NCBI GenBank assembly: GCA_963782195.1
Contig: CAWAIN010000005.1
Coordinates: forward strand, 538,858-602,857
DNA: 64,000 nt
Direction of reading: 5' to 3'
Source: an uncultured Pseudomonadota bacterium
Lineage (GTDB): Bacteria; Pseudomonadota; Alphaproteobacteria; Rhizobiales; Beijerinckiaceae
Below are positions 1 through 64,000 of the stretch, in pieces (positions within the stretch are counted from its first letter, which is position 1; the number at the start of each line of letters is the position of its first letter). Position numbers and translations under genes: made by a program. The notes beneath the pieces are model-generated. The model saw only the letters and a program-made list of their open reading frames with translations, did no database searches and had not been told where the DNA came from.

Positions 1-147
1 ACGCATCTTCTCGGCAAGGGCGGCGATCTGCGAACGATCCAGGAATTGCTTGGCCACGCGTCGCTTTCGACGACGCAGATCTATACGGCAATCGATTCCG
101 CGCGACTGCTCGAAGCCTATCGGGGCGCCCATCCCCGCGCCCGCTGA
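1..147 (+). CDS. xerC: Tyrosine recombinase XerC, C-terminal end (partial, runs off window start)
   Basis: Manual frame-1 translation [48 protein letters not shown]; [13 protein letters not shown] catalytic box and AHPRA terminus typical of XerC. Not in ORF track. Confidence 0.85.
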
Positions 148-231
148 CCGGCGGAAGCGGAACTATATCCCTGCGGTTTTGTTAATCGGCTGTTGTTCGA
201 GGCGTCCGGAAACCTCGGAGAGGAGTCAGCG

Positions 232-735
232 ATGAGCGAATCGAAAGTGAAAGCCAACCTGAAATCGGCAGAGTCGAAACCGCACGATGCAGAAATTTCA
301 CGCGACCGTCTGGCGCAACTGCTGAACGAGGACCTGTCGCGAGAATATCAGGCGATCATTGCCTACGTCGTCTATTCGCAGGTGTTGAAAGGCGCTGAAT
401 ATATGAACATCGCCGATCAGCTTGAACTGCATGCCAAGCAAGAACTCGATCACGCGCTGACGCTCTCGCGGCTCATCGATTATCTTGGTGCGATGCCGAG
501 CGTAACGCCGAAGCCGGTGCGCACGTCCGAAAAAGCCAGGGAGATGCTGCGTTTCGACCTCGACAACGAGAACGAGACGATCCGGAATTACCGCCAGCGT
601 GTCCGTCAATGCGAACAGCTTGGTGAATACGCGATGGCCGAGCAAATTCGCCAAATTCTCGTGCAGGAGCAGGATCATCAGATCGATCTTGCGACCGCCC
701 TGGGCGAGGACGTGCCGAAACTCGACACCGTATAG
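232..735 (+). CDS. Ferritin-like / bacterioferritin-family di-iron protein
   Basis: AGGAG RBS before ATG 232; four-helix ferroxidase pattern SREYQAIIAY ... QELDH ... NENETIRNY ... QEQDH. Confidence 0.8.
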   Translation: MSESKVKANLKSAESKPHDAEISRDRLAQLLNEDLSREYQAIIAYVVYSQVLKGAEYMNIADQLELHAKQELDHALTLSRLIDYLGAMPSVTPKPVRTSEKAREMLRFDLDNENETIRNYRQRVRQCEQLGEYAMAEQIRQILVQEQDHQIDLATALGEDVPKLDTV

Positions 736-741
736 ACGCGA

Positions 742-1733
742 TTAACGCGCCAGTGCGCGCTTGACGGCGACTTCAACCTCGAGCTTCTGTTCCGGAGTCA
801 GCGAATTGAGAATGCCATCGAGCCAGGCATCTTTTTCGCCCGCGGCACTCGCCAACAGATGCCATTTCATAGCCTCGACAACGTTCTTTTGGATGCCGCG
901 GCCCAGCACCAGCAGCCGTGCCGCACGATCCTGTGCGACGACGTTATTGCGCGCCGCCGCCTTGAGGAAAAGACTCGCCGCAGCCGCTTCGTCCTTGGCG
1001 ACGCCAACTCCGTTGAACAACATGATTGCATATTCGACTTCAGCTGAAACCTGCCCTTCATCGGCGGCCTGCTTCATCCATTGTGCCGCCATGACATCGT
1101 CCTGCGGTGCGCCCTTGCCCTCGCGATAAAAGAGCGCCAGCGAATAAGCGGCGTCGGGTGAACCGAGCACGGCGGCGCGGCGGAAATAATCCGCCGCCTT
1201 GGGAAAGTCCGGAGCCTTTTTCGGCGTATCGAGCGCGAGCACGCCGAGATTATAAAGTGCGCCAGGATCGTCCATCGCCGCGGCTTTGGTAAAGAGCGCC
1301 GCCGCGCCATCGCGGTCCTGCGCGACGCCATTCCCGGTCAGCTTGGCGAGTCCGTAAAGAAAGATACCTTCCCGGTCGCCGTGCTCCGCAGCGGCTTTAT
1401 ACCAAGCGGCCGCCTCCCGCGCATTCGTCGGTACACCGAGACCCTGATCGAAAAGCTGGCCGATCAAGGTCATCGCGGGGCCATCGTTTGGATTGGCGGC
1501 CAGACGTTTGCGGGCCTCACCCAGAGCCGTGATGTAATAGCCGCGCTGATAGGCGCCGTAGGCGAGGTCGAGATTGGGATTGGCCGGGGCGCTCGTTTGA
1601 GGAGGAAGCGCCGGTGCTGGTTTGGCGATCAGGTCTGGAGCGGACAGCGGCGTGGCCGGCTTGCGCTGCGTAAACTCGGCTCGGCCGAAAAGGCGAGCAG
1701 CACGCAGCAGACCGAAAGTGCCAGCCTGTTCAT
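742..1733 (-). CDS. Secreted Sel1-repeat protein (apparent 1-nt frameshift at ~1672 after the signal peptide)
   Basis: Multiple Sel1 repeats (AMTLIGQLFDQGLGV, ALYNLGVL, AQVEYAIMLFNGVGV). ATG 1733 overlaps the upstream stop (ATGA) and encodes signal-like MNRLALSVCCVLLAFSAEPS in a different frame from the body. Confidence 0.75.
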
Positions 1734-2350
1734 GCGCCGGTTCGCCCGCGCGCCAGCAAACGATCGACCTCTGCGACTGCCGCGCCCGGACCACGCGGAT
1801 CGTCCCACACCGCCGTTTCAAGCGCGATGAAGTCGGCGCCCATCTCAACGAACCCCGCGACCTCCGCGATCTCGCGCGCATAAGCGACGCAAGGCAGATT
1901 GAATATCTCCGCCCACCAGGCGATGCGCTCGCGAATTTCCCCAAAGGCCTGCGAGCTGTCGGGACCGCCGAACATCAGATAATCAGCACCCGACTCGCCC
2001 GCGACCATCGCGTCGTCGCGGCTGACAAGGCCGCCGACGCCGACGATATGATTGGGCTTCATTGCTTTCAACGCGACCTCAAGCGCCTCGCCCGGCGCCG
2101 GAACATGCACGCCGTCAGCTTCAACTGCTGCTGCCAATTGCGGATCGCCGATAAGGCAGGCAACGCCACGTGGCTGCGCGAGCGCCAAAATTTTTTTTGC
2201 GATGGCGCTGGCATCCGCCCGTGGGTCGAAACGCAGCAAAACGCAGGCGACGTCGGCCGCCGCAAGCGCTGCTTCAAACGGCGCGGCAAAAGCCGCCGCA
2301 TCAATGAGCGGCGGCGTAATCAGGTAAAGGCGTGGCGCATCCTCGGACAT
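1730..2350 (-). CDS. thiE: Thiamine-phosphate synthase-like (TMP-TENI) protein
   Basis: RLYLITPP, DGVH, SRDDAMVAGESGADYLMFG, WWAEIFNLPCVA, GADFIAL motifs of the rhizobial ThiE-like family. Confidence 0.7.
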   Translation of the reverse strand: MSEDAPRLYLITPPLIDAAAFAAPFEAALAAADVACVLLRFDPRADASAIAKKILALAQPRGVACLIGDPQLAAAVEADGVHVPAPGEALEVALKAMKPNHIVGVGGLVSRDDAMVAGESGADYLMFGGPDSSQAFGEIRERIAWWAEIFNLPCVAYAREIAEVAGFVEMGADFIALETAVWDDPRGPGAAVAEVDRLLARGRTGA

Positions 2351-2468
2351 CAGGAATTCTGCTTCCATGCGCCGCCGAGCGGGGGCGCGCCAAAACTCCT
2401 CGCCAAAAAATGGGGCGAAAGCGCGGTAGCCTCAGGTCGAAAACCGCTCCGCACTTTCGGTCCGGTAC

Positions 2469-3491
2469 TCAGGCCGCAGCTTTCTCCAGCGATTCCGACC
2501 ATTGGCCGAGCGCAGCAAGGCTGTTCATGTGAGCGCGGTGGGTGAAAGCCGCTTGCGCCGCCCCGACATTGGCAGGCTTGCCCGACCAGGCCTTCTGCGG
2601 CGCTGCCTGCAGGGCGCGGCCGTATGAGAAGGTCATCGGCCACGGCGGGGAGGCGCGCACGATCGCGTCGAGGTTGGCGGTGGCGTCGAAGTCGGATTGG
2701 CCACCGGACAGGAAGGCAATGCCCGGCACCGCAACCGGCACGCTGTTCTTGAACAACCGGATGGTCGCGGCAGCGACCTCCTCCGGGCTCGCCCGATGGC
2801 CGGATTTCATCCCCGGCACGACCATGTTGGGCTTCAAGACAATGCCTTCGAGGAAGACGCGAAGATCATAAAGCGCGGTGAAGACCGTGCGCAGCACCGC
2901 CTCGCTCACCTCGTAGCAGCGGTGCAGCGAATGATCGCCGTCCATCAGCACTTCCGGCTCGACGATCGGCACAATATTGGCCTCCTGGCAGAGCGCCGCG
3001 TAACGCGCCAGCGCCTCGGCATTGGCGAGGATCGCACCGCGTGTCGGAATGCCGTCGGCAATGTCGATAACGGCGCGCCATTTCGCAAAGCGGGCACCAA
3101 GCTCGTAATATTCTTTCAGGCGCCCAGCGAGACCATCAAGACCTTCGGTAATCGTCTCGTGCGGGAAGCCTGGAAGCGGTTTCGCACCGGCATCGACCTT
3201 GATGCCGGGAAGCGAACCGGCCTTTTCGATCAAAGTGACAAGCGGCGTGCCGTCGACCGCTTTTTGCCGGATCGTCTCGTCATAGAGAATGACGCCGGAA
3301 ATATATTTCTGCATCGCCTGGGTCGAACGGAACAGCAATTCGCGATAATCGCGCCGCGAGTCGGCGGTCGATTCGACGCCGATTGCGGAAAACCTTTTGG
3401 CAATGGTCGAAGAACTCTCATCCGCCGCCAGAATACCCCGGCCTGGGGCAACCAAAGCCTGCGCCGTCTGCGCGAGTTGCTGCTCGTTCAC
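2469..3491 (-). CDS. fba: Fructose-bisphosphate aldolase class I
   Basis: GILAADES, GIKVD, RFAKWRAV, VPIVEPEV, LKPNMV, FLSGGQS, FSYGRALQ. Confidence 0.95.
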   Translation of the reverse strand: MNEQQLAQTAQALVAPGRGILAADESSSTIAKRFSAIGVESTADSRRDYRELLFRSTQAMQKYISGVILYDETIRQKAVDGTPLVTLIEKAGSLPGIKVDAGAKPLPGFPHETITEGLDGLAGRLKEYYELGARFAKWRAVIDIADGIPTRGAILANAEALARYAALCQEANIVPIVEPEVLMDGDHSLHRCYEVSEAVLRTVFTALYDLRVFLEGIVLKPNMVVPGMKSGHRASPEEVAAATIRLFKNSVPVAVPGIAFLSGGQSDFDATANLDAIVRASPPWPMTFSYGRALQAAPQKAWSGKPANVGAAQAAFTHRAHMNSLAALGQWSESLEKAAA

Positions 3492-3531
3492 CGCTCTTCC
3501 CTATCGGTTCGTGACAAAATTCGGCGCCCGA

Positions 3532-4755
3532 TTAAAGCCGCCGCGAATTAACCCGCAATGCCTCGACGCCCGGAAGCTCCTTGCCCTCCAGCCATTCAAG
3601 GAAGGCACCACCCGCCGTCGAAATATAAGTGAAATCCTTGGCCGCGTCCGACTTGTTCAGCGCCGCGATCGTATCGCCGCCACCAGCGATGCTTTCAAGC
3701 TGGCCGGACATGGTGAAACGCGCGGCGGCCTTCGCGATGGCATTCGTGCCGGCATCGAACGGCGAAATCTCGAAAGCGCCGAAGGGGCCATTCCAGACAA
3801 GCGTGCGGGCCTTCTCGATCAGGGTTTCGACCCGCGCCGCGGATGTCGGCCCGATATCGAGAATCATATCCTCGTCGCCGATCTCATCGATCGGGACGAC
3901 ACGCGATGGCGCGCCGGCGGCAAACTTTTGCGCGACAACAGCATCAACGGGCAGAACGATCTCGCAATCTTCCGCCGCCGCGTCCGCCATGATTTTGCGG
4001 GCGACGTCGGCCAGATCCATTTCGCAGAGCGATTTGCCAATCTTCTTGCCCTGCGCGGCAAGGAAGGTGTTGGCCATGCCGCCGCCGATGACAAGGATAT
4101 CGACGCGACGCATCAGATTGCCGAGCAATTCGAGCTTGGTTGATACTTTTGCGCCGCCGACGATCGCCATCACCGGACGCACCGGGTGCGAAAGCAGATT
4201 GGTCAAAATCTCAAGTTCGACCTGCATCGAGCGGCCCGCGAAAGACGGCAGGCGGCGCGCCAGACCTTCCGTCGAGGCATGAGCGCGGTGCGCGCAGGAA
4301 AACGCGTCATTGACGTAGACATCGCCAAGCGCAGCGAGCTTATCGAGGAAGGTTTCGTCGTTTTTTTCTTCGCCGGCGTGAAAGCGGGTGTTTTCGAGCA
4401 GGAGATACTCGCCGTTCTTCAGCGCTTCGACGGCCCTCTCGGCGTCGGGACCCACGCAATCCGCGGCAAAGGCGACAGGCTTGCCGAGCCGCGCCGACAG
4501 TTCAGCAACAACCGGGCGCAGCGAATATTTTTCTTCCCGGCCCTTCGGGCGGCCGAGATGCGAAAGGATGATGACCTTCGCTCCCTTCGCCGAGATCTCC
4601 TGCAGATTGGGCAGGATGCGATCGATCCGCGTCGCATCGGCGATTTTTTCGCCATCCATCGGCACGTTGAGGTCAACGCGGATCAGGACCCTTTTCCCGG
4701 CCAGCTCGGCATCGTCCAAAATCGGAAAAGGTGAAAGCGGTGCTGTCCGTGTCAT
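3532..4755 (-). CDS. pgk: Phosphoglycerate kinase
   Basis: [61 protein letters not shown]; ATG 4755 overlaps the gap stop. Confidence 0.97.
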
Positions 4756-5759
4756 CCAAGTTTCCCCATCGCCACTGCCGTATCCGCCATCCGATTGGAG
4801 AACCCCCATTCGTTATCATACCAGGAGACGACACGCACAAAAGTGCCATCGATGACCCGAGTTTGATCGACATGGAAAACGGATGAATGCGGATCGTGAT
4901 TGAAATCAACCGACACGTTCGGACTGTCGGTGAAACCGAGAATGCCCTTCAGCTGCTGCGCGGCGGCAAGCTTGATGGCATCGGTAATTTCGCCGGGCGT
5001 CGTCGTGCGCTTGGCGACAAATTTGAAATCGATCATCGACACATTCGGCGTCGGAACGCGAATTGACGAGCCATCGAGCCTACCCTTGAGCTCGGGCAGG
5101 ACGAGACCGACGGCCTTCGCCGCCCCCGTCGTCGTCGGAATCAACGAAAGGGCCGCCGCGCGCGCCCGATAGAGATCCTTGTGCAGCGTGTCGAGCGTCG
5201 GCTGATCGCCGGTATAGGAATGGATCGTCGTCATGAAACCGTGCTCGATGCCAATGGCGTCGTTGAGCACTTTGGCGACGGGCGCCAGGCAGTTTGTGGT
5301 GCAGGAGGCGTTCGAAACGACGCGATGCTCGGGCAAAAGCTTATCGTGGTTCACGCCATACACGACTGTCAGATCCGCTTCATCGGCTGGCGCCGAAACA
5401 AGAACGCGCTTCGCGCCCGCCTTCAAATGCGCCGAGGCTTTCGCCTTCGACGTGAACACGCCGGAACATTCGAGCACAATGTCGACGCCGAGCGCGCTAT
5501 GCGGGAGTTCAGCCGGGTCGCGCACTGCCGTTACCTTGATCGGGCCGAGGCCGATGTCGATGGTGTCGCCATCGACTTTTACCTCGCCGGGGAAACGCCC
5601 ATGCACGGAGTCAAAACGCAAAAGATGCGCATTGGTTTCGACCGGACCCAGATCGTTGATGGCGACAACGTTTATGTCCCGGCGTCCGGACTCGGCAATA
5701 GCCCGCAGAACATTGCGGCCGATGCGTCCAAAGCCGTTGATTGCAACATTCACCGCCAT
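4752..5759 (-). CDS. gap: Glyceraldehyde-3-phosphate dehydrogenase type I
   Basis: [30 protein letters not shown]. Confidence 0.98.
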
Positions 5760-6275
5760 AAACGTCCGCTCCTCTTGGGCGCATAAAGCGCAGGCCTAGG
5801 TTAGCGCCATCTTGTTATGCAGATGAGCGCCGGTTTGGAAGTCAATTCGTCTGCAAATTATCCAATCGTGTGTGATTCGCCGTGCTCGTTGCCGGCGAAA
5901 CGCGCCGCTGTGAGATAAATATAGAAATTTTTCAGATAGTTAAGATCTAGCCCGACAGCAAAATCGGCGAGATTTCGTGCCTTGTGGGCTGCCGCAGATT
6001 TCACCAATCCTCCTCCGTTCGACGCGCGGGCGGAGCCGCGCGGTCCTAAACACGCCAAAGCGGCGTTTTGTTTCGCTCAAACTGCCACGCCCAAGTTATT
6101 GGCAATTGGTCGAAACCAAATTGCTGCACCGCACGCAATATAGACGTGTAGCAAACCCGCCGCATATCGTTTAAGTATCGGTTCGTCCACGTGAATTGGC
6201 TGTGAATAGATTGGCACCAACATTGACGCGGTAAATGAACCGGCGCCTAATTGGTAATTCGTGGATTGAATTTCG

Positions 6276-6557
6276 ATGACAAGTGCCAATCGACTAGATC
6301 ATGCGCTGAAGCGCCTTACGGTTGCGTTGGATCAACTTGAGGCGGCGACCGAACGTCGTTTGAAAACGGCCGCGCAGCGCACCGACATCGAAGAAGAGTT
6401 TGCTGTGCTGCAGGATGACCGCGCGCGGCTCGCCGTCGAGCTTGACGGCGCGGTGGCGCGCTCGCAATCTCTCGAATTGGCGAATAACGAGGTTGCGCGC
6501 CGGCTTGCGAAGGCGCGTGAGACGATCGAAGAGATGATATCGCATGTCGTGATGTAA
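6276..6557 (+). CDS. DUF4164-family coiled-coil protein
   Basis: ALDQLEAA ... LQDDRARLAVELDGAVARSQSLELANNEVARRL; located immediately upstream of zapA as in other rhizobia. Confidence 0.75.
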   Translation: MTSANRLDHALKRLTVALDQLEAATERRLKTAAQRTDIEEEFAVLQDDRARLAVELDGAVARSQSLELANNEVARRLAKARETIEEMISHVVM

Positions 6558-6578
6558 GCGTCTGTGGGGGTGTGCGTC

Positions 6579-6947
6579 ATGGCTCAAGTAACAGTTACCA
6601 TCGCCAAGCACGTTTATAGGGTCGCCTGTGGCGAGGGCGAAGAAGCGCATCTGCAAGGTCTTGCCCGGCAAATCGACCAGCGGATCGAAAAGCTCAAAAA
6701 GGATTTCGGCGAAATCGGCGATCAGCGGCTGACCATCATGGCGGCCATCACGATCGCCGACGAGCTCGTCGAAGCCAAGCGCCGGATTACCGAACTCGAC
6801 GTCGAAATTCTCAATCTCACGTCGAAAGAGACGGACCGGACGAGCGAGCACGACGAATGGGCGGATCGGCTGGCCAATTCGATCGGCGAGACCGCCGCGC
6901 GTGTCGAGCGCGTGGCACAAAATCTCAACACGCTCAGTCGCGGCTAG
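6579..6947 (+). CDS. zapA: Cell division protein ZapA
   Basis: MAQVTVTI..YRVACGEGEEAHL..LA, FGEIGDQRLTIMAAITIADEL. Confidence 0.9.
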   Translation: MAQVTVTIAKHVYRVACGEGEEAHLQGLARQIDQRIEKLKKDFGEIGDQRLTIMAAITIADELVEAKRRITELDVEILNLTSKETDRTSEHDEWADRLANSIGETAARVERVAQNLNTLSRG

Positions 6948-7015
6948 GCGGTTTTTCAGGCAGAATGATCGATAGCGCTGCGAGTCGCGGCGCCTGAGTG
7001 CTTGCGCCCGACATC

Positions 7016-10000
7016 ATGCCCCCCAAAAACGTCTTCACCATCGCGCCGGGCGCGCCGTTTCTCGAATGTTTTGTCGGCGCGCTTCTTGACGGCCGAATCG
7101 TCGCAGGTTTTTCCCGCGCCCTGAGCGCGCTCGAACTCGCCGATGCGACGATCTATGTGCCGACGCAACGCGCGGCGCGCGCACTTGCCGATGAATTCGC
7201 CCGCGCGCTCGGACGACCAGCGACCCTCCTGCCCCGCATCCTGCCGCTCGGCGGCCTTGAGGCCACGGAGAACGATTTACTCTTCGCGATGCCGGGCTTT
7301 GCCGCGGATGCGAGCCTGCCTCAAGCCGCCGGCGATATCTGGCGGCGGATGCAGCTCGCGCGTCTCGTCCATATCTGGGCAAAAGCACTGCAAGGTGCCG
7401 TCATCTCGATCGATGCAAACGGCCGGCGCGACGCCGACCCACGCGAACCCTGCCTTGTCGGCACATCCGCGGCGGATGCCTGGCATCTCGGCGGCGAGCT
7501 GGCCGCTCTGATCGACGAAATGATCATCGAAGATGTTGCCTGGGAAAAGCTCGATCCGCTCGTCCTGCCCGACTTCGATCAATATTGGCGCATCACGCTC
7601 GATTTCCTGAATATCGCGATCAATGAATGGCCGAAGATTTTGGCCGACCACGATCTGATCGACGCGGCGCGGCGGCAGGTTCTCCTGGTCGATGCGCAAA
7701 TCGCGCAAATCCAGGCAAGGCAGACCAAAGGCCCGATCATCGCCATCGGTTCGACTGGCACCAATCGAGCAACGGCGCGGCTGCTTGCAGCATTGGCCGC
7801 GGCGCCGAACGGCGCTGTTGTCCTCCCGGGGCTCGACCAAAATCTTGACGAGACGGCGTGGCGGCAGATCGGCGCGCAAGACGTTGGCGATCCCGGCTTC
7901 GGCCATCCGCAAGCGGCGCTGCGCCGCCTGCTATCAATCCTCGGCGTGTCACGCGATGAGGTGACGGAGCTTGGCGCACCAGCGCCGGTCAGCAACGCCC
8001 GTTCACGCGTCGTGTCCGAAGCCTTGCGCCCGGCAGATACGACCGAGGAATGGACTGCGTTCCGCACGTCGCCGGCCTTTTCGCAGATCGATGCGGCGCT
8101 CGAAGGCGTCAGTCTTATCGAAGCCGCTGACGAGCGCGAGGAAGCTTTGGCGCTCGCGATCGTTCTGCGCGAAGTGCTGGAGACGCCCGGCGCGACAGCG
8201 GCGCTAGTAACGCCCGACCGGGATCTCGCCCGCCGGGTCGGTGCGGAACTGACGCGTTTCGGCATCGAGATTGATGATTCGGCGGGCGAACCCCTGAACG
8301 CCAGCGCCGCTGGCAGCCTGGCGTTGCGGACGCTCGACGCCGCAATCCATGGCGAAGGCGCCGACCTTGTCGCCCTGCTCAATCATCCGATGACACGGCT
8401 CGGACTTCAGGCGCGAAGACGTTCTCGAACGCGCGCCGCTGTTCGAGATCGGCATGTTGCGGCAGGAGCGCAAAGTCTCAACGTTCCCGACGCGCGACGT
8501 GGCCGTCGCCGCCTATCGCAAAGACGCGCAAGGCCCGTTCGCGCATCCGGCGCAAAAGGCGCTTGACGACGCGGATTGGACAAAGATCGCCGATCTGCTT
8601 GAGCGGCTCGAAGGCGCCCTTGCACCGCTCAAGACCATCGCCGACACGCAAGATTTGCAGACATGGATTGGCGCACACCGCGCCGCGCTCGCCGCCATCG
8701 CCAATGCAGACGGATTGCGGGGCGACGATGCAATCGCGCTCGAAGATCTTTTCGACGACCTTATCCAGGCGCAAGCGCCGGAGCTGCGCTTCGACGCGCA
8801 GAGCTACGGCATCTTTCTGGCGCAAGTGATGGGCGAACGCGTTCTGCGCCGCGCCCGGCGCACGCATCCCCGGCTCAAGATTTTCGGCCTGCTCGAAGCC
8901 CGGTTGATGCCGGCAGATGTGATTCTGCTTGGCGGACTCGATGAGACGGTCTGGCCGCCGCAGGCGCAAAGCGATGCGTTTCTCAATCGGCCGATGCGTC
9001 AGGCGCTTGGCCTGACACCGCCGGAACGGCGGATTGGCCAGACGGCGCATGATTTCGTCATGGCGATGGGGCACAAGCGCGTCATCCTTAGCCGCGCCAA
9101 GAAACGCGACGGGACGCCGATGGTCGAATCGCGTTTCGTGCAGCGGCTCGCGGCTTTGGCGGGCGATGCTTTCAAAGTCTGCCGCAAGGAAGGCGGACGT
9201 TATATCGATCTTGCCCGCGCGCTCGATCGCCCCCATTTCGAAATGCCGCCGATCAAACGCCCCGCTCCGAAGCCGCCGCTTGATCTGCGGCCACGCCGTC
9301 TCAGCGTGACGCGGATCGAGACATTGCGGCGCGATCCTTACGCGATCTACGCCGAATTTTGCCTGAACCTGCGCGAACTGCCTCAGCCGGCCGAGGTCGG
9401 CGACCGGCCCAACATCGGTAACCTTTTGCATTCGACCCTAGAAAACTTCGGCCAGCTTTATGCCATCGGCGTGTTACCGGAAGACGCCGCGACAATCTTC
9501 TCCGAAATACTTGACGTGAAGTTCAAGGATGAGCGCGACGATCCTGACTTCGCTGCCTTCGCATGGCCGCGCTTACAAGCGGCCGCCGCCTTTTATCTCA
9601 ACTTCGAATTACGGCGCCGCCCAAAGCTGACGAAGATCGATGTCGAAAGCAAAAGCACGATCGACATCGCGCTCGGCGACGGCACGGTCTTTACATTGTC
9701 AGCTACGGCCGACCGGATCGAGCATCACGGCGACGGCCGTGTCAGCCTTATCGATTACAAGACCGGCACGCCGCCGAGCGTGAGCGAAGTGCGCGTCGGC
9801 TTCGCGCCGCAATTGACGCTTGAAGCGGCGATGGCGCGACGTGGCGCGTTTGGACTCGCTGAAGGCACTGAGGTTGCCGAGGCGATTTATGTGAAGCTCT
9901 ACGCGCGCGACGGCGGGACCGAGCGGCCACTTATATTCAAGAACCCGCCCGAACCCCTGGCCGAAATTTCGGAAAAGCATTTCAACGAGCTTGTCGCGCT

Positions 10001-10133
10001 GCTCAATCAGTTTCGCGATCTGGCGACGGGCTATCCTGCCCGGCCCTATCCCAAGTTCGCCGCACGCTACAATGCCTACGACCATTTGGCGCGCGTCAAA
10101 GAATGGGCCGCGGGCCGCGAGGACGGCGCGTGA
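7016..10133 (+). CDS. addB: Double-strand break repair protein AddB (apparent +1 frameshift at ~8410)
   Basis: NVFTIAPGAPFL, IAIGSTG, GLDETVWP, RRLSVTRIETLRRDPYAIYA, DRIE/IDYKTG nuclease motifs; the two ORF halves join as LGLQ/REDVLERAPLFEIG. Confidence 0.9.
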
Positions 10134-13100
10134 GAACGATCCCGCCGCACGTCACCGCTTTACAGCGCAAAGCCTCCGATCCGGGCGCCTCCGTCTGGGT
10201 TTCCGCCAATGCGGGCTCGGGCAAAACGCATGTGCTGGCACAGCGCGTGCTGCGGCTTTTACTCGATGGCGTGCCGCCGGCGAAAATTTTGTGTCTCACC
10301 TTCACCAAGGCGGCAGCGGCCAATATGGCCGAGCGCGTGTTCAAGGCGTTGTCGGAGTGGACGGCGCTCGACGACGTTGGGCTCGCCAAGACGCTCGCCG
10401 AGATCGGTGCGCCGAGGATCGATGCCGGCACACTGATTTTCGCGCGCCGTCTTTTCGCGCGCACCGTCGAGACGCCGGGCGGCCTCAAGATTTATACCAT
10501 TCACGGTTTCTGCGAGCGGCTGCTGCATCTCTTTCCGTTCGAAGCCAATGTACCGGGGCGCTTCGAGGTTCTCGACGATCTTGGCGAGGCCGAATTGCTT
10601 GTATTGGCGCGGCGCGAAGCCCTGATGCAGGCCGAACGCGATGGTGGCGCGCTCGGTACAGCATTGAAGACGCTCGCCACCGAAACGTCGGAGGACGATT
10701 TCAGTGGCCTGCTCAAGGAAGCGATGAAATATCGCGAACTATTGCGGCATCGCGATACCGATCGCGCAAGGCGCGATCTTGCCGGTGCACTCGGCGTCGA
10801 GGACGGCACGAGTGTCGCAACGATCGAAACCGAGATGATCGAAGCCGGTATCGGCCCGGCGCGTTGGCCGATGTTTGCGGACTTCTATGCCACCGGAACA
10901 CCGACCGATTGCAAGATGGCGGCCTTGCTCCGTCAAGCAGCGGCGGCATACAAGCTCGGCGAAGACGGCCAATCGGATTGCCTTGCTGCTTATTTTGAAA
11001 TCTTCTTCACGAAACAAAACGAATTGCGCAAAACGCTGGTGACGAAGACACCAGCCGGCCAACGCCCCGATCTCTCTGAAGAACTTTATCTTGAACAGGC
11101 GCGCCTAGAGCGCCTGCGCGCCTTGCGCAAAGCTGCTGCATGTCTCGAAAAGTCGGTCGCGCTGACGACGCTCGTTGCAGCGATCTTCGCGCGGTACGAA
11201 GCCACAAAGGCGCAGCGCGGAAAACTCGATTTCGACGATCTGATCGATCGCACGCTGGCACTCTTCGAGCGCTCCGATGCGCGCTGGGTGCTCTACAAAC
11301 TCGATTCCGGCATCGACCATATTCTCGTCGATGAGGCGCAGGATACCAGCCCGGCGCAATGGCGAATTCTCGAACATCTCGCCAGCGAATTCTTCGCCGG
11401 TGCAGGCGGCCGCAGCCAGACACGCACTTTCTTCGCCGTCGGCGACGAGAAACAATCGATCTTTTCTTTTCAGGGCGCCGCGCCGGATATGTTTCACGCG
11501 ATGCGCGCGAGCTTTGCGAAGAAATTCAGGGACGCGGAACAGACGTTCGAACATGTGTCGCTGAAAACCTCGTTCCGCTCCGTCCCGGCAGTGCTTGAGG
11601 CCGTCGACCGCGTGTTCACGGCCGAGGCGCATCAGCGTGGCCTTGTCTCAGCAGACGTGTGGATGGGGCACGAACCCCTCAAACAATCGCTGCCCGGCCT
11701 GATCGAAATCTGGCCGCCCGTAACAGGCGAGGAGCGGCCCGAGTTCAGAAGATTGGCGCCTGCCGCTCGATCTTCTCGACGAGAGCGATCCCGCGAATGT
11801 ACTTGCGGGCCGCATCGCAGAAAAGATCGCAGCGCTTATCGCGCCGGACTCCGGCGAGCGTGTCTACGATACGAAGCTGGAACACTTCCGCCCGATTACC
11901 GCCGGCGACGTGTTGATTCTTGTGCGCACGCGCAACGCGCTCTTCGATGCCATGATCCGCGCGCTGAAACAGGCGCGCGTCCCGGTGGCGGGTGCCGACC
12001 GGCTCGATCTCCTGGCTCATATCGCAGTGATGGATCTGATCGCCGCCGGTCACGCAGCCCTGCTGCCGCAGGATGATCTCACGCTCGCTGCCGTGTTGAA
12101 GTCGCCGCTGATCGGCTTCGACGATGACAATCTGTTACGCCTCGCGCCGAACCGGAAAAGCTCGCTCTTCGCGGCGCTCGGCCACTCCGGTGAGGCCAGA
12201 GACAAAGCGGCCTATGAGACGATTGTGCGTTGGCGCGCGCGGACAGCGGAGACGGCTTTCGATTTCTACGCGCGTCTACTCTCGGAGGACGGCGGGCGAC
12301 GCGCGATGGAAGCCCGGCTCGGCCCGGAAGCCTGCGATGCCATGGACGAATTTCTGCGTCTTGCCCTGCGCGCGGAAAAGGACGGCACGCGGTCGCTGCC
12401 AGCTTTTCTCGCCGAGATTGAAAGCCTCGAACTTTCGATCAAGCGCGACATGGAATCCGCCGCCGATTCGGTACGCGTCATGACCGTTCATGCCGCCAAG
12501 GGACTCGAGGCGAAAATCGTCTTTTTGCCGGATACCTGCAGCGCGCCGAGCGCCCGGCATGACGCGAAAATCCATCTGCTTCCACTGCGCGAATCGGATG
12601 GCAAAATTCTCGCATGGTCTCCCCGCAAGGATGATGATCCAGACGCCGTTATTAAGGCGCGGCAGGCAGGGCGCGACGAAGCCGAGAACGAGCATCGCCG
12701 CCTGCTTTACGTCGCGATGACGCGCGCCGAAGAGCGGCTCTATATCAGCGGCTTCTATCGCAGGAACGAGCCGAGCGCTCTGTGCTGGGGATCGATGATC
12801 GCGGCGACGCGCGGCGATTCCTTCGTCGAAATGCCCGCGTTCTGGAACGCGGACGAAACGATCTGGCGCTATGAAGCGCCGGGCGAAGATGGGCGTTTAG
12901 CCGATGCGGCGGCGCCTGCACAGACCGAGGCACCTCTGCCCGCTTGGCTGCTGACACGCGCGCCGGCTGAAGCCTCGCCCGCGCCGCCATTGCGGCCATC
13001 GAGTGCGCTCGCAGCTGGCGAACCCGAACTCCCGCCGCCGGGCTCCGAACGCCACGCGGCCCTGGCGCGCGGGCGCCTCGTACATACGCTGCTGCAATAT

Positions 13101-13568
13101 CTGCCAGATGTCGAAGCCGCGCGGCGGCGGACGGCGGCAGAGGCTTTCCTGCGGGCGCGGGCGCCGGATTTCGATGAAACGGCGCGCGGCGTCCTCATCG
13201 ATCAGGTGTTGGGCGTCCTCGCTATGCCGGCGCTTGCCGCGCTCTTCGGTTCCCGCGCGCGCGCCGAGGTCGGCGTTGCCGGGACGGCGACCTTGCAGAA
13301 TGGAAAGACCCGCGAAGTTCTGGGCCAGATCGACCGGATCGCCGAATCAGAGGCGGAGATCATCGTCGCCGACTACAAGACCGGCGCGCCAACGCCGGCC
13401 GATGCAACGCCCGAAAACTATCTCAGGCAAATGGCGCTTTATCGCACCGTGCTCGCCCCGCTCTGGCCAGACAAGAACTTGCGAATGCTGCTGATTTGGA
13501 CGGAGGGGCCAGCCATCGTCGAGCTTTCGGCGGCGCAACTGGATGCGGCGCTGGCAGGGCTGGCCTGA
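10130..13568 (+). CDS. addA: Double-strand break repair helicase AddA (apparent +1 frameshift at ~11745)
   Basis: VSANAGSGKTHVL, VDEAQDT, VGDEKQSIFSFQGA, MTVHAAKGLE, LLYVAMTRA, GQIDR/DYKTG; GTG 10130 overlaps the addB stop; halves join at RPE/EDWRLPLD. Confidence 0.9.
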
Positions 13569-13670
13569 CGAAAAGGCACCTTGGCTTGACGGTTTGGACC
13601 CTGCTTCTTACTTTCAGTTGACGAAAACTGCGCGAATTTGGTCTCGCAGCCAGCGTTCAAGAGGCGCCCT

Positions 13671-13991
13671 ATGGCCACAGTCAAAGTTACCGATGCCACC
13701 TTCAAAACCGAAGTCGAGGGCGCGTCTGAGCCCGTCGTGGTGGATTTCTGGGCGGAATGGTGCGGCCCTTGTAAGATGATTGGCCCCTCGCTCGAGGAAA
13801 TCGCCGATGAAATGAAGGGCCAGGTCAAGATCGTAAAGCTCAACGTCGATGAGAACCCGGGCGTAGCCGGAGCCTTCGGCATCCGCAGCATTCCGACCCT
13901 GCTTCTCTTCAAGGACGGCAAGCTCGCGCAGCAGAAGGTGGGCGCCGCGCCGAAGGGCGAGTTGAAGAAATGGATCGCCGCGGCCATCTGA
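13671..13991 (+). CDS. trxA: Thioredoxin
   Basis: [18 protein letters not shown]. Confidence 0.97.
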
Positions 13992-14016
13992 CGAATTTCA
14001 GCGCCATAGAGGCTGA

Positions 14017-14046
14017 TAAAAGGACCTCGCGAGAGGTCCTTTTTTC
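14017..14046. terminator. Intrinsic terminator after trxA (bidirectional form)
   Basis: AAAAGGACCTC-GCGA-GAGGTCCTTTTTT hairpin with T-tract. Confidence 0.8.
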
Positions 14047-14058
14047 TTACTGGCTCAT

Positions 14059-14113
14059 AGCGTTTTCGAGCGAAGTAGAGGCCGGTTCGCGTAAAGAAAA
14101 CGCGTCGAAACAA
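14059..14113 (+). repeat. Rhizobial intergenic palindromic repeat, family A copy 1
   Basis: AGCGTTTTCGAGCGAAGT-N5-CCGGTTCGCGTAAAGAAAACGC; 40 of 45 nt identical to the reverse-complement copy at 40918-40962. Confidence 0.8.
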
Positions 14114-14127
14114 GTCCGGCGGCCGCG

Positions 14128-14760
14128 ATGACCTATTCCGTCAAGGAAATCTATTACACGCTGCAAGGCGAAGGCGCACAGGCCGGCCGCGCCGCCGTCT
14201 TTTGCCGCTTTGCCGGCTGCAATCTCTGGTCCGGCCGTGAGGCCGACCGCGCCGAGGCGCAATGCCGCTTCTGCGATACGGATTTCGTCGGCACCGACGG
14301 CCCCGGCGGCGGCAAATTTGCCGACGCGACAGCGCTGGCCGCGGCAATCAAGACGACGTGGGCGGGCGAGGCGGCGAACGCCCTTGTCGTCTTCACTGGT
14401 GGCGAGCCGTTTCTACAGCTCGATGACCCTTTGATCGCGGCCATGCATGCGCAGGGTTTTAGCTGTGCCGTCGAGACCAACGGCACGCTCCCGCCGCCGC
14501 CGGGCCTCGACTGGATTTGCGTCAGCCCAAAGGCGGATGCGCCTCTGGCGCTGACAGCCGGCGACGAATTGAAGCTGGTCTTCCCGCAGAAGGGCCTCGA
14601 CCCGGAGAGCTTCTCGGGGCTTGCCTTCCGGCATTTCTTCCTGCAACCGATGGATGGGCCGGCGCAGGACGCCAGTATCGCGCAGGCGGCAGCCTATTGC
14701 CTGGCGCATCCGCGCTGGCGCCTGAGCCTGCAAACCCACAAGCTGATCGGCTTGCCCTAA
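14128..14760 (+). CDS. queE: 7-carboxy-7-deazaguanine synthase (radical SAM)
   Basis: YSVKEIYYTLQGEG, atypical C-x14-C-x2-C cluster motif (CNLWSGREADRAEAQCRFC), TGGEP, VETNG, WRLSLQTHK. Confidence 0.95.
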   Translation: MTYSVKEIYYTLQGEGAQAGRAAVFCRFAGCNLWSGREADRAEAQCRFCDTDFVGTDGPGGGKFADATALAAAIKTTWAGEAANALVVFTGGEPFLQLDDPLIAAMHAQGFSCAVETNGTLPPPPGLDWICVSPKADAPLALTAGDELKLVFPQKGLDPESFSGLAFRHFFLQPMDGPAQDASIAQAAAYCLAHPRWRLSLQTHKLIGLP

Positions 14761-14785
14761 TAACTTGCCGTAACAAATTGAGCAG

Positions 14786-15142
14786 ATGAAGATCACCCAG
14801 GCTTTTTCATTCGAGGCGGCGCATTTCCTGCCCAAGGTCGCGCCGACGCATCGCTGCCGTAACCTGCACGGCCATTCCTATCGCGTCGAACTCAGGCTCG
14901 AAGGGCCGGTCGATGCCGAGAGCGGCTTCGTCGTCGATTTCTTCGCCATCGAAAAAGTCTTCGCGCCACTGTATGCGCAGCTCGATCATCATTGCCTGAA
15001 CGAAATTCCCGGCCTCGAAAATCCAACCGCGGAAAATATCGCAATCTGGATTTACGACCAGATCAAGCCGACCTTCCCCGAACTCTCCGCCGTCGTCGTT
15101 TTTGAGACGAAGGATTGCTGCGCGGAATATGAGGGGCACTGA
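14786..15142 (+). CDS. queD: 6-carboxytetrahydropterin synthase
   Basis: FEAAHFLP, CRNLHGHSY, LDHHCLNEI, NPTAENIA. Confidence 0.93.
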   Translation: MKITQAFSFEAAHFLPKVAPTHRCRNLHGHSYRVELRLEGPVDAESGFVVDFFAIEKVFAPLYAQLDHHCLNEIPGLENPTAENIAIWIYDQIKPTFPELSAVVVFETKDCCAEYEGH

Positions 15143-15174
15143 CGGTTGAGAGTGAAGCACGCAGTTCCCAATGC

Positions 15175-15260
15175 GTCATGGCCGGGCTTGACCCGGCCAT
15201 CCAGGCTCGCGGCTCTTCGTAAGACGGCGCCTGGATGCGCGGATCAAGTCCGCGCATGAC
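15175..15260. repeat. REP-like cloverleaf palindromic repeat (family C) between convergent queD and SDR genes
   Basis: GTCATGGCCGGG-CTTGA-CCCGGCCATCCAGG...CCTGGATGCGCGGA-TCAAG-TCCGCGCATGAC; two hairpins inside an outer stem. Confidence 0.8.
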
Positions 15261-15265
15261 GATGG

Positions 15266-16057
15266 CTACGCAATCGTATCGACCACGCCGCCATCGACGC
15301 GCAGCGCCGCACCCGTGGTCGCCGAGGCCTGCGGCGAGGCGACATACACGACCAGATTGGCGACTTCCTCGACGCTGGCGGCGCGCTGGATGATCGAACT
15401 CGGCCGGTGCTTTTTGACGAAGGCGGCCGCCGTTTCTTCGACCGAACCGCCGTCGCTCGACATCTTTTCAAGGAAATCGACGACGCCTTCCGACAGGGTT
15501 GGCCCCGGCAGCACGGAATTCACCGTGACGCCCGTGCCAGCGGCACGCTTGGCGATGCCGCGCGCGATCGAAAGCTGCGCCGTTTTGGTGAAGCCGTAAT
15601 GGATCATTTCAACGGGGATGTTTAGCCCCAATTCCGAGGAGATGAAAATCACGCGACCCCAATTGCGTGCCATCATGCCCGGCAGATAGGCGCGCGTCAG
15701 CCTGACGCCAGACAGCACATTCACCTCGAAAAAACGCTGCCATTCGGAATCGGGAATTTCAAAGAAATCCTGCGGATGAAAAATGCCTACGTTGTTGACG
15801 AGGATATCCGCCGATGGAACGGCCTTGATGAGCGTGTCGCAGCCCGCGACCGTGCCGAGATCGGCCGCAACGCCCTGAAGCTCAGCCTTTGGCGCCGCCT
15901 TTTTCAATTCGCCCAAAGCCTCGTCCACCGCCTTCTGGCCCCGCCCGTTGACGACGACGAGCGCCCCGGAGAGGGCCAAGCCTTTGGCGACAGCAAAGCC
16001 GATGCCGCGCGTCGAGCCTGTCACAATCGCACTCTTGCCAGTCAGATCGATCAGCAA
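15266..16057 (-). CDS. Short-chain dehydrogenase/reductase (SDR)
   Basis: TGSTRGIG, NNVG, HYGFTK (YxxxK), VNSVLPGPT; TTG start with GGAGAAG RBS. Confidence 0.9.
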   Translation of the reverse strand: MLIDLTGKSAIVTGSTRGIGFAVAKGLALSGALVVVNGRGQKAVDEALGELKKAAPKAELQGVAADLGTVAGCDTLIKAVPSADILVNNVGIFHPQDFFEIPDSEWQRFFEVNVLSGVRLTRAYLPGMMARNWGRVIFISSELGLNIPVEMIHYGFTKTAQLSIARGIAKRAAGTGVTVNSVLPGPTLSEGVVDFLEKMSSDGGSVEETAAAFVKKHRPSSIIQRAASVEEVANLVVYVASPQASATTGAALRVDGGVVDTIA

Positions 16058-16148
16058 TTCTCTTCTCCATCGGACGTTGCGTTTCGAGCCCGATTTAGGC
16101 TCTCCCCTCACGTCGCGCTATAGAGGATGAACGGAAATTGTTTGGGAC

Positions 16149-17126
16149 ATGCCCATGAAGTCCGAATTGGCCGAAGACGCGCCGATGCGAGGGCTGGCCA
16201 GCCTGCCGGTTTTCTTCAAGCTTGGCGGGCGCCGCATTCTGGTCGCGGGCGGCAGTGCTGGTGCTGCCTGGAAGGCCGAGCTGCTGCAAGCCACCGGCGC
16301 TGATGTCGCCGTGTTCAGCGCCGTGCCTGGCGAAGACATGCGCGCGCTTGCGGCGCGAACGTCAGCGATGACGCTTGTAACGCGCGATTGGATCGACAGC
16401 GATTTCGCTGATGCCGCATTGGCCATCGGCGATTTCGCGACAGAGGAGGATGCGGCGCGTTTTCGCGGCGCGGCCCTGCGCGCACGCGTGCCTGTCAATA
16501 TCGTCGACAAGCCGGACTATTGCGATTTCCAATTCGGCACGATCATCGATCGCTCGCCCCTCGTCGTCGCGATTTCCACGACTGGTGCGGCGCCGGTTTT
16601 TGCGCTGGCACTCCGCGGCCGCATCGAAGCGTTGCTGCCGCAAAGTCTCAAGACCTGGGCGCAAGCCGCGCAGACATGGCGCCCGAGGCTCGGCGATGCC
16701 GAGTCGCGGCGCCGCTTCTGGGAGCATTTCGTGACGCGCGCACTGGGTTCGCGTGCACCGGAGCCGCATGATTTTGAGGAATTGATCGAAGCCGCCCAGC
16801 GCGAAACGGAGGCCCAAAAGGGCACAATCACCTGTCTCGCAATCACCTCAGATGACCCGGAGCTTCTCACGCTGAAAGCACTGCGGCTTCTTCAATCGGG
16901 TGAAGTCGTTTTCTACGAAAGCGGTGTTTCATCACAAATCGTCGAAATGGCGCGGCGTAAATCCGCCAAAATTCGTTGCACTGCGAAGGATGACATCGCC
17001 GCACAAATCCTTGCCGAAGCGCACAAAGGCAAACGCGTCATCTGGCTCGCTGCAAGCGGACCTGACGGCACAATCCTCAACGCGCTTCGCGCGGCGGGAT
17101 TTGCAGTCGATTCAGCGCGTACCTAG
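16149..17126 (+). CDS. cysG: Siroheme synthase CysG-like: N-terminal dehydrogenase/ferrochelatase with truncated, degenerate methylase domain
   Basis: LPVFFKLGGRRILVAGG, VNIVDKPDYCDFQFGTIIDRSPLVVAISTTGAAPVFA, DPELLTLKALRLLQ; only 325 aa. Confidence 0.75.
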   Translation: MPMKSELAEDAPMRGLASLPVFFKLGGRRILVAGGSAGAAWKAELLQATGADVAVFSAVPGEDMRALAARTSAMTLVTRDWIDSDFADAALAIGDFATEEDAARFRGAALRARVPVNIVDKPDYCDFQFGTIIDRSPLVVAISTTGAAPVFALALRGRIEALLPQSLKTWAQAAQTWRPRLGDAESRRRFWEHFVTRALGSRAPEPHDFEELIEAAQRETEAQKGTITCLAITSDDPELLTLKALRLLQSGEVVFYESGVSSQIVEMARRKSAKIRCTAKDDIAAQILAEAHKGKRVIWLAASGPDGTILNALRAAGFAVDSART

Positions 17127-17132
17127 AGAGAT

Positions 17133-17426
17133 TTAGACGGCCGTCGGACGCAGCCGGCGCGAGGGTTTGCGCTCGACAATGACCGTCCGCGTTGCGCCTT
17201 CGCGACTCGGCGCCATGACAACACGCGCGAGCTTGACGGGTTTCGCCGCCTTCAAAACCTCGGCGCGCACGGCCTCGAGCGGCAGGGCCATGAGGCCCGC
17301 AGCAATTTCGATCTGCTCGTCCAGTTCGTCCGAAAGGCCCTGCGCCGCCGCTATCGCCTCTTCAAGCGTGGGCGGGTCATGCCTTACGCGGCGCGAACCG
17401 TATTTTGTTTCCCAAATCTCGGACAT
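17133..17426 (-). CDS. Conserved hypothetical protein (rhizobial)
   Basis: WETKYGSRRVRHDPPTLEEAIAAAQGL resembles a small conserved Hyphomicrobiales family; normal codon style. Confidence 0.65.
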   Translation of the reverse strand: MSEIWETKYGSRRVRHDPPTLEEAIAAAQGLSDELDEQIEIAAGLMALPLEAVRAEVLKAAKPVKLARVVMAPSREGATRTVIVERKPSRRLRPTAV

Positions 17427-17563
17427 GTCTTCCAGCATTCCAGAACGCCGGCAGGCAAGGTCCTTCGCGAGCCAGCAATGCTTATTAGCCCCGTTCGCCA
17501 TATCGCAGCAAGGCACAGGCCCGCGACATTTCGTGACCAATCGCACATCATGGTTTTGAATGT

Positions 17564-18200
17564 TTAAAGACAGGCGCGCGAAAAAGCCTGAAACGCGCGC
17601 GCACGATGCGAGAGCGCCGGCGAGCCGTCGGTGGGAATTGCCTGCTTCTCATCCATCATCATTTCGCCGAACGTCCGCGTCAGTCCATCGGGCAGGAATA
17701 TCGGGTCATAGCCAAACCCTTTCGTCCCGCGCGGCGGGAAGACGAGTGTGCCATCCACCTTGCCTTCAAAAATATCGGTGGCGCCATCCGGCCAGGCGAG
17801 CGCCAGAACCGAGACGAAATGCGCCCGGTACGGCGGCGCAGCCCTAGTCTCAGCGACCGCCGTTTGGACTTTCTTGATCGCATTTGCGAAATCGCGGGCG
17901 CCACGCCGGCTCAATCTCCGCCCAGCGCGCCGAGAGCAGGCCGGGAGCGCCGCCGAGCGCATCGATACAAAGACCCGAATCGTCGGCCAGCGCCGGAAGC
18001 CGCGCCGCATCGGCAGCCGCGCGCGCCTTCAATTCCGCATTTGCGGCAAAGGTCGCGCCGGTTTCTTCCGGCTCCGGCAAGCCAAGTTCACCCGCCGAAA
18101 CCGCCTCGATGCCATGAGGCTTCAGAAGCGCCTGCATCTCCCACAGTTTGCCGCGGTTATGCGTGGCGATGACAAGCCGGCCGCTCAGACGCTTCGACAT
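17564..18200 (-). CDS. rdgB: Non-canonical purine NTP pyrophosphatase RdgB/HAM1 (apparent frameshift at ~17906)
   Basis: [37 protein letters not shown], then in the second frame [12 protein letters not shown] and SHRARAF. Confidence 0.88.
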
Positions 18201-18201
18201 C

Positions 18202-18915
18202 TCAGGCGATCGCCTGCTTCTGCAACGCGACGAGTTCGGAGATTCCTTTGCGGGCAAGACCTAGCATCGCGCTGAAATCAGCCTCGCTGAACACCGCCGC
18301 CTCCGCCGTCGCCTGAATTTCAACGAGCGCGCCGGTGCCGGTGATGACGAAATTCGCGTCGGTCTGTGCGGCGCTGTCTTCGGCATAATCGAGATCGAGC
18401 ACGGCCTCGCCGTTTGAGATGCCACACGAAATTGCGGCGACATGATCGCGCAACGGAATCTCTTTCAGGATCGAGCGCGAATGCATCCATTTGAGGCATT
18501 CGCGCAGCGCCACCCAGCCGCCCGTGATCGAGGCGGTGCGCGTGCCGCCATCGGCCTGCAACACGTCGCAATCGATCGTGATCTGGCGTTCGCCGAGCAT
18601 TTGAAGATCGGTCACGGCGCGCAGGCTGCGGCCAATGAGACGCTGGATTTCCTGCGTGCGGCCGGAAGGTCGGCCGGCGACGATTTCACGGCGCGTGCGT
18701 GAATGAGTAGCACGCGGCAGCATGGCATATTCCGCTGTCACCCAGCCCCGGCCCTGCCCACGCAACCATTGCGGCGGCTTGTCTTCAAGCGAGGCCGTAC
18801 AAAGCACATGCGTCTCGCCGAACTTTATGAGGCAGGAACCTTCGGCGTAGCGCGCAACATTGCGCTCGATGATGACCTGCCGCATTTCATTCGCTGCACG
18901 CTGGGAAGGACGCAT
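18202..18915 (-). CDS. rph: Ribonuclease PH
   Basis: [53 protein letters not shown]. Confidence 0.97.
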
Positions 18916-19097
18916 CAAATTTTCGACCTGAACAATTGGGAAACGGACCTCTGCTTAGGCGGTTCGGCCACCCTATGCAACTGCGGCCAAATCGACGCTT
19001 GAAGGGCGCGGAACCATCGTTGCGACGCGACGTTGCGGGGGCGGGCGATGCGGCGGCGATGTCGCCGTATAGGGCATATCTGCTACCCACGAGGTGT

Positions 19098-19478
19098 ATG
19101 ATGAAACACTTTCTCTTCACGAGTCTGTTCGCGGCGACGGCTGCGATTGGCTTTAGCCCGATGGCTTATGCGCAGCGTGCCTGCGTGCCCATTGCCGCAG
19201 CGCAGGTACAATTCGAGATGGCAACCCAGCAGGCCGGCGGCACCGCGATCGCCTTGTCCGGCGATCAAGCCGAGCGATTCCTTGATTACATCAACGACAA
19301 TATCGGCCAGCATACCGATTATTGGGGCGACGGCGTTCTTGTCACCCGTTTCCCGGCCTTGGGCTATGACGCCATGGCAATTGTCGATGACGGTTGTGTC
19401 GACGAGAGCAAGGCGATCCGCCTCAATCCCGCAGACACCGCCGCGGCGCTTCAGCACGCAGACGAAGACTCCTACTGA
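19098..19478 (+). CDS. Small secreted hypothetical protein (tandem paralog 1)
   Basis: GAGGTG RBS, signal peptide ending AYA, two Cys, shares AERFL core with the next ORF. Confidence 0.7.
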   Translation: MMKHFLFTSLFAATAAIGFSPMAYAQRACVPIAAAQVQFEMATQQAGGTAIALSGDQAERFLDYINDNIGQHTDYWGDGVLVTRFPALGYDAMAIVDDGCVDESKAIRLNPADTAAALQHADEDSY

Positions 19479-19627
19479 CAATGACAAAGGCGTTGCCCGG
19501 GCTATCAGCCCCGGGGCGCCGCGCGGCTCTGGATAAGCCGCCGCACCGCCTATAGGATAGGCGGCGATTCGGCGGCGAGTCGTCTCTGCATTCCTGCCTC
19601 GCCGTGATTAAAAGGCCGGGGCAAAGG

Positions 19628-20011
19628 ATGCGATCACATCTCTTCAGAAGCGTGCTCGCTGCGGCTTGTTTCGCCAGCCTTGTCGGCACATCGCAAGCCG
19701 GCGCATTACGCTGCGCGCCGGGCATGGTGGACGGAATGCGCGCGGCTGTCGTCGCGGCCTCCGCACCGAGAGGTACAATCTACCTCACAGATGAGAAGGC
19801 CGAGCGATTTTTAGCCTTTTTGAATTTCGGCCTCGCGCGGCAGACGGAATATTTGGCGCAAGCCGTCATCATCCAGCATTACTATGGTTACGGCTTCGAC
19901 GATGTCTCGCTCGTCAACAATGATTGCATCAGCGGCACGCTCCGGCTGCAATCGCGCGCGACACGCGTCGCCATAGAGGCGGCGGAAAATCCCTTCCCGC
20001 CGTTTCCTTGA
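19628..20011 (+). CDS. Small secreted hypothetical protein (tandem paralog 2)
   Basis: Signal peptide ending SQA, two Cys, AERFL core shared with the previous ORF. Confidence 0.7.
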   Translation: MRSHLFRSVLAAACFASLVGTSQAGALRCAPGMVDGMRAAVVAASAPRGTIYLTDEKAERFLAFLNFGLARQTEYLAQAVIIQHYYGYGFDDVSLVNNDCISGTLRLQSRATRVAIEAAENPFPPFP

Positions 20012-20014
20012 GCC

Positions 20015-20860
20015 TTAGGCCCAATCGACCCCGGTTAACTCAGCCGACTTCGCCCAGAGTGCCGCAGCAAGGCCCATATCCTGCGCCGCAGCCGACGTTT
20101 TGGCGATCTTGTTCTTGGCGAAATATTCGCCGGTGACGTTCGCCACATCCGGCGATGAAGCGAGATAGACGATCGTCGCCGCGCCCTTCTCCGGCGAAAT
20201 GGCAAAGAGCTGAAGCGCTTTCAAGAAAGGTTGTAGAACGCCGCCGCTTTCGTGCCCGAAGCGGGTCGCCACCACGCCCGGATGTAGGCAATTGGCCGTG
20301 AGGCCCGTACCGCGCAGGCGCCGCGCAAGTTCGCGGGTAAAGAGGATGTTTTCAAGTTTCGAGCGGCCATAGGACTTGAGGCTCGAATAGCCATTCTTGG
20401 TCTGCAGATCGTCGAGATCGATCTTCATACCCATATGAGCTGTAGATGATGTGCTGACGATGCGCGCCGGAGTCGAGCCCAACAGCCTTTCGCGCAGACC
20501 AGCCGTGACCACAAAATAGGAAAGATGATTGAGCGCGAAGGTTAGCTCAAAACCTTCGGCCGTAACTTGGCGCTGCGCGAAGGCCGCGCCGGCGTTGTTG
20601 ATGAGCACGTCGATGCGCGGCTCGCTCGCGGCAATCTCGGCCGCGACGCGCTTCATCTCCGCGACGAGCGAGAGATCGGCATAATGAACCTTGTGTGACA
20701 ACCCCGGCGCTTTGGCGTCGAGTTTCGCGAGCGTCGCTTCGCCGCGATTGCGATCACGCGCGATGAAAACGATCCGCGCCCCTTTGCCGCCGAGTTCGAG
20801 CGCTGCAACTTCGCCGATGCCGGATGTGGCACCGGTGATTACAACAGTTTTACCTTGCAT
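20015..20860 (-). CDS. SDR oxidoreductase (retinol dehydrogenase-like)
   Basis: TGATSGIG, LINNAG, NHLSYF, YGRSK, NCLHPG. Confidence 0.9.
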   Translation of the reverse strand: MQGKTVVITGATSGIGEVAALELGGKGARIVFIARDRNRGEATLAKLDAKAPGLSHKVHYADLSLVAEMKRVAAEIAASEPRIDVLINNAGAAFAQRQVTAEGFELTFALNHLSYFVVTAGLRERLLGSTPARIVSTSSTAHMGMKIDLDDLQTKNGYSSLKSYGRSKLENILFTRELARRLRGTGLTANCLHPGVVATRFGHESGGVLQPFLKALQLFAISPEKGAATIVYLASSPDVANVTGEYFAKNKIAKTSAAAQDMGLAAALWAKSAELTGVDWA

Positions 20861-20890
20861 GATCGCACCTCGGGTAATTACCCGGGGCGG

Positions 20891-22027
20891 TCATGCCACC
20901 GGGGCCTGCGTCTTCAGGGTGCGATAGACATAGTCCGCCGCCGGCACATTTCCATCGACTTCCTCGAAAGTCGCGGCGATCGCAGCAACTTTATCGTGGT
21001 TCGGCGACAGGTGGCAGATCGGATCGGTATTCCGCGCATCGCCAGTCAGCGCCATCGCCTGGCAGCGGCAGCCGCCGTAATCCTGATGTTTGCGCGGGCA
21101 CGACCGGCAGGGTTCGACCATCCAGTCGTCACCGCGGTAGGCGTTGAACGCCGGCGCGTTGAACCAGACGTCGGCAATCGAATGATCGCGGACGTTCCAG
21201 AATTCAAGGCCGGGGATGGTTTCCGCGGCATGGCAGGGCAAAACCTTGCCGTGCGGCGTGATATTCAGCGTACGCTTGGCCCAGCCGCCCATGCAGGCTT
21301 TGGGATATTTGGCATAATAGTCCGGCGCGACATGATCGATGACGATCTTGCCCGCATAGAACTTGCGCAGCGCCTCGACCTCAGTCACCGCCTTTTCGAC
21401 CTGCTCCCGCGACGGCATGAGCGCCTGCCGGTTGAGATAGGCCCAGGCATAATATTGCGTATGCGCGATCTCGGCACGCCGCGCGCCAAGTTCGACGGCA
21501 AGTTCCACCATGCGCCCGGCGCGAGCGATATTGGCGCGATGGATGACGGCATTGACGGTTAGCGGAATGCCGACCTCATTGACCCATTTGGCGACATCCA
21601 TCTTGCGGGCGAAACCGCCCTTGTAGCCACCGATCCGGTCAGCTGACTCTGCCTCGGCATCCTGAATCGAAAGCTGGACGTGATCGAGCCCCGCATCGGC
21701 CAGTTCGCGCATCCGCTTTTCGGAGATGCCGACGCCCGAGGTGATGAGGTTGGTATAAAGGCCGACATCGTGGCAGTGCTTGACGAGTTCGACCAGATCA
21801 GGCCGCGACGCCGGTTCGCCACCGGAGAGATGCACATGCAGAACACCGACGGCCGCCGCCTCGGAGAAGACGCGCTTCCAGGTTTCCGTATCGAGTTCCC
21901 CCGCACGCGAATCGAGTTCGATCGGATTCGAACAATAGGGACATGAGAGCGGGCAGCGGTGCGTCAGTTCGGCGAGAACGCCGACGGGCGCAGCAATCGC
22001 TTCCGAGACTTTCTGTGGTGCATTCAT
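20891..22027 (-). CDS. pqqE: PQQ biosynthesis radical SAM/SPASM protein
   Basis: [38 protein letters not shown]-x2-C..GGCRCQA SPASM motif. Confidence 0.96.
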
Positions 22028-22311
22028 AGATCCACCATCCGTTTCGCCGCGAGTTCCGCGAGCAGAGCCCGCACGTCGGTGTCGATCCGCGCGCGGTCCG
22101 CGGCAAACGCGGCGGCGAGCTGATCGACGATCTCGTCTAATGTGGCCTTGCCGTCGCAACGCTTCAAGATTTCGACGGCAACGCCGTTAAGTTTCAAGAC
22201 GCGCTCGGGCGCCATCAAGAGCCATTCGTCGCGCGTTGCATCATGTTTCAGATGCATGCCACGCGGCAAATGTGGTTTCGACTCTGCGTTGACGGCGGCC
22301 GCGTCGCTCAT
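22024..22311 (-). CDS. pqqD: PQQ peptide chaperone
   Basis: [31 protein letters not shown]; translationally coupled between pqqC and pqqE. Confidence 0.92.
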
Positions 22312-23066
22312 GCCGCCCTGCTGCGCGGGGTCGCCACAGTGCCCGGCTCCCAGACGCCCGGCGAACGATAGTTCTCGACGTAGCCGGTCCAGAGCGCGTC
22401 GAGTTGCGTCCAGAGCACATCGCATTTGAACTCGAGTGCCTTGATGACGGCCTGCTGCTGTTCGACGGTTTTGGCGTGCGTCTTGACGAAATCGAGCGCC
22501 CAATCGGCATCACGCTTCGCCTGCGTCGGCCGATAGGAGAAATAGGCCAGCGTATCCTTGCTGACGTAATCGTAATTCGCCAGCATGCCCGACATGCGCT
22601 CGCCGATGATATTCGGCGAGAACAATTCGGTCAGAGATGAGGCGACAGCTTCGACCGGGCTGCGCTCGCGGACAAAGGTGGCATAGGCTTCAACGGCGAA
22701 CCGCGTCGCCGGCAGAATACCCGCGGTCGATTCAACGTAGTCGCGTGGAAAACCGAGACTGTCGGTAAGCTTCAACCAGCGCTCGATGCCGCCATCGCCG
22801 GGTTTAAGTCCATCATGATCTTCGATCCGCTTGCGCCACTGGCGCCGATCCTCGGCGTCGGTCAGGCGCGTCAGGACGATCGCATCCTTGATCGGGATCA
22901 TCGATTGATAAAAGTAGCGGTTCAACGCCCAGGCTTGAATTTCTTCGTATGTACATTTGCCGCTGTATTGGCGGGCGTGAAAGCGATGCTTGTTATGATA
23001 GCGCTCGGCGCCGACTGCACGCAGCGCGGCTTCCAATTCATCCGGGCTCAAAAATTTCTGGCTCAT
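22308..23066 (-). CDS. pqqC: Pyrroloquinoline-quinone synthase
   Basis: YHNKHRFH, WALNRYFYQ, RIEDHDG, RFAVEAY, SLTELFSP, FKCDVLW. Confidence 0.96.
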   Translation of the reverse strand: MSQKFLSPDELEAALRAVGAERYHNKHRFHARQYSGKCTYEEIQAWALNRYFYQSMIPIKDAIVLTRLTDAEDRRQWRKRIEDHDGLKPGDGGIERWLKLTDSLGFPRDYVESTAGILPATRFAVEAYATFVRERSPVEAVASSLTELFSPNIIGERMSGMLANYDYVSKDTLAYFSYRPTQAKRDADWALDFVKTHAKTVEQQQAVIKALEFKCDVLWTQLDALWTGYVENYRSPGVWEPGTVATPRSRAA

Positions 23067-23962
23067 AGTGCGATCTCCATCCCGTCATAAGATATTTCCC
23101 ACCCCGCCGCCTCGGCCTTACTGCGCTCGGGCGAATCCTCAATGAGGACGGGGTTGGTATTATTGATATGCACGAAGATCTTGCGGTGTATATTGAGGTC
23201 GCTCAACCGCGAGAGAGAACCTTTTTCGCCCGTCATCGCCGTATGCCCCATGCGCCATGCGGTCTTGTTCGAGAGGCCGAGTTTGACCATTTCGTCGTCG
23301 GTGAATGTCGTGCCATCGAAAAGCAGAAGATCGGCGTGGCGCAGCTTCTCTTGCAGCTTGTCGGTCACTTCGGCACAGCCCGGGATGTAATAAAACGTCT
23401 TGCCGTTGCCGTTGATTTCGAGACCGACGGTCGTCTCACCTTCGGCGCCGATCTCGACCGATCCGCTTTCAAGATAGAGCGGCACCTTGCCTGGCACAGC
23501 GAAGGGCGTGATACGCAGCCCGATGCCGGTATCGACGGTTTGTCCAAGCTCGACTTCGTTGAATGTAACAAGGTCACGGTTCAGCACGCCGAAAATGTTG
23601 CCGCCGGTAACTTCGGCCAACGTCGTCTTGCTGCCATAGACCGTGAAGCTCTGCTGCTCGCGCAGAGTCAAAAGCCCGGTCAGATGATCGACATCGCCAT
23701 TGGTGACGAAAACCGCGGAGATCGGCGATTGGCGTTTGGCGCCGCGCGGATGCAATTGCGGTGTTGAGATGATCTGCTGGCGAAGGTCGGGCGAGGCGTT
23801 GAGTAACAGCCAATGTTCGCCGTCCGCGCTGACCGCGAGGCTGGACTGCGTCCGCGGCTTGACGCGTTTGTCGCCTTTCCAGGCAAGCTGGCAGACGGGG
23901 CAAAGGCAATTCCACTGCGGGAAGCCTCCCCCGGCTGCTGCGCCGAGGACGATGATCTGCAA
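23063..23962 (-). CDS. pqqB: PQQ biosynthesis protein PqqB
   Basis: LGAAAGGGFPQWNC, RTQSS, NASPDL, DVDHLTGLLTLRE, HINNTNP. Confidence 0.97.
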   Translation of the reverse strand: MQIIVLGAAAGGGFPQWNCLCPVCQLAWKGDKRVKPRTQSSLAVSADGEHWLLLNASPDLRQQIISTPQLHPRGAKRQSPISAVFVTNGDVDHLTGLLTLREQQSFTVYGSKTTLAEVTGGNIFGVLNRDLVTFNEVELGQTVDTGIGLRITPFAVPGKVPLYLESGSVEIGAEGETTVGLEINGNGKTFYYIPGCAEVTDKLQEKLRHADLLLFDGTTFTDDEMVKLGLSNKTAWRMGHTAMTGEKGSLSRLSDLNIHRKIFVHINNTNPVLIEDSPERSKAEAAGWEISYDGMEIAL

Positions 23963-24011
23963 GATAGCGCCCTCGGCTTATCGTTGGGAAACCAGCACTG
24001 GTTTCGGCCGA

Positions 24012-24090
24012 TTAGATCTCAGCCGACTCTGTAGCTGGTGACTTCCATACCGACGCAAACTTCGACGGCAACCGGAGCAGTCCAAGCCAT
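24012..24090 (-). CDS. pqqA: PQQ precursor peptide PqqA (one extra base at 24030)
   Basis: GGAGG RBS, MAWTAPVAVEVCVGMEVTSY with ExxxY. As read it ends RVG* at 24019; removing one base gives the canonical ESAEI* ending at 24012. Missed by ORF track. Confidence 0.9.
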
Positions 24091-24273
24091 GATTTCCTCC
24101 ATTAGCTTTTCCGTTTTGGACAGAACGCGTCTGTCCAAGGCGGATGTGACATAAAATAATGCGCCACGCGAGGAGAAGTTAGGGCCGCAGGTTCTTTCTT
24201 ACAGATGTATTACAATCAAGCGTTTACGGTGCTTTTAGGCAGCCGATTTTTCAGATTTTTGTAACACAAAAAC

Positions 24274-25617
24274 CTATTGCGGCGGCGTTCCGTTAAGCCG
24301 CAAAACTTCGCCGGCAAGGTAAAGCGAACCGGCGATCAGCACGCGCGGCGGCACTGCCCATTTGCGCGCCGTTAAGAACCGCAACGCCGATTCGACGCTC
24401 TCGCAGGCGACCGCTGGCAGGCCAGCCGCATTGGCCAGCGCCGCGATATCGCCGGGCGTCCGCGCCGCATGTTCACCATGAACCGGCACGGCGAGCACCT
24501 CCTGCGCCAGCCCCTTGAAAGCGCGCAGAAACGCCGCGGTGTCCTTCGTTGCCAGCGTCCCGGTCACGACAACGAGAGGGCGTGGCGCCTTTTCCTCGCG
24601 ATCAGCCATCGCCTGTGAGAGAACACGCGCGCCATCCTCGTTATGGGCGCCGTCGAGCCAGACTTCCGAGCCTGCCGGTGCCAGAGCCACGAGATTGCCC
24701 TTGCTCAGGCGTTGCAGGCGCGCCGGCCATTCTGCGGTCGCGAGGCCGACTTCCAGAGCGTGCGGCGAAAGCGCGGGCTCGACGAGCCGCAAGGTCGCGA
24801 TCGCACCTGCCGCATTCTGGTGTTGATGCCGCCCGGCCAATTTCGGCAGCGGCAGATCGATCAGTCCGGCTTCGTCTTCGTAAATGAGGCGCCCGTGTTC
24901 CTCGCGTACATGAAAATCCTGCCCGGCAATTTGCAGAGGCGCGCCGACCTTCGCTGCCTGCGCTTCCAGCACGGCGAGCGCTTCGGGCTGCTGAAAGCCG
25001 AGGACGGCAAGCACGCCATGCTTCAGGATTCCGGCCTTCTCGCCGGCGATTTCGGCGACACTATTGCCGAGAAATTCGGGATGATCCATCGACACCGGCG
25101 TGATGAGTGTCGCGGCTGGACGCGCGATGACATTGGTTGCATCGACGCGGCCGCCGAGGCCGACTTCGAGCAGCAGATAATCCGCCGGATGACGATTGAA
25201 GAGGACGAAAGCCGCGGCCGTCGTTACCTCAAAGAATGTGATCGGCGCGCCGTCATTCACCTTTTCGCAGAGCGCCAACGTCTCGGCGAGTTCGCTATCT
25301 TCGACGAGTTGGCCGCCGCCTTTATGACCGAGCCTAATGCGCTCGTGAAAACGCACAAGATGCGGTGAGGTATAGACATGCGCGGTCTTGCCCGCGGCCT
25401 CGAGAATCGCGCGCATGAAGGCGATGCTCGAACCCTTGCCATTCGTGCCGGCAACGTGGATCACCGGCGGCAGACGATCCTGCGGCGAGCCCAAATCCTT
25501 CAGCAGCCGCTCGATGCGGCCGAGCGACAGATCGATTTTCTTGGGATGCAGATCGAGCAAGCGTTCGAGAATCGGGTCCGATTGCCCGGCCGCCCGCTCA
25601 AACGACGGCGCGCTCAT
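24274..25617 (-). CDS. folC: Folylpolyglutamate synthase/dihydrofolate synthase
   Basis: [49 protein letters not shown]. Confidence 0.96.
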
Positions 25618-26480
25618 GCGGCATCCTGCAGCGCTGGGCGATGCGTGAGCAGCGCGCACAGCCGCGCCAATGTCGCGCGCATCTCATGCCGGCGCACGAC
25701 CATATCGACCATGCCGTGCGACTGGAGATATTCGGCGCGCTGAAAACCTTCTGGCAGACGCTCGCGGATCGTTTGCTCGATCACGCGCGCACCAGCAAAG
25801 CCGATGACGGCACCGGGTTCGGCGATGTGCACATCGCCCAACATCGCATAGGAAGCGGTGACGCCGCCGGTCGTCGGATTGGTCAGGACGACGATGTAGG
25901 GCAGCTTCGCCGCGCGCAGCTTCTGCACCGCGACCGTCGTGCGCGGCATCTGCATGAGCGAGAACATGCCTTCCTGCATGCGTGCGCCGCCTGAGGCGGT
26001 GAACATGATGAAAGGCGTGTGGTTGGCGACCGCATGCAACATGCCGGTCACGATGGCTTCGCCCGCCGCCATGCCGAGCGAACCGCCGAGAAATTCAAAA
26101 TCCTGAATGCCGATTGTAACGCCGATACTCTCGATCTGGCCGGTGCAGATTTTTACCGAGTTGTGCGCGCCGGTTTTCAGTCGATTTTCCTTGAGGCGAT
26201 CGACGTAGCGCTTCACGTCGCGAAATTTCAGCGGATCAGGCGGCACATCCGGCGTCGGTATCGTCTCATAGGCGCCATGGTCGAAGAGTGTTTCGAGCCG
26301 CGCCTTGACGGGCATCTTCATGTGGTAGCCGGAGCCGGGCACGACATAGAGATTGGATTCGAGATCCTTATGAAAGATCAGTTCGCCGCTGTCCGGGCAT
26401 TTGACCCACAGGTTTTCCGGCGTCTCGCGGCGCAGGAACGAGCGGATTTTCGGCGGAACGACGTTGGAGATCCAGTTCAT
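25614..26480 (-). CDS. accD: Acetyl-CoA carboxylase carboxyltransferase beta subunit
   Basis: [47 protein letters not shown]. Confidence 0.97.
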
Positions 26481-26556
26481 ATAAATCTCTGATTAGGGCG
26501 CCCGTGATCGGGCACGAAGGCGCCAATTTATCCGTTTGGCGGCCGGGCGCAAAGCC

Positions 26557-27390
26557 TTAGACGGGCTGGCGGGTGACCTCGCGGACGCCGGCGGCCAAGT
26601 CACGGACCAGATCGGTCACGGCGGTGACGCTGGCCGAAGTCGAGTGGCCCTCTTCATCAAGAGATTTGCGCAGCGCATCAACGAGCGCCGAACCGACGAC
26701 AACGCCGTCGGCGACCTTGGCGATCGCGGCGGCACTCTCCGCGTTCTTGACGCCGAAGCCGACCGCAACCGGCAGGCTTGTATGCTGCTTGAGGCGCGCG
26801 ACGGCGGCGCCGACCTTGCCATAATCGGGCGTCGCGGCGCCGGTGATGCCGGTGATCGAGACGTAATAGACGAAGCCCGCAGTATGGGCGAGCACCGCCG
26901 GCAGGCGCGCGTCGTCGGTCGTCGGCGTCGCGAGGCGGATGAAGTCGAGCCCCGCGTCGAGCGCCGGCAGGCAGAGTTCGCTGTCTTCCTCAGGCGGCAG
27001 ATCGACGACGATCAGGCCATCGACGCCCGCGGCCTTCGCGTCCTCGAGGAAACGCGCGACGCCATAGACATAGATCGGGTTGTAATAGCCCATCAGAATG
27101 AGCGGCGTCGCCGCGTCGGTTTTGCGGAAGTCCGCGACAAGGGCGAGCACTTTGGTGAGCGTCGTCTTCGCCGCCAGGGCCCGCAAACCTGCCGCCTGGA
27201 TCGCCGGACCATCCGCCATTGGATCGGTAAAGGGCATGCCCAATTCGATGACATCGGCGCCCGCTTCCGGCAGGGCCTTCAGCAGAGCGAGCGAAGTTTC
27301 GAGGTCTGGATCGCCGCCCATGACGAAGGTCACAAGCGCGGCGCGGCCCTCGCGGGCGGTCTCGGCAAAACGGGTGTCGATGCGGGTCAT
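26557..27390 (-). CDS. trpA: Tryptophan synthase alpha chain
   Basis: [47 protein letters not shown]. Confidence 0.97.
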
Positions 27391-27449
27391 GGCGGGGGGT
27401 GGCTAACACGAAGCACCGGCCCGCGAAAGTCTCGACAAGCCCATATCTG

Positions 27450-27478
27450 ATGATATACATTAATGATAAGTATATCAT
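27450..27478. promoter_or_regulatory. Palindromic operator upstream of the toxin-antitoxin operon
   Basis: ATGATATAC-N11-GTATATCAT perfect 9-bp inverted repeat ending 11 nt before the antitoxin ATG; AT-rich. Confidence 0.65.
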
Positions 27479-27489
27479 GGAGGCAGGCG

Positions 27490-27723
27490 ATGCAGATTGC
27501 GAAATGGGGCAACAGCCTTGCAGTACGGCTGCCCAAATCCGTCGTTGAGGCTTTGGACCTGAAGGAAGGCGATGACGTCGCAATCGAAGTTCTGGGCGCG
27601 CGCAGCCTGGCGGTCGAAAAGACGGCATCGCCACAAGAATTGCTTTCGCGGTTGAGAAAATACCGTGGCCGCCTGCCCGCCGACTTCCGCTTCGATCGCC
27701 TGGAAGCAAATGAGCGCAAGTGA
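27490..27723 (+). CDS. vapB: AbrB/MazE-fold antitoxin (VapB)
   Basis: MQIAKWGNSLAVRLPK..L.LKEGD.V signature. Confidence 0.88.
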   Translation: MQIAKWGNSLAVRLPKSVVEALDLKEGDDVAIEVLGARSLAVEKTASPQELLSRLRKYRGRLPADFRFDRLEANERK

Positions 27724-28120
27724 TCGAGTCTTCTTCGATACGAACGTGCTCCTGTATCTGCTCTCGGACGATGCCCGCAAGGCAGACCGCACCGAAACTC
27801 TGCTGTCGGAAGGCGGGATAGTCAGCGTGCAAGTCATCAATGAATTCGCTGCCGTTGGGCGCCGCAAACTACGGCTCGCATGGCCGGAAATCCGCGAGAT
27901 ATTGGCGACCATCCGCGCCGTCACTCGCGTCGAACCTTTGACCCTTTCAACGCACGACGCCGGACTCGACGTCGCTGCTCGTTACGACTTTACGCTTTAT
28001 GATGCGATGATCGTCGCCACGGCATTGCAAGCGCAATGTACGCTGCTTTATTCGGAAGACATGCAGCACGGCCAAATCATCGACACGCTGATGATCCGCA
28101 ATCCGTTTCGAGAAGCCTGA
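27710..28120 (+). CDS. vapC: PIN-domain toxin (VapC)
   Basis: FFDTNVLLY, VQVINEF, YDAMIVATA, LYSED acidic PIN residues; overlaps the antitoxin stop. Confidence 0.9.
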   Translation: MSASDRVFFDTNVLLYLLSDDARKADRTETLLSEGGIVSVQVINEFAAVGRRKLRLAWPEIREILATIRAVTRVEPLTLSTHDAGLDVAARYDFTLYDAMIVATALQAQCTLLYSEDMQHGQIIDTLMIRNPFREA

Positions 28121-28134
28121 CACGGCGAAAATTC

Positions 28135-29013
28135 TTACGGCAGCACGCCGTATTTCTCGAACCAGGCCTTCATCCGTTTCCAGCCGTCTTCCGCCGCGTC
28201 TTTGCGATAGCTTGGGCGGTAATCGGCGTGAAAGCCGTGCCCGGCGCCCGGATAGATATGGAACTCGGCCGTCTTATGGTCCGCCGCCAGCGCGGCCTTC
28301 ATCTTCTCGACCTGATCCGGCGTAATGCCCTGATCCTGCGCGCCGTAAAGTCCGAGCACCGGCGCCTTCACTTCGCCTGCAAGCTGATAGGCATTCTTCG
28401 GCATGGCGGCACTCGGCGGGTCCATCAGGCTGCCATAGAAGGCGACGCCGGCCTTCAGATTCGGATTATGCGTCGAATAAAGCCAGACGGTGCGGCCGCC
28501 CCGGCAGAAGCCGATAATGCCGACGCGCGCCGGGTCGCCGCCCTGCTTCACGGCCCAGGCAAGCGTCGCATCCAGATCGGCGAATAATTCCTTATCCGGC
28601 TTGCTGTTGACGATCGGCAGCAGCTTCGGAAGCTCGGAGATTTTCGAGACATCACCAAGCCGGAAGTAATAGTCCGGCGCAACCGCCAACGCCCCGAGCT
28701 TGCCAAGCCGGCGGGTCACATCCTTGATGTACTCGTGCAGGCCGAAGACTTCCATCGCGACAAGGATGATCGGTGGCTTTTTCGCGCCCTCGGGCTCGGC
28801 GAAATAAAGCGGCATGTCACCACCCGCAACGGCGACCTTGGCCATGCCGGCATTGAGACCTTCGGCCGAGGTATGAATCGCATCGGCGCGCACCGGCCCG
28901 GCGGCAAGCGTATAACCCGTAGCAGCAGCGCCAGCCGTCGTCATGAAGCCGCGCCGCGACAGTGGCGCGACTTTGGTCAAACCTTCGATATCGGACATGA
29001 TCGGCTGCGACAC
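28135..29013 (-). CDS. Dienelactone hydrolase family protein with Tat-like leader
   Basis: EVFGLHEYIKDVTRRL, GFCRGG nucleophile elbow, GHGFHADYRPSY; SRRGFM twin-arginine motif. Confidence 0.9.
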   Translation of the reverse strand: MSQPIMSDIEGLTKVAPLSRRGFMTTAGAAATGYTLAAGPVRADAIHTSAEGLNAGMAKVAVAGGDMPLYFAEPEGAKKPPIILVAMEVFGLHEYIKDVTRRLGKLGALAVAPDYYFRLGDVSKISELPKLLPIVNSKPDKELFADLDATLAWAVKQGGDPARVGIIGFCRGGRTVWLYSTHNPNLKAGVAFYGSLMDPPSAAMPKNAYQLAGEVKAPVLGLYGAQDQGITPDQVEKMKAALAADHKTAEFHIYPGAGHGFHADYRPSYRKDAAEDGWKRMKAWFEKYGVLP

Positions 29014-29041
29014 GCGCGAACTCCCGAAAACAGAAAAGCGC

Positions 29042-30277
29042 TCACATCCCGCCGAGATGATCGGCGACGGTGAAGATGTCCTTGTCGCCGCGGCCGGAGA
29101 TGTTGACCACCATAAGATGATCGCGCGGCTTTTGCGGCGCGATGTCGATCACTTTCGCGAGCGCGTGCGCAGGCTCGAGCGCCGGAATGATGCCTTCCTG
29201 CTGCGCGCAAAGCTGGAAAGCGGCGAGCGCCTCGGAATCGGTCGCCGAAAGATATGTGACGCGGCCTGTCTCCTTAAGCCAGGAATGTTCCGGCCCGATG
29301 CCCGGATAATCGAGACCGGCGGAGATTGAATGGCCCTCCTCGATCTGCCCGTCGGCATCCATCAAAAGATACGTGCGATTGCCGTGCAGAACGCCGGGCC
29401 GGCCGCCGGCAAGCGACGCCGCATGCGCCTTGTCGAGGCCATAGCCCGCGGCTTCGACGCCGTAGATTTCGATCTGCCGGTCGTCGAGGAAAGGATGAAA
29501 GAGACCGATCGCGTTCGACCCGCCGCCGATGCAGGCGAAAAGCGAATCTGGCAGCCTACCTTCCGCCGCCTGCATCTGCGTGCGCGTCTCTTCGCCGATC
29601 ACGCATTGAAAGTCGCGCACCATCGCGGGATAGGGATGCGGGCCTGCCGCCGTGCCGATGCAATAGAACGTGTTCTCGACATTGGTGACCCAATCCCGTA
29701 ACGCCTCGTTCATCGCATCCTTCAACGTGCGCGCACCGGATTGCACCGGCACCACCTTCGCGCCGAGCATATTCATGCGGAAGACATTCGGCTTCTGCCG
29801 CTCGACATCGACCGCGCCCATATAGACGATACATTCGAGGCCGAAGCGGGCGCAGGCGGTCGCCGTCGCGACACCATGCTGGCCGGCGCCGGTTTCGGCA
29901 ATGATGCGCGTCTTGCCCATGCGCCGCGCGAGCAGGATCTGGCCAAGCACATTGTTGATCTTGTGCGCGCCGGTGTGATTCAACTCCTCGCGCTTGAAAT
30001 AGATTTTCGCGCCGTGCTCGGCGTCGGCGGCCTTGCCGCGTAGATAGTCCGTTAGCCGTTCGGCGAAATAGAGCGGGCTCGGACGTCCAACGTAATAGGT
30101 GAGGAGGTTGTTGAGTTCGGCGTGAAACGCCGGGTCCTTCTTCGCCGCCTCGTAATGGCGTTCGAGATCGAGAATGAGCGGCATCAACGTCTCGGCGACG
30201 AAACGTCCGCCGAAAATGCCAAAATGCCCGCGGTCGTCGGGGCCAGTGCGGAAGGAGTTCGGGTTTTCCAGTTGCAA
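29042..30277 (-). CDS. trpB: Tryptophan synthase beta chain
   Basis: [49 protein letters not shown]. Confidence 0.98.
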
Positions 30278-30323
30278 TGTGCTCTCGTGTTCTCGATTTG
30301 CGCTGCTTCTTAACTGTTTCGTC

Positions 30324-30374
30324 GCATCGGATTTATCCGAAAACCGCTTCGCATTTTTCGGTCCGATGCTCTAG
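30324..30374 (-). repeat. Rhizobial intergenic palindromic repeat, family B copy 1 (abuts the trpF stop)
   Basis: CTAGAGCATCGGACCGAAAAATGCGAAGCGGTTTTCGGATAAATCCGATGC; similar to 40853-40898. Confidence 0.75.
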
Positions 30375-31036
30375 CCGCTCTCAGCCAGTGAACCAAGCCT
30401 TTCCGTCGCCCGCGCCGCGGCAATGAAACGGGCGATTTTGCCAATATCCTTGACGCCACGGGCGCTTTCGACGCCGGACGACACATCGACGCCCGGCGCG
30501 CCTGTCGCCGCGATCGCCGCCGCGACATTATCCGCCGTCAAGCCGCCACCGAGCAGCCACGGCTTGGCGAAGCTGCGCCCCGCCAGCAAGGTCCAATCGA
30601 AGGCACGGCCATTGCCGCCCGGCAGCGCCACCGCGTCAGCGGGTTGGGCATCGAAAAGCAGCATGTCGGCGACCCTTTCGTAAGCACCGATCTTGTCGAG
30701 GTCGGCCGCCGTTCCGAGCCCAATCGCCTTCATCACCGGTCGCCCGAATCTTGCGCGGATCGCCGCGACTCGCGCCGGGGTTTCCGCGCCGTGCAATTGC
30801 AAAATGTCAGGTGCGAAAGCTTCGATCGCGGCGCTGAGCAAATCGTCGTCGGCATCGACGGTGAGCAGCGTTTTTGGCGCCCGGCCTGCGACCAAGGCGA
30901 CAAGCGCCGGCGCGACCGCGAGCGGCACATGCCGCGGGCTGCGCGTATAATGAACGAAGCCGACCATATCGGCGCCGGCATCAAGGGCGGCGGCAAGCGT
31001 CTCGGAGGTCGAAAGCCCGCAGATTTTGACGATCAT
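30371..31036 (-). CDS. trpF: Phosphoribosylanthranilate isomerase
   Basis: VKICGL, LQLHG, LLFDA, GGNGRAFDW, GVDVSSGVE. Confidence 0.96.
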   Translation of the reverse strand: MIVKICGLSTSETLAAALDAGADMVGFVHYTRSPRHVPLAVAPALVALVAGRAPKTLLTVDADDDLLSAAIEAFAPDILQLHGAETPARVAAIRARFGRPVMKAIGLGTAADLDKIGAYERVADMLLFDAQPADAVALPGGNGRAFDWTLLAGRSFAKPWLLGGGLTADNVAAAIAATGAPGVDVSSGVESARGVKDIGKIARFIAAARATERLGSLAESG

Positions 31037-31102
31037 GCCGGGCTTTTACACGGGTATACGCGTAAAAAACACAGTTCTGCGTTTTTTACACGAGCAGTGC
31101 GT

Positions 31103-31393
31103 TTACGAATGCGTGGTCTGGCTGCGCAGCCGTGCGGCCTCGGCGCGGCTCTCCCGCAAGGCGCGACGATGCCTGCCCTGCGACAGCCAGGTAAAAAAGC
31201 CGCCGAGCAAGACGCCCACGACGATCGCAACAATGAGCACGATAAACAGCGGCGCTTCGACCGCGCCGGCCGAAGTTGAGGTAAATGGATCGAACGAGAC
31301 CATGACGGCGTGGCGGTTCGCCACCGCCAGGGCAACGCCGATGATCGCGAGCGGCAGCAGAATCAGCACTTCCAGAAGGCGTTTCATCTGCAA
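31103..31393 (-). CDS. LapA/DUF1049 family membrane protein
   Basis: Two hydrophobic helices, ANRHAVMVSFDP, WLSQGRHRR; downstream of ihfB as usual. Confidence 0.75.
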   Translation of the reverse strand: MQMKRLLEVLILLPLAIIGVALAVANRHAVMVSFDPFTSTSAGAVEAPLFIVLIVAIVVGVLLGGFFTWLSQGRHRRALRESRAEAARLRSQTTHS

Positions 31394-31408
31394 GACCCGC
31401 GGCTGCGA

Positions 31409-31699
31409 TCAGCTAAGATAGCCCTCGTTGAGGCGTTCGCGCATTTCCTTGCCGGTCTTAAAGAACGGCACGGCCTTTTCGTCAACGGACACATGCGCAC
31501 CCGTGCGCGGATTGCGGCCCAAACGCGCGTCGCGATGCTTGACCGAAAAAGCGCCGAAGCCGCGCAGTTCCACCCGGTCGCCGCGGGCCAGCGCTTTGAC
31601 AATCTCGTCGAGGATGGCGTTCACGATCTTCTCAACATCGCGCAGATAGAGATGCGGATTGCGGTCTGCGATCCGCTGCACGAGTTCCGACTTGATCAT
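31409..31699 (-). CDS. ihfB: Integration host factor beta
   Basis: [39 protein letters not shown]. Confidence 0.96.
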
Positions 31700-31839
31700 G
31701 TTGCGCCCCCTGCCGTCATTCATAGCCGACTTCGCCCTCACGCGAAGCCTGCCCGGCGCACTCCAGTCCCCGGAGAGCGCGCCTTATGCCACCAAATCAT
31801 GTTCTAAGGTGACCGCCAACGTCCAAAACACCTTTGGCT

Positions 31840-32817
31840 TCAATTAGCAGGACCAGCCTGCCAAATAGCCACAAGACCGTCAAGTAATTGTCCCTGGGCA
31901 TAAGTTTCCGTGCCGCCCAGCACATTGGCGAGCCCGGAAAAGCCCAAAACCTCGGCGATTTTTGCCGCGCTGCTGAAAATGCCAAAACGCTGAAACCGGT
32001 CTGTCGTCGTCCAATCACGTACCGGCAGCCCATGCGGCACTTTCTTGACGCGCTCGAGCCAGGCGACGCCTTCGCGTTCTTCGCCGATTTCATCGACGAG
32101 CTTCAGCCCGATGCCCTGCCGGCCAGTGAAGACGCGGCCGTCGTCGACCGCCGCCAATTGCGCGTCCGTCATGCCGCGGCGGTCTTTCACCAGGCCTTTG
32201 AACCATGTGTAGCTGTCGGCTACGAGCGACGCGAGCGCGGCACGCACTTCCGGGCTCGTCGGCTCATAGCCACTCGGCTCGGCTTTGAGTGGCGAGGATT
32301 TCACCGAATCCATCTTCACCCCGACCTTGCCAAGAAGGCCCGAGAGATCGGGATATTCAAACAGAACGCCGATCGAGCCGACGAGCGCATTGCCGGGCGA
32401 GACAATGTGATCCGCGCCGATCGCCGCGATATAGGCCCCCGACGCCGCCATCGTGCCGACGACGGCAACCGTCGGCTTTTTCGCCGCCAGACGCCGCAGG
32501 GCAATGAAGAGCTTTTCAGCGCCCGTCGTCGTGCCGCCAGGGCTGTCGATCGCGAGGATCACACCTGCGGTATTTTTGGACTCGGCGACATCGTTGATCA
32601 GTTTCAGCGTCGCCCGGTCCCCCGTGATGACGCCCGAGATCGTGATGCGCGCAATATGCGTGGATGCAAGCCCAAGGCTGGAGCGGCCGGAAAGGCGCAG
32701 ACCAAGGAACACAAGACCGGCAATCAGCAGCAAAATCGAAACGATCCGCCAGAAAGACAATTTCCGCTGCAGCAGCCGCCGGTCAACGATGTAATCGGCG
32801 GGAGATGTATTCGACAT
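31840..32817 (-). CDS. sppA: Signal peptide peptidase SppA
   Basis: IDSPGG, AASGAY, GSIGV, DGRVFTGRQ, LVDEIG. Confidence 0.93.
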   Translation of the reverse strand: MSNTSPADYIVDRRLLQRKLSFWRIVSILLLIAGLVFLGLRLSGRSSLGLASTHIARITISGVITGDRATLKLINDVAESKNTAGVILAIDSPGGTTTGAEKLFIALRRLAAKKPTVAVVGTMAASGAYIAAIGADHIVSPGNALVGSIGVLFEYPDLSGLLGKVGVKMDSVKSSPLKAEPSGYEPTSPEVRAALASLVADSYTWFKGLVKDRRGMTDAQLAAVDDGRVFTGRQGIGLKLVDEIGEEREGVAWLERVKKVPHGLPVRDWTTTDRFQRFGIFSSAAKIAEVLGFSGLANVLGGTETYAQGQLLDGLVAIWQAGPAN

Positions 32818-32853
32818 GCCTGTTCCCTTGGCAGTGGACGCCGGGGCCGGAAC

Positions 32854-34182
32854 CTAAGCCCCAGTGCCTGATGAGGCAAGCCCGCGCGTCGGCACGTTAT
32901 TTTGCATTTGATCGAGTGCCATCAGAGCGAGGCCAGCCGCGACCGATTGAAACGCATCGCCGATGTGAATGCGCGCCTCGTCAAACCGATCCTGAAACAG
33001 AGCCCGGACGGCTGGAACAAAGGATGTTCCCCCAGTGAGGAAAACGGCATCGATATCCTCGAACTGCAATCCAGCTTGCATGACTGCGCGCTCCAGCGCT
33101 TCCGCCAATTTGGCGATATCCGGCGCGATCCATTGCTCGAAATCACGGCGCGTCACCTCGGCCTCGATTTTCACGCCTTCACGGTCGAAGTGGAACGGCA
33201 CGGCATCGGCGCTCGAAAGCGCCGCCTTCACATCGCTGACGCTGCGATAAAGCTCAAATCCTAGATCCATTTCGATCAAGGTCTGCAAATTTTCGAGCAT
33301 CCATGGCGCTTCGGCCACCGAGATCAGCTTTCTCAATTCGGCGAGCGTCGCGCCTGACTTCAGCCAGGAAAATTGATGCCATTGTGCGAAGGCTGCGTAA
33401 AAATAGGCCGGAATCGGCAGAAGCTTGTCGAACGAACGATACGCCGTTCCCTTGCCAAGCCGAGGCGCCACGACATTCGTGATGATCCTGTAGTCGAACG
33501 TATCGCCCGCGACATCGACACCCGTGTGCGCAAGCGGATGTGCGACGAAACTCTCGCCCTGGCGCTCGAAACGCAGGACCGAGAAATCGCTGGTGCCGCC
33601 ACCGAAATCCGCGACCAGCACCGTCTCGTCGCGTTGCAGCTGGCGCGCATACCAATAGGCTGCGCCGAGCGGCTCGTATGCCAGCCGCACCTGCGGCAGC
33701 CCGGCATCATGATAGGATTGCTTCAGACGCGCGACCGCCAGATCCTCATCCGGCCGCTCGCCGGCAAAGACCACGGGTCGGCCGCTAACCACCCGCAAGT
33801 TTCGCACGAGATCGCGCGTATCGCCGAGCAGATGGGTGAGGAAGGTTGAGACCAGCCGCTCGATCGTGAAACGCTCGCCATAGAGCCGCGTCTCGCTGAA
33901 GAGCGGGCTCGCCAGATGCGTCTTGATCGATTGGATGAAGCGCTGCTCGCCCTCCGCCGCGATAGCGCGTTGAAGCGCCTCGGGCCCGGCGACATGTTTC
34001 ACCGCACGGCCTTCGCGCCAGAACATCAGGGCGGTGCGAAAGGTCTGCGTCGGCCCGGCAGCGCTCGGCCACGTCAGGGTTTCGACATGCCCGTCCCGTC
34101 CCGCGATCGCGACGACCGAATTCGTCGTCCCAAAGTCCACGCCGATCGCGACGCCGTCTGCGATATTCATATGACCATTCAT
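32854..34182 (-). CDS. Hsp70-family protein (YegD-like, ATPase domain only)
   Basis: GVDFGTTNS, YEPLGAA, VADFGGGTSDFS, FLTGGTS; 442 aa with no substrate-binding domain. Confidence 0.88.
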   Translation of the reverse strand: MNGHMNIADGVAIGVDFGTTNSVVAIAGRDGHVETLTWPSAAGPTQTFRTALMFWREGRAVKHVAGPEALQRAIAAEGEQRFIQSIKTHLASPLFSETRLYGERFTIERLVSTFLTHLLGDTRDLVRNLRVVSGRPVVFAGERPDEDLAVARLKQSYHDAGLPQVRLAYEPLGAAYWYARQLQRDETVLVADFGGGTSDFSVLRFERQGESFVAHPLAHTGVDVAGDTFDYRIITNVVAPRLGKGTAYRSFDKLLPIPAYFYAAFAQWHQFSWLKSGATLAELRKLISVAEAPWMLENLQTLIEMDLGFELYRSVSDVKAALSSADAVPFHFDREGVKIEAEVTRRDFEQWIAPDIAKLAEALERAVMQAGLQFEDIDAVFLTGGTSFVPAVRALFQDRFDEARIHIGDAFQSVAAGLALMALDQMQNNVPTRGLASSGTGA

Positions 34183-34197
34183 CGAGGGGACTGACAG

Positions 34198-34232
34198 AAA
34201 AGGCCCGCACGGCTTGCACCGCGCGGGCCCTC
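34198..34232 (-). terminator. Intrinsic terminator of rpsA
   Basis: Minus strand GGCCCGCGCGG-loop-CCGTGCGGGCC followed by TTTT. Confidence 0.7.
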
Positions 34233-34255
34233 AATTCCGAAAAATTCGACGAAAA

Positions 34256-36013
34256 TTATTCCTCGTCGTCCTGCTTCTTTTTGGCGCCCTTCTTGGTGTC
34301 CGTGTCGCGCGCTTTCAGCGCCGCACCAAGAATATCGCCGAGCACCGCGCCGGAATCGGCCGAACCGAACTGGGCGATCGCTTCCTTTTCTTCGGCGACT
34401 TCGAGCGCCTTGATCGAAACCGCAACCTTGCGGGCGCGGCGATCGAGCTGCGTGATGCGGGCATCGACCTTTTCACCGACAGCGAAACGGTCGGGCCGCT
34501 GATCGGCGCGGTCGCGGGCCAATTCGCTGCGCTTGATGAACGCAACGAGATCGGTGCCGGTGATCTTGACGTCGATACCGCCCTCTTTCACGTCGATCAC
34601 TTCGCAGGTGACGATCGAGCCCTTCTTGAAGTCGGCGCCACCTTCTTCCGCGGCAGGCGCCTCGAACGGATCCGTGCCGAGCTGCTTCACGCCGAGCGAA
34701 ATGCGCTCCTTCTCCTGATCGACATCAAGCACCTTGGCGCGAATGATATCGCCCTTCTTGTAGTCGTCGATCACCTGCTCGCCGGGCTTGTTCCAGTCGA
34801 GATCGGAGAGGTGGACCATGCCGTCCACATCGCCTTCGAGGCCGACGAACAGGCCGAACTCGGTCTTGTTCTTGACCTCGCCCTCGACAATGCTGCCGAC
34901 CGGATGCTTCTCGGCAAAATCTTCCCACGGATTGGTCAGAGTTTGCTTGAGGCCGAGCGAAATACGGCGCTTGACCGGATCGACTTCGAGAACCTGAACA
35001 TCGACTTCCTGGCTCGTCGCGACGATCTTGCCGGGGTGAACGTTCTTCTTGGTCCACGACATTTCCGAGACGTGGATCAGGCCTTCGATGCCCGGCTCCA
35101 GTTCGACGAACGCGCCATAGTCGGTGATGTTGGTCACGCGGCCATGAATGCGGGCATTGATCGGATATTTGGCGTCGATGCCCTGCCACGGGTCGTCGAG
35201 CAATTGCTTCATGCCGAGCGAGATGCGGTGCGTCTCGTGATTGATCTTGATGATCTTGACCTTCACCGTCTGGCCAATGGTCAGAACTTCGCTCGGATGA
35301 TTGACGCGGCGCCAGGCAATGTCGGTGACATGCAACAGACCGTCGATGCCGCCGAGATCCACGAACGCACCGTAATCGGTGATGTTCTTGACGACGCCGT
35401 CGATCACCTGACCTTCTTCGAGGTTGGCGACGATCTCGTGGCGCTGCTCGGCGCGGCTCTCTTCCAGCACGGTGCGGCGGGAGACGACGATGTTGCCGCG
35501 CCGGCGATCCATCTTGAGGATCTGAAACGGCTGCGTGACGTGCATCAGAGGTGTCACATCGCGGATCGGCCGGATATCGACCTGGCTGCGCGGCAGAAAC
35601 GCCACGGCGCCGTCGAGATCGACAGTGAAGCCACCCTTGACCTGATTGAAGATGACGCCTTCGACCTTTTCCTGCTTCTCGAAGGCCTTTTCGAGCCGCA
35701 CCCAGCTCTCTTCGCGCCTAGCCTTGTCGCGCGAGATCACCGCCTCGCCGAGCGCATTTTCGATCCGCTCGAGATAAACTTCGACTTCGTCACCGACGCT
35801 CAGCGTGCCTTCACGCCCCGGGCCCTGAAATTCCTTAAGGGCGACACGGCCTTCGGTCTTGAGGCCGACGTCAATGACGGCGACATCCTTTTCGATGGCG
35901 ACGACCTTGCCCTTGATAACCGCGCCTTCGAGAGCTTCGTTCTCGCCATAGCTCTCATCGAGAAGTGCGGCAAAATCCTCGCGCGACGGCGCGTAGGTAC
36001 TGGTAGATGTCAT
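34256..36013 (-). CDS. rpsA: 30S ribosomal protein S1
   Basis: Repeated S1 domains (YGAFVDLGG.DGLLHV, YGAFVELEPGIEGLIHVSE, FGLFVGL..DGMVHLSD). Confidence 0.98.
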   Translation of the reverse strand: MTSTSTYAPSREDFAALLDESYGENEALEGAVIKGKVVAIEKDVAVIDVGLKTEGRVALKEFQGPGREGTLSVGDEVEVYLERIENALGEAVISRDKARREESWVRLEKAFEKQEKVEGVIFNQVKGGFTVDLDGAVAFLPRSQVDIRPIRDVTPLMHVTQPFQILKMDRRRGNIVVSRRTVLEESRAEQRHEIVANLEEGQVIDGVVKNITDYGAFVDLGGIDGLLHVTDIAWRRVNHPSEVLTIGQTVKVKIIKINHETHRISLGMKQLLDDPWQGIDAKYPINARIHGRVTNITDYGAFVELEPGIEGLIHVSEMSWTKKNVHPGKIVATSQEVDVQVLEVDPVKRRISLGLKQTLTNPWEDFAEKHPVGSIVEGEVKNKTEFGLFVGLEGDVDGMVHLSDLDWNKPGEQVIDDYKKGDIIRAKVLDVDQEKERISLGVKQLGTDPFEAPAAEEGGADFKKGSIVTCEVIDVKEGGIDVKITGTDLVAFIKRSELARDRADQRPDRFAVGEKVDARITQLDRRARKVAVSIKALEVAEEKEAIAQFGSADSGAVLGDILGAALKARDTDTKKGAKKKQDDEE

Positions 36014-36164
36014 ACATTCTCCTGAAATGCCCAATCGGGCAAAACGCCGGCGGTTAAAGGGTTGACGGAGCTTCTTCCCACCGTGGCCTGCCCAAGGACA
36101 GGATCACCCGCATCAAAAAGGCGGACCGGCGTCGGACGGCGGAAAAAAGCTAGGTTCGGGCGGC

Positions 36165-36193
36165 TATGTAGCAAGAGCGCGCCCCCTGGGCAA
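36165..36193 (-). promoter_or_regulatory. Putative sigma70 promoter of rpsA
   Basis: TTGCCC-N17-TACATA on the minus strand ~150 nt upstream of the rpsA start; sequence match only. Confidence 0.4.
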
Positions 36194-36259
36194 GGGGCGC
36201 GCGTCAAGAGACCGACGAAAACGGGTGGAGGGGCGCTTTCGCGGCCAGATCGCCAGCGA

Positions 36260-36829
36260 TCAGCCCGGCAAAAGCACCGTGTTGATCACGTGAATGACGC
36301 CATTGCTCTGGTTGACATTGGGGATCGTGATCCACGCCTTGTCGCCCTTGGCGTCAATAAGTTCGAGTTTGCCGTCATATTCCTTGACCGTCAGCGGCGC
36401 GCCCTCGACGGTCTTCAGCATCGCCTGGCCACCACCCATCTTGACCATTTCCTTGAGTTGGCGCGCCGAATAGCGGCCGGCAACGACATGATAGGTCAAA
36501 ACTGACACGAGGGTGGATTTGCTCTCGGGCTTGAGCAGAGTATCGACGGTGCCCGGCGGCAATTTGGCGAAAGCTTCGTTCGTCGGCGCGAAGACCGTGA
36601 ATGGGCCAGCACCTTCGAGCGTTTCGACAAGGCCGGCGGCCTTCACGGCCGCGACCAAGGTCGTATGATCCTTCGAATGAACGGCATTTTGAACGATATT
36701 CCGCGACGGATACATCGCCGCGCCACCGACCATCGGGTCCGAGGACATCATCGTCGCCTGCGCCGCGAAGCCGGAAAATCCGGTTAGCGTTGCGGCGAGC
36801 ACGAGAGCATTGAGTTTCGAGAACTTCAT
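36260..36829 (-). CDS. Secreted fasciclin (FAS1) domain protein, MPT70/Nex18-like
   Basis: Signal peptide; H1 GPFTVFAPTNEAF, LTYHVV, H2 NGVIHVINTVLLP. Confidence 0.93.
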   Translation of the reverse strand: MKFSKLNALVLAATLTGFSGFAAQATMMSSDPMVGGAAMYPSRNIVQNAVHSKDHTTLVAAVKAAGLVETLEGAGPFTVFAPTNEAFAKLPPGTVDTLLKPESKSTLVSVLTYHVVAGRYSARQLKEMVKMGGGQAMLKTVEGAPLTVKEYDGKLELIDAKGDKAWITIPNVNQSNGVIHVINTVLLPG

Positions 36830-36896
36830 GGTTCGTCTCCTTGAGCGGACGCCGCCGGCGGCAGACTTTAGGGTCCCACCACGCGCGTCATTTTCA

Positions 36897-36924
36897 TCTA
36901 CGGAAGGAGATCGAAACGGGTTTC
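36897..36924 (-). promoter_or_regulatory. Putative ECF-sigma promoter of the fasciclin gene
   Basis: GAAACC-N16-CGTAGA on the minus strand, matching the general ECF AAC/CGT pattern. Confidence 0.45.
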
Positions 36925-37020
36925 GCGATTTGAAAAGAATTTCGCACGCGGCGGCGCGCGCCTAGACTTTATTTCGTATCCGTCGTTAAGGAGACTGGGT
37001 GCCAAGACAGGATTGTCGCA

Positions 37021-37575
37021 TTGACGCAGTTGGACAATAGCGAACTCGTCACCTTCCTCGTTGCAACGGCGCGTGGCGACCGCGCAGCCTTCGCCGAACT
37101 TTATCAGCGCACCGCACCGAAACTTTTTGCGATTCTCTTGCGTATTCTTCCCAGCAAGAGCGTGGCGGAAGAGGCGCTCCAGGACGTCTTTTTGAAAATT
37201 TGGCAGAATGCGGGAAGTTTTTCGCCCGAAGCCGGCCCCGCGATGGGGTGGTTGGTATCGATCACGCGCAACCGCGCGATCGATATCATCCGCGCGAAAA
37301 ATCCGGCGAAACCTGCTGAAACCGAAAACACGGATTTTCTCGCAAATATCGCCGATCTTTCCGGCGGCGAGGAGCAGATGATGGAACTCGCCGCTTTACG
37401 GCATTGTCTTGGAACGCTCGAAGAATCGGCGCGCAATTGCATTCTGCTCGCCTATTACGACGGCTATTCGCGCGAGGAACTGGCGAGCCGCTTCGGCCGC
37501 CCCGTCGGCACGATCAAGACATGGCTGCATCGTAGCCTTGCGTTGCTCAAGTCATGTCTGGAGGCCGCGACATGA
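37021..37575 (+). CDS. ECF RNA polymerase sigma factor (SigK-like)
   Basis: AEEALQDVFLKIW, ITRNRAID, LAYYDGYSREELA, PVGTIKTWLHRSL. Confidence 0.92.
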   Translation: MTQLDNSELVTFLVATARGDRAAFAELYQRTAPKLFAILLRILPSKSVAEEALQDVFLKIWQNAGSFSPEAGPAMGWLVSITRNRAIDIIRAKNPAKPAETENTDFLANIADLSGGEEQMMELAALRHCLGTLEESARNCILLAYYDGYSREELASRFGRPVGTIKTWLHRSLALLKSCLEAAT

Positions 37576-38236
37576 GCGACGAGCCCGACATGCAGGCCGC
37601 CGAATATGTTCTCGGCATACTCCCGGCGGACGAACGCAGCGCCTTTGAGGCATTGCTTGCGCACGATCCCGCGGCGCGGCAGGCCGTAGAGAACTGGCAG
37701 CGCCATCTATTGCCGCTCAACTATATACTCAACGATGTCGAGCCGCCGGAACGCGTTTGGCAAGCGATCGAAACGGCGTTGCCAGCGTCGATCGCGGCGA
37801 CGCCCTCGCTGCTCCTGCTGCGCCGGTCGCGAAATCGCTGGCGCACCGCGGCACTTGTCGCAGGCGCTTTGGCGGCCGGATTCGCGGCCGTCAGCTTCGA
37901 TCATCTTTTGAAGACGCCACGCGAAGCCGGGGGCAGCTATGTCGCGGTTGTCAATCGCACCGGCGATCAGCCTGCGCTCATCATCCGCGTCGATCTCGCG
38001 ACGCGCACCGTCTTCGTGCGGCCTGTGGCGACAAGTGTTCCGCAAGGCCACAGTCTCGAACTTTGGTATATCGGGAACCATCTGGCGCCGAAGTCGATGG
38101 GCCTCGTCGACAAGATCGATCGCAGCATTTCGCTGCCGGAAGGCGCGCCCATCGAGAAGGCGAATTTTGCCGTGACCGTCGAGCCCCCGGGCGGCTCACC
38201 GTCAGGCGCACCGACAGGGCCGATCGTTTATTCCGG

Positions 38237-38255
<19 letters not shown>
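37572..38255 (+). CDS. Anti-sigma factor, RskA family
   Basis: [18 protein letters not shown], one TM helix, [26 protein letters not shown]; coupled to the sigma gene. Confidence 0.9.
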
Positions 38256-40852
<2,597 letters not shown>

Positions 40853-40898
40853 AGCATAAGTCCGAAAACGTGAAGCCGTTTTCGGACAATCCGATGCG
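40853..40898 (+). repeat. Intergenic repeat family B copy 2 (abuts the TIGR02300 stop)
   Basis: AGCATAAGTCCGAAAACGTGAAGCCGTTTTCGGACAATCCGATGCG, similar to the reverse complement of 30324-30370. Confidence 0.65.
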
Positions 40899-40907
40899 CT
40901 CAGGTTT

Positions 40908-40962
40908 TTGTTGTGATGCGTTTTCTTTACGCGAACCGGTTCGCACTTCGCTCGAAAACGCT
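40908..40962 (-). repeat. Intergenic repeat family A copy 2
   Basis: Reverse complement matches 14059-14103 at 40 of 45 nt; lies head-to-head with family B copy 2, forming a mosaic. Confidence 0.8.
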
Positions 40963-41068
40963 CTTAATGGCTGCTTGTGGCGGCAGTTTATTGCGTCTAT
41001 ATAGCCGCTCCGCGTCAGCCGAACTGGCACTCAAATCCCACCCAAAGATTTGAGCGGCGCGAAGGTTT

Positions 41069-41144
<76 letters not shown>

Positions 41145-41194
41145 ATTAAATCAAAGACTTATCTGAAAAATCGGCAGAACCTTCCCGCTAGCTG

Positions 41195-44100
41195 TTAATT
41201 AGCTACCCCCATCAGTGGATCGTCATCCTCAAAGGCGGCCTCACTCGCGAAATTATGAAGCGCAGGCCGATGGATCGGATCGGCGCCGATCGTGCCAACG
41301 AGCGCTGTCAGATATTCCGGCGTGCTGATCCGCTCCAGCTCGGCGCGTGCATAGTCCAGCCGGGCGTCGATTCCGAGCCGCTTTGCCTCCTCACGGTGGC
41401 CGGCGCGTGTCAGAAACTCCCTCAGGCTCCGGGTATGGCGGGCCCAGAGCGCCACGTCCCGCTGCTGCTTCGTCGCGAGGCGCTCGCGATACCAATCGCT
41501 CGCGAGCAGCGCCTCGCGAGTGAAGAGCGTCCGTATCTCGGGATCGCTCGCGGTCTTCCCCTCATAGCTTCCCCGCGCCATGATGTGGAGCAGCGCCTTG
41601 AGCGGTGGGCAGGCATCATCGATCGTGCCGTCTGTGAAGTATCCCTCAGCGACGCGCTGCTGCGCCTCCACGATGTTGTTGACGCCATCGGCGAATACCG
41701 CGGGATCCTGAAGTTCGGGTTTGAGGATGTCGTCCGTGAATACGACGGTAGGATTGTCGAAGACGCGTCCGAAGTAGGTGTGCACGAACTTGGCCGTGAT
41801 GCGGTAGCCCAGCCGGCTGGCCAACACCTGCCTTCCGCCGAAGCTATAGTCTTCGAGTTTCTCCAGATGCCCCGCCTCTATCAGTCGTCTTGGGTCCCGC
41901 TCATGCGGAAACAGCCTGCACCAGATCTCCGGAATCAGCAGGCTGATGTCGTGGTCCACACGAAGGTGCGGGCCGATAAAGCCGGCGGCTGAGCTGAAGC
42001 CCCCGTACCCGGTGAGCAGCATCGAGACGAGCGCGTTGTTGAGATCGGCTGTGGTCTGGATAGCGTTGAACGGCCCTTTGGTGAGCGCGCCCTCCGATCC
42101 TGCGCCCGTGGTGCTGGGCGACGTGCCTGTCACCGAGCACACGTAGTCCATGAACAGCTCCGGCAGCTCCTGGTAGTGGATGGGCCCGTAGACGCAGAGC
42201 GGGCGGATGCCTTCCTCCGGCCGGTTGTTCCGCCGGCCCGACAACACGCTGATCACCGGAAACACCACCGATGCTTCGAGCGGAAGGCGGCGATTTAGCC
42301 GCGCGCCCATCTCCGCAATGTAACGGTCACGCGGCCGGGCCATATCGGGCCGGACCTGTAGGTAGCGCGGATTCTTGGTGCGCTTGCCGTCAACGAGCCT
42401 CGGCTCTGCCGAGCAGATCGAATAACCGTCATCGGCGCGCGCCGCGTTCCGAGCCACATGTTCGCGCATCGGGCGCGTGAAACTGTCCTGCACCGCAACG
42501 TCCTCGACGATGCTCTGGCTGTCCGCGTGCGTGAGCGGCTGAAAGTTGGAGGAGAAGAGCCCCGGGCTCGCCATGTCTTCTTCAGTCTGCCTGTCGAGCC
42601 CCGGATGAATGGCATCGTCGGGCCGCTGGAAAAGCCTGAATTCGCAGTTCTGCGCCAACTTGAGGCTCGGGTGCCCTTCATATTCGGCCGGCAGTCCGTC
42701 CAGGTTCTGCGCGGGGACCACGACCGAGGCAGTGATGTCGTCCTCCATCTGCACTTTGTCGGCAGCGACGAAATCCTGTCTCAGTTTGTAGGTCCGCCAG
42801 GCACCGTCCTCCTGGCGACCGATCCGGAGGTAGTTGGCGACGAGCCGCCGTCCCTCGTACTTGAGTTCGTGCCCCGGGGCGCCGTTGATGATGTCCACGC
42901 TGAAATGTTGACGCCAATCCTTGCCCCACTCGGGGCTGTAGAAGCGCTTGATCACGAACACCAGCGCTCGCACGTGGTTCGGAATGCTTTCCAGCCAGGC
43001 GTTGTACTTGGGTGTGAACTCCGCGTTGGGTGTCAGGAGCTTGATCACCGAGCCGAGCGAACGTTCGAGCGACAGGATCGACCGCGAGGGGCCGCCGCTG
43101 TTGCCATCACGCAGATCTGGCAGTCGCGCGTCGGCGTAATCGCGGTCGAAGATTTCTTCGACCAGCGCCATGTCCTCCTCGAAATTGCGCACATGGAACG
43201 ACCCCGGCAGCACCGCATCCACCAGGCTTTTGCTGATCTCCGACTTGCCGCCGCCGGAGACCGTGCAGGGTTTGTGGCAAAAAGTGCCCTCGGGCACCGT
43301 GCCGATCAATCGCCAGCTCGGCGCCCCGCCATACTTGGCCATCCGGACTTTGTAGCCGCTCGGATGAATGTAAATCTGGCCAGGCAGCAGCTTTAGGTGC
43401 TGCGTCTCGCCATGCAGGGTCCACGTAATGTCCTGGCGATGGATGTCTATCTCCATATCCTCGGGCATGTAGTGGATTTCGGAGTAAATCCCGTCGGTGG
43501 CATAGCCCGATGGGTGGAGCTTCGCGCGTTCCCCGAGGAGCGCGAGCACCTCCTTGAATTTGTGCTGCCTGGCGCCATCGAGCCGCATGAGATCTGGGGC
43601 GAAGCGGTCGCCAAGACTAAAGGTCGCGAACGCCAACGCGCCGCCAGCGTGCTCCTCTTCAGCCCCGCCGAACAGATTCGCGCTGTAGCCAATCTGAGTC
43701 TTCACTTCCTTCTTGCAATAGCCGAAGTAATTGTCAGCGAGGATGGTGACCATCACACCATCCATGTCACGCGAGGTGATCTTGAACGGGCGACCCTCGT
43801 TGTAGATCTCGTTTTCGTCGGTCCAGCACATGCCTGCGGCACGCTGAGCCTGCGTGGCCTCGCTCGCGTGCGGGAGGCCAACGTCCTTCTTCTTCAGCCG
43901 CGTAAGATGCGGCGCCAAAATCACGCAGCCGCTGTGGCCCGTCCAGCCGTCCACATCGATCGCAGCGTCATTGGCCGGGAGATAGGGATCGCCGGCATTG
44001 CCGAAAATGCTCTCCACAAAGTCGAGGTTCGAGACCAGGCCGCCGGGGACGAAGTAGCGGATCTCGTTGCGCTTCTCCGGCGAGATCCCCGGCACCGCCG

Positions 44101-44731
44101 GACAGACGAGCGGCCGCAGCAACAGCGAGACCATGGTCTCGACCGGCTCTGGCCAATTCGCAGTAAACGGCAGGCGCAAAAGTTCGGGCGGCGGTCGGAG
44201 CGCCTCCTCAAGCAGGCGCACATAAGTGATGAGCGGCACGCGGGTTTTATCCGCGGGAATTGGAAGCCCGCCCTCAGCTACGTGAAAGACCCCCTGCGTG
44301 GTGCGGCGGTCGTTGACCGGGTTGTGCAAAACTCCATTATCAAGTCGATAGCTTGAGACGAGTTCGTTGTGCCAGGCATCGGCGTTGACCGGAAGCGACA
44401 GCTCCCGAGCGAGCCCATATTGGTCGAGAATGAAGGTCTCCGCAGGCAGGCGTACATACGCTGTGGTTGCGACATCCGCGAGCAGCTTGTCGATGTAGCG
44501 CTGAATTCTCGCGTCGGCGGGGCAAAGATGTTGAGAGAGCAGCCGGGTCTGCTCACGATAGCGCGCGAAGAGGTCGCCCGCCATGTGAAGCAATTCCTGG
44601 TCGCCGTTATCCTCGGGAATCCGGACGCCCATCGCCGCAAGCTTGAGCAGGATCGACCTGATGGCAGCGGATCGCTGCGGCGGAAGGACAGACCCATCCG
44701 CCTTGAGTCCTACTGCGCGTTCGAGCTCCAT
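41195..44731 (-). CDS. Pyrophosphate-dependent phosphoenolpyruvate carboxykinase (PEP carboxytransphosphorylase, EC 4.1.1.38)
   Basis: 1178 aa; NGVLHNP..DRRTT.GVFH, NLDFVESIFGNAGDPYLP.ND, WTGHSGCVILAPHL, ADNYFGYCKKEVKTQ, CHKPCTVSGGGKSEISKSL, SPSTTGAGSEGALTKGPFNA match my recollection of the Propionibacterium/Entamoeba PPi-PEPCK family; GGAGGGAG RBS. Confidence 0.9.
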   Translation of the reverse strand: MELERAVGLKADGSVLPPQRSAAIRSILLKLAAMGVRIPEDNGDQELLHMAGDLFARYREQTRLLSQHLCPADARIQRYIDKLLADVATTAYVRLPAETFILDQYGLARELSLPVNADAWHNELVSSYRLDNGVLHNPVNDRRTTQGVFHVAEGGLPIPADKTRVPLITYVRLLEEALRPPPELLRLPFTANWPEPVETMVSLLLRPLVCPAVPGISPEKRNEIRYFVPGGLVSNLDFVESIFGNAGDPYLPANDAAIDVDGWTGHSGCVILAPHLTRLKKKDVGLPHASEATQAQRAAGMCWTDENEIYNEGRPFKITSRDMDGVMVTILADNYFGYCKKEVKTQIGYSANLFGGAEEEHAGGALAFATFSLGDRFAPDLMRLDGARQHKFKEVLALLGERAKLHPSGYATDGIYSEIHYMPEDMEIDIHRQDITWTLHGETQHLKLLPGQIYIHPSGYKVRMAKYGGAPSWRLIGTVPEGTFCHKPCTVSGGGKSEISKSLVDAVLPGSFHVRNFEEDMALVEEIFDRDYADARLPDLRDGNSGGPSRSILSLERSLGSVIKLLTPNAEFTPKYNAWLESIPNHVRALVFVIKRFYSPEWGKDWRQHFSVDIINGAPGHELKYEGRRLVANYLRIGRQEDGAWRTYKLRQDFVAADKVQMEDDITASVVVPAQNLDGLPAEYEGHPSLKLAQNCEFRLFQRPDDAIHPGLDRQTEEDMASPGLFSSNFQPLTHADSQSIVEDVAVQDSFTRPMREHVARNAARADDGYSICSAEPRLVDGKRTKNPRYLQVRPDMARPRDRYIAEMGARLNRRLPLEASVVFPVISVLSGRRNNRPEEGIRPLCVYGPIHYQELPELFMDYVCSVTGTSPSTTGAGSEGALTKGPFNAIQTTADLNNALVSMLLTGYGGFSSAAGFIGPHLRVDHDISLLIPEIWCRLFPHERDPRRLIEAGHLEKLEDYSFGGRQVLASRLGYRITAKFVHTYFGRVFDNPTVVFTDDILKPELQDPAVFADGVNNIVEAQQRVAEGYFTDGTIDDACPPLKALLHIMARGSYEGKTASDPEIRTLFTREALLASDWYRERLATKQQRDVALWARHTRSLREFLTRAGHREEAKRLGIDARLDYARAELERISTPEYLTALVGTIGADPIHRPALHNFASEAAFEDDDPLMGVAN

Positions 44732-44935
44732 TGCTCCCTCCCATGCCCGGCTCCATTCGGAGTCCGTTAGCAGCGTCTTCCCCCATGAAGCGCCAGCCTA
44801 TTGGGTTTTCTTGATCGAAACCCTGGAATTCCGGAGAATGGCCTTCGGCACGAATACTAGGCGATAATCTTCCTTGCGGGAAAGGCCAGTGCTTGAGGAC
44901 ATGCCAAAGGGTGCGTGCCGCGCTGGCTGAAGCTT

Positions 44936-44992
44936 TTCAATAGCATTGAAGAGATCGTCGATTCGATTCCGTCTGGGGCCCAATTAAATCAA
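44936..44992 (+). repeat. Degenerate att-like copy of the tRNA-Ala(GGC) 3' half
   Basis: 44936-44976 equals 41096-41136 at 38 of 41 nt (three G>A changes), then CAATTAAATCAA identical to 41143-41154; anticodon, T-loop and acceptor are broken, so it is non-functional. Confidence 0.85.
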
Positions 44993-45086
44993 TCAGATAG
45001 AGCACCGACGCGGAACGCTTTGGCGGCCAGCCCGAGGCCAGCTACGCCCGATAGAGTCGCCGCGGCCTTTTCCGGCGGAGTTGGCG

Positions 45087-46061
45087 ATGAAGCGGTCGCT
45101 TCGCATAGCTCTCTATCTTTGCGCCTGGGCGTTGCTTCGAGACGACGCGGGCGCCTGCAGTTTGGTGAAAGTCACCGAACTGCCTTTGATCGAACTCGGC
45201 AATCATTATGCGGTGATGGCCAATGTCGCTGGCCAGCCGCGGCCAATGATCGTCGACACCGGCGCGGCCACGACATTATTGGGCGCGAAGGCGGTGGACG
45301 ATCTCAATTTGAAGGTTGATCACTCTGCGCCGCTGCCCAAGCCCGTTCTCGGGATCGGTCAGACCTCCGCGTCGGTTATCTACCTCAACGTCATCGCCCC
45401 CATTCTCGGATTCGGTGATCTGGTTTTTCACAATCGCAGCACTGTCGTCGCGAGCCTCGACTTCGGCCCGGTGCCTGAGGCCGACGCAGCCGGCATATTG
45501 GGCGACGACATTTTGTCGGACTATGATGTCGAGTTCGATTTTCTGGACGGCGAGCTGACTCTCTATGATGAGTTCGCTTGTTCGGACGCTTTCTTGCCCT
45601 GGACCGGCGCCTATTTCGCCTTGCCCTTTGAGCATCGCGACACCAAGATCATGGTCGATATTTTTCTTAACGGCGAACGAACGCCGGCGATCGTCGATAC
45701 GGGAAACAACGTTTCGTTTGTTTCGCGCATGGCCCCGGCGCTCTGGGGCTCCCTTGCCCATGAGATGAAAAAGACGCGGATGCACTCGACGAGCCCGTTC
45801 AACGGCGGCACGTCGCTGCCGAACCAGCGATATCAATTCGATGAAATCCGGATCGGCGATGACATCTTCCGAGACGAATATATGAAGGTTATCCAGGTTC
45901 AATTGCCTGGCGCTTCGGCAAACCTCGGATTGGATTTTTGGAAACACCGCAAGCTTTGGATTTCCTATCCCAACGACTTCATTTTCGTGTCCGGCATCAA
46001 AGCGAACCCGGTTCTCGCCTATCCCGTCAAACCAGGTACATCATCTGTCGCCAAAAACTGA
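45087..46061 (+). CDS. Secreted two-domain retropepsin-like aspartyl protease
   Basis: Signal peptide; two catalytic motifs MIVDTGA and AIVDTGN; GILGDDIL and NLGLDFW. Confidence 0.82.
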   Translation: MKRSLRIALYLCAWALLRDDAGACSLVKVTELPLIELGNHYAVMANVAGQPRPMIVDTGAATTLLGAKAVDDLNLKVDHSAPLPKPVLGIGQTSASVIYLNVIAPILGFGDLVFHNRSTVVASLDFGPVPEADAAGILGDDILSDYDVEFDFLDGELTLYDEFACSDAFLPWTGAYFALPFEHRDTKIMVDIFLNGERTPAIVDTGNNVSFVSRMAPALWGSLAHEMKKTRMHSTSPFNGGTSLPNQRYQFDEIRIGDDIFRDEYMKVIQVQLPGASANLGLDFWKHRKLWISYPNDFIFVSGIKANPVLAYPVKPGTSSVAKN

Positions 46062-46078
46062 CGCGACGGGCGACCATT

Positions 46079-47047
46079 TCAATCCTTGCCATCTTGAGGA
46101 GGCGCGCCGGGGCCTCGCCGCTGTAAAAAGTCGATCATTCGCGAGGCAATCTCATCGGTCTTCTCGTCTAGGGCAAAATGCCCGGCGTCGAGCAGGTGGA
46201 TTTCGGCATCGGGAAGATCGTGCTTGTAAGCTTCCGCGCCCGGCGCGATGAACGAGGGATCGTAGCGTCCCCATACAACGAGCGTCGGCGGCCTGTGCGC
46301 GCGAAGCCAAGCCTGCCATTTCGGATATGAAGCGACATTGGTGCGATAGTCGTAAAGCAGATCGCCCTGAATCTCCTTTTCGCCGGGACGCGAGAGGACG
46401 GCATATTCATCCGCCCACGTATCGGGATTATAGCGCTCCGGGTTCGGGCTGCCGGCGATATGGCGGTGCTTGAAGTCCTCGAGTGAAACGAAGGTGTCGA
46501 TAACTTCCGGATGTGCCTTCGGATCAGCCCAATATTTGACGATCTTCGCCCATTTGGGGCCCAGCCCTGCTTCGTAAGCATTTGCATTCTGAATCACCAG
46601 CGCCTGCACGCGCTCCGGGTGCCGCAGCATGATGCGGAAGCCGACCGGACCGCCATAATCCTGAAGATAGAAAATGTATTTGTTGATTCCGAGTTGTTCG
46701 AGCAGATCGTTGGTCGTCTGGGCGAGATGGTCGAACGTGTAGGAATAGCGCGACGGCGGCGGCGCATCGCTCTGCCCGAAACTCGGATAGTCCGGCGCAA
46801 TCAGATGATAGCGTGTCGCCAGCAACGGGATCAGCGAATCGAACATTCGCGACGAAGATGGATAGCCGTGCAGCAGAACAATCGTCGGCGCGTTTTTCGG
46901 CCCCGCTTCGCGATAGAAAATGCCGACGCCGCCGACCTCTACCTTATGATACGTGATCGTCGCCGAGGTCGAGGGCAGGAACGCCGCTTGCGCACCCTGC
47001 CCTATGGCCGACATCGCGATGGCCGAAAGAAGATTAAGAAATCTCAT
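46079..47047 (-). CDS. Alpha/beta hydrolase (epoxide hydrolase/haloalkane dehalogenase-like)
   Basis: LLHGYPSSS, APDYPSFGQS, QDYGG Asp nucleophile, DAGHFAL. Confidence 0.9.
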   Translation of the reverse strand: MRFLNLLSAIAMSAIGQGAQAAFLPSTSATITYHKVEVGGVGIFYREAGPKNAPTIVLLHGYPSSSRMFDSLIPLLATRYHLIAPDYPSFGQSDAPPPSRYSYTFDHLAQTTNDLLEQLGINKYIFYLQDYGGPVGFRIMLRHPERVQALVIQNANAYEAGLGPKWAKIVKYWADPKAHPEVIDTFVSLEDFKHRHIAGSPNPERYNPDTWADEYAVLSRPGEKEIQGDLLYDYRTNVASYPKWQAWLRAHRPPTLVVWGRYDPSFIAPGAEAYKHDLPDAEIHLLDAGHFALDEKTDEIASRMIDFLQRRGPGAPPQDGKD

Positions 47048-47105
47048 GTCCGATATCCTCTGATCAGCGTGGAAACTTCGGAATGTTCTCGCGCATTAGA
47101 GAGCC

Positions 47106-48320
47106 TCATTGCGGCCGGCCCTTGCCGGCGACAGCGGCGACGAGATCGATTGCAAGCGCCGATAGCAGCGCCACAGTTCCAATTATAAAAAGCAGGCGGT
47201 AATCGCTGCTGCGCGCGAAGATAAAAGAGAAGCCATATGCCGCGCCAGCCTGCAGGATGGCAAAACTGACAGTAGCCTTACTCCACGCCGCCTTTTGTTC
47301 TTCCGGATGATGCGCGAGCAATTCATGCACGCGCCCCAGCACCAGAGGAGCGATGCCGGGCGTAAACGCGCCAACGACGAAACTCGAAACGATCAGCGCC
47401 GTAGTGCCAAGGCCAAGTGCGGGCAGCGCCACTGCAAGCGCCTGGAGGAAATAGGCAAGGCGTAGCGCCGGTCCGAATCCAGCGCGATCGGCCAGATGAC
47501 CGCTCAGCAATGGTCCCACCATCGCGCCGAGCCCAAACAGCACCCAATATTCCGCGCCGACCTGAACGCCCTCGCCAAGCCCCCGGGCGACGAAATCAAC
47601 GAGGAAAATCATATGCGGCACAAGCCCGGCCGCGTTGAGCGCATATTCGAGATATAGCGCCCGCAGCTTTATTACCTGCCGCGAGCGCCGATGCGGCGGC
47701 GGTGCGACGACGGGGGGCGCCCCCATCGGCCAGCCGCGCCAGGCCCCAATCGTCAGGACGCACGACAACACACCAAGCCCGAGCCATGCTTGCGCTAGGC
47801 CGAGCCGCAGTAACAGCGGCACAAGCGTCCCCGACGCGGCGATGCCGACACCGACGCCCATGAAGATCAAACCGCCGGCCAGACCACGGCGCGCTGCGGG
47901 CAGATGCGGCAGAACCGCTGGGGCGGCGAGAACCATGAGCGCACCGCCCGACAGCCCGGCGACAAAGCGCCAGGCGAAAAACCAGAGAAACGAGATCGGG
48001 AAGGCACACGCGAAAAAGGCCGCCGTGGCCAGGCCCATCATCAACTGCAATGTCAGCGCGACCGAAATTCGCGCTGCAAGCGATCGGCCAAGCACCGCGC
48101 CCGCGAGATAACCCGCGAGATTGGCCGCGCCGAGATAGGCGGCGACCGATGGTTTGAACCAATGCCCGGCGATGATCGCGGGCAACAACGGCGTATAGGC
48201 AAACCGCGCCAGGCCGATTCCGACGAGGCTGGCGCAAAAGGCCGAAAAGGTCGCGCGCCACGGGTTTACGCGCACCGCGTGCATGCGGTGCGCTTTGTGC
48301 CGATCCACCTGCTGGTCCAT
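47106..48320 (-). CDS. YbfB/YjiJ-family MFS transporter
   Basis: GIGLARFAYTPLLP, LAGYLAG, ~12 TM segments; exact start uncertain. Confidence 0.85.
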   Translation of the reverse strand: MDQQVDRHKAHRMHAVRVNPWRATFSAFCASLVGIGLARFAYTPLLPAIIAGHWFKPSVAAYLGAANLAGYLAGAVLGRSLAARISVALTLQLMMGLATAAFFACAFPISFLWFFAWRFVAGLSGGALMVLAAPAVLPHLPAARRGLAGGLIFMGVGVGIAASGTLVPLLLRLGLAQAWLGLGVLSCVLTIGAWRGWPMGAPPVVAPPPHRRSRQVIKLRALYLEYALNAAGLVPHMIFLVDFVARGLGEGVQVGAEYWVLFGLGAMVGPLLSGHLADRAGFGPALRLAYFLQALAVALPALGLGTTALIVSSFVVGAFTPGIAPLVLGRVHELLAHHPEEQKAAWSKATVSFAILQAGAAYGFSFIFARSSDYRLLFIIGTVALLSALAIDLVAAVAGKGRPQ

Positions 48321-48410
48321 TTCCGCCTTCCGAGACTTAGCGAACTGATTGATGGGCGCAAGCTTAGGTGCGTAGACTTATCTTTTAAAATGAATATTTA
48401 TGATATTTGT

Positions 48411-48427
48411 TATCTCTGAATGAGATA
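48411..48427. promoter_or_regulatory. LysR-type binding site (T-N11-A dyad)
   Basis: TATCTC-TGAAT-GAGATA in the AT-rich divergent MFS/LysR promoter. Confidence 0.55.
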
Positions 48428-48439
48428 TACGGGTGCGCG

Positions 48440-49309
48440 ATGGATGTCTCCGATTTGAGAATATTCGAGGCTGTATCCCGCCTCGGCAGCATGAACCGGG
48501 CAGCCGTCGAACTGCACACGGTCCAATCCAATGTGACGGCGCGGATCCGCGCTCTTGAAGAGAATTTGGGCGTCACGCTGTTCCAGCGCCACGCGCGCGG
48601 CGTCGTCATGACGTCAGCGGCAAAACGTCTGTTGCCGTTTGTCGGGCGGATTACAAAACTCGTCAGCGATGCGCAGGCTGCTGCGAGGGACGAAGGCATG
48701 CCAAACGGCATACTTCTTCTTGGCAGTATCGAAACAACGGCGGCGCTGCGTTTGTCGCCGCTCCTGAGCCAGTTCGCCTCCGCCTATCCCAAAGTTAGGC
48801 TCGCGATCACCACCGGAACGACATCGCGCCTTTTGGACGATGTTATCGAATGCCGGCTTGATGGCGCATTCGTCGCCGGACCTCTAAGCCATCCCGATTT
48901 GCATCACGAAACGGTCTTTCGCGAAGAACTTGTGCTGGTAACGCCACGCAATGTCGCAACATTGCAAGACCTCGCGAATGTTCCAGACCTGCGAACCATC
49001 GTGTTTCAGATCGGCTGTTCCTATCGCCAGCGTCTCGAAAGCGTTTTGGCCGATTTGGGGATCATCGTCGCCAAGCCGATGGAATTCGGTTCGCTCGACA
49101 TCATCATCAGTTGCGTAGCGGCGGGCGCCGGCGTGACGTTGTTGCCGAGAAGTGTGGTCGCTACGGCGCAAAAAGACGGCAAGATTTCCGTGCACGACCT
49201 GCCGGCGAAATACGCGCAGACTGAAACGTTGTTCGTGCATCGCAACGACGCTTATCTTTCAAGCGCAATGAAGGCTTTTCTCGACGCTGCGCGATCTCAA
49301 CAAGCGTGA
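48440..49309 (+). CDS. LysR-family transcriptional regulator
   Basis: LRIFEAVSRLGSMNRAAVELHTVQSNVTARIRALEENLGVTLFQR HTH. Confidence 0.95.
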   Translation: MDVSDLRIFEAVSRLGSMNRAAVELHTVQSNVTARIRALEENLGVTLFQRHARGVVMTSAAKRLLPFVGRITKLVSDAQAAARDEGMPNGILLLGSIETTAALRLSPLLSQFASAYPKVRLAITTGTTSRLLDDVIECRLDGAFVAGPLSHPDLHHETVFREELVLVTPRNVATLQDLANVPDLRTIVFQIGCSYRQRLESVLADLGIIVAKPMEFGSLDIIISCVAAGAGVTLLPRSVVATAQKDGKISVHDLPAKYAQTETLFVHRNDAYLSSAMKAFLDAARSQQA

Positions 49310-49325
49310 ACGCTTAAGGCTTTCC

Positions 49326-49361
49326 CAAAAAACAGAGGGCGCCCAATGGGCGCCCTCTCTT
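49326..49361. terminator. Bidirectional terminator between lysR and csbD
   Basis: AGAGGGCGCCC-AAT-GGGCGCCCTCT perfect 11-bp stem with an A-tract on the left. Confidence 0.8.
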
Positions 49362-49378
49362 ATCGACAAAGCAGTCGA

Positions 49379-49594
49379 TCAGATATTCTTGTTAACGTGT
49401 TCGGCCGATTTGTTCACGGCATGCTTCACCGCGTCCTTGGCGTCTCCGACGGCCTTCTGCGTATGGCCCTTCAGCTCCTGCGCGGCACCTTCGGCACGAA
49501 GATTGTCGGAGCCAACGGCCTTGCCGACGCCTTGCTTGACGGAACCGGCGGCCTCGTTCGCGACACCTTTGATCTTGTCAGTCGTGCTGCTCAT
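49379..49594 (-). CDS. csbD: CsbD-family general stress protein
   Basis: [22 protein letters not shown]...EG..QELKG..QKAVG.AKD. Confidence 0.9.
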
Positions 49595-49685
49595 AATCTT
49601 TCACTCCATGGTAACTTCGGAGCGAGGAACGGCACAGGATAAGAATAGTTCCGCAGGTCTGGATTTCGCGGGGGTTACAAATAAT

Positions 49686-50693
49686 TCAGGCGAGCGAAAG
49701 CGCGGCCTTATCTTTGGCCTTTGCCTCGTCTTCGCGCAGAATGGGCGCGAGGGCGGCGAAGAGCGCATTATCCTCTGGCACGTCGGCGTTCGGCGTCGTC
49801 AAAAGGGTATCGCCATAGAAAATCGAATTGGCGCCGGCAATCATGCAAAGCACTTGTGCTTCGCGGCTGAAGCTCGCGCGGCCAGCCGAAAGCCGCACGA
49901 TGCTGCGCGGCAATACAATTCGCGCCGTCGCAACCATGCGCACGAAAACCAACGGATCGATCTTCTCGCGGCCGGCAAGCGGCGTTCCGCGCACCGCGAC
50001 AAGCGCATTGATCGGCACGCTTTCAGGATGCGGATCGAAACCCGCCAGAACTGCAAGCATGGCGGCGCGGTCACGCACGCTTTCGCCCATGCCGATGATG
50101 CCGCCGCAGCACATTTCAATCCCGGCGGCGCGCACGGCTCTCAAGGTCGCAAGCCGGTCATCATAAGTCCGCGTCGAAATGATCTGCGAATAATAATCCG
50201 GGCCGGTGTCGAGGTTATGGTTATAGGCGGTGAGACCCGCCTCCTTGAGCCGCTGCGCCTGCGATTCAGTCAGCATGCCGAGCGTGACACAGGCCTCCAT
50301 GCCAAGCGCACGAACGCCGCGCACCATGTCGAGCACGGCGTCGAATTCAGCACCATCGCGCACCTGCCGCCAGGCAGCCCCCATGCAGAAGCGGTCGGCA
50401 CCCGCGTTGCGCGCTTTTTTCGCGGCATCGAGCACGTCGCCCACCGGCATCAGCGATGATTTGCCGAGATCGACCTCGTGATGCGCCGATTGCGGGCAAT
50501 AGGCGCAATCTTCCGGGCAGCCCCCCGTCTTGACGCTGAGCAGGCTCGCCTTCTGGACGTAATTCGCCGGCTGATAGGCGCGATGCAGCCGGTTGGCCTC
50601 GCCGATCAATTCGAGGAGGGGACGATCATGCACGGCGACGATTTCGTCAGCCGTCCAATCGTGGCGAATATCCCGAGGCGAAAAGGCGTCCAT
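49686..50693 (-). CDS. bioB: Biotin synthase
   Basis: [49 protein letters not shown]. Confidence 0.97.
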
Positions 50694-50823
50694 CGCCTGT
50701 GATCTAAAAGGAAATCACCGCCAAGACAAGGACGGGGCGCATAGCCCTCGCCAAGGCATGTTCGGTTGCATAGGTAATAATTGCCTAGACCAGCGCCTCG
50801 AACCCGCCGAAGCCAAAACCCAG

Positions 50824-51495
50824 ATGATCCTTTCCGCCGCCTTTGCCGCCCTCGCCCAAATCTTCACGGCGCCGTTCCGCCGCGTCTTCTGGAAGACCCT
50901 GGGCCTGACCGTGCTGCTGCTTGTGCTGGTCTTTGCCGCCGCCGAGACGGCCTTGGCACATTTCCTCGTGCTGCCCTATCACTGGCTTTCGACAAGTCTG
51001 GCGCTCCTCGCCGCATTGGCGCTGCTTATCGGCTTCGCTTTTGCGATCACGCCAGTTTCATTTCTCGTCGCCGGTTTCTTCTTCGATGAACTTGCGAGCA
51101 TCGTCGAAGCGGAGATCGACCCGCAGCATCCCGGCCGCACCGCGCCGCTCGGCGAGCAAATCCGGGTCGCCTTTGTGTTTGCATCGCTCGCGCTGGCACT
51201 CAACGTCGTGGCGCTGGCGCTCCTGCTGGTGCCCGGCGTCAACGCAATGATCTTTCTCGTCGTCAATGCTTATCTGCTCGGCCGCGGCTATTTCGAGCTC
51301 GCGGCGCTGCGCTATCGGTCCGTCGAGGACATCGGCCGCGTGCGCCGGGCGCATGAATTTCAGATTTTTCTCGCTGGGATGTTTATCGCCGCGCTGGCGG
51401 CAGTACCAATCGCCAATCTGCTGACGCCGCTCTTCGGCGCCGCGCTGATGGTGCGTGTCCACGATAAAATCGCGATGGGACCGGCCAAAGCCTAA
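50824..51495 (+). CDS. CysZ/EI24-family membrane protein
   Basis: PFRRVFWKTLGLT, FFFDELA..VE, NAYLLGRGYFE, PIANLLTPLF. Confidence 0.82.
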   Translation: MILSAAFAALAQIFTAPFRRVFWKTLGLTVLLLVLVFAAAETALAHFLVLPYHWLSTSLALLAALALLIGFAFAITPVSFLVAGFFFDELASIVEAEIDPQHPGRTAPLGEQIRVAFVFASLALALNVVALALLLVPGVNAMIFLVVNAYLLGRGYFELAALRYRSVEDIGRVRRAHEFQIFLAGMFIAALAAVPIANLLTPLFGAALMVRVHDKIAMGPAKA

Positions 51496-51803
51496 GCCGT
51501 CAGCTTCGCCAATTTTGCGGCAAGCGCGGCGGGGTCGCCAGCAATATGGATCGTTTTCACCCGGCTTGTTTGGCCGGATTCGAGGCGCAGGCCGCTTGGC
51601 GCCAACGACAGGGATTTGGCCAAAAGGCGAACCAGCGCCTCATTCGCCGCGCCGGCCTCCGGCACAGCGCGGACGCGCGCTTTCAAAACGGCGCGGCCAT
51701 CCGACAGATGCTCCACCCCGGCGATCTCATCGCGGGACGATTTGGGCGTGAGCCGCACGGTGATGACAACGCCACTTTCCCGCACCACCCACGGCTGCGA
51801 CAC
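51492..51803 (-). CDS. DUF167 (YggU) family protein
   Basis: VRLTPKSSRD, LKARVRAVPE.G.AN.AL, G.TSRVK; GTG start inferred. Confidence 0.85.
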   Translation of the reverse strand: MSQPWVVRESGVVITVRLTPKSSRDEIAGVEHLSDGRAVLKARVRAVPEAGAANEALVRLLAKSLSLAPSGLRLESGQTSRVKTIHIAGDPAALAAKLAKLTA

Positions 51804-51817
51804 AGTCCCAACGCGGG

Positions 51818-52108
51818 CTAGAAGACGTTCGGATAGACGTAGCGCTCGATGATGTCCTGGACGAGAAAGATCAGCAAAAGCAGGATCACAGGTGAAATAT
51901 CGAGGCCACCAAACGCGGGCAGGATGTTGCGGATCGGTTTTAGCAGCGGCTCGGTGACGGCATTGAGCGCGTTCCAGATCGAACGGACGACATTGTTGTG
52001 AACGTTGATCACGTTGAAGGCGATCAGCCAGGACATGATCGCCACGATGATGATGATGTACGTGTAGATTTGCAGAACGAGTAAAAGAATGTCGAGAATT
52101 GCACGCAT
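51818..52108 (-). CDS. yggT: YggT-family membrane protein
   Basis: MSWLIAFNVIN, TEPLLKPIR, GGLDISP. Confidence 0.9.
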   Translation of the reverse strand: MRAILDILLLVLQIYTYIIIIVAIMSWLIAFNVINVHNNVVRSIWNALNAVTEPLLKPIRNILPAFGGLDISPVILLLLIFLVQDIIERYVYPNVF

Positions 52109-52220
52109 GGCCGCTCCAGAACCCGGCAAGGGCCTTTCGTTTAGCGGGGAGAAGGCCGCGCGGCAAGCAGCAGCGCGCATTGACAGTTGCGGCACGGGGG
52201 ACGTAAACAGCCCGCTGGCC

Positions 52221-52296
52221 GGGGCTGTAGCTCAGATGGGAGAGCGCTGCAATCGCACTGCAGAGGTCGTGAGTTCGAATCTCATCAGCTCCACCA
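52221..52296 (+). tRNA. tRNA-Ala(CGC)
   Basis: GGGGCTG acceptor with G3:U70, CTGCA/TGCAG stem with loop ATCGCAC, TTCGAAT T-loop, encoded CCA. Confidence 0.96.
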
Positions 52297-52521
52297 GCCG
52301 CTTCCGTATCACAAATCAAAGCTGGAAATAGCCGGCATTTCTGCCGCTTAGCCGCCGCTTGCCGGACGCGGCATCACTATCCGTTGATCCCCAAAGCCCA
52401 AAAAAGCCGACGGCGAACCTTGCCGGCGCCCCGATCGGCCGCCATCTTCCGGGCGAATCAAAAGGGCGCGAATGCGCCATCGAAGGGAGGACCCAGCAGA
52501 CATCGCAGATGGAGTGAGTCC

Positions 52522-53742
52522 GTGACATTGAACGACGCGCCGCAGGACGCCATTCAGCCCTGGCCGAGCCTCGTCATTTTCGCCTTGGCCATGGGCGGAT
52601 TCGCGATCGGGGTCACGGAATTCGCGACGATGAGTTTGCTGCCCTATTTCGCCAAAGACCTCCACGTCAATGCACCGACCGCAGGGCACGCGATCAGCGC
52701 CTACGCCTTGGGCGTTGTTGTCGGCGCGCCAATCATCGCGGTGCTCGCGGCGCGGATGTCGCGGCGGACTTTGCTGATTATCCTGATGGGGCTGTTTGCG
52801 CTCGGCAATAGCCTTGCGGCGCTGTCGCCGACCTATCATTGGCTCGTGATCTTCCGGTTTCTGAGCGGTCTGCCACATGGCGCCTATTTCGGCATCGCCG
52901 CGATGGTCGCCTCGTCCCTCGTCCCGGCCAATAAACGCACGCAGGCGATCGGCCAGATTTTCCTTGGTCTCACTGGCGCGACCGTGATCGGCGTCCCTGC
53001 CGCCAACTGGCTCGGTCAGCAAGTCGGGTGGCGCTGGAGTTTCGGCGTGGTTGCCCTGCTCGGCCTCACAGCGCTGGCCCTCGTCGCCTTGCTCACACCC
53101 CGTGACGACCCCAACAAAGAGGCGAGCCCCCTGCGCGAGCTTGATGCGCTCAAGCGGCCGCAGGTCTGGCTGACGCTCGCGATCGGCGCCATCGGCTTCG
53201 GCGGCCTGTTCGCCGTTTACACCTACCTCGCCTCAACGCTCGCCGACGTGACGCACGTCTCAAGCCTTTATCTGCCTCTCGTGCTCTGCGCCTTCGGCCT
53301 CGGTCTCACGGCCGGCAATTTGGTCGTCCCGCTTTTCGCCGATCGCGCGCTGATGCCGACGGCCGGCGCGCTGCTCGTCTGGACCGCGGCGACGCTCGCC
53401 CTCTATGCCTATGCCGCCCATAACATCTGGCTGGTGACGTTCGATGTCTTCCTCATCGGCTGCGGCGGCGCGCTTGGCACCGTCTTGCAGGCGCGGCTGA
53501 TGGATGTGTCCGGTGAGGCGCAGGCCCTGCCGGCGGCGCTCAACCATTCTGCCTTCAACACCGCGAATGCGATCGGCCCCTGGCTTGGCGGCGTCGCAAT
53601 CGGCGCGGGTTTCGGCTGGACATCGACCGGCTGGGTCGGCTTCGGGCTGGCGCTCGGCGGCCTTCTCATCTGGCTGCTGTCGATCGTGATCGATGACGGC
53701 ATCGAAGGCGGACGGAAGCTTGTGGAAGACGCCGCGGAGTAG
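52522..53742 (+). CDS. MFS transporter (AraJ/DHA1-like)
   Basis: FAIGVTEFATMSLLP, ISAYALGVVVGAP, GLPHGAYFG, NHSAFNTANAIG; GTG start inferred. Confidence 0.88.
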   Translation: MTLNDAPQDAIQPWPSLVIFALAMGGFAIGVTEFATMSLLPYFAKDLHVNAPTAGHAISAYALGVVVGAPIIAVLAARMSRRTLLIILMGLFALGNSLAALSPTYHWLVIFRFLSGLPHGAYFGIAAMVASSLVPANKRTQAIGQIFLGLTGATVIGVPAANWLGQQVGWRWSFGVVALLGLTALALVALLTPRDDPNKEASPLRELDALKRPQVWLTLAIGAIGFGGLFAVYTYLASTLADVTHVSSLYLPLVLCAFGLGLTAGNLVVPLFADRALMPTAGALLVWTAATLALYAYAAHNIWLVTFDVFLIGCGGALGTVLQARLMDVSGEAQALPAALNHSAFNTANAIGPWLGGVAIGAGFGWTSTGWVGFGLALGGLLIWLLSIVIDDGIEGGRKLVEDAAE

Positions 53743-53761
53743 GCAACGTCTCTATCCCAAG

Positions 53762-53872
53762 CCCTCATGCTGAGGAGCTTGCGAAGCAAGCGTCTCGAAG
53801 CGCGAGGGGCGAGATGTTCTGTACCATCCTTCGAGACGCGATTTCTTACGAAATCGTTCCTCAGGATGAGGG
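53762..53872. repeat. Long palindromic intergenic repeat (family D) between convergent MFS and glcB
   Basis: CCCTCATGCTGAGGA...CGTCTCGAAG...CTTCGAGACG...TCCTCAGGATGAGGG nested stems. Confidence 0.8.
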
Positions 53873-53894
53873 AAGTATAATTTCCAAGTGGACT

Positions 53895-56060
53895 CTAAGC
53901 CGCCTGCTCCTTCGCCTCTCGCCGGCGGTCGTGCAATATCCATTCGGTGTAGCCGTTCGGCTGTAGACGGCCTTTAAAAATCAGATCCTCCGCCGCCCTG
54001 AAGGCCGGTCCATTAAAGGCTGGCGCCATTGGCTGATACGCGTCATCGCCATCGTTCTGACGATCGACGATCTTCGCCATACGTTTCAGCGTGTCTGAGA
54101 CTTGCGTCTCGTTGACGATACCGTGTTGCAGCCAATTGGCGATATGCTGACTCGAAATGCGCAACGTCGCACGATCTTCCATGCGGCCGACATCGTGGAT
54201 ATCGAGCACTTTCGAGCAGCCAATCCCCTGATCGACCCAGCGCACGACATAGCCGAGTATGCCCTGGCAATTGTTGTCGAGTTCTTCCTGCACCGCATCC
54301 GGCGCGAAATTGCCGCGCGAAATCGGAATCGTCAGCAGATCGGCAAGCTTCGCCGGCGGCCGCGCTCGCAATTCCTTCTGCCGCTTGAGGACATCGACGC
54401 GGTGATAATGCGTCGCATGGAGAACCGCGGCCGTCGGCGACGGCACCCACGCCGTGTTGGCGCCCGAGGTCAGATGCGGAATCTTATCGACCAGCATCGC
54501 CGACATGCTATCGGGCATCGCCCACATGCCTTTGCCGATCTGCGCCCGGCCGGGCAGCCCACAGCGCAAGCCAACATCGACATTCGAATCTTCATAGGCC
54601 GCGATCCATTTCGTCTTCTTCATATCCTCTTTGCGGATCATCGGCCCAGCTTCCATCGAGGTGTGGATTTCATCGCCAGTGCGATCGAGGAAGCCGGTGT
54701 TGATGAAGAAGACGCGATTGGCGGCTGCCTTGATGACGGCCTTCAGATTGGCGCTCGTGCGCCGCTCTTCGTCCATGATGCCCATCTTGAGCGTGTAAGG
54801 CTTCAGGCCGAGAAAATCCTCGACCGCGGCGAAAAGGCGGTCGGCGAGCACGACTTCGTCCGGGCCGTGCATTTTCGGCTTGACGATATAGACGGAGCCT
54901 TTCGTGCTGTTGCGCCTGCCCGTCGCGCGCAGATCGTGGAGAGCGATCAGGCCGGTCACTGCCGCATCGAGCAATGTCTCGGGGATTTGCGCCCCGTCGG
55001 CATCCAGCACAGCGTCAGTCATCATGTGATGGCCGACATTGCGGACAAGCACGAGGCTGCGGCCGGACAGTGACAGCGGCGCGCCGTCTGGCTGGACATA
55101 GCTGCGATCCTCGGCAAGACGGCGCTCGATGGTTTTGCCGTTCTTTTCAACCGTCGCGGAGAAAGTCCCCTGCATCAGGCCGAGCAGGTTGCGATAGAGC
55201 CCGACCTTGTCGGCCGCATCGACCGCGGCAACGCTGTCCTCGAGATCCATGATCGCGGTCAGCGCGGCTTCAATGACAATATCGGAAACTCCAGCAGGAT
55301 CGTCCGCGCCCGTTCTGCTCGCGCGATCGACGACGATCTCGAGATGCAAGCCATTATTACGCAAGAGAATCGCGCTCGGAGCACTGGCCTCGCCGCGATA
55401 GCCGCGAAATTGCGCCGGGTTTTTCAACTCGGCCTCGGCACTATCGGCGAGCTTAGCGACGAGTTTGCCGCCCGTGACGCGATAGGCTGTGACATCCTTG
55501 TGGCTTGCGCCAGCAAGCGGCACCGAGGCATCGAGAAAGTCCCGGCCCCAGGCGACGACCCGGGCACCGCGGATCTTGTTGTAGCCCTTGCCGCGTTCGC
55601 CACCATCGGCCGACGAAATCGCGTCCGTGCCGTAGAGGGCCTCGTAAAGCGACCCCCAGCGCGCATTGGCTGCATTCAAGACGTAGCGCGCATTTGAGAC
55701 CGGCACGACCAGTTGCGGGCCGGGCACCAGCGCAATTTCGTCGTCGACATTTTCGGTCGCGATGGAAAAATCCGGCGGTTCAGGCACGAGATAGCCGATC
55801 TCGCGCAAGAATTTCTCGTAATCGGCGGGATCGAACGGCCGCCCGCGATGGCCGAGGTGATAGGAATTGATCTTCTCCTGAAGATCATCGCGGATCTGCA
55901 ATTGCGCGCGGATACGCGGCGAATATTCGCCGACGAGTTTGCCGAAGCCTGTCCAAAATGTATCAGCGGCAATGCCAGTGCCGGGCAGCACTTCATCGGC
56001 GATGAAATCATAAAGGGTGCGGGCGACCTTAAGACCGCCGACGTCTTGATAGTCACGCAT
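53895..56060 (-). CDS. glcB: Malate synthase G
   Basis: [64 protein letters not shown]. Confidence 0.97.
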
Positions 56061-57662
56061 GGACGGCTTTCTCCTGCATACCAAGTTCCGCCGCCGTGCC
56101 GGCGAATTTGGCGAAGTTCTCTTTAAACAGGCGGACGAGATGGTGCGCCTGCGCCGCATAGGCCTGCGGATCGGGCCACGCGCGCGAGGGATCGAGCATG
56201 TCATCGGGCACGCCTGCCACATGCAGCGGCAGGTGCAGGCCGAAATACGGCTCCTCGCGAAACAACGCTTTATCGAGCGCGCCCGTAAGCGCCGCGCGCA
56301 GCAGCGCGCGTGTATGTGCGATCGAAATGCGCGTGCCGATTCCGTAAGGGCCGCCCGTCCAGCCGGTATTGACGAGCCAGACGTTGGTCTCCTGCTTCGA
56401 CAGATAGTGCATCAGGAGGCGGCCATAGACCTCCGGCGGGCGCGGCATGAACGGCGCACCGAAACAGGCGCTGAAGGTCGCAACCGGCTCCTTGCCCAGC
56501 CCCTTTTCCGTCCCGGCGACACGCGCAGTATAGCCGGAGAGGAAATGATACATCGCCTGCTCGGGCGTGAGCCGCGACAAAGGCGGCATGACGCCAAAAG
56601 CATCCGCCGTCAGCATCACCACATTGCGCGGAACGCCGCCCACGCCGCTCGGTTCAGCATTGGCGATGAAGTGAAGCGGATAGCAGGCGCGCGTGTTGGG
56701 CGTCAGCGAATCATCGTCGAGATCGACGTGGCCATCTGAATCGAGCACGACGTTCTCAAGCACCGTCCCGAAACGATGCGCGGCTGCCCAAATTTCAGGC
56801 TCGGCCTCTTGCCGAAGATTGATGACCTTGGCATAGCAGCCGCCCTCGAAATTGAAGACGCCGGTTTGCGACCACGCGTGCTCGTCGTCGCCGATGAGCC
56901 AACGCTCCGGGTCAGATGACAGAGTCGTTTTGCCGGTGCCGGAAAGGCCGAAAAAGAGCGCCGTATCGCCATCCGGACCGATATTCGCAGAACAATGCAT
57001 CGGCAACACGCCTTTCGCGGGCAGCAGCCAATTCATGACGGTGAAGATCGCCTTCTTCACTTCCCCTGCATATTGAGTGCCGGAAATGACGATCAGCTTT
57101 TGCGCAAACGAAAGCGCGATCGCGGTCGGCGAGCGCAGCCCGAGGGCCGAGGGCTCCACGGAAAGGCCGGGCGCGTGCAGAATGATGTAATCCGGCACAA
57201 AGGTCTCAAGCTCCTCCGTGGCCGGCCGAATGAACATATTGCGGGCAAAAAGCGCGTGCCACGCATTGGTCGTAACAAGCCGGACCCTGATGCGATGCTC
57301 CGGCGCGGCACCCGCATAAAGGTCCTGCGTGAACAGGATCTGGCCTTGCAGATAATTGCGGACCTCGTCGGCGAGCGCCGCAAAGCCAGCCTGAGAAAGC
57401 TTCTGGTTGACGCTGCCCCACCAGATATTGCCGCTCGTTTCGGGCTCATCGACGATAAATTTATCGGTTGCCGAACGGCCGGTGTGCGTCCCCGTGGTGA
57501 CGACGAGCGCACCATCGGCCGAGAGCCTGCCTTCACCGCGCTGAAGCGCCAGCTCGACAAGGGGCGCAGCCTGGAGATTGGCGTGAATGGCCGTGCGCCG
57601 GACAAACCCGTCCCGGCCAGCGCGGCGAGGCTCCCCTCCGCGCGTCGTGTCATTAAATTCAT
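56053..57662 (-). CDS. pckA: ATP-dependent phosphoenolpyruvate carboxykinase (apparent -1 frameshift at ~57591 near the N-terminus)
   Basis: [55 protein letters not shown]; N-terminal frame joins at GAR/AIHANL. Confidence 0.92.
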
Positions 57663-58022
57663 TGCAGCGGCCTCCGATTGCAGATCTTTGCGATCAACCA
57701 AGATTGAGCCGAACCGGTCATCGCTTCTTTTGCGGTGCGGAACAATTGGACTTTCTGCTAACGCGGTGCAGCGCTAGGCCGTGCGCATCGGGGGCGCCGG
57801 CTTTGTAAAGCCCATAATTTGAAAGAGGTTACGCCTGTTCGTGAATGCGAGCGGCCTATTGTGCGGACGTCGCCGGATTCGTTGATCGAAGCGGACAATG
57901 TTCCGCGCTGAAGCGGCGACAGAAAATTACCGCCGAGCAGCAGACGAACGTCAGCATGCCGGACTATTTACGTTCGCATTTTCGAATCAGCGTACTTGCC
58001 GAGGCCGCCGAATAGGCGGCCG

Positions 58023-59325
58023 TCAGGGGCGCCCGATGGAAAGATATTTGAAGCCCTCGCGGCGCAGTTCATCGGGCGAGTAGATATTGCGCAGATCGAC
58101 GAGGATTGGCTCGGTCAGGAGCGACTTGACGCGGCCGAGATCGAGCGCCCGGAAGGCATCCCATTCGGTGACGATGACGAGCGCCGAGGCATCCTTGCAG
58201 CAGCTATAGGGATCGCCGCAATAATTCAGCTTGTCGAGATAGTGGCGCGCCTGCTCCATGCCTTCGGGATCGAAGGCGTTGACCTTGGCGCCCGCATCCT
58301 GAAGCGCGGTGATGATCGCAATCGCCGGCGAATCGCGCATGTCGTCGGTATTGGGCTTGAAGGTCAGGCCGAGCACCGCAATCGTCTTGTTGCGCACATT
58401 GCCGCCGCACGCGATGAGCACTTTGCGCGCCATTGCGCGCTTGCGCTGGTCGTTCACCGCCGCGACCGTCTCGACGATGCGGATCGGCGCGCCATAATCC
58501 TGCGCCGTCTTGATCAGGGCCTGCGTGTCCTTGGGGAAGCAGGAGCCGCCATAGCCGGGGCCCGGCGTGCAGAAATTTTGAGCCGATGCGATTGTCGAGG
58601 CCGATGCCGCGCGCGACCTCCTGCACATTCGCGCCCACTTCCTCGCAGAGGCTCGCGATCTCGTTGATGAACGTGATCTTGGTCGCGAGGAAGGCGTTCG
58701 CCGCATATTTGGTGAGTTCAGACGTGCGGCGGCTGGTGACGAGAATCGGCGCCTGGTTGAGGTAAAGGGGGCGATAGACCTCACGCATCACCGCTTCGGC
58801 GCGCTTGTCCTCGACGCCGATGACGATGCGATCCGGGCGCTTGAAGTCGGCGATTGCCGCACCCTCGCGCAGGAACTCGGGATTTGAGACGACGGCGAAT
58901 TCGGCATCCGGCCGCACTTCGCGAATGATGCGCTCGACCTCATCGCCGGTGCCGACCGGCACGGTGGATTTCGTGACGATGACCGTGAAGCCATTGATCG
59001 CCGCGGCAATATCGCGCGCCGCCTGATAGACATAGGTGAGATCGGCATGGCCGTCGCCGCGCCGCGACGGCGTGCCAACTGCGATGAACACAGCCTGCGC
59101 CTCGCGCACCGCCGAGAGATCATCGGCGAATGTCAGCCGGTTCTGGCGGACGTTGGTCATCACCAGTTCGGCGAGGCCGGGCTCATAGATTGGCATCTTG
59201 CCGGATTTCAGCGCCTCGATCTTCGCGGGATCGTTGTCGATGCAACAGACATCGTGGCCGAAATCCGCAAAACAGGCGCCCGAGACCAGGCCCACATATC
59301 CCGAGCCCACCATAGCGATTTGCAT
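58023..59325 (-). CDS. ugd: UDP-glucose 6-dehydrogenase (apparent +1 frameshift at ~58558)
   Basis: VGSGYVG, IAVGTPS, KSTVPVG, SNPEFLREG, ELTKYAAN, then GYGGSCFPKD and LTFKPNTDDMR in the second frame. Confidence 0.92.
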
Positions 59326-59556
59326 TTTTCGCTCCTTAAGCGCCGCAATCCCAGGAGGACTTGCAGCCGAAACCTAGCCAGTGCCATTTTCGTGACGCAG
59401 AGGCAACCGACGCATGAATTGCCGGGCTGAGCCCAAAACCGCGCGGTATGTTGGTCAACCGTGCTTCCGGCAAGTCTTTGTCGAGACTAAGGAACGTAGG
59501 ATGCGACTGGAGTCGGGACAAGCCTGTTACCCGTCGCAGTGGCGCGAGATAGCTTT

Positions 59557-60920
59557 ATGACAAATGTATTGCAGTATGATCTCTGCGTGCTCGGCGGCGG
59601 CGGCGCGGGGTTAGTGGCGGCACGGACGGCGGCGCGGTTTGGCGCCAGGGTCGTTATCGTGGAAAAGCGCGCCCTGGGCGGCGCCTATCTTACGCAGACA
59701 ATTCCTGTCCAGGCCTTCTGCGCCGCGGCTTTGCAAACTGGCGGGGCGCAAGCCGCAAAAATCGATTTTGTCCGTGTCCGCACCCAGGCACTCGCGGCGG
59801 TCAAGGATTTCGCCCGCGATTATGCGCCGGAACCGCTTGGAGCCTCCGGCATCGCGTTGATCCGGGCGCTCGGCAGTTTCAGTGGACCGGCGCGTGTCGA
59901 AGCCGGCGGTCAATTGATCGCGGCGAGGCAATTCATACTCGCCACCGGCGCGACGCCGGCGCACGCCTCATGGCCCGGGCAGGAACTGATACGGCCCCTG
60001 GCACTCGAAGATGTGCTGACGATCGACCGGCCGCCTGAAGACCTGATCATGGTCGGCGCGAATTTTCAGGGACTCGTTCTGGCGCAGGCGCTCCTGCGGC
60101 TCGGCACGCGGGTCTCGCTAATCGAACCGGGCGCGATCCTTCCCGACGAAGATCCCGAGCTTGTCGCGCCAGTGTTGGCTCAACTTGCCCGGGAGGGCTT
60201 GCGTATCTTTGCGCAGCACGAGATCGCCCGACTCGAACCAATCTCGGGTGGCCTGCGCGTCTATTTTAAAGGGGGTGCGGCGCCGCTCGAAAGCCAGCAA
60301 ATCACGTTCGCCGCCAACCCGCTGCCGCTCGTTGAAGGTTTGGGCCTGAAAAATGCTGGGGTCACCTATGCAAATTCCGGGATTCTCAGCGACGCACAGG
60401 GCCGCACCAGCAACCGCAAAATCCACGTTGTCGGCGATGCCGCCGGTGGCCCGGGTTCCAGCCAGTCGGCGCTTGGACAGGCTGAACGCCTCGCCGCGCA
60501 CCTCTTCGGCCATAGCCGTTTGGCTTCGCCATCGCCCGGATCCTCGGCACCGATCCCGAGATGGCCATTGTTGGCGTCACCGAAGCACAGGCGAGAAAAA
60601 AACATAATTCTATCCGCATCTTACGAGCAACATTCGCCGACACGGACCGGGCGCGATTGACCCGCATGCAGCAGGGTCACGTCAAGATCGTGACGAATTC
60701 GGCGGGCATTATCCTGGGTGCGGGTCTTGTCGGGCCCGGCGTACGCGAACTTGCCGGAATCTTCAGCGTGGCCATCGACAAACGGATGAAAGCTTCCGAA
60801 CTAAGCGTGTTCGCCAATGCGCCCGCGCTGACGCAGGCCATCTCGGAAGCTGCACTTGCATCTACGCCGTATCTCGGCAAAGCTCTGCCACAACGGCTCT
60901 TTCCGCGCCGGACGAGATAG
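59557..60920 (+). CDS. Pyridine nucleotide-disulfide oxidoreductase family flavoprotein, degenerate (apparent frameshift at ~60530)
   Basis: FAD motif VLGGGGAG, ILATGA, VVGDA, and in the second frame the dimerisation domain TDPEMAIVGVTEAQA..ILGAGLVG; catalytic CxxxxC absent. Confidence 0.75.
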
Positions 60921-60923
60921 ACA

Positions 60924-62426
60924 ATGCGCGATTTTGTGACCGTCAACCGGCCCTCTTCAAGCGATCGTCCAGGCAGCATTGCGAGGAGCCTGCGCGAACG
61001 GCGTCCCCGCTTCGGCCTCGCCACGCGAATCGTCCTGTCCGTTGTCGTTGTCGTCATGGCGGCGGAATTTACGATCTACATCCCGCTCATCGCCAATTAT
61101 CGCGAGAATTGGCTGCGCAACCGTTTAAGCGCCGCTTATACCGCGACCCTGGTTCTCGAAGCCGCGCCGCGCGCGATGGTCTCGCCGCAATTGTCGCGGG
61201 AATTGCTCAACAGCGTCGGCGCGCGCATCATCGTCCTGAAAGCGCATGGCACGCGGCGCATTCTTGCGGCCACCACCCTGCCCCCGGCGGTCGACGAATT
61301 CTACGACCTGCGGCATTGGTCTTTTTTGCAGGCTCTTGCTTCGACATGGCGAACCTATTTCGCCGCCGACGATCGCGTCATCACAATTCTCGGCGCGGCG
61401 CCGATGGGCGGCGAGGGCATCGAAGTGACGATGGATGAAGGGCCGGCGAAAGCCGCGTTGCATGTCGTTGCGGCCCGCGTTCTGATGATCTCGCTCACGA
61501 TATCGGCGCTTGTTTCGGCGCTCGCGGTCGTCATCCTCCACATCGTGGTGCTGGGGCCGATGCGCCGCCTCACGACGAACATCACCGAATTCGGCGCCGA
61601 TCCCGAGAATGCAAGCCGGATTATAACGCCGTCGGGCACCACACATGAGATCGGCCGTGCCGAAGAGGCGTTGGCGACCATGCAGGACACACTTGTCCGC
61701 GAATTGACGCAAAAGAAGCACCTCGCCGCGCTCGGCCTAGCGGTTGCCAAGATCAATCACGATTTGCGTAACATGCTGGCGGCGGCGCAGCTTCTCTCGG
61801 ACCGCCTTGGCAATGTCACGGATCCGCTGGCGCAGCGGCTCGCACCCAAACTCGTCGCGACGCTCGACCGCGCCATCCGCTTCTGCCAGGCCACATTGAC
61901 CTACGGCCGTGCAACGGATGAGGCGCCGAATCCGCGGTTCGTCGATTTGCGCACCGTTGTCGCCGAGGCGGCCGAATCGGTTTGTCCGAGCGGCGGCAGC
62001 CGCGTCGCGATTGTGAATAACGTCAACGTCGGTTTCGTGCTCTGGGCCAATTCGGAGCAATTGTTCCGGGTTCTTATGAATCTGATGCGCAACGGGATCG
62101 AGGCGCTCGAACGCGCCGGTCCGGCGCGTGGGCAGCCGGCGCAAATCGTGATCGCTGCGGGCTTTGCCGGCGACAATGCGATCATCGAAATCGCCGATAC
62201 CGGTCCCGGCGTGCCGCCGAGCGTGCGCGCGCAGCTCTTCACACCTTTTTCGAGTTCGTCGCGGCCAGGGGGCTCAGGGCTCGGACTCGCCATCGCGGCC
62301 GATCTCGTTCGCGCGCATGGCGGCAGCATCGAACTGGCGCCCGTGGAGGACGACGCGGACGAGAACACCGGCGCGACATTCCGGATCACGTTGCCGCAGC
62401 GCCGCAGCCCCGCGGCCGCGGCCTGA
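60924..62426 (+). CDS. Membrane sensor histidine kinase (orphan)
   Basis: Two TM helices, HAMP, H-box KINHDLRNML, N-box VLMNLMRNG, DTGPG, GSGLGLAIA. Confidence 0.93.
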   Translation: MRDFVTVNRPSSSDRPGSIARSLRERRPRFGLATRIVLSVVVVVMAAEFTIYIPLIANYRENWLRNRLSAAYTATLVLEAAPRAMVSPQLSRELLNSVGARIIVLKAHGTRRILAATTLPPAVDEFYDLRHWSFLQALASTWRTYFAADDRVITILGAAPMGGEGIEVTMDEGPAKAALHVVAARVLMISLTISALVSALAVVILHIVVLGPMRRLTTNITEFGADPENASRIITPSGTTHEIGRAEEALATMQDTLVRELTQKKHLAALGLAVAKINHDLRNMLAAAQLLSDRLGNVTDPLAQRLAPKLVATLDRAIRFCQATLTYGRATDEAPNPRFVDLRTVVAEAAESVCPSGGSRVAIVNNVNVGFVLWANSEQLFRVLMNLMRNGIEALERAGPARGQPAQIVIAAGFAGDNAIIEIADTGPGVPPSVRAQLFTPFSSSSRPGGSGLGLAIAADLVRAHGGSIELAPVEDDADENTGATFRITLPQRRSPAAAA

Positions 62427-62542
62427 ACGGCAAACCGGCCTGTTGCCATCCTGCGCCCAACTCGCTAAAGGAAGCCGTCCATCCTTGGGATCGACCTCTT
62501 CCCGATCATCGGCAAGTTTTCGGCTTCCCTTTACGGATTTGC

Positions 62543-62619
62543 GCGCCCGTAGCTCAGCTGGATAGAGCACTAGACTACGAATTTAGGGGTCAGGAGTTCG
62601 AATCTCTTCGGGCGCGCCA
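62543..62619 (+). tRNA. tRNA-Arg(ACG)
   Basis: GCGCCCG acceptor, loop CTACGAA, TTCGAAT T-loop, encoded CCA. Confidence 0.96.
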
Positions 62620-62740
62620 AATTCCCATCAAATTTCAATAGATTGCAGTAGGGCGCCATTAGCCGCGCCGCGTTGTGTTGGTCGGAATCGCCACCGAATC
62701 GCCACGGGTAATCGGAAGCGCGAGGCACCATCAGGATACG

Positions 62741-62767
62741 AAAAGGTCCGTTTGAGCGGGCCTTTTT
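62741..62767. terminator. Intrinsic terminator downstream of tRNA-Arg
   Basis: AAAAGGTCCG-loop-CGGGCCTTTTT. Confidence 0.7.
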
Positions 62768-62828
62768 GCTGAGCGTTTTGACGGCTATTGTGCCCTCCCC
62801 GGCCACTGCTTCAAACCGAGGATCCAAA

Positions 62829-62996
62829 ATGGCAAGAGCCGCAACAGTGACAATCTATGTCGCTCTGATGGTGGCCGCCATAGTCGCTGTAGACGTGCTG
62901 TTCTTTCGAAGCAGGTTCTGGGAACGGCTAGCCGTGAACATCGGGATCGTCTTGGTGTTCGGTGCGTTCTACCTGAGATTTCTGCAGCACCCATGA
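62829..62996 (+). CDS. Small two-TM membrane protein (55 aa)
   Basis: MARAATVTIYVALMVAAIVAVDVLFFRSRFWERLAVNIGIVLVFGAFYLRFLQHP; two hydrophobic helices; GAGGA upstream. Confidence 0.65.
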   Translation: MARAATVTIYVALMVAAIVAVDVLFFRSRFWERLAVNIGIVLVFGAFYLRFLQHP

Positions 62997-63023
62997 AGGC
63001 GTGACGCGCGACAACCCTACGAG

Positions 63024-63054
63024 AAAAAAGGGCCCGCACAACGCGGGCCTTCTT
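63024..63054. terminator. Hairpin terminator
   Basis: AAAAAAG-GGCCCGC-N5-GCGGGCC-TTCTT. Confidence 0.6.
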
Positions 63055-63274
63055 ATAGGTGGTCCGATAGCTGCGGGGATTTCTAGGCGGTTTTGTAAGG
63101 CTCGATCGAGAGCGTGCGATCGCGGCGTCGGCGATATCTAGGCTCTGCCGGCGTCCGTAATGGCGAAGGCGGGTTCTTCAGGGTTGGTATTGGGCAAAGC
63201 GCGAGCGCTTGCCCGAAACGGGTGCATTCGGCGTTTCAATAACCCCATGAGTTATTAGCGTGATCTAACGGATC

Positions 63275-63435
63275 AGTTTTAACGCCTCACAGCTAAGCTC
63301 GTCATCACGGATCCGCGCCTATCAACGGCGATGACAATCAAGACCACTCTTGAGAAAGCCGGGGTCCAATTCCTAGAACCAGGCGATTCGGTCGGCGGTC
63401 CCGGCGTGGCGTTGAAGACAGTTGGGCAGACCTAA
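63275..63435 (+). pseudogene. Remnant of an XRE-family transcriptional regulator (HTH deleted)
   Basis: Manual translation DPRLSTAMTIKTTLEKAGVQFLEPGDSVGGPGVALK* matches the C-terminus of small alphaproteobacterial XRE proteins; in-frame stop upstream and no intact start. Confidence 0.55.
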
Positions 63436-63691
63436 TGTCGTTTGCAGCGATGGCGCTTGATAGCAATCGGCCACATATGTTCATCCCTAATTCACGGTGG
63501 ACCGGTCAGCTCATCGCCGGTACCTTTGATGGATGATCTGCTCTCGGGAACATGGCAGGCTTACGTCTAACTAGAAACATGCATCACGGGCTGGCCTTGA
63601 TCCCCATGTTTCAGTGGGCGGGTCGATGTGGTTCAAAAGTTCAACACCCATGAAGCCCCCAATACGCAATGACCGAGCCGAGATCAGACGC

Positions 63692-64000
63692 ATGAGGCCA
63701 GCAGAACCTCTCTCCCGAATTCAAACCTCGTCTCAAGCTTGGTTCGCAAGTGGAGGCCGCGTGGGCTACGACCCCAGAGCCCGGGCCATCGTTGCGGCGG
63801 AAGACGCGCCGCTCAAGATTTTCTTGAGGCGGGAGGGCGAACTTGCGCACGCCGTTTCCTTTCTGCCGGGATTTCCCGATGGCTCGTTGGGATGGGCGAA
63901 CGTTCTGCCGAATCTACCGAATGCTGGCGAAATGCCGAAGCTCTTCGTCGACTATGTCGGCATGGGCGATAGCGACAAGCCCAAGGACTATGCCTATTCC
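63692..64000 (+). CDS. Alpha/beta hydrolase, N-terminal part (runs off window end)
   Basis: Open frame to the window end: FLPGFPDGSLGW ... FVDYVGMGDSDKPKDYAYS; could start at in-frame ATG 63650. Confidence 0.8.
   Translation, partial: MRPAEPLSRIQTSSQAWFASGGRVGYDPRARAIVAAEDAPLKIFLRREGELAHAVSFLPGFPDGSLGWANVLPNLPNAGEMPKLFVDYVGMGDSDKPKDYAYS

Follow-up and report, generated by a model that had tools for sequence, protein, structure and literature searches.

The window analysed here, a stretch of 64,000 nucleotides of contig CAWAIN010000005.1, contains a gene on its minus strand whose predicted product is a pyrophosphate (PPi)-dependent phosphoenolpyruvate (PEP) carboxykinase (PEPCK). With a probability of about 0.85, it is an accessory gene that was acquired from a Gemmatimonadales-like donor, encodes a functional enzyme, and supplements the PEP carboxylase (Ppc) of its host. 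Judged by homology, the protein is a new member of the already known and characterised family EC 4.1.1.38, and the gene call is an annotation fix. The features of the region are shown in Table 1.

Table 1 Features of the PPi-dependent PEPCK locus and its surroundings (window coordinates)
Feature	Coordinates	Strand	Residues	Evidence or remark
tRNA-Ala(GGC)	41069..41144	+		ARAGORN; Rfam tRNA 60 bits; integration site
Direct repeat copy 1 (att-like)	41091..41156	+		tRNA-Ala 3' half and ~12 nt beyond
Terminator-like hairpin and T-run just past PEPCK stop	41174..41188	-		weak: site count equals shuffle expectation
PPi-dependent PEPCK CDS (PEP carboxytransphosphorylase, EC 4.1.1.38)	41195..44731	-	1178 aa	ORF and homology
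Motif SPSTTGAGSEGALTKGPFN	42065..42121	-	871-889
P-loop-like motif TVSGGGKSEISKS	43226..43264	-	490-502
Motif ADNYFGYCKKEVKTQ	43694..43738	-	332-346	K340, K341, K344 family-conserved
Motif NLDFVESIFGNAGDPYLP	43976..44029	-	235-252
Presumed promoter and 5' leader, ~140 nt upstream of PEPCK start	44732..44872	-		blastn
Direct repeat copy 2 (att-like)	44931..44992	+		tRNA-Ala 3'-half remnant at far insert end
Older variable segment at tRNA-Ala	44993..49685			comparison with G074 and G093; absent from G074
Retropepsin-like aspartic protease	45081-46061	+		Pfam/NCBIfam
Alpha/beta hydrolase	46079-47047	-		Pfam/NCBIfam
YbfB-type MFS	47106-48320	-		Pfam/NCBIfam
LysR regulator	48407-49309	+		Pfam/NCBIfam
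ATP-dependent pckA, second PEPCK of the genome	56053..57660	-		stop overlaps glcB start (56053-56060)

The PEPCK frame begins with ATG, is uninterrupted and has the ends given in the earlier note, all four of whose quoted motifs were found in it; plus-strand translation of the same interval gives many stops. A phmmer search against the PDB returned 8e1u_A from P. freudenreichii ('PPi-dependent PEPCK', E = 0, 1215 bits, query residues 25-1152 on chain residues 11-1128) and 6k31_A from A. israelii ('AiPEPCK', E = 0, 1210 bits, query residues 19-1152 on chain residues 13-1150), with collinear matches over practically the complete chains, corresponding to 96 % of the query. The membership of the PPi-dependent PEPCK family that had been proposed from the motifs is thus upheld by full-length homology, including that to the P. 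freudenreichii enzyme, and by identity at 106 of 106 family-conserved positions, a position being counted as conserved when 26 or all of the 27 diverse members compared (33-83 % identity) share it. Family-wide conservation was also used as the criterion for the active site; it extends to S492, G493, G495, K496, S497, E498 and K501 in TVSGGGKSEISKS and to H361 downstream of ADNYFGYCKKEVKTQ, and the motifs of the family that are kept include YCKKE...EEEH, SGGGKSE and STTGAGSEGALTKGPFN. The KK-20 residues-H spacing of K340/K341...H361 is one that we take to resemble K243/K244...H264 of rat cytosolic PEPCK, and the KK...H at ADNYFGYCKKEVKTQ and H361 may presumably correspond to the metal and substrate site of GTP-PEPCK, which is a lead only. 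The C-terminal ~22 residues, beyond ...GADPIHRP, form a lineage-specific tail that differs from the other copies in the genus. Scans of the protein against a copy of Pfam-A and against NCBIfam gave no match at E<=0.01, the ATP- and GTP-PEPCK families included. Close homologues are named 'phosphoenolpyruvate carboxykinase (diphosphate)' by JGI/IMG, with PF26300, and 'hypothetical protein' in NCBI records, the latter label arising in NCBI pipelines because NCBIfam has no model for PPi-dependent PEPCK.

The protein could have kept this fold while drifting towards the use of polyphosphate, a nucleotide or another keto-acid, with a change of phosphoryl donor or of activity that would make EC 4.1.1.38 wrong for the clade. 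Such drift is quite improbable, although biochemical characterisation covers only three lineages (review PMC8100219) and the protein, at ~55 % identity to the nearest representative cluster, lies in an uncharacterised Gemmatimonadales/Polyangiaceae/Methylovirgula clade, since it matches both solved PPi-dependent PEPCKs over its full length at E = 0, retains all family-conserved positions including KK...H and SGGGKSE, and has neither gained nor missing domains. As a PPi-dependent PEPCK, the ~130 kDa protein would share the full-length architecture of the solved P. freudenreichii and A. israelii enzymes and would interconvert oxaloacetate + PPi <-> PEP + CO2 + Pi; its PPi specificity is assigned by homology, and we infer its direction of reaction in vivo from homology only.

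The PEPCK gene and a tRNA-Ala(GGC) gene converge, their 3' ends facing each other with 50 nt between the tRNA and the stop codon, and this tRNA gene adjoins aroA in every genome of the genus, which is Methylovirgula by submitter labels. A direct repeat of 46-60 nt (46 nt at 89 % identity in a repeat search, the extension being read from the sequence) bounds an insert of 3.8 kb, in which the PEPCK gene is the sole ORF within 41145-44930. The insert is absent from relative G074, where the order is aroA-tRNA-Ala-bioB and the tRNA gene directly abuts bioB. In G093, the closest relative, which has no PPi-dependent PEPCK, the site is occupied by another segment, of 1.3 kb, and the second repeat copy is partly kept; because this genome carries other cargo between the same repeats, the tRNA-Ala site may be a hot spot of integrase-less cassette exchange. 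The insert and the variable segment next to it gave no integrase or other mobility gene, and the alternative segment of G093 gave no integrase. The att-like repeat was seen in this genome alone, and none was found around two other tRNA-adjacent copies (L025 at tRNA-Arg-CCG and L105 at tRNA-Arg-ACG). The arrangement is like that of tRNA-gene-integrated genomic islands in its position at a tRNA 3' end, the flanking 3'-half repeat, its absence from the site in relatives and the foreign phylogeny of the cargo, but it is unlike them in its length of only 3.8 kb, its single cargo gene and its lack of an integrase, and in that genomes other than this one carry the PEPCK cargo at non-tRNA sites.

None of rpsA, cmk, aroA, bioB or the genes for the protease, hydrolase and MFS was syntenic around 81 related PEPCK loci, and this lack of shared synteny led to the finding that, elsewhere in the genus, the 3.6-kb PEPCK block occupies five or more different contexts. 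The homology block delimited by blastn (41260-44872) recurs in these contexts with the upstream stretch included, so that the presumed promoter and 5' leader may move together with the gene. This stretch contains a small hairpin, GGGTTTC...GAAAACCC. Promoter and terminator scans performed no better than shuffles, and an Rfam search near the PEPCK gene gave no riboswitch or other RNA family besides the tRNA, and none in the 5' leader.

Homologues of the PPi-dependent PEPCK occur in ~18 of 31 genomes of the genus, in 2 of 81 genomes (1 of 53 genera) sampled from the family, and in 1 of 301 genomes (1 of 254 genera) sampled from the Alphaproteobacteria, a distribution which, with the NCBI 'hypothetical' labels, agrees with the earlier description of the enzyme as patchily distributed and often unannotated. 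In a maximum-likelihood tree the genus forms a clade (100/100) whose sister is a MAG of the Gemmatimonadales (99/97). This clade falls inside the Gemmatimonadales, whose copies are themselves nested in Polyangiaceae; the donor was therefore likely a member of the Gemmatimonadales, as far as a tree in which many tips are MAGs of uncertain binning can indicate. Among these tips, L023, labelled 'Gemmatimonadales', is near-identical to a copy on an alphaproteobacterial chromosome, and L040 equals L041 across two phyla. The PEPCK gene is under purifying selection (dN/dS 0.10-0.14 against seven copies of the genus, and 0.13 between the window gene and Gemmatimonadales L098). Its codon usage deviates mildly, is shifted toward the donor clade and is no outlier: GC3 is 0.778 (90th percentile; genome mean 0.72, sd 0.045; donor-clade mean 0.89), and among genes of >=2.4 kb the distance from mean codon usage ranks at the 94th percentile. 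The preference for TAC, GAG and CGG noticed earlier by eye is weakly borne out among 1800 genome ORFs (0.60, 88th percentile; 0.69, 91st percentile; and 0.32, 86th percentile, respectively), with only a mild deviation. The foreign origin suspected at that time now has much stronger grounds than codon bias, namely how the gene is distributed, where it falls in the tree and the tRNA-flanked insert in which it lies.

That the gene is instead ancestral, was lost nearly everywhere else in the Alphaproteobacteria, and lies beside an incidental tRNA-flanking repeat is most improbable. The clade of the genus is monophyletic and the gene is widespread within it, which speaks for ancestry, but the enzyme is confined to a single genus in both the family and the class samples, the clade lies several well-supported nodes deep within Gemmatimonadales, the loci vary between genomes with the tRNA-Ala site empty in G074 and differently occupied in G093, and GC3 is raised toward the donor clade. 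Under the preferred reading of acquisition, the gene would have entered the genus once, from a Gemmatimonadales-like donor, and would then have been retained by purifying selection at loci that vary among genomes.

The genome also carries an ATP-dependent pckA, in which a 1-nt deletion at ~57591, ~24 codons in, is seen in this genome alone when compared with six relatives. Other single-base frame breaks occur in the same assembly, in ugd at ~58560 and in pyc, which is split into two frames; because of these, the pckA break may be a consensus error. Among 21 good genomes of the genus, four have both enzymes, seven have only the PPi-dependent PEPCK, four have only ATP-dependent pckA and six have neither. 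Mutual exclusion of the two enzymes in the genus was considered and rejected on these counts (4 with both and 6 with neither). It is possible, if doubtful, that the PPi-dependent enzyme is the only working PEPCK of the strain and has its role in gluconeogenesis, where it replaces the frameshifted PckA, and not in anaplerosis: the pckA deletion is unique to this genome, a third of the good genomes (7/21) dispense with ATP-dependent pckA while keeping the PPi-dependent enzyme, and in extracts of Methylotuvimicrobium the conversion of malate to PEP was credited to MDH and PPi-dependent PEPCK (PMC6860931). Against this stand the breaks in ugd and pyc, with which the pckA break is possibly a consensus error, and the lack of any pattern of exclusivity among the good genomes. 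The reading preferred here remains that of an accessory enzyme which supplements Ppc.

The host is a methanol-using soil bacterium. It was correctly described as PQQ-producing, with pqqB, pqqC and pqqD/E-like genes at 20891-23962 of the window and five PQQ alcohol dehydrogenases in the genome. The earlier suggestion that the PPi-dependent PEPCK might replace PEP carboxylase, for example in a serine cycle, fails on the genus-wide occurrence of ppc: it is present in this genome (C2:760076-762856), and PF00311 matches occur in 21 of 21 good genomes, on which ground this candidate role was rejected. A cluster at C4:853244-856404 comprises mtkA (equivalog NF010647, 710 bits), mtkB and the gene of an mcl-like lyase, and because RuBisCO accompanies them, a role in the serine cycle is only one option. 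Of the partner genes named in the earlier note, those for Ppc, PPDK and H+-PPase are present, and no PFK of any kind was found in this genome. The H+-PPase extends to 31 of 31 genomes across the genus. Malic enzyme, pyk and a soluble ppa were also found, and the presence of ppa argues against a strictly PPi-conserving economy. The PPi-dependent PEPCK would add a near-equilibrium, PPi-linked bridge to a PEP-pyruvate-oxaloacetate node that would already be served by Ppc, malic enzyme, PPDK, pyruvate kinase and the possibly broken ATP-dependent PckA. In the direction of carboxylation, the phosphoryl energy of PEP would be conserved as PPi, from which the genus-wide H+-PPase could generate proton-motive force, and in the direction of decarboxylation the enzyme would supply PEP for gluconeogenesis paid for by PPi rather than ATP.

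Compared with the P. freudenreichii enzyme (8E1U), the window protein is collinear over nearly the whole chain, has the same motifs and falls in the same size class (~1130-1180 aa), but ~25 residues at each of its termini are unshared, and a Gemmatimonadales-type gene in an alphaproteobacterial host, an aerobic methylotroph, is set against that of a fermenter of the Actinomycetota. The A. israelii enzyme (6K31), also from the Actinomycetota, is homologous over the full length, with a few short indels in the alignment. ATP- and GTP-PEPCKs (EC 4.1.1.49 and 4.1.1.32) catalyse the same overall reaction bar the phosphoryl donor, whereas the window protein is about twice as large and has no Pfam or NCBIfam match to those families. 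PPi-PEPCK1-3 of E. histolytica (Chiba et al. 2015) belong to the same family, and a PPi-based central metabolism is their proposed setting (cited in PMC8100219); likened by description, Entamoeba lacks ATP- and GTP-PEPCK and uses PPi-PFK, whereas the window genome has an ATP-dependent pckA (possibly broken) and no PFK. For Methylotuvimicrobium alcaliphilum 20Z, PPi-dependent PEPCK has been invoked in the conversion of malate/OAA to PEP (PMC6860931). This organism, again likened by description, is also a C1-utilising aerobe with PPi-linked enzymes (PMC6860931), but it is a gammaproteobacterium with the RuMP pathway and PPi-PFK, whereas the window organism has RuBisCO and mtkAB-mcl and no PFK.

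A more far-reaching reading, in which a single-gene Gemmatimonadota cassette was wired into a prior, PFK-less PPi economy of H+-PPase and PPDK and became the main or, in this strain, the only functional PEPCK, is rather unlikely; if true, PEP-OAA interconversion would be coupled to proton-motive force, and not to ATP, in an aerobic acid-soil methylotroph. Among the 254 genera sampled, Methylovirgula is apparently the sole alphaproteobacterial genus with a PPi-dependent PEPCK, and its gene, apparently from a co-habiting soil phylum, is maintained by selection in over half of the genomes of a genus in which H+-PPase is universal and PFK apparently lacking. With strains that have the PPi-dependent enzyme only, the ATP-dependent enzyme only, both, or neither, the genus is a tractable natural experiment, usable to ask what benefit a PPi-linked PEP-oxaloacetate step brings to an energy-limited methylotroph, and for correcting metabolic models of C1 cycling in peat and forest soil.

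The gene for pyrophosphate-dependent phosphoenolpyruvate carboxykinase (PPi-PEPCK) in the window is a single-gene, tRNA-flanked acquisition of probable Gemmatimonadales origin that is kept in an alphaproteobacterial methylotroph genus. An earlier note, made from the sequence alone, gave the ends and length of the open reading frame (ORF) exactly; the strand is minus, and the plus-strand reading of the same interval contains stops throughout. The four motifs picked out in that note were located at residues 235-252, 332-346, 490-502 and 871-889. The protein had no match in the local Pfam-A copy or in NCBIfam, and for this reason its homologues are named 'hypothetical protein' in the NCBI annotation; at JGI they are named 'phosphoenolpyruvate carboxykinase (diphosphate)', with a precomputed PF26300. 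A phmmer search of PDB sequences returned two matches, both with E=0 and both collinear across the whole chain, 8e1u_A 'PPi-dependent PEPCK' (1215 bits, query 25-1152, chain 11-1128) and 6k31_A 'AiPEPCK' (1210 bits, query 19-1152, chain 13-1150), and an exhaustive HMMER search against 1.84 billion cluster representatives gave 2648 related clusters. In an alignment of 27 diverse full-length members, 33-83 % identical to the window protein, 106 columns held the same residue in at least 26 of the 27 sequences, and at every one of these 106 the window protein matches the consensus. The dN/dS ratio was 0.10-0.14 against seven copies from the genus; comparison with the sister copy from Gemmatimonadales (L098) gave 0.13. 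The family match, conserved columns and low dN/dS together show that the gene is intact, constrained and a bona fide family member; the enzyme assignment in the earlier note is thus correct, and the window protein adds one more member to a known enzyme family with solved structures. Specificity for PPi is predicted from this homology. The 20-residue spacing of K340/K341...H361, with E before H, mirrors K243/K244...H264 of rat GTP-PEPCK, and this comparison suggests, as a lead, the same metal and substrate site.

Features of the PPi-PEPCK locus and of its genomic setting (window positions unless a contig is named)
Feature	Location	Strand	Details
PPi-PEPCK ORF	41195..44731	minus	1178 aa, ATG start
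Conserved residues kept, first group			K340, K341, K344, H361, S492-G493-G495-K496-S497-E498, K501
Conserved residues kept, second group			D664/D665, R703/D705, R789, R834, S871/S873
Conserved residues kept, third group			E880, T884/K885, N889, H927/D928
tRNA-Ala(GGC)	41069-41144		3' end 50 nt from PPi-PEPCK stop codon
Direct repeat copy 1	41091-41156		tRNA-Ala 3' half and ~12 nt past it
Direct repeat copy 2	44931-44992		89 % identity over 46 nt, plus extension
pqqB (Lactamase_B_2), pqqC (PQQC family), pqqE-like gene	20891-23962	minus	pqqE-like gene 422 aa, radical-SAM/SPASM
mtkA (equivalog, malate-CoA ligase beta), mtkB (alpha), malyl-CoA-lyase-like HpcH/CitE protein	C4:853244-856404	plus	
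ATP-pckA (TIGR00224)	56053-57660	minus	break ~57591
UDP-glucose 6-dehydrogenase (ugd)	58023-59325	minus	two frames, break ~58560
Pyruvate carboxylase (pyc; TIGR01235)	C4:280086-283530	minus	model 1-936 and 931-1142, different frames

Beyond the genus PPi-PEPCK is very rare: it was found in 2 of 81 genomes (1 of 53 genera) at the level of the family and in 1 of 301 genomes (1 of 254 genera) at the level of the class, and beyond these more than 550 species genomes encode relatives. The closest relatives outside the genus are from Gemmatimonadales (78-83 % identity), followed by Polyangiaceae (65-76 %) and Planctomycetota (~61 %). The donor phylogeny proposed in the earlier note was carried out as a quick 82-row and a careful 46-row tree rooted on distant representatives, and the genus clade (100/100) falls inside Gemmatimonadales, where it is sister to one Gemmatimonadales metagenome-assembled genome (MAG; 99/97) and lies several supported nodes deep; Gemmatimonadales are in turn nested in Polyangiaceae. 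The GC3 of the gene is 0.78 in the window genome and 0.79-0.88 in the other genus copies, between the host genome mean of 0.72 (sd 0.045) and the Gemmatimonadales average of 0.89, values that fit partial amelioration and explain the enrichment in TAC, GAG and CGG codons noted earlier by eye; the direction of that enrichment was right, and its extent reaches only the 86th-91st percentiles among 1800 ORFs of the genome. The comparison genomes are mostly MAGs with visible binning errors. One 'Gemmatimonadales' contig of 3.9 kb (L023) hardly differs from a copy on an alphaproteobacterial chromosome (L022), two identical PEPCKs (L040/L041) are filed one under Acidobacteriota and one under Gemmatimonadota, and the copy from a 'Methylocella' MAG (L089) groups with Gemmatimonadales, apart from the Methylovirgula clade.

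The direct repeats derived from tRNA-Ala enclose 3.8 kb in which PPi-PEPCK is the only gene. In one relative (G074) the order is aroA, tRNA-Ala, bioB with no insert between them. The closest relative (G093), with flanks of ~90 % nucleotide identity, has no PPi-PEPCK anywhere in its genome, and its slot by tRNA-Ala (L107, G093:C1 4319-5620) holds another segment of 1.3 kb encoding one 332-aa secreted protein, beyond which the junction of tRNA remnant and aspartic protease is as in the window genome. This suggests exchange of cargo at a single site. No integrase was found in the insert, the adjacent variable segment or the alternative segment of G093. A homology block at 41260-44872, comprising ~140 nt of upstream sequence and the gene without its last ~22 codons, is shared at 82-88 % identity with ~17 further genomes of the genus, where it sits in five or more different contexts. 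Two of these place it against the 3' end of a tRNA, Arg-CCG (L025) and Arg-ACG (L105); no att-like repeats were found at these two copies. After ...GADPIHRP the C-terminal ~22 codons (41195-41260) of the window gene read ALHNFASEAAFEDDDPLMGVAN, which differs from the ARGRPGPEARLGVEARGMSQAAGTAGGSV shared by most genus copies and so places a cassette recombination boundary within the 3'-terminal part of the ORF. A sequence of 60-75 nt in the gap between aroA and tRNA-Ala (40897-40973) is repeated elsewhere in the genome (e.g. C4:956949, C2:96476, C3:142554 and C2:383556) and in relatives at 84-92 % identity, and resembles a small dispersed element of the REP/MITE type.

The window (C5:538858-602857) belongs to a genome of 3.12 Mb with 60 % GC in six contigs, and several genomes of the same GTDB genus correspond to records with the submitter label 'Methylovirgula sp.' (L024, L025 and L026, matching G090, G094 and G088). 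The description of the organism as PQQ-producing is borne out by a PQQ operon, in which the pqqE-like gene is possibly a pqqD-E fusion, and five PQQ alcohol dehydrogenases are encoded. A sixth copy (C5:250232-251848, plus strand), with several stop codons and frame changes, is likely a pseudogene. The mtkA-mtkB-mcl-like cluster and the large subunit of a form I RuBisCO (C4:675066) mean that both serine-cycle-type and CBB genes are present; isocitrate lyase, malate synthase G and pyruvate kinase are also encoded. Among the genes that the earlier note had linked with such an enzyme, PEP carboxylase (ppc, with a malic enzyme gene directly after it), serine-cycle-type genes (the mtkA-mtkB-mcl-like cluster), PPDK (TIGR01828, 1356 bits) and a membrane H+-PPase are present, the last together with a soluble ppa, and no PFK, PPi-dependent or of any other type, was found in the genome. 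Three genes are broken in this assembly. In pckA, whose stop overlaps the start of glcB (malate synthase G, 53895-56060) by 8 nt (56053-56060), a 1-nt deletion ~24 codons after the ATG is unique to the window genome against six genus relatives; in ugd a 1-nt insertion that G093 lacks cuts the Pfam central domain at 57 of 94 positions; and the split in pyc reflects a frameshift or else an indel of the assembly. With three such breaks in the few dozen genes looked at, residual indel errors from long-read assembly appear a likelier cause than gene decay.

In the genus, all 21 genomes with a completeness of 90 % or more encode ppc and H+-PPase, and the PEPCKs are accessory, with both types in four genomes, the PPi type only in seven, the ATP type only in four and neither in six. 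The data thus do not support a replacement of PEP carboxylase by PPi-PEPCK, the example given in the earlier note. The seven genomes with the PPi type only show that it is able to serve as the sole PEPCK-type enzyme of a genome; they are no proof that it covers all need, because six genomes have no PEPCK. PPi-PEPCK would add a reversible PPi-linked step to a pre-existing PPi economy, and an energy-conserving PPi link to H+-PPase may reasonably be proposed. The genus carrying the gene stands alone among the 254 sampled genera of its class, and the added value of the finding is evolutionary and physiological.
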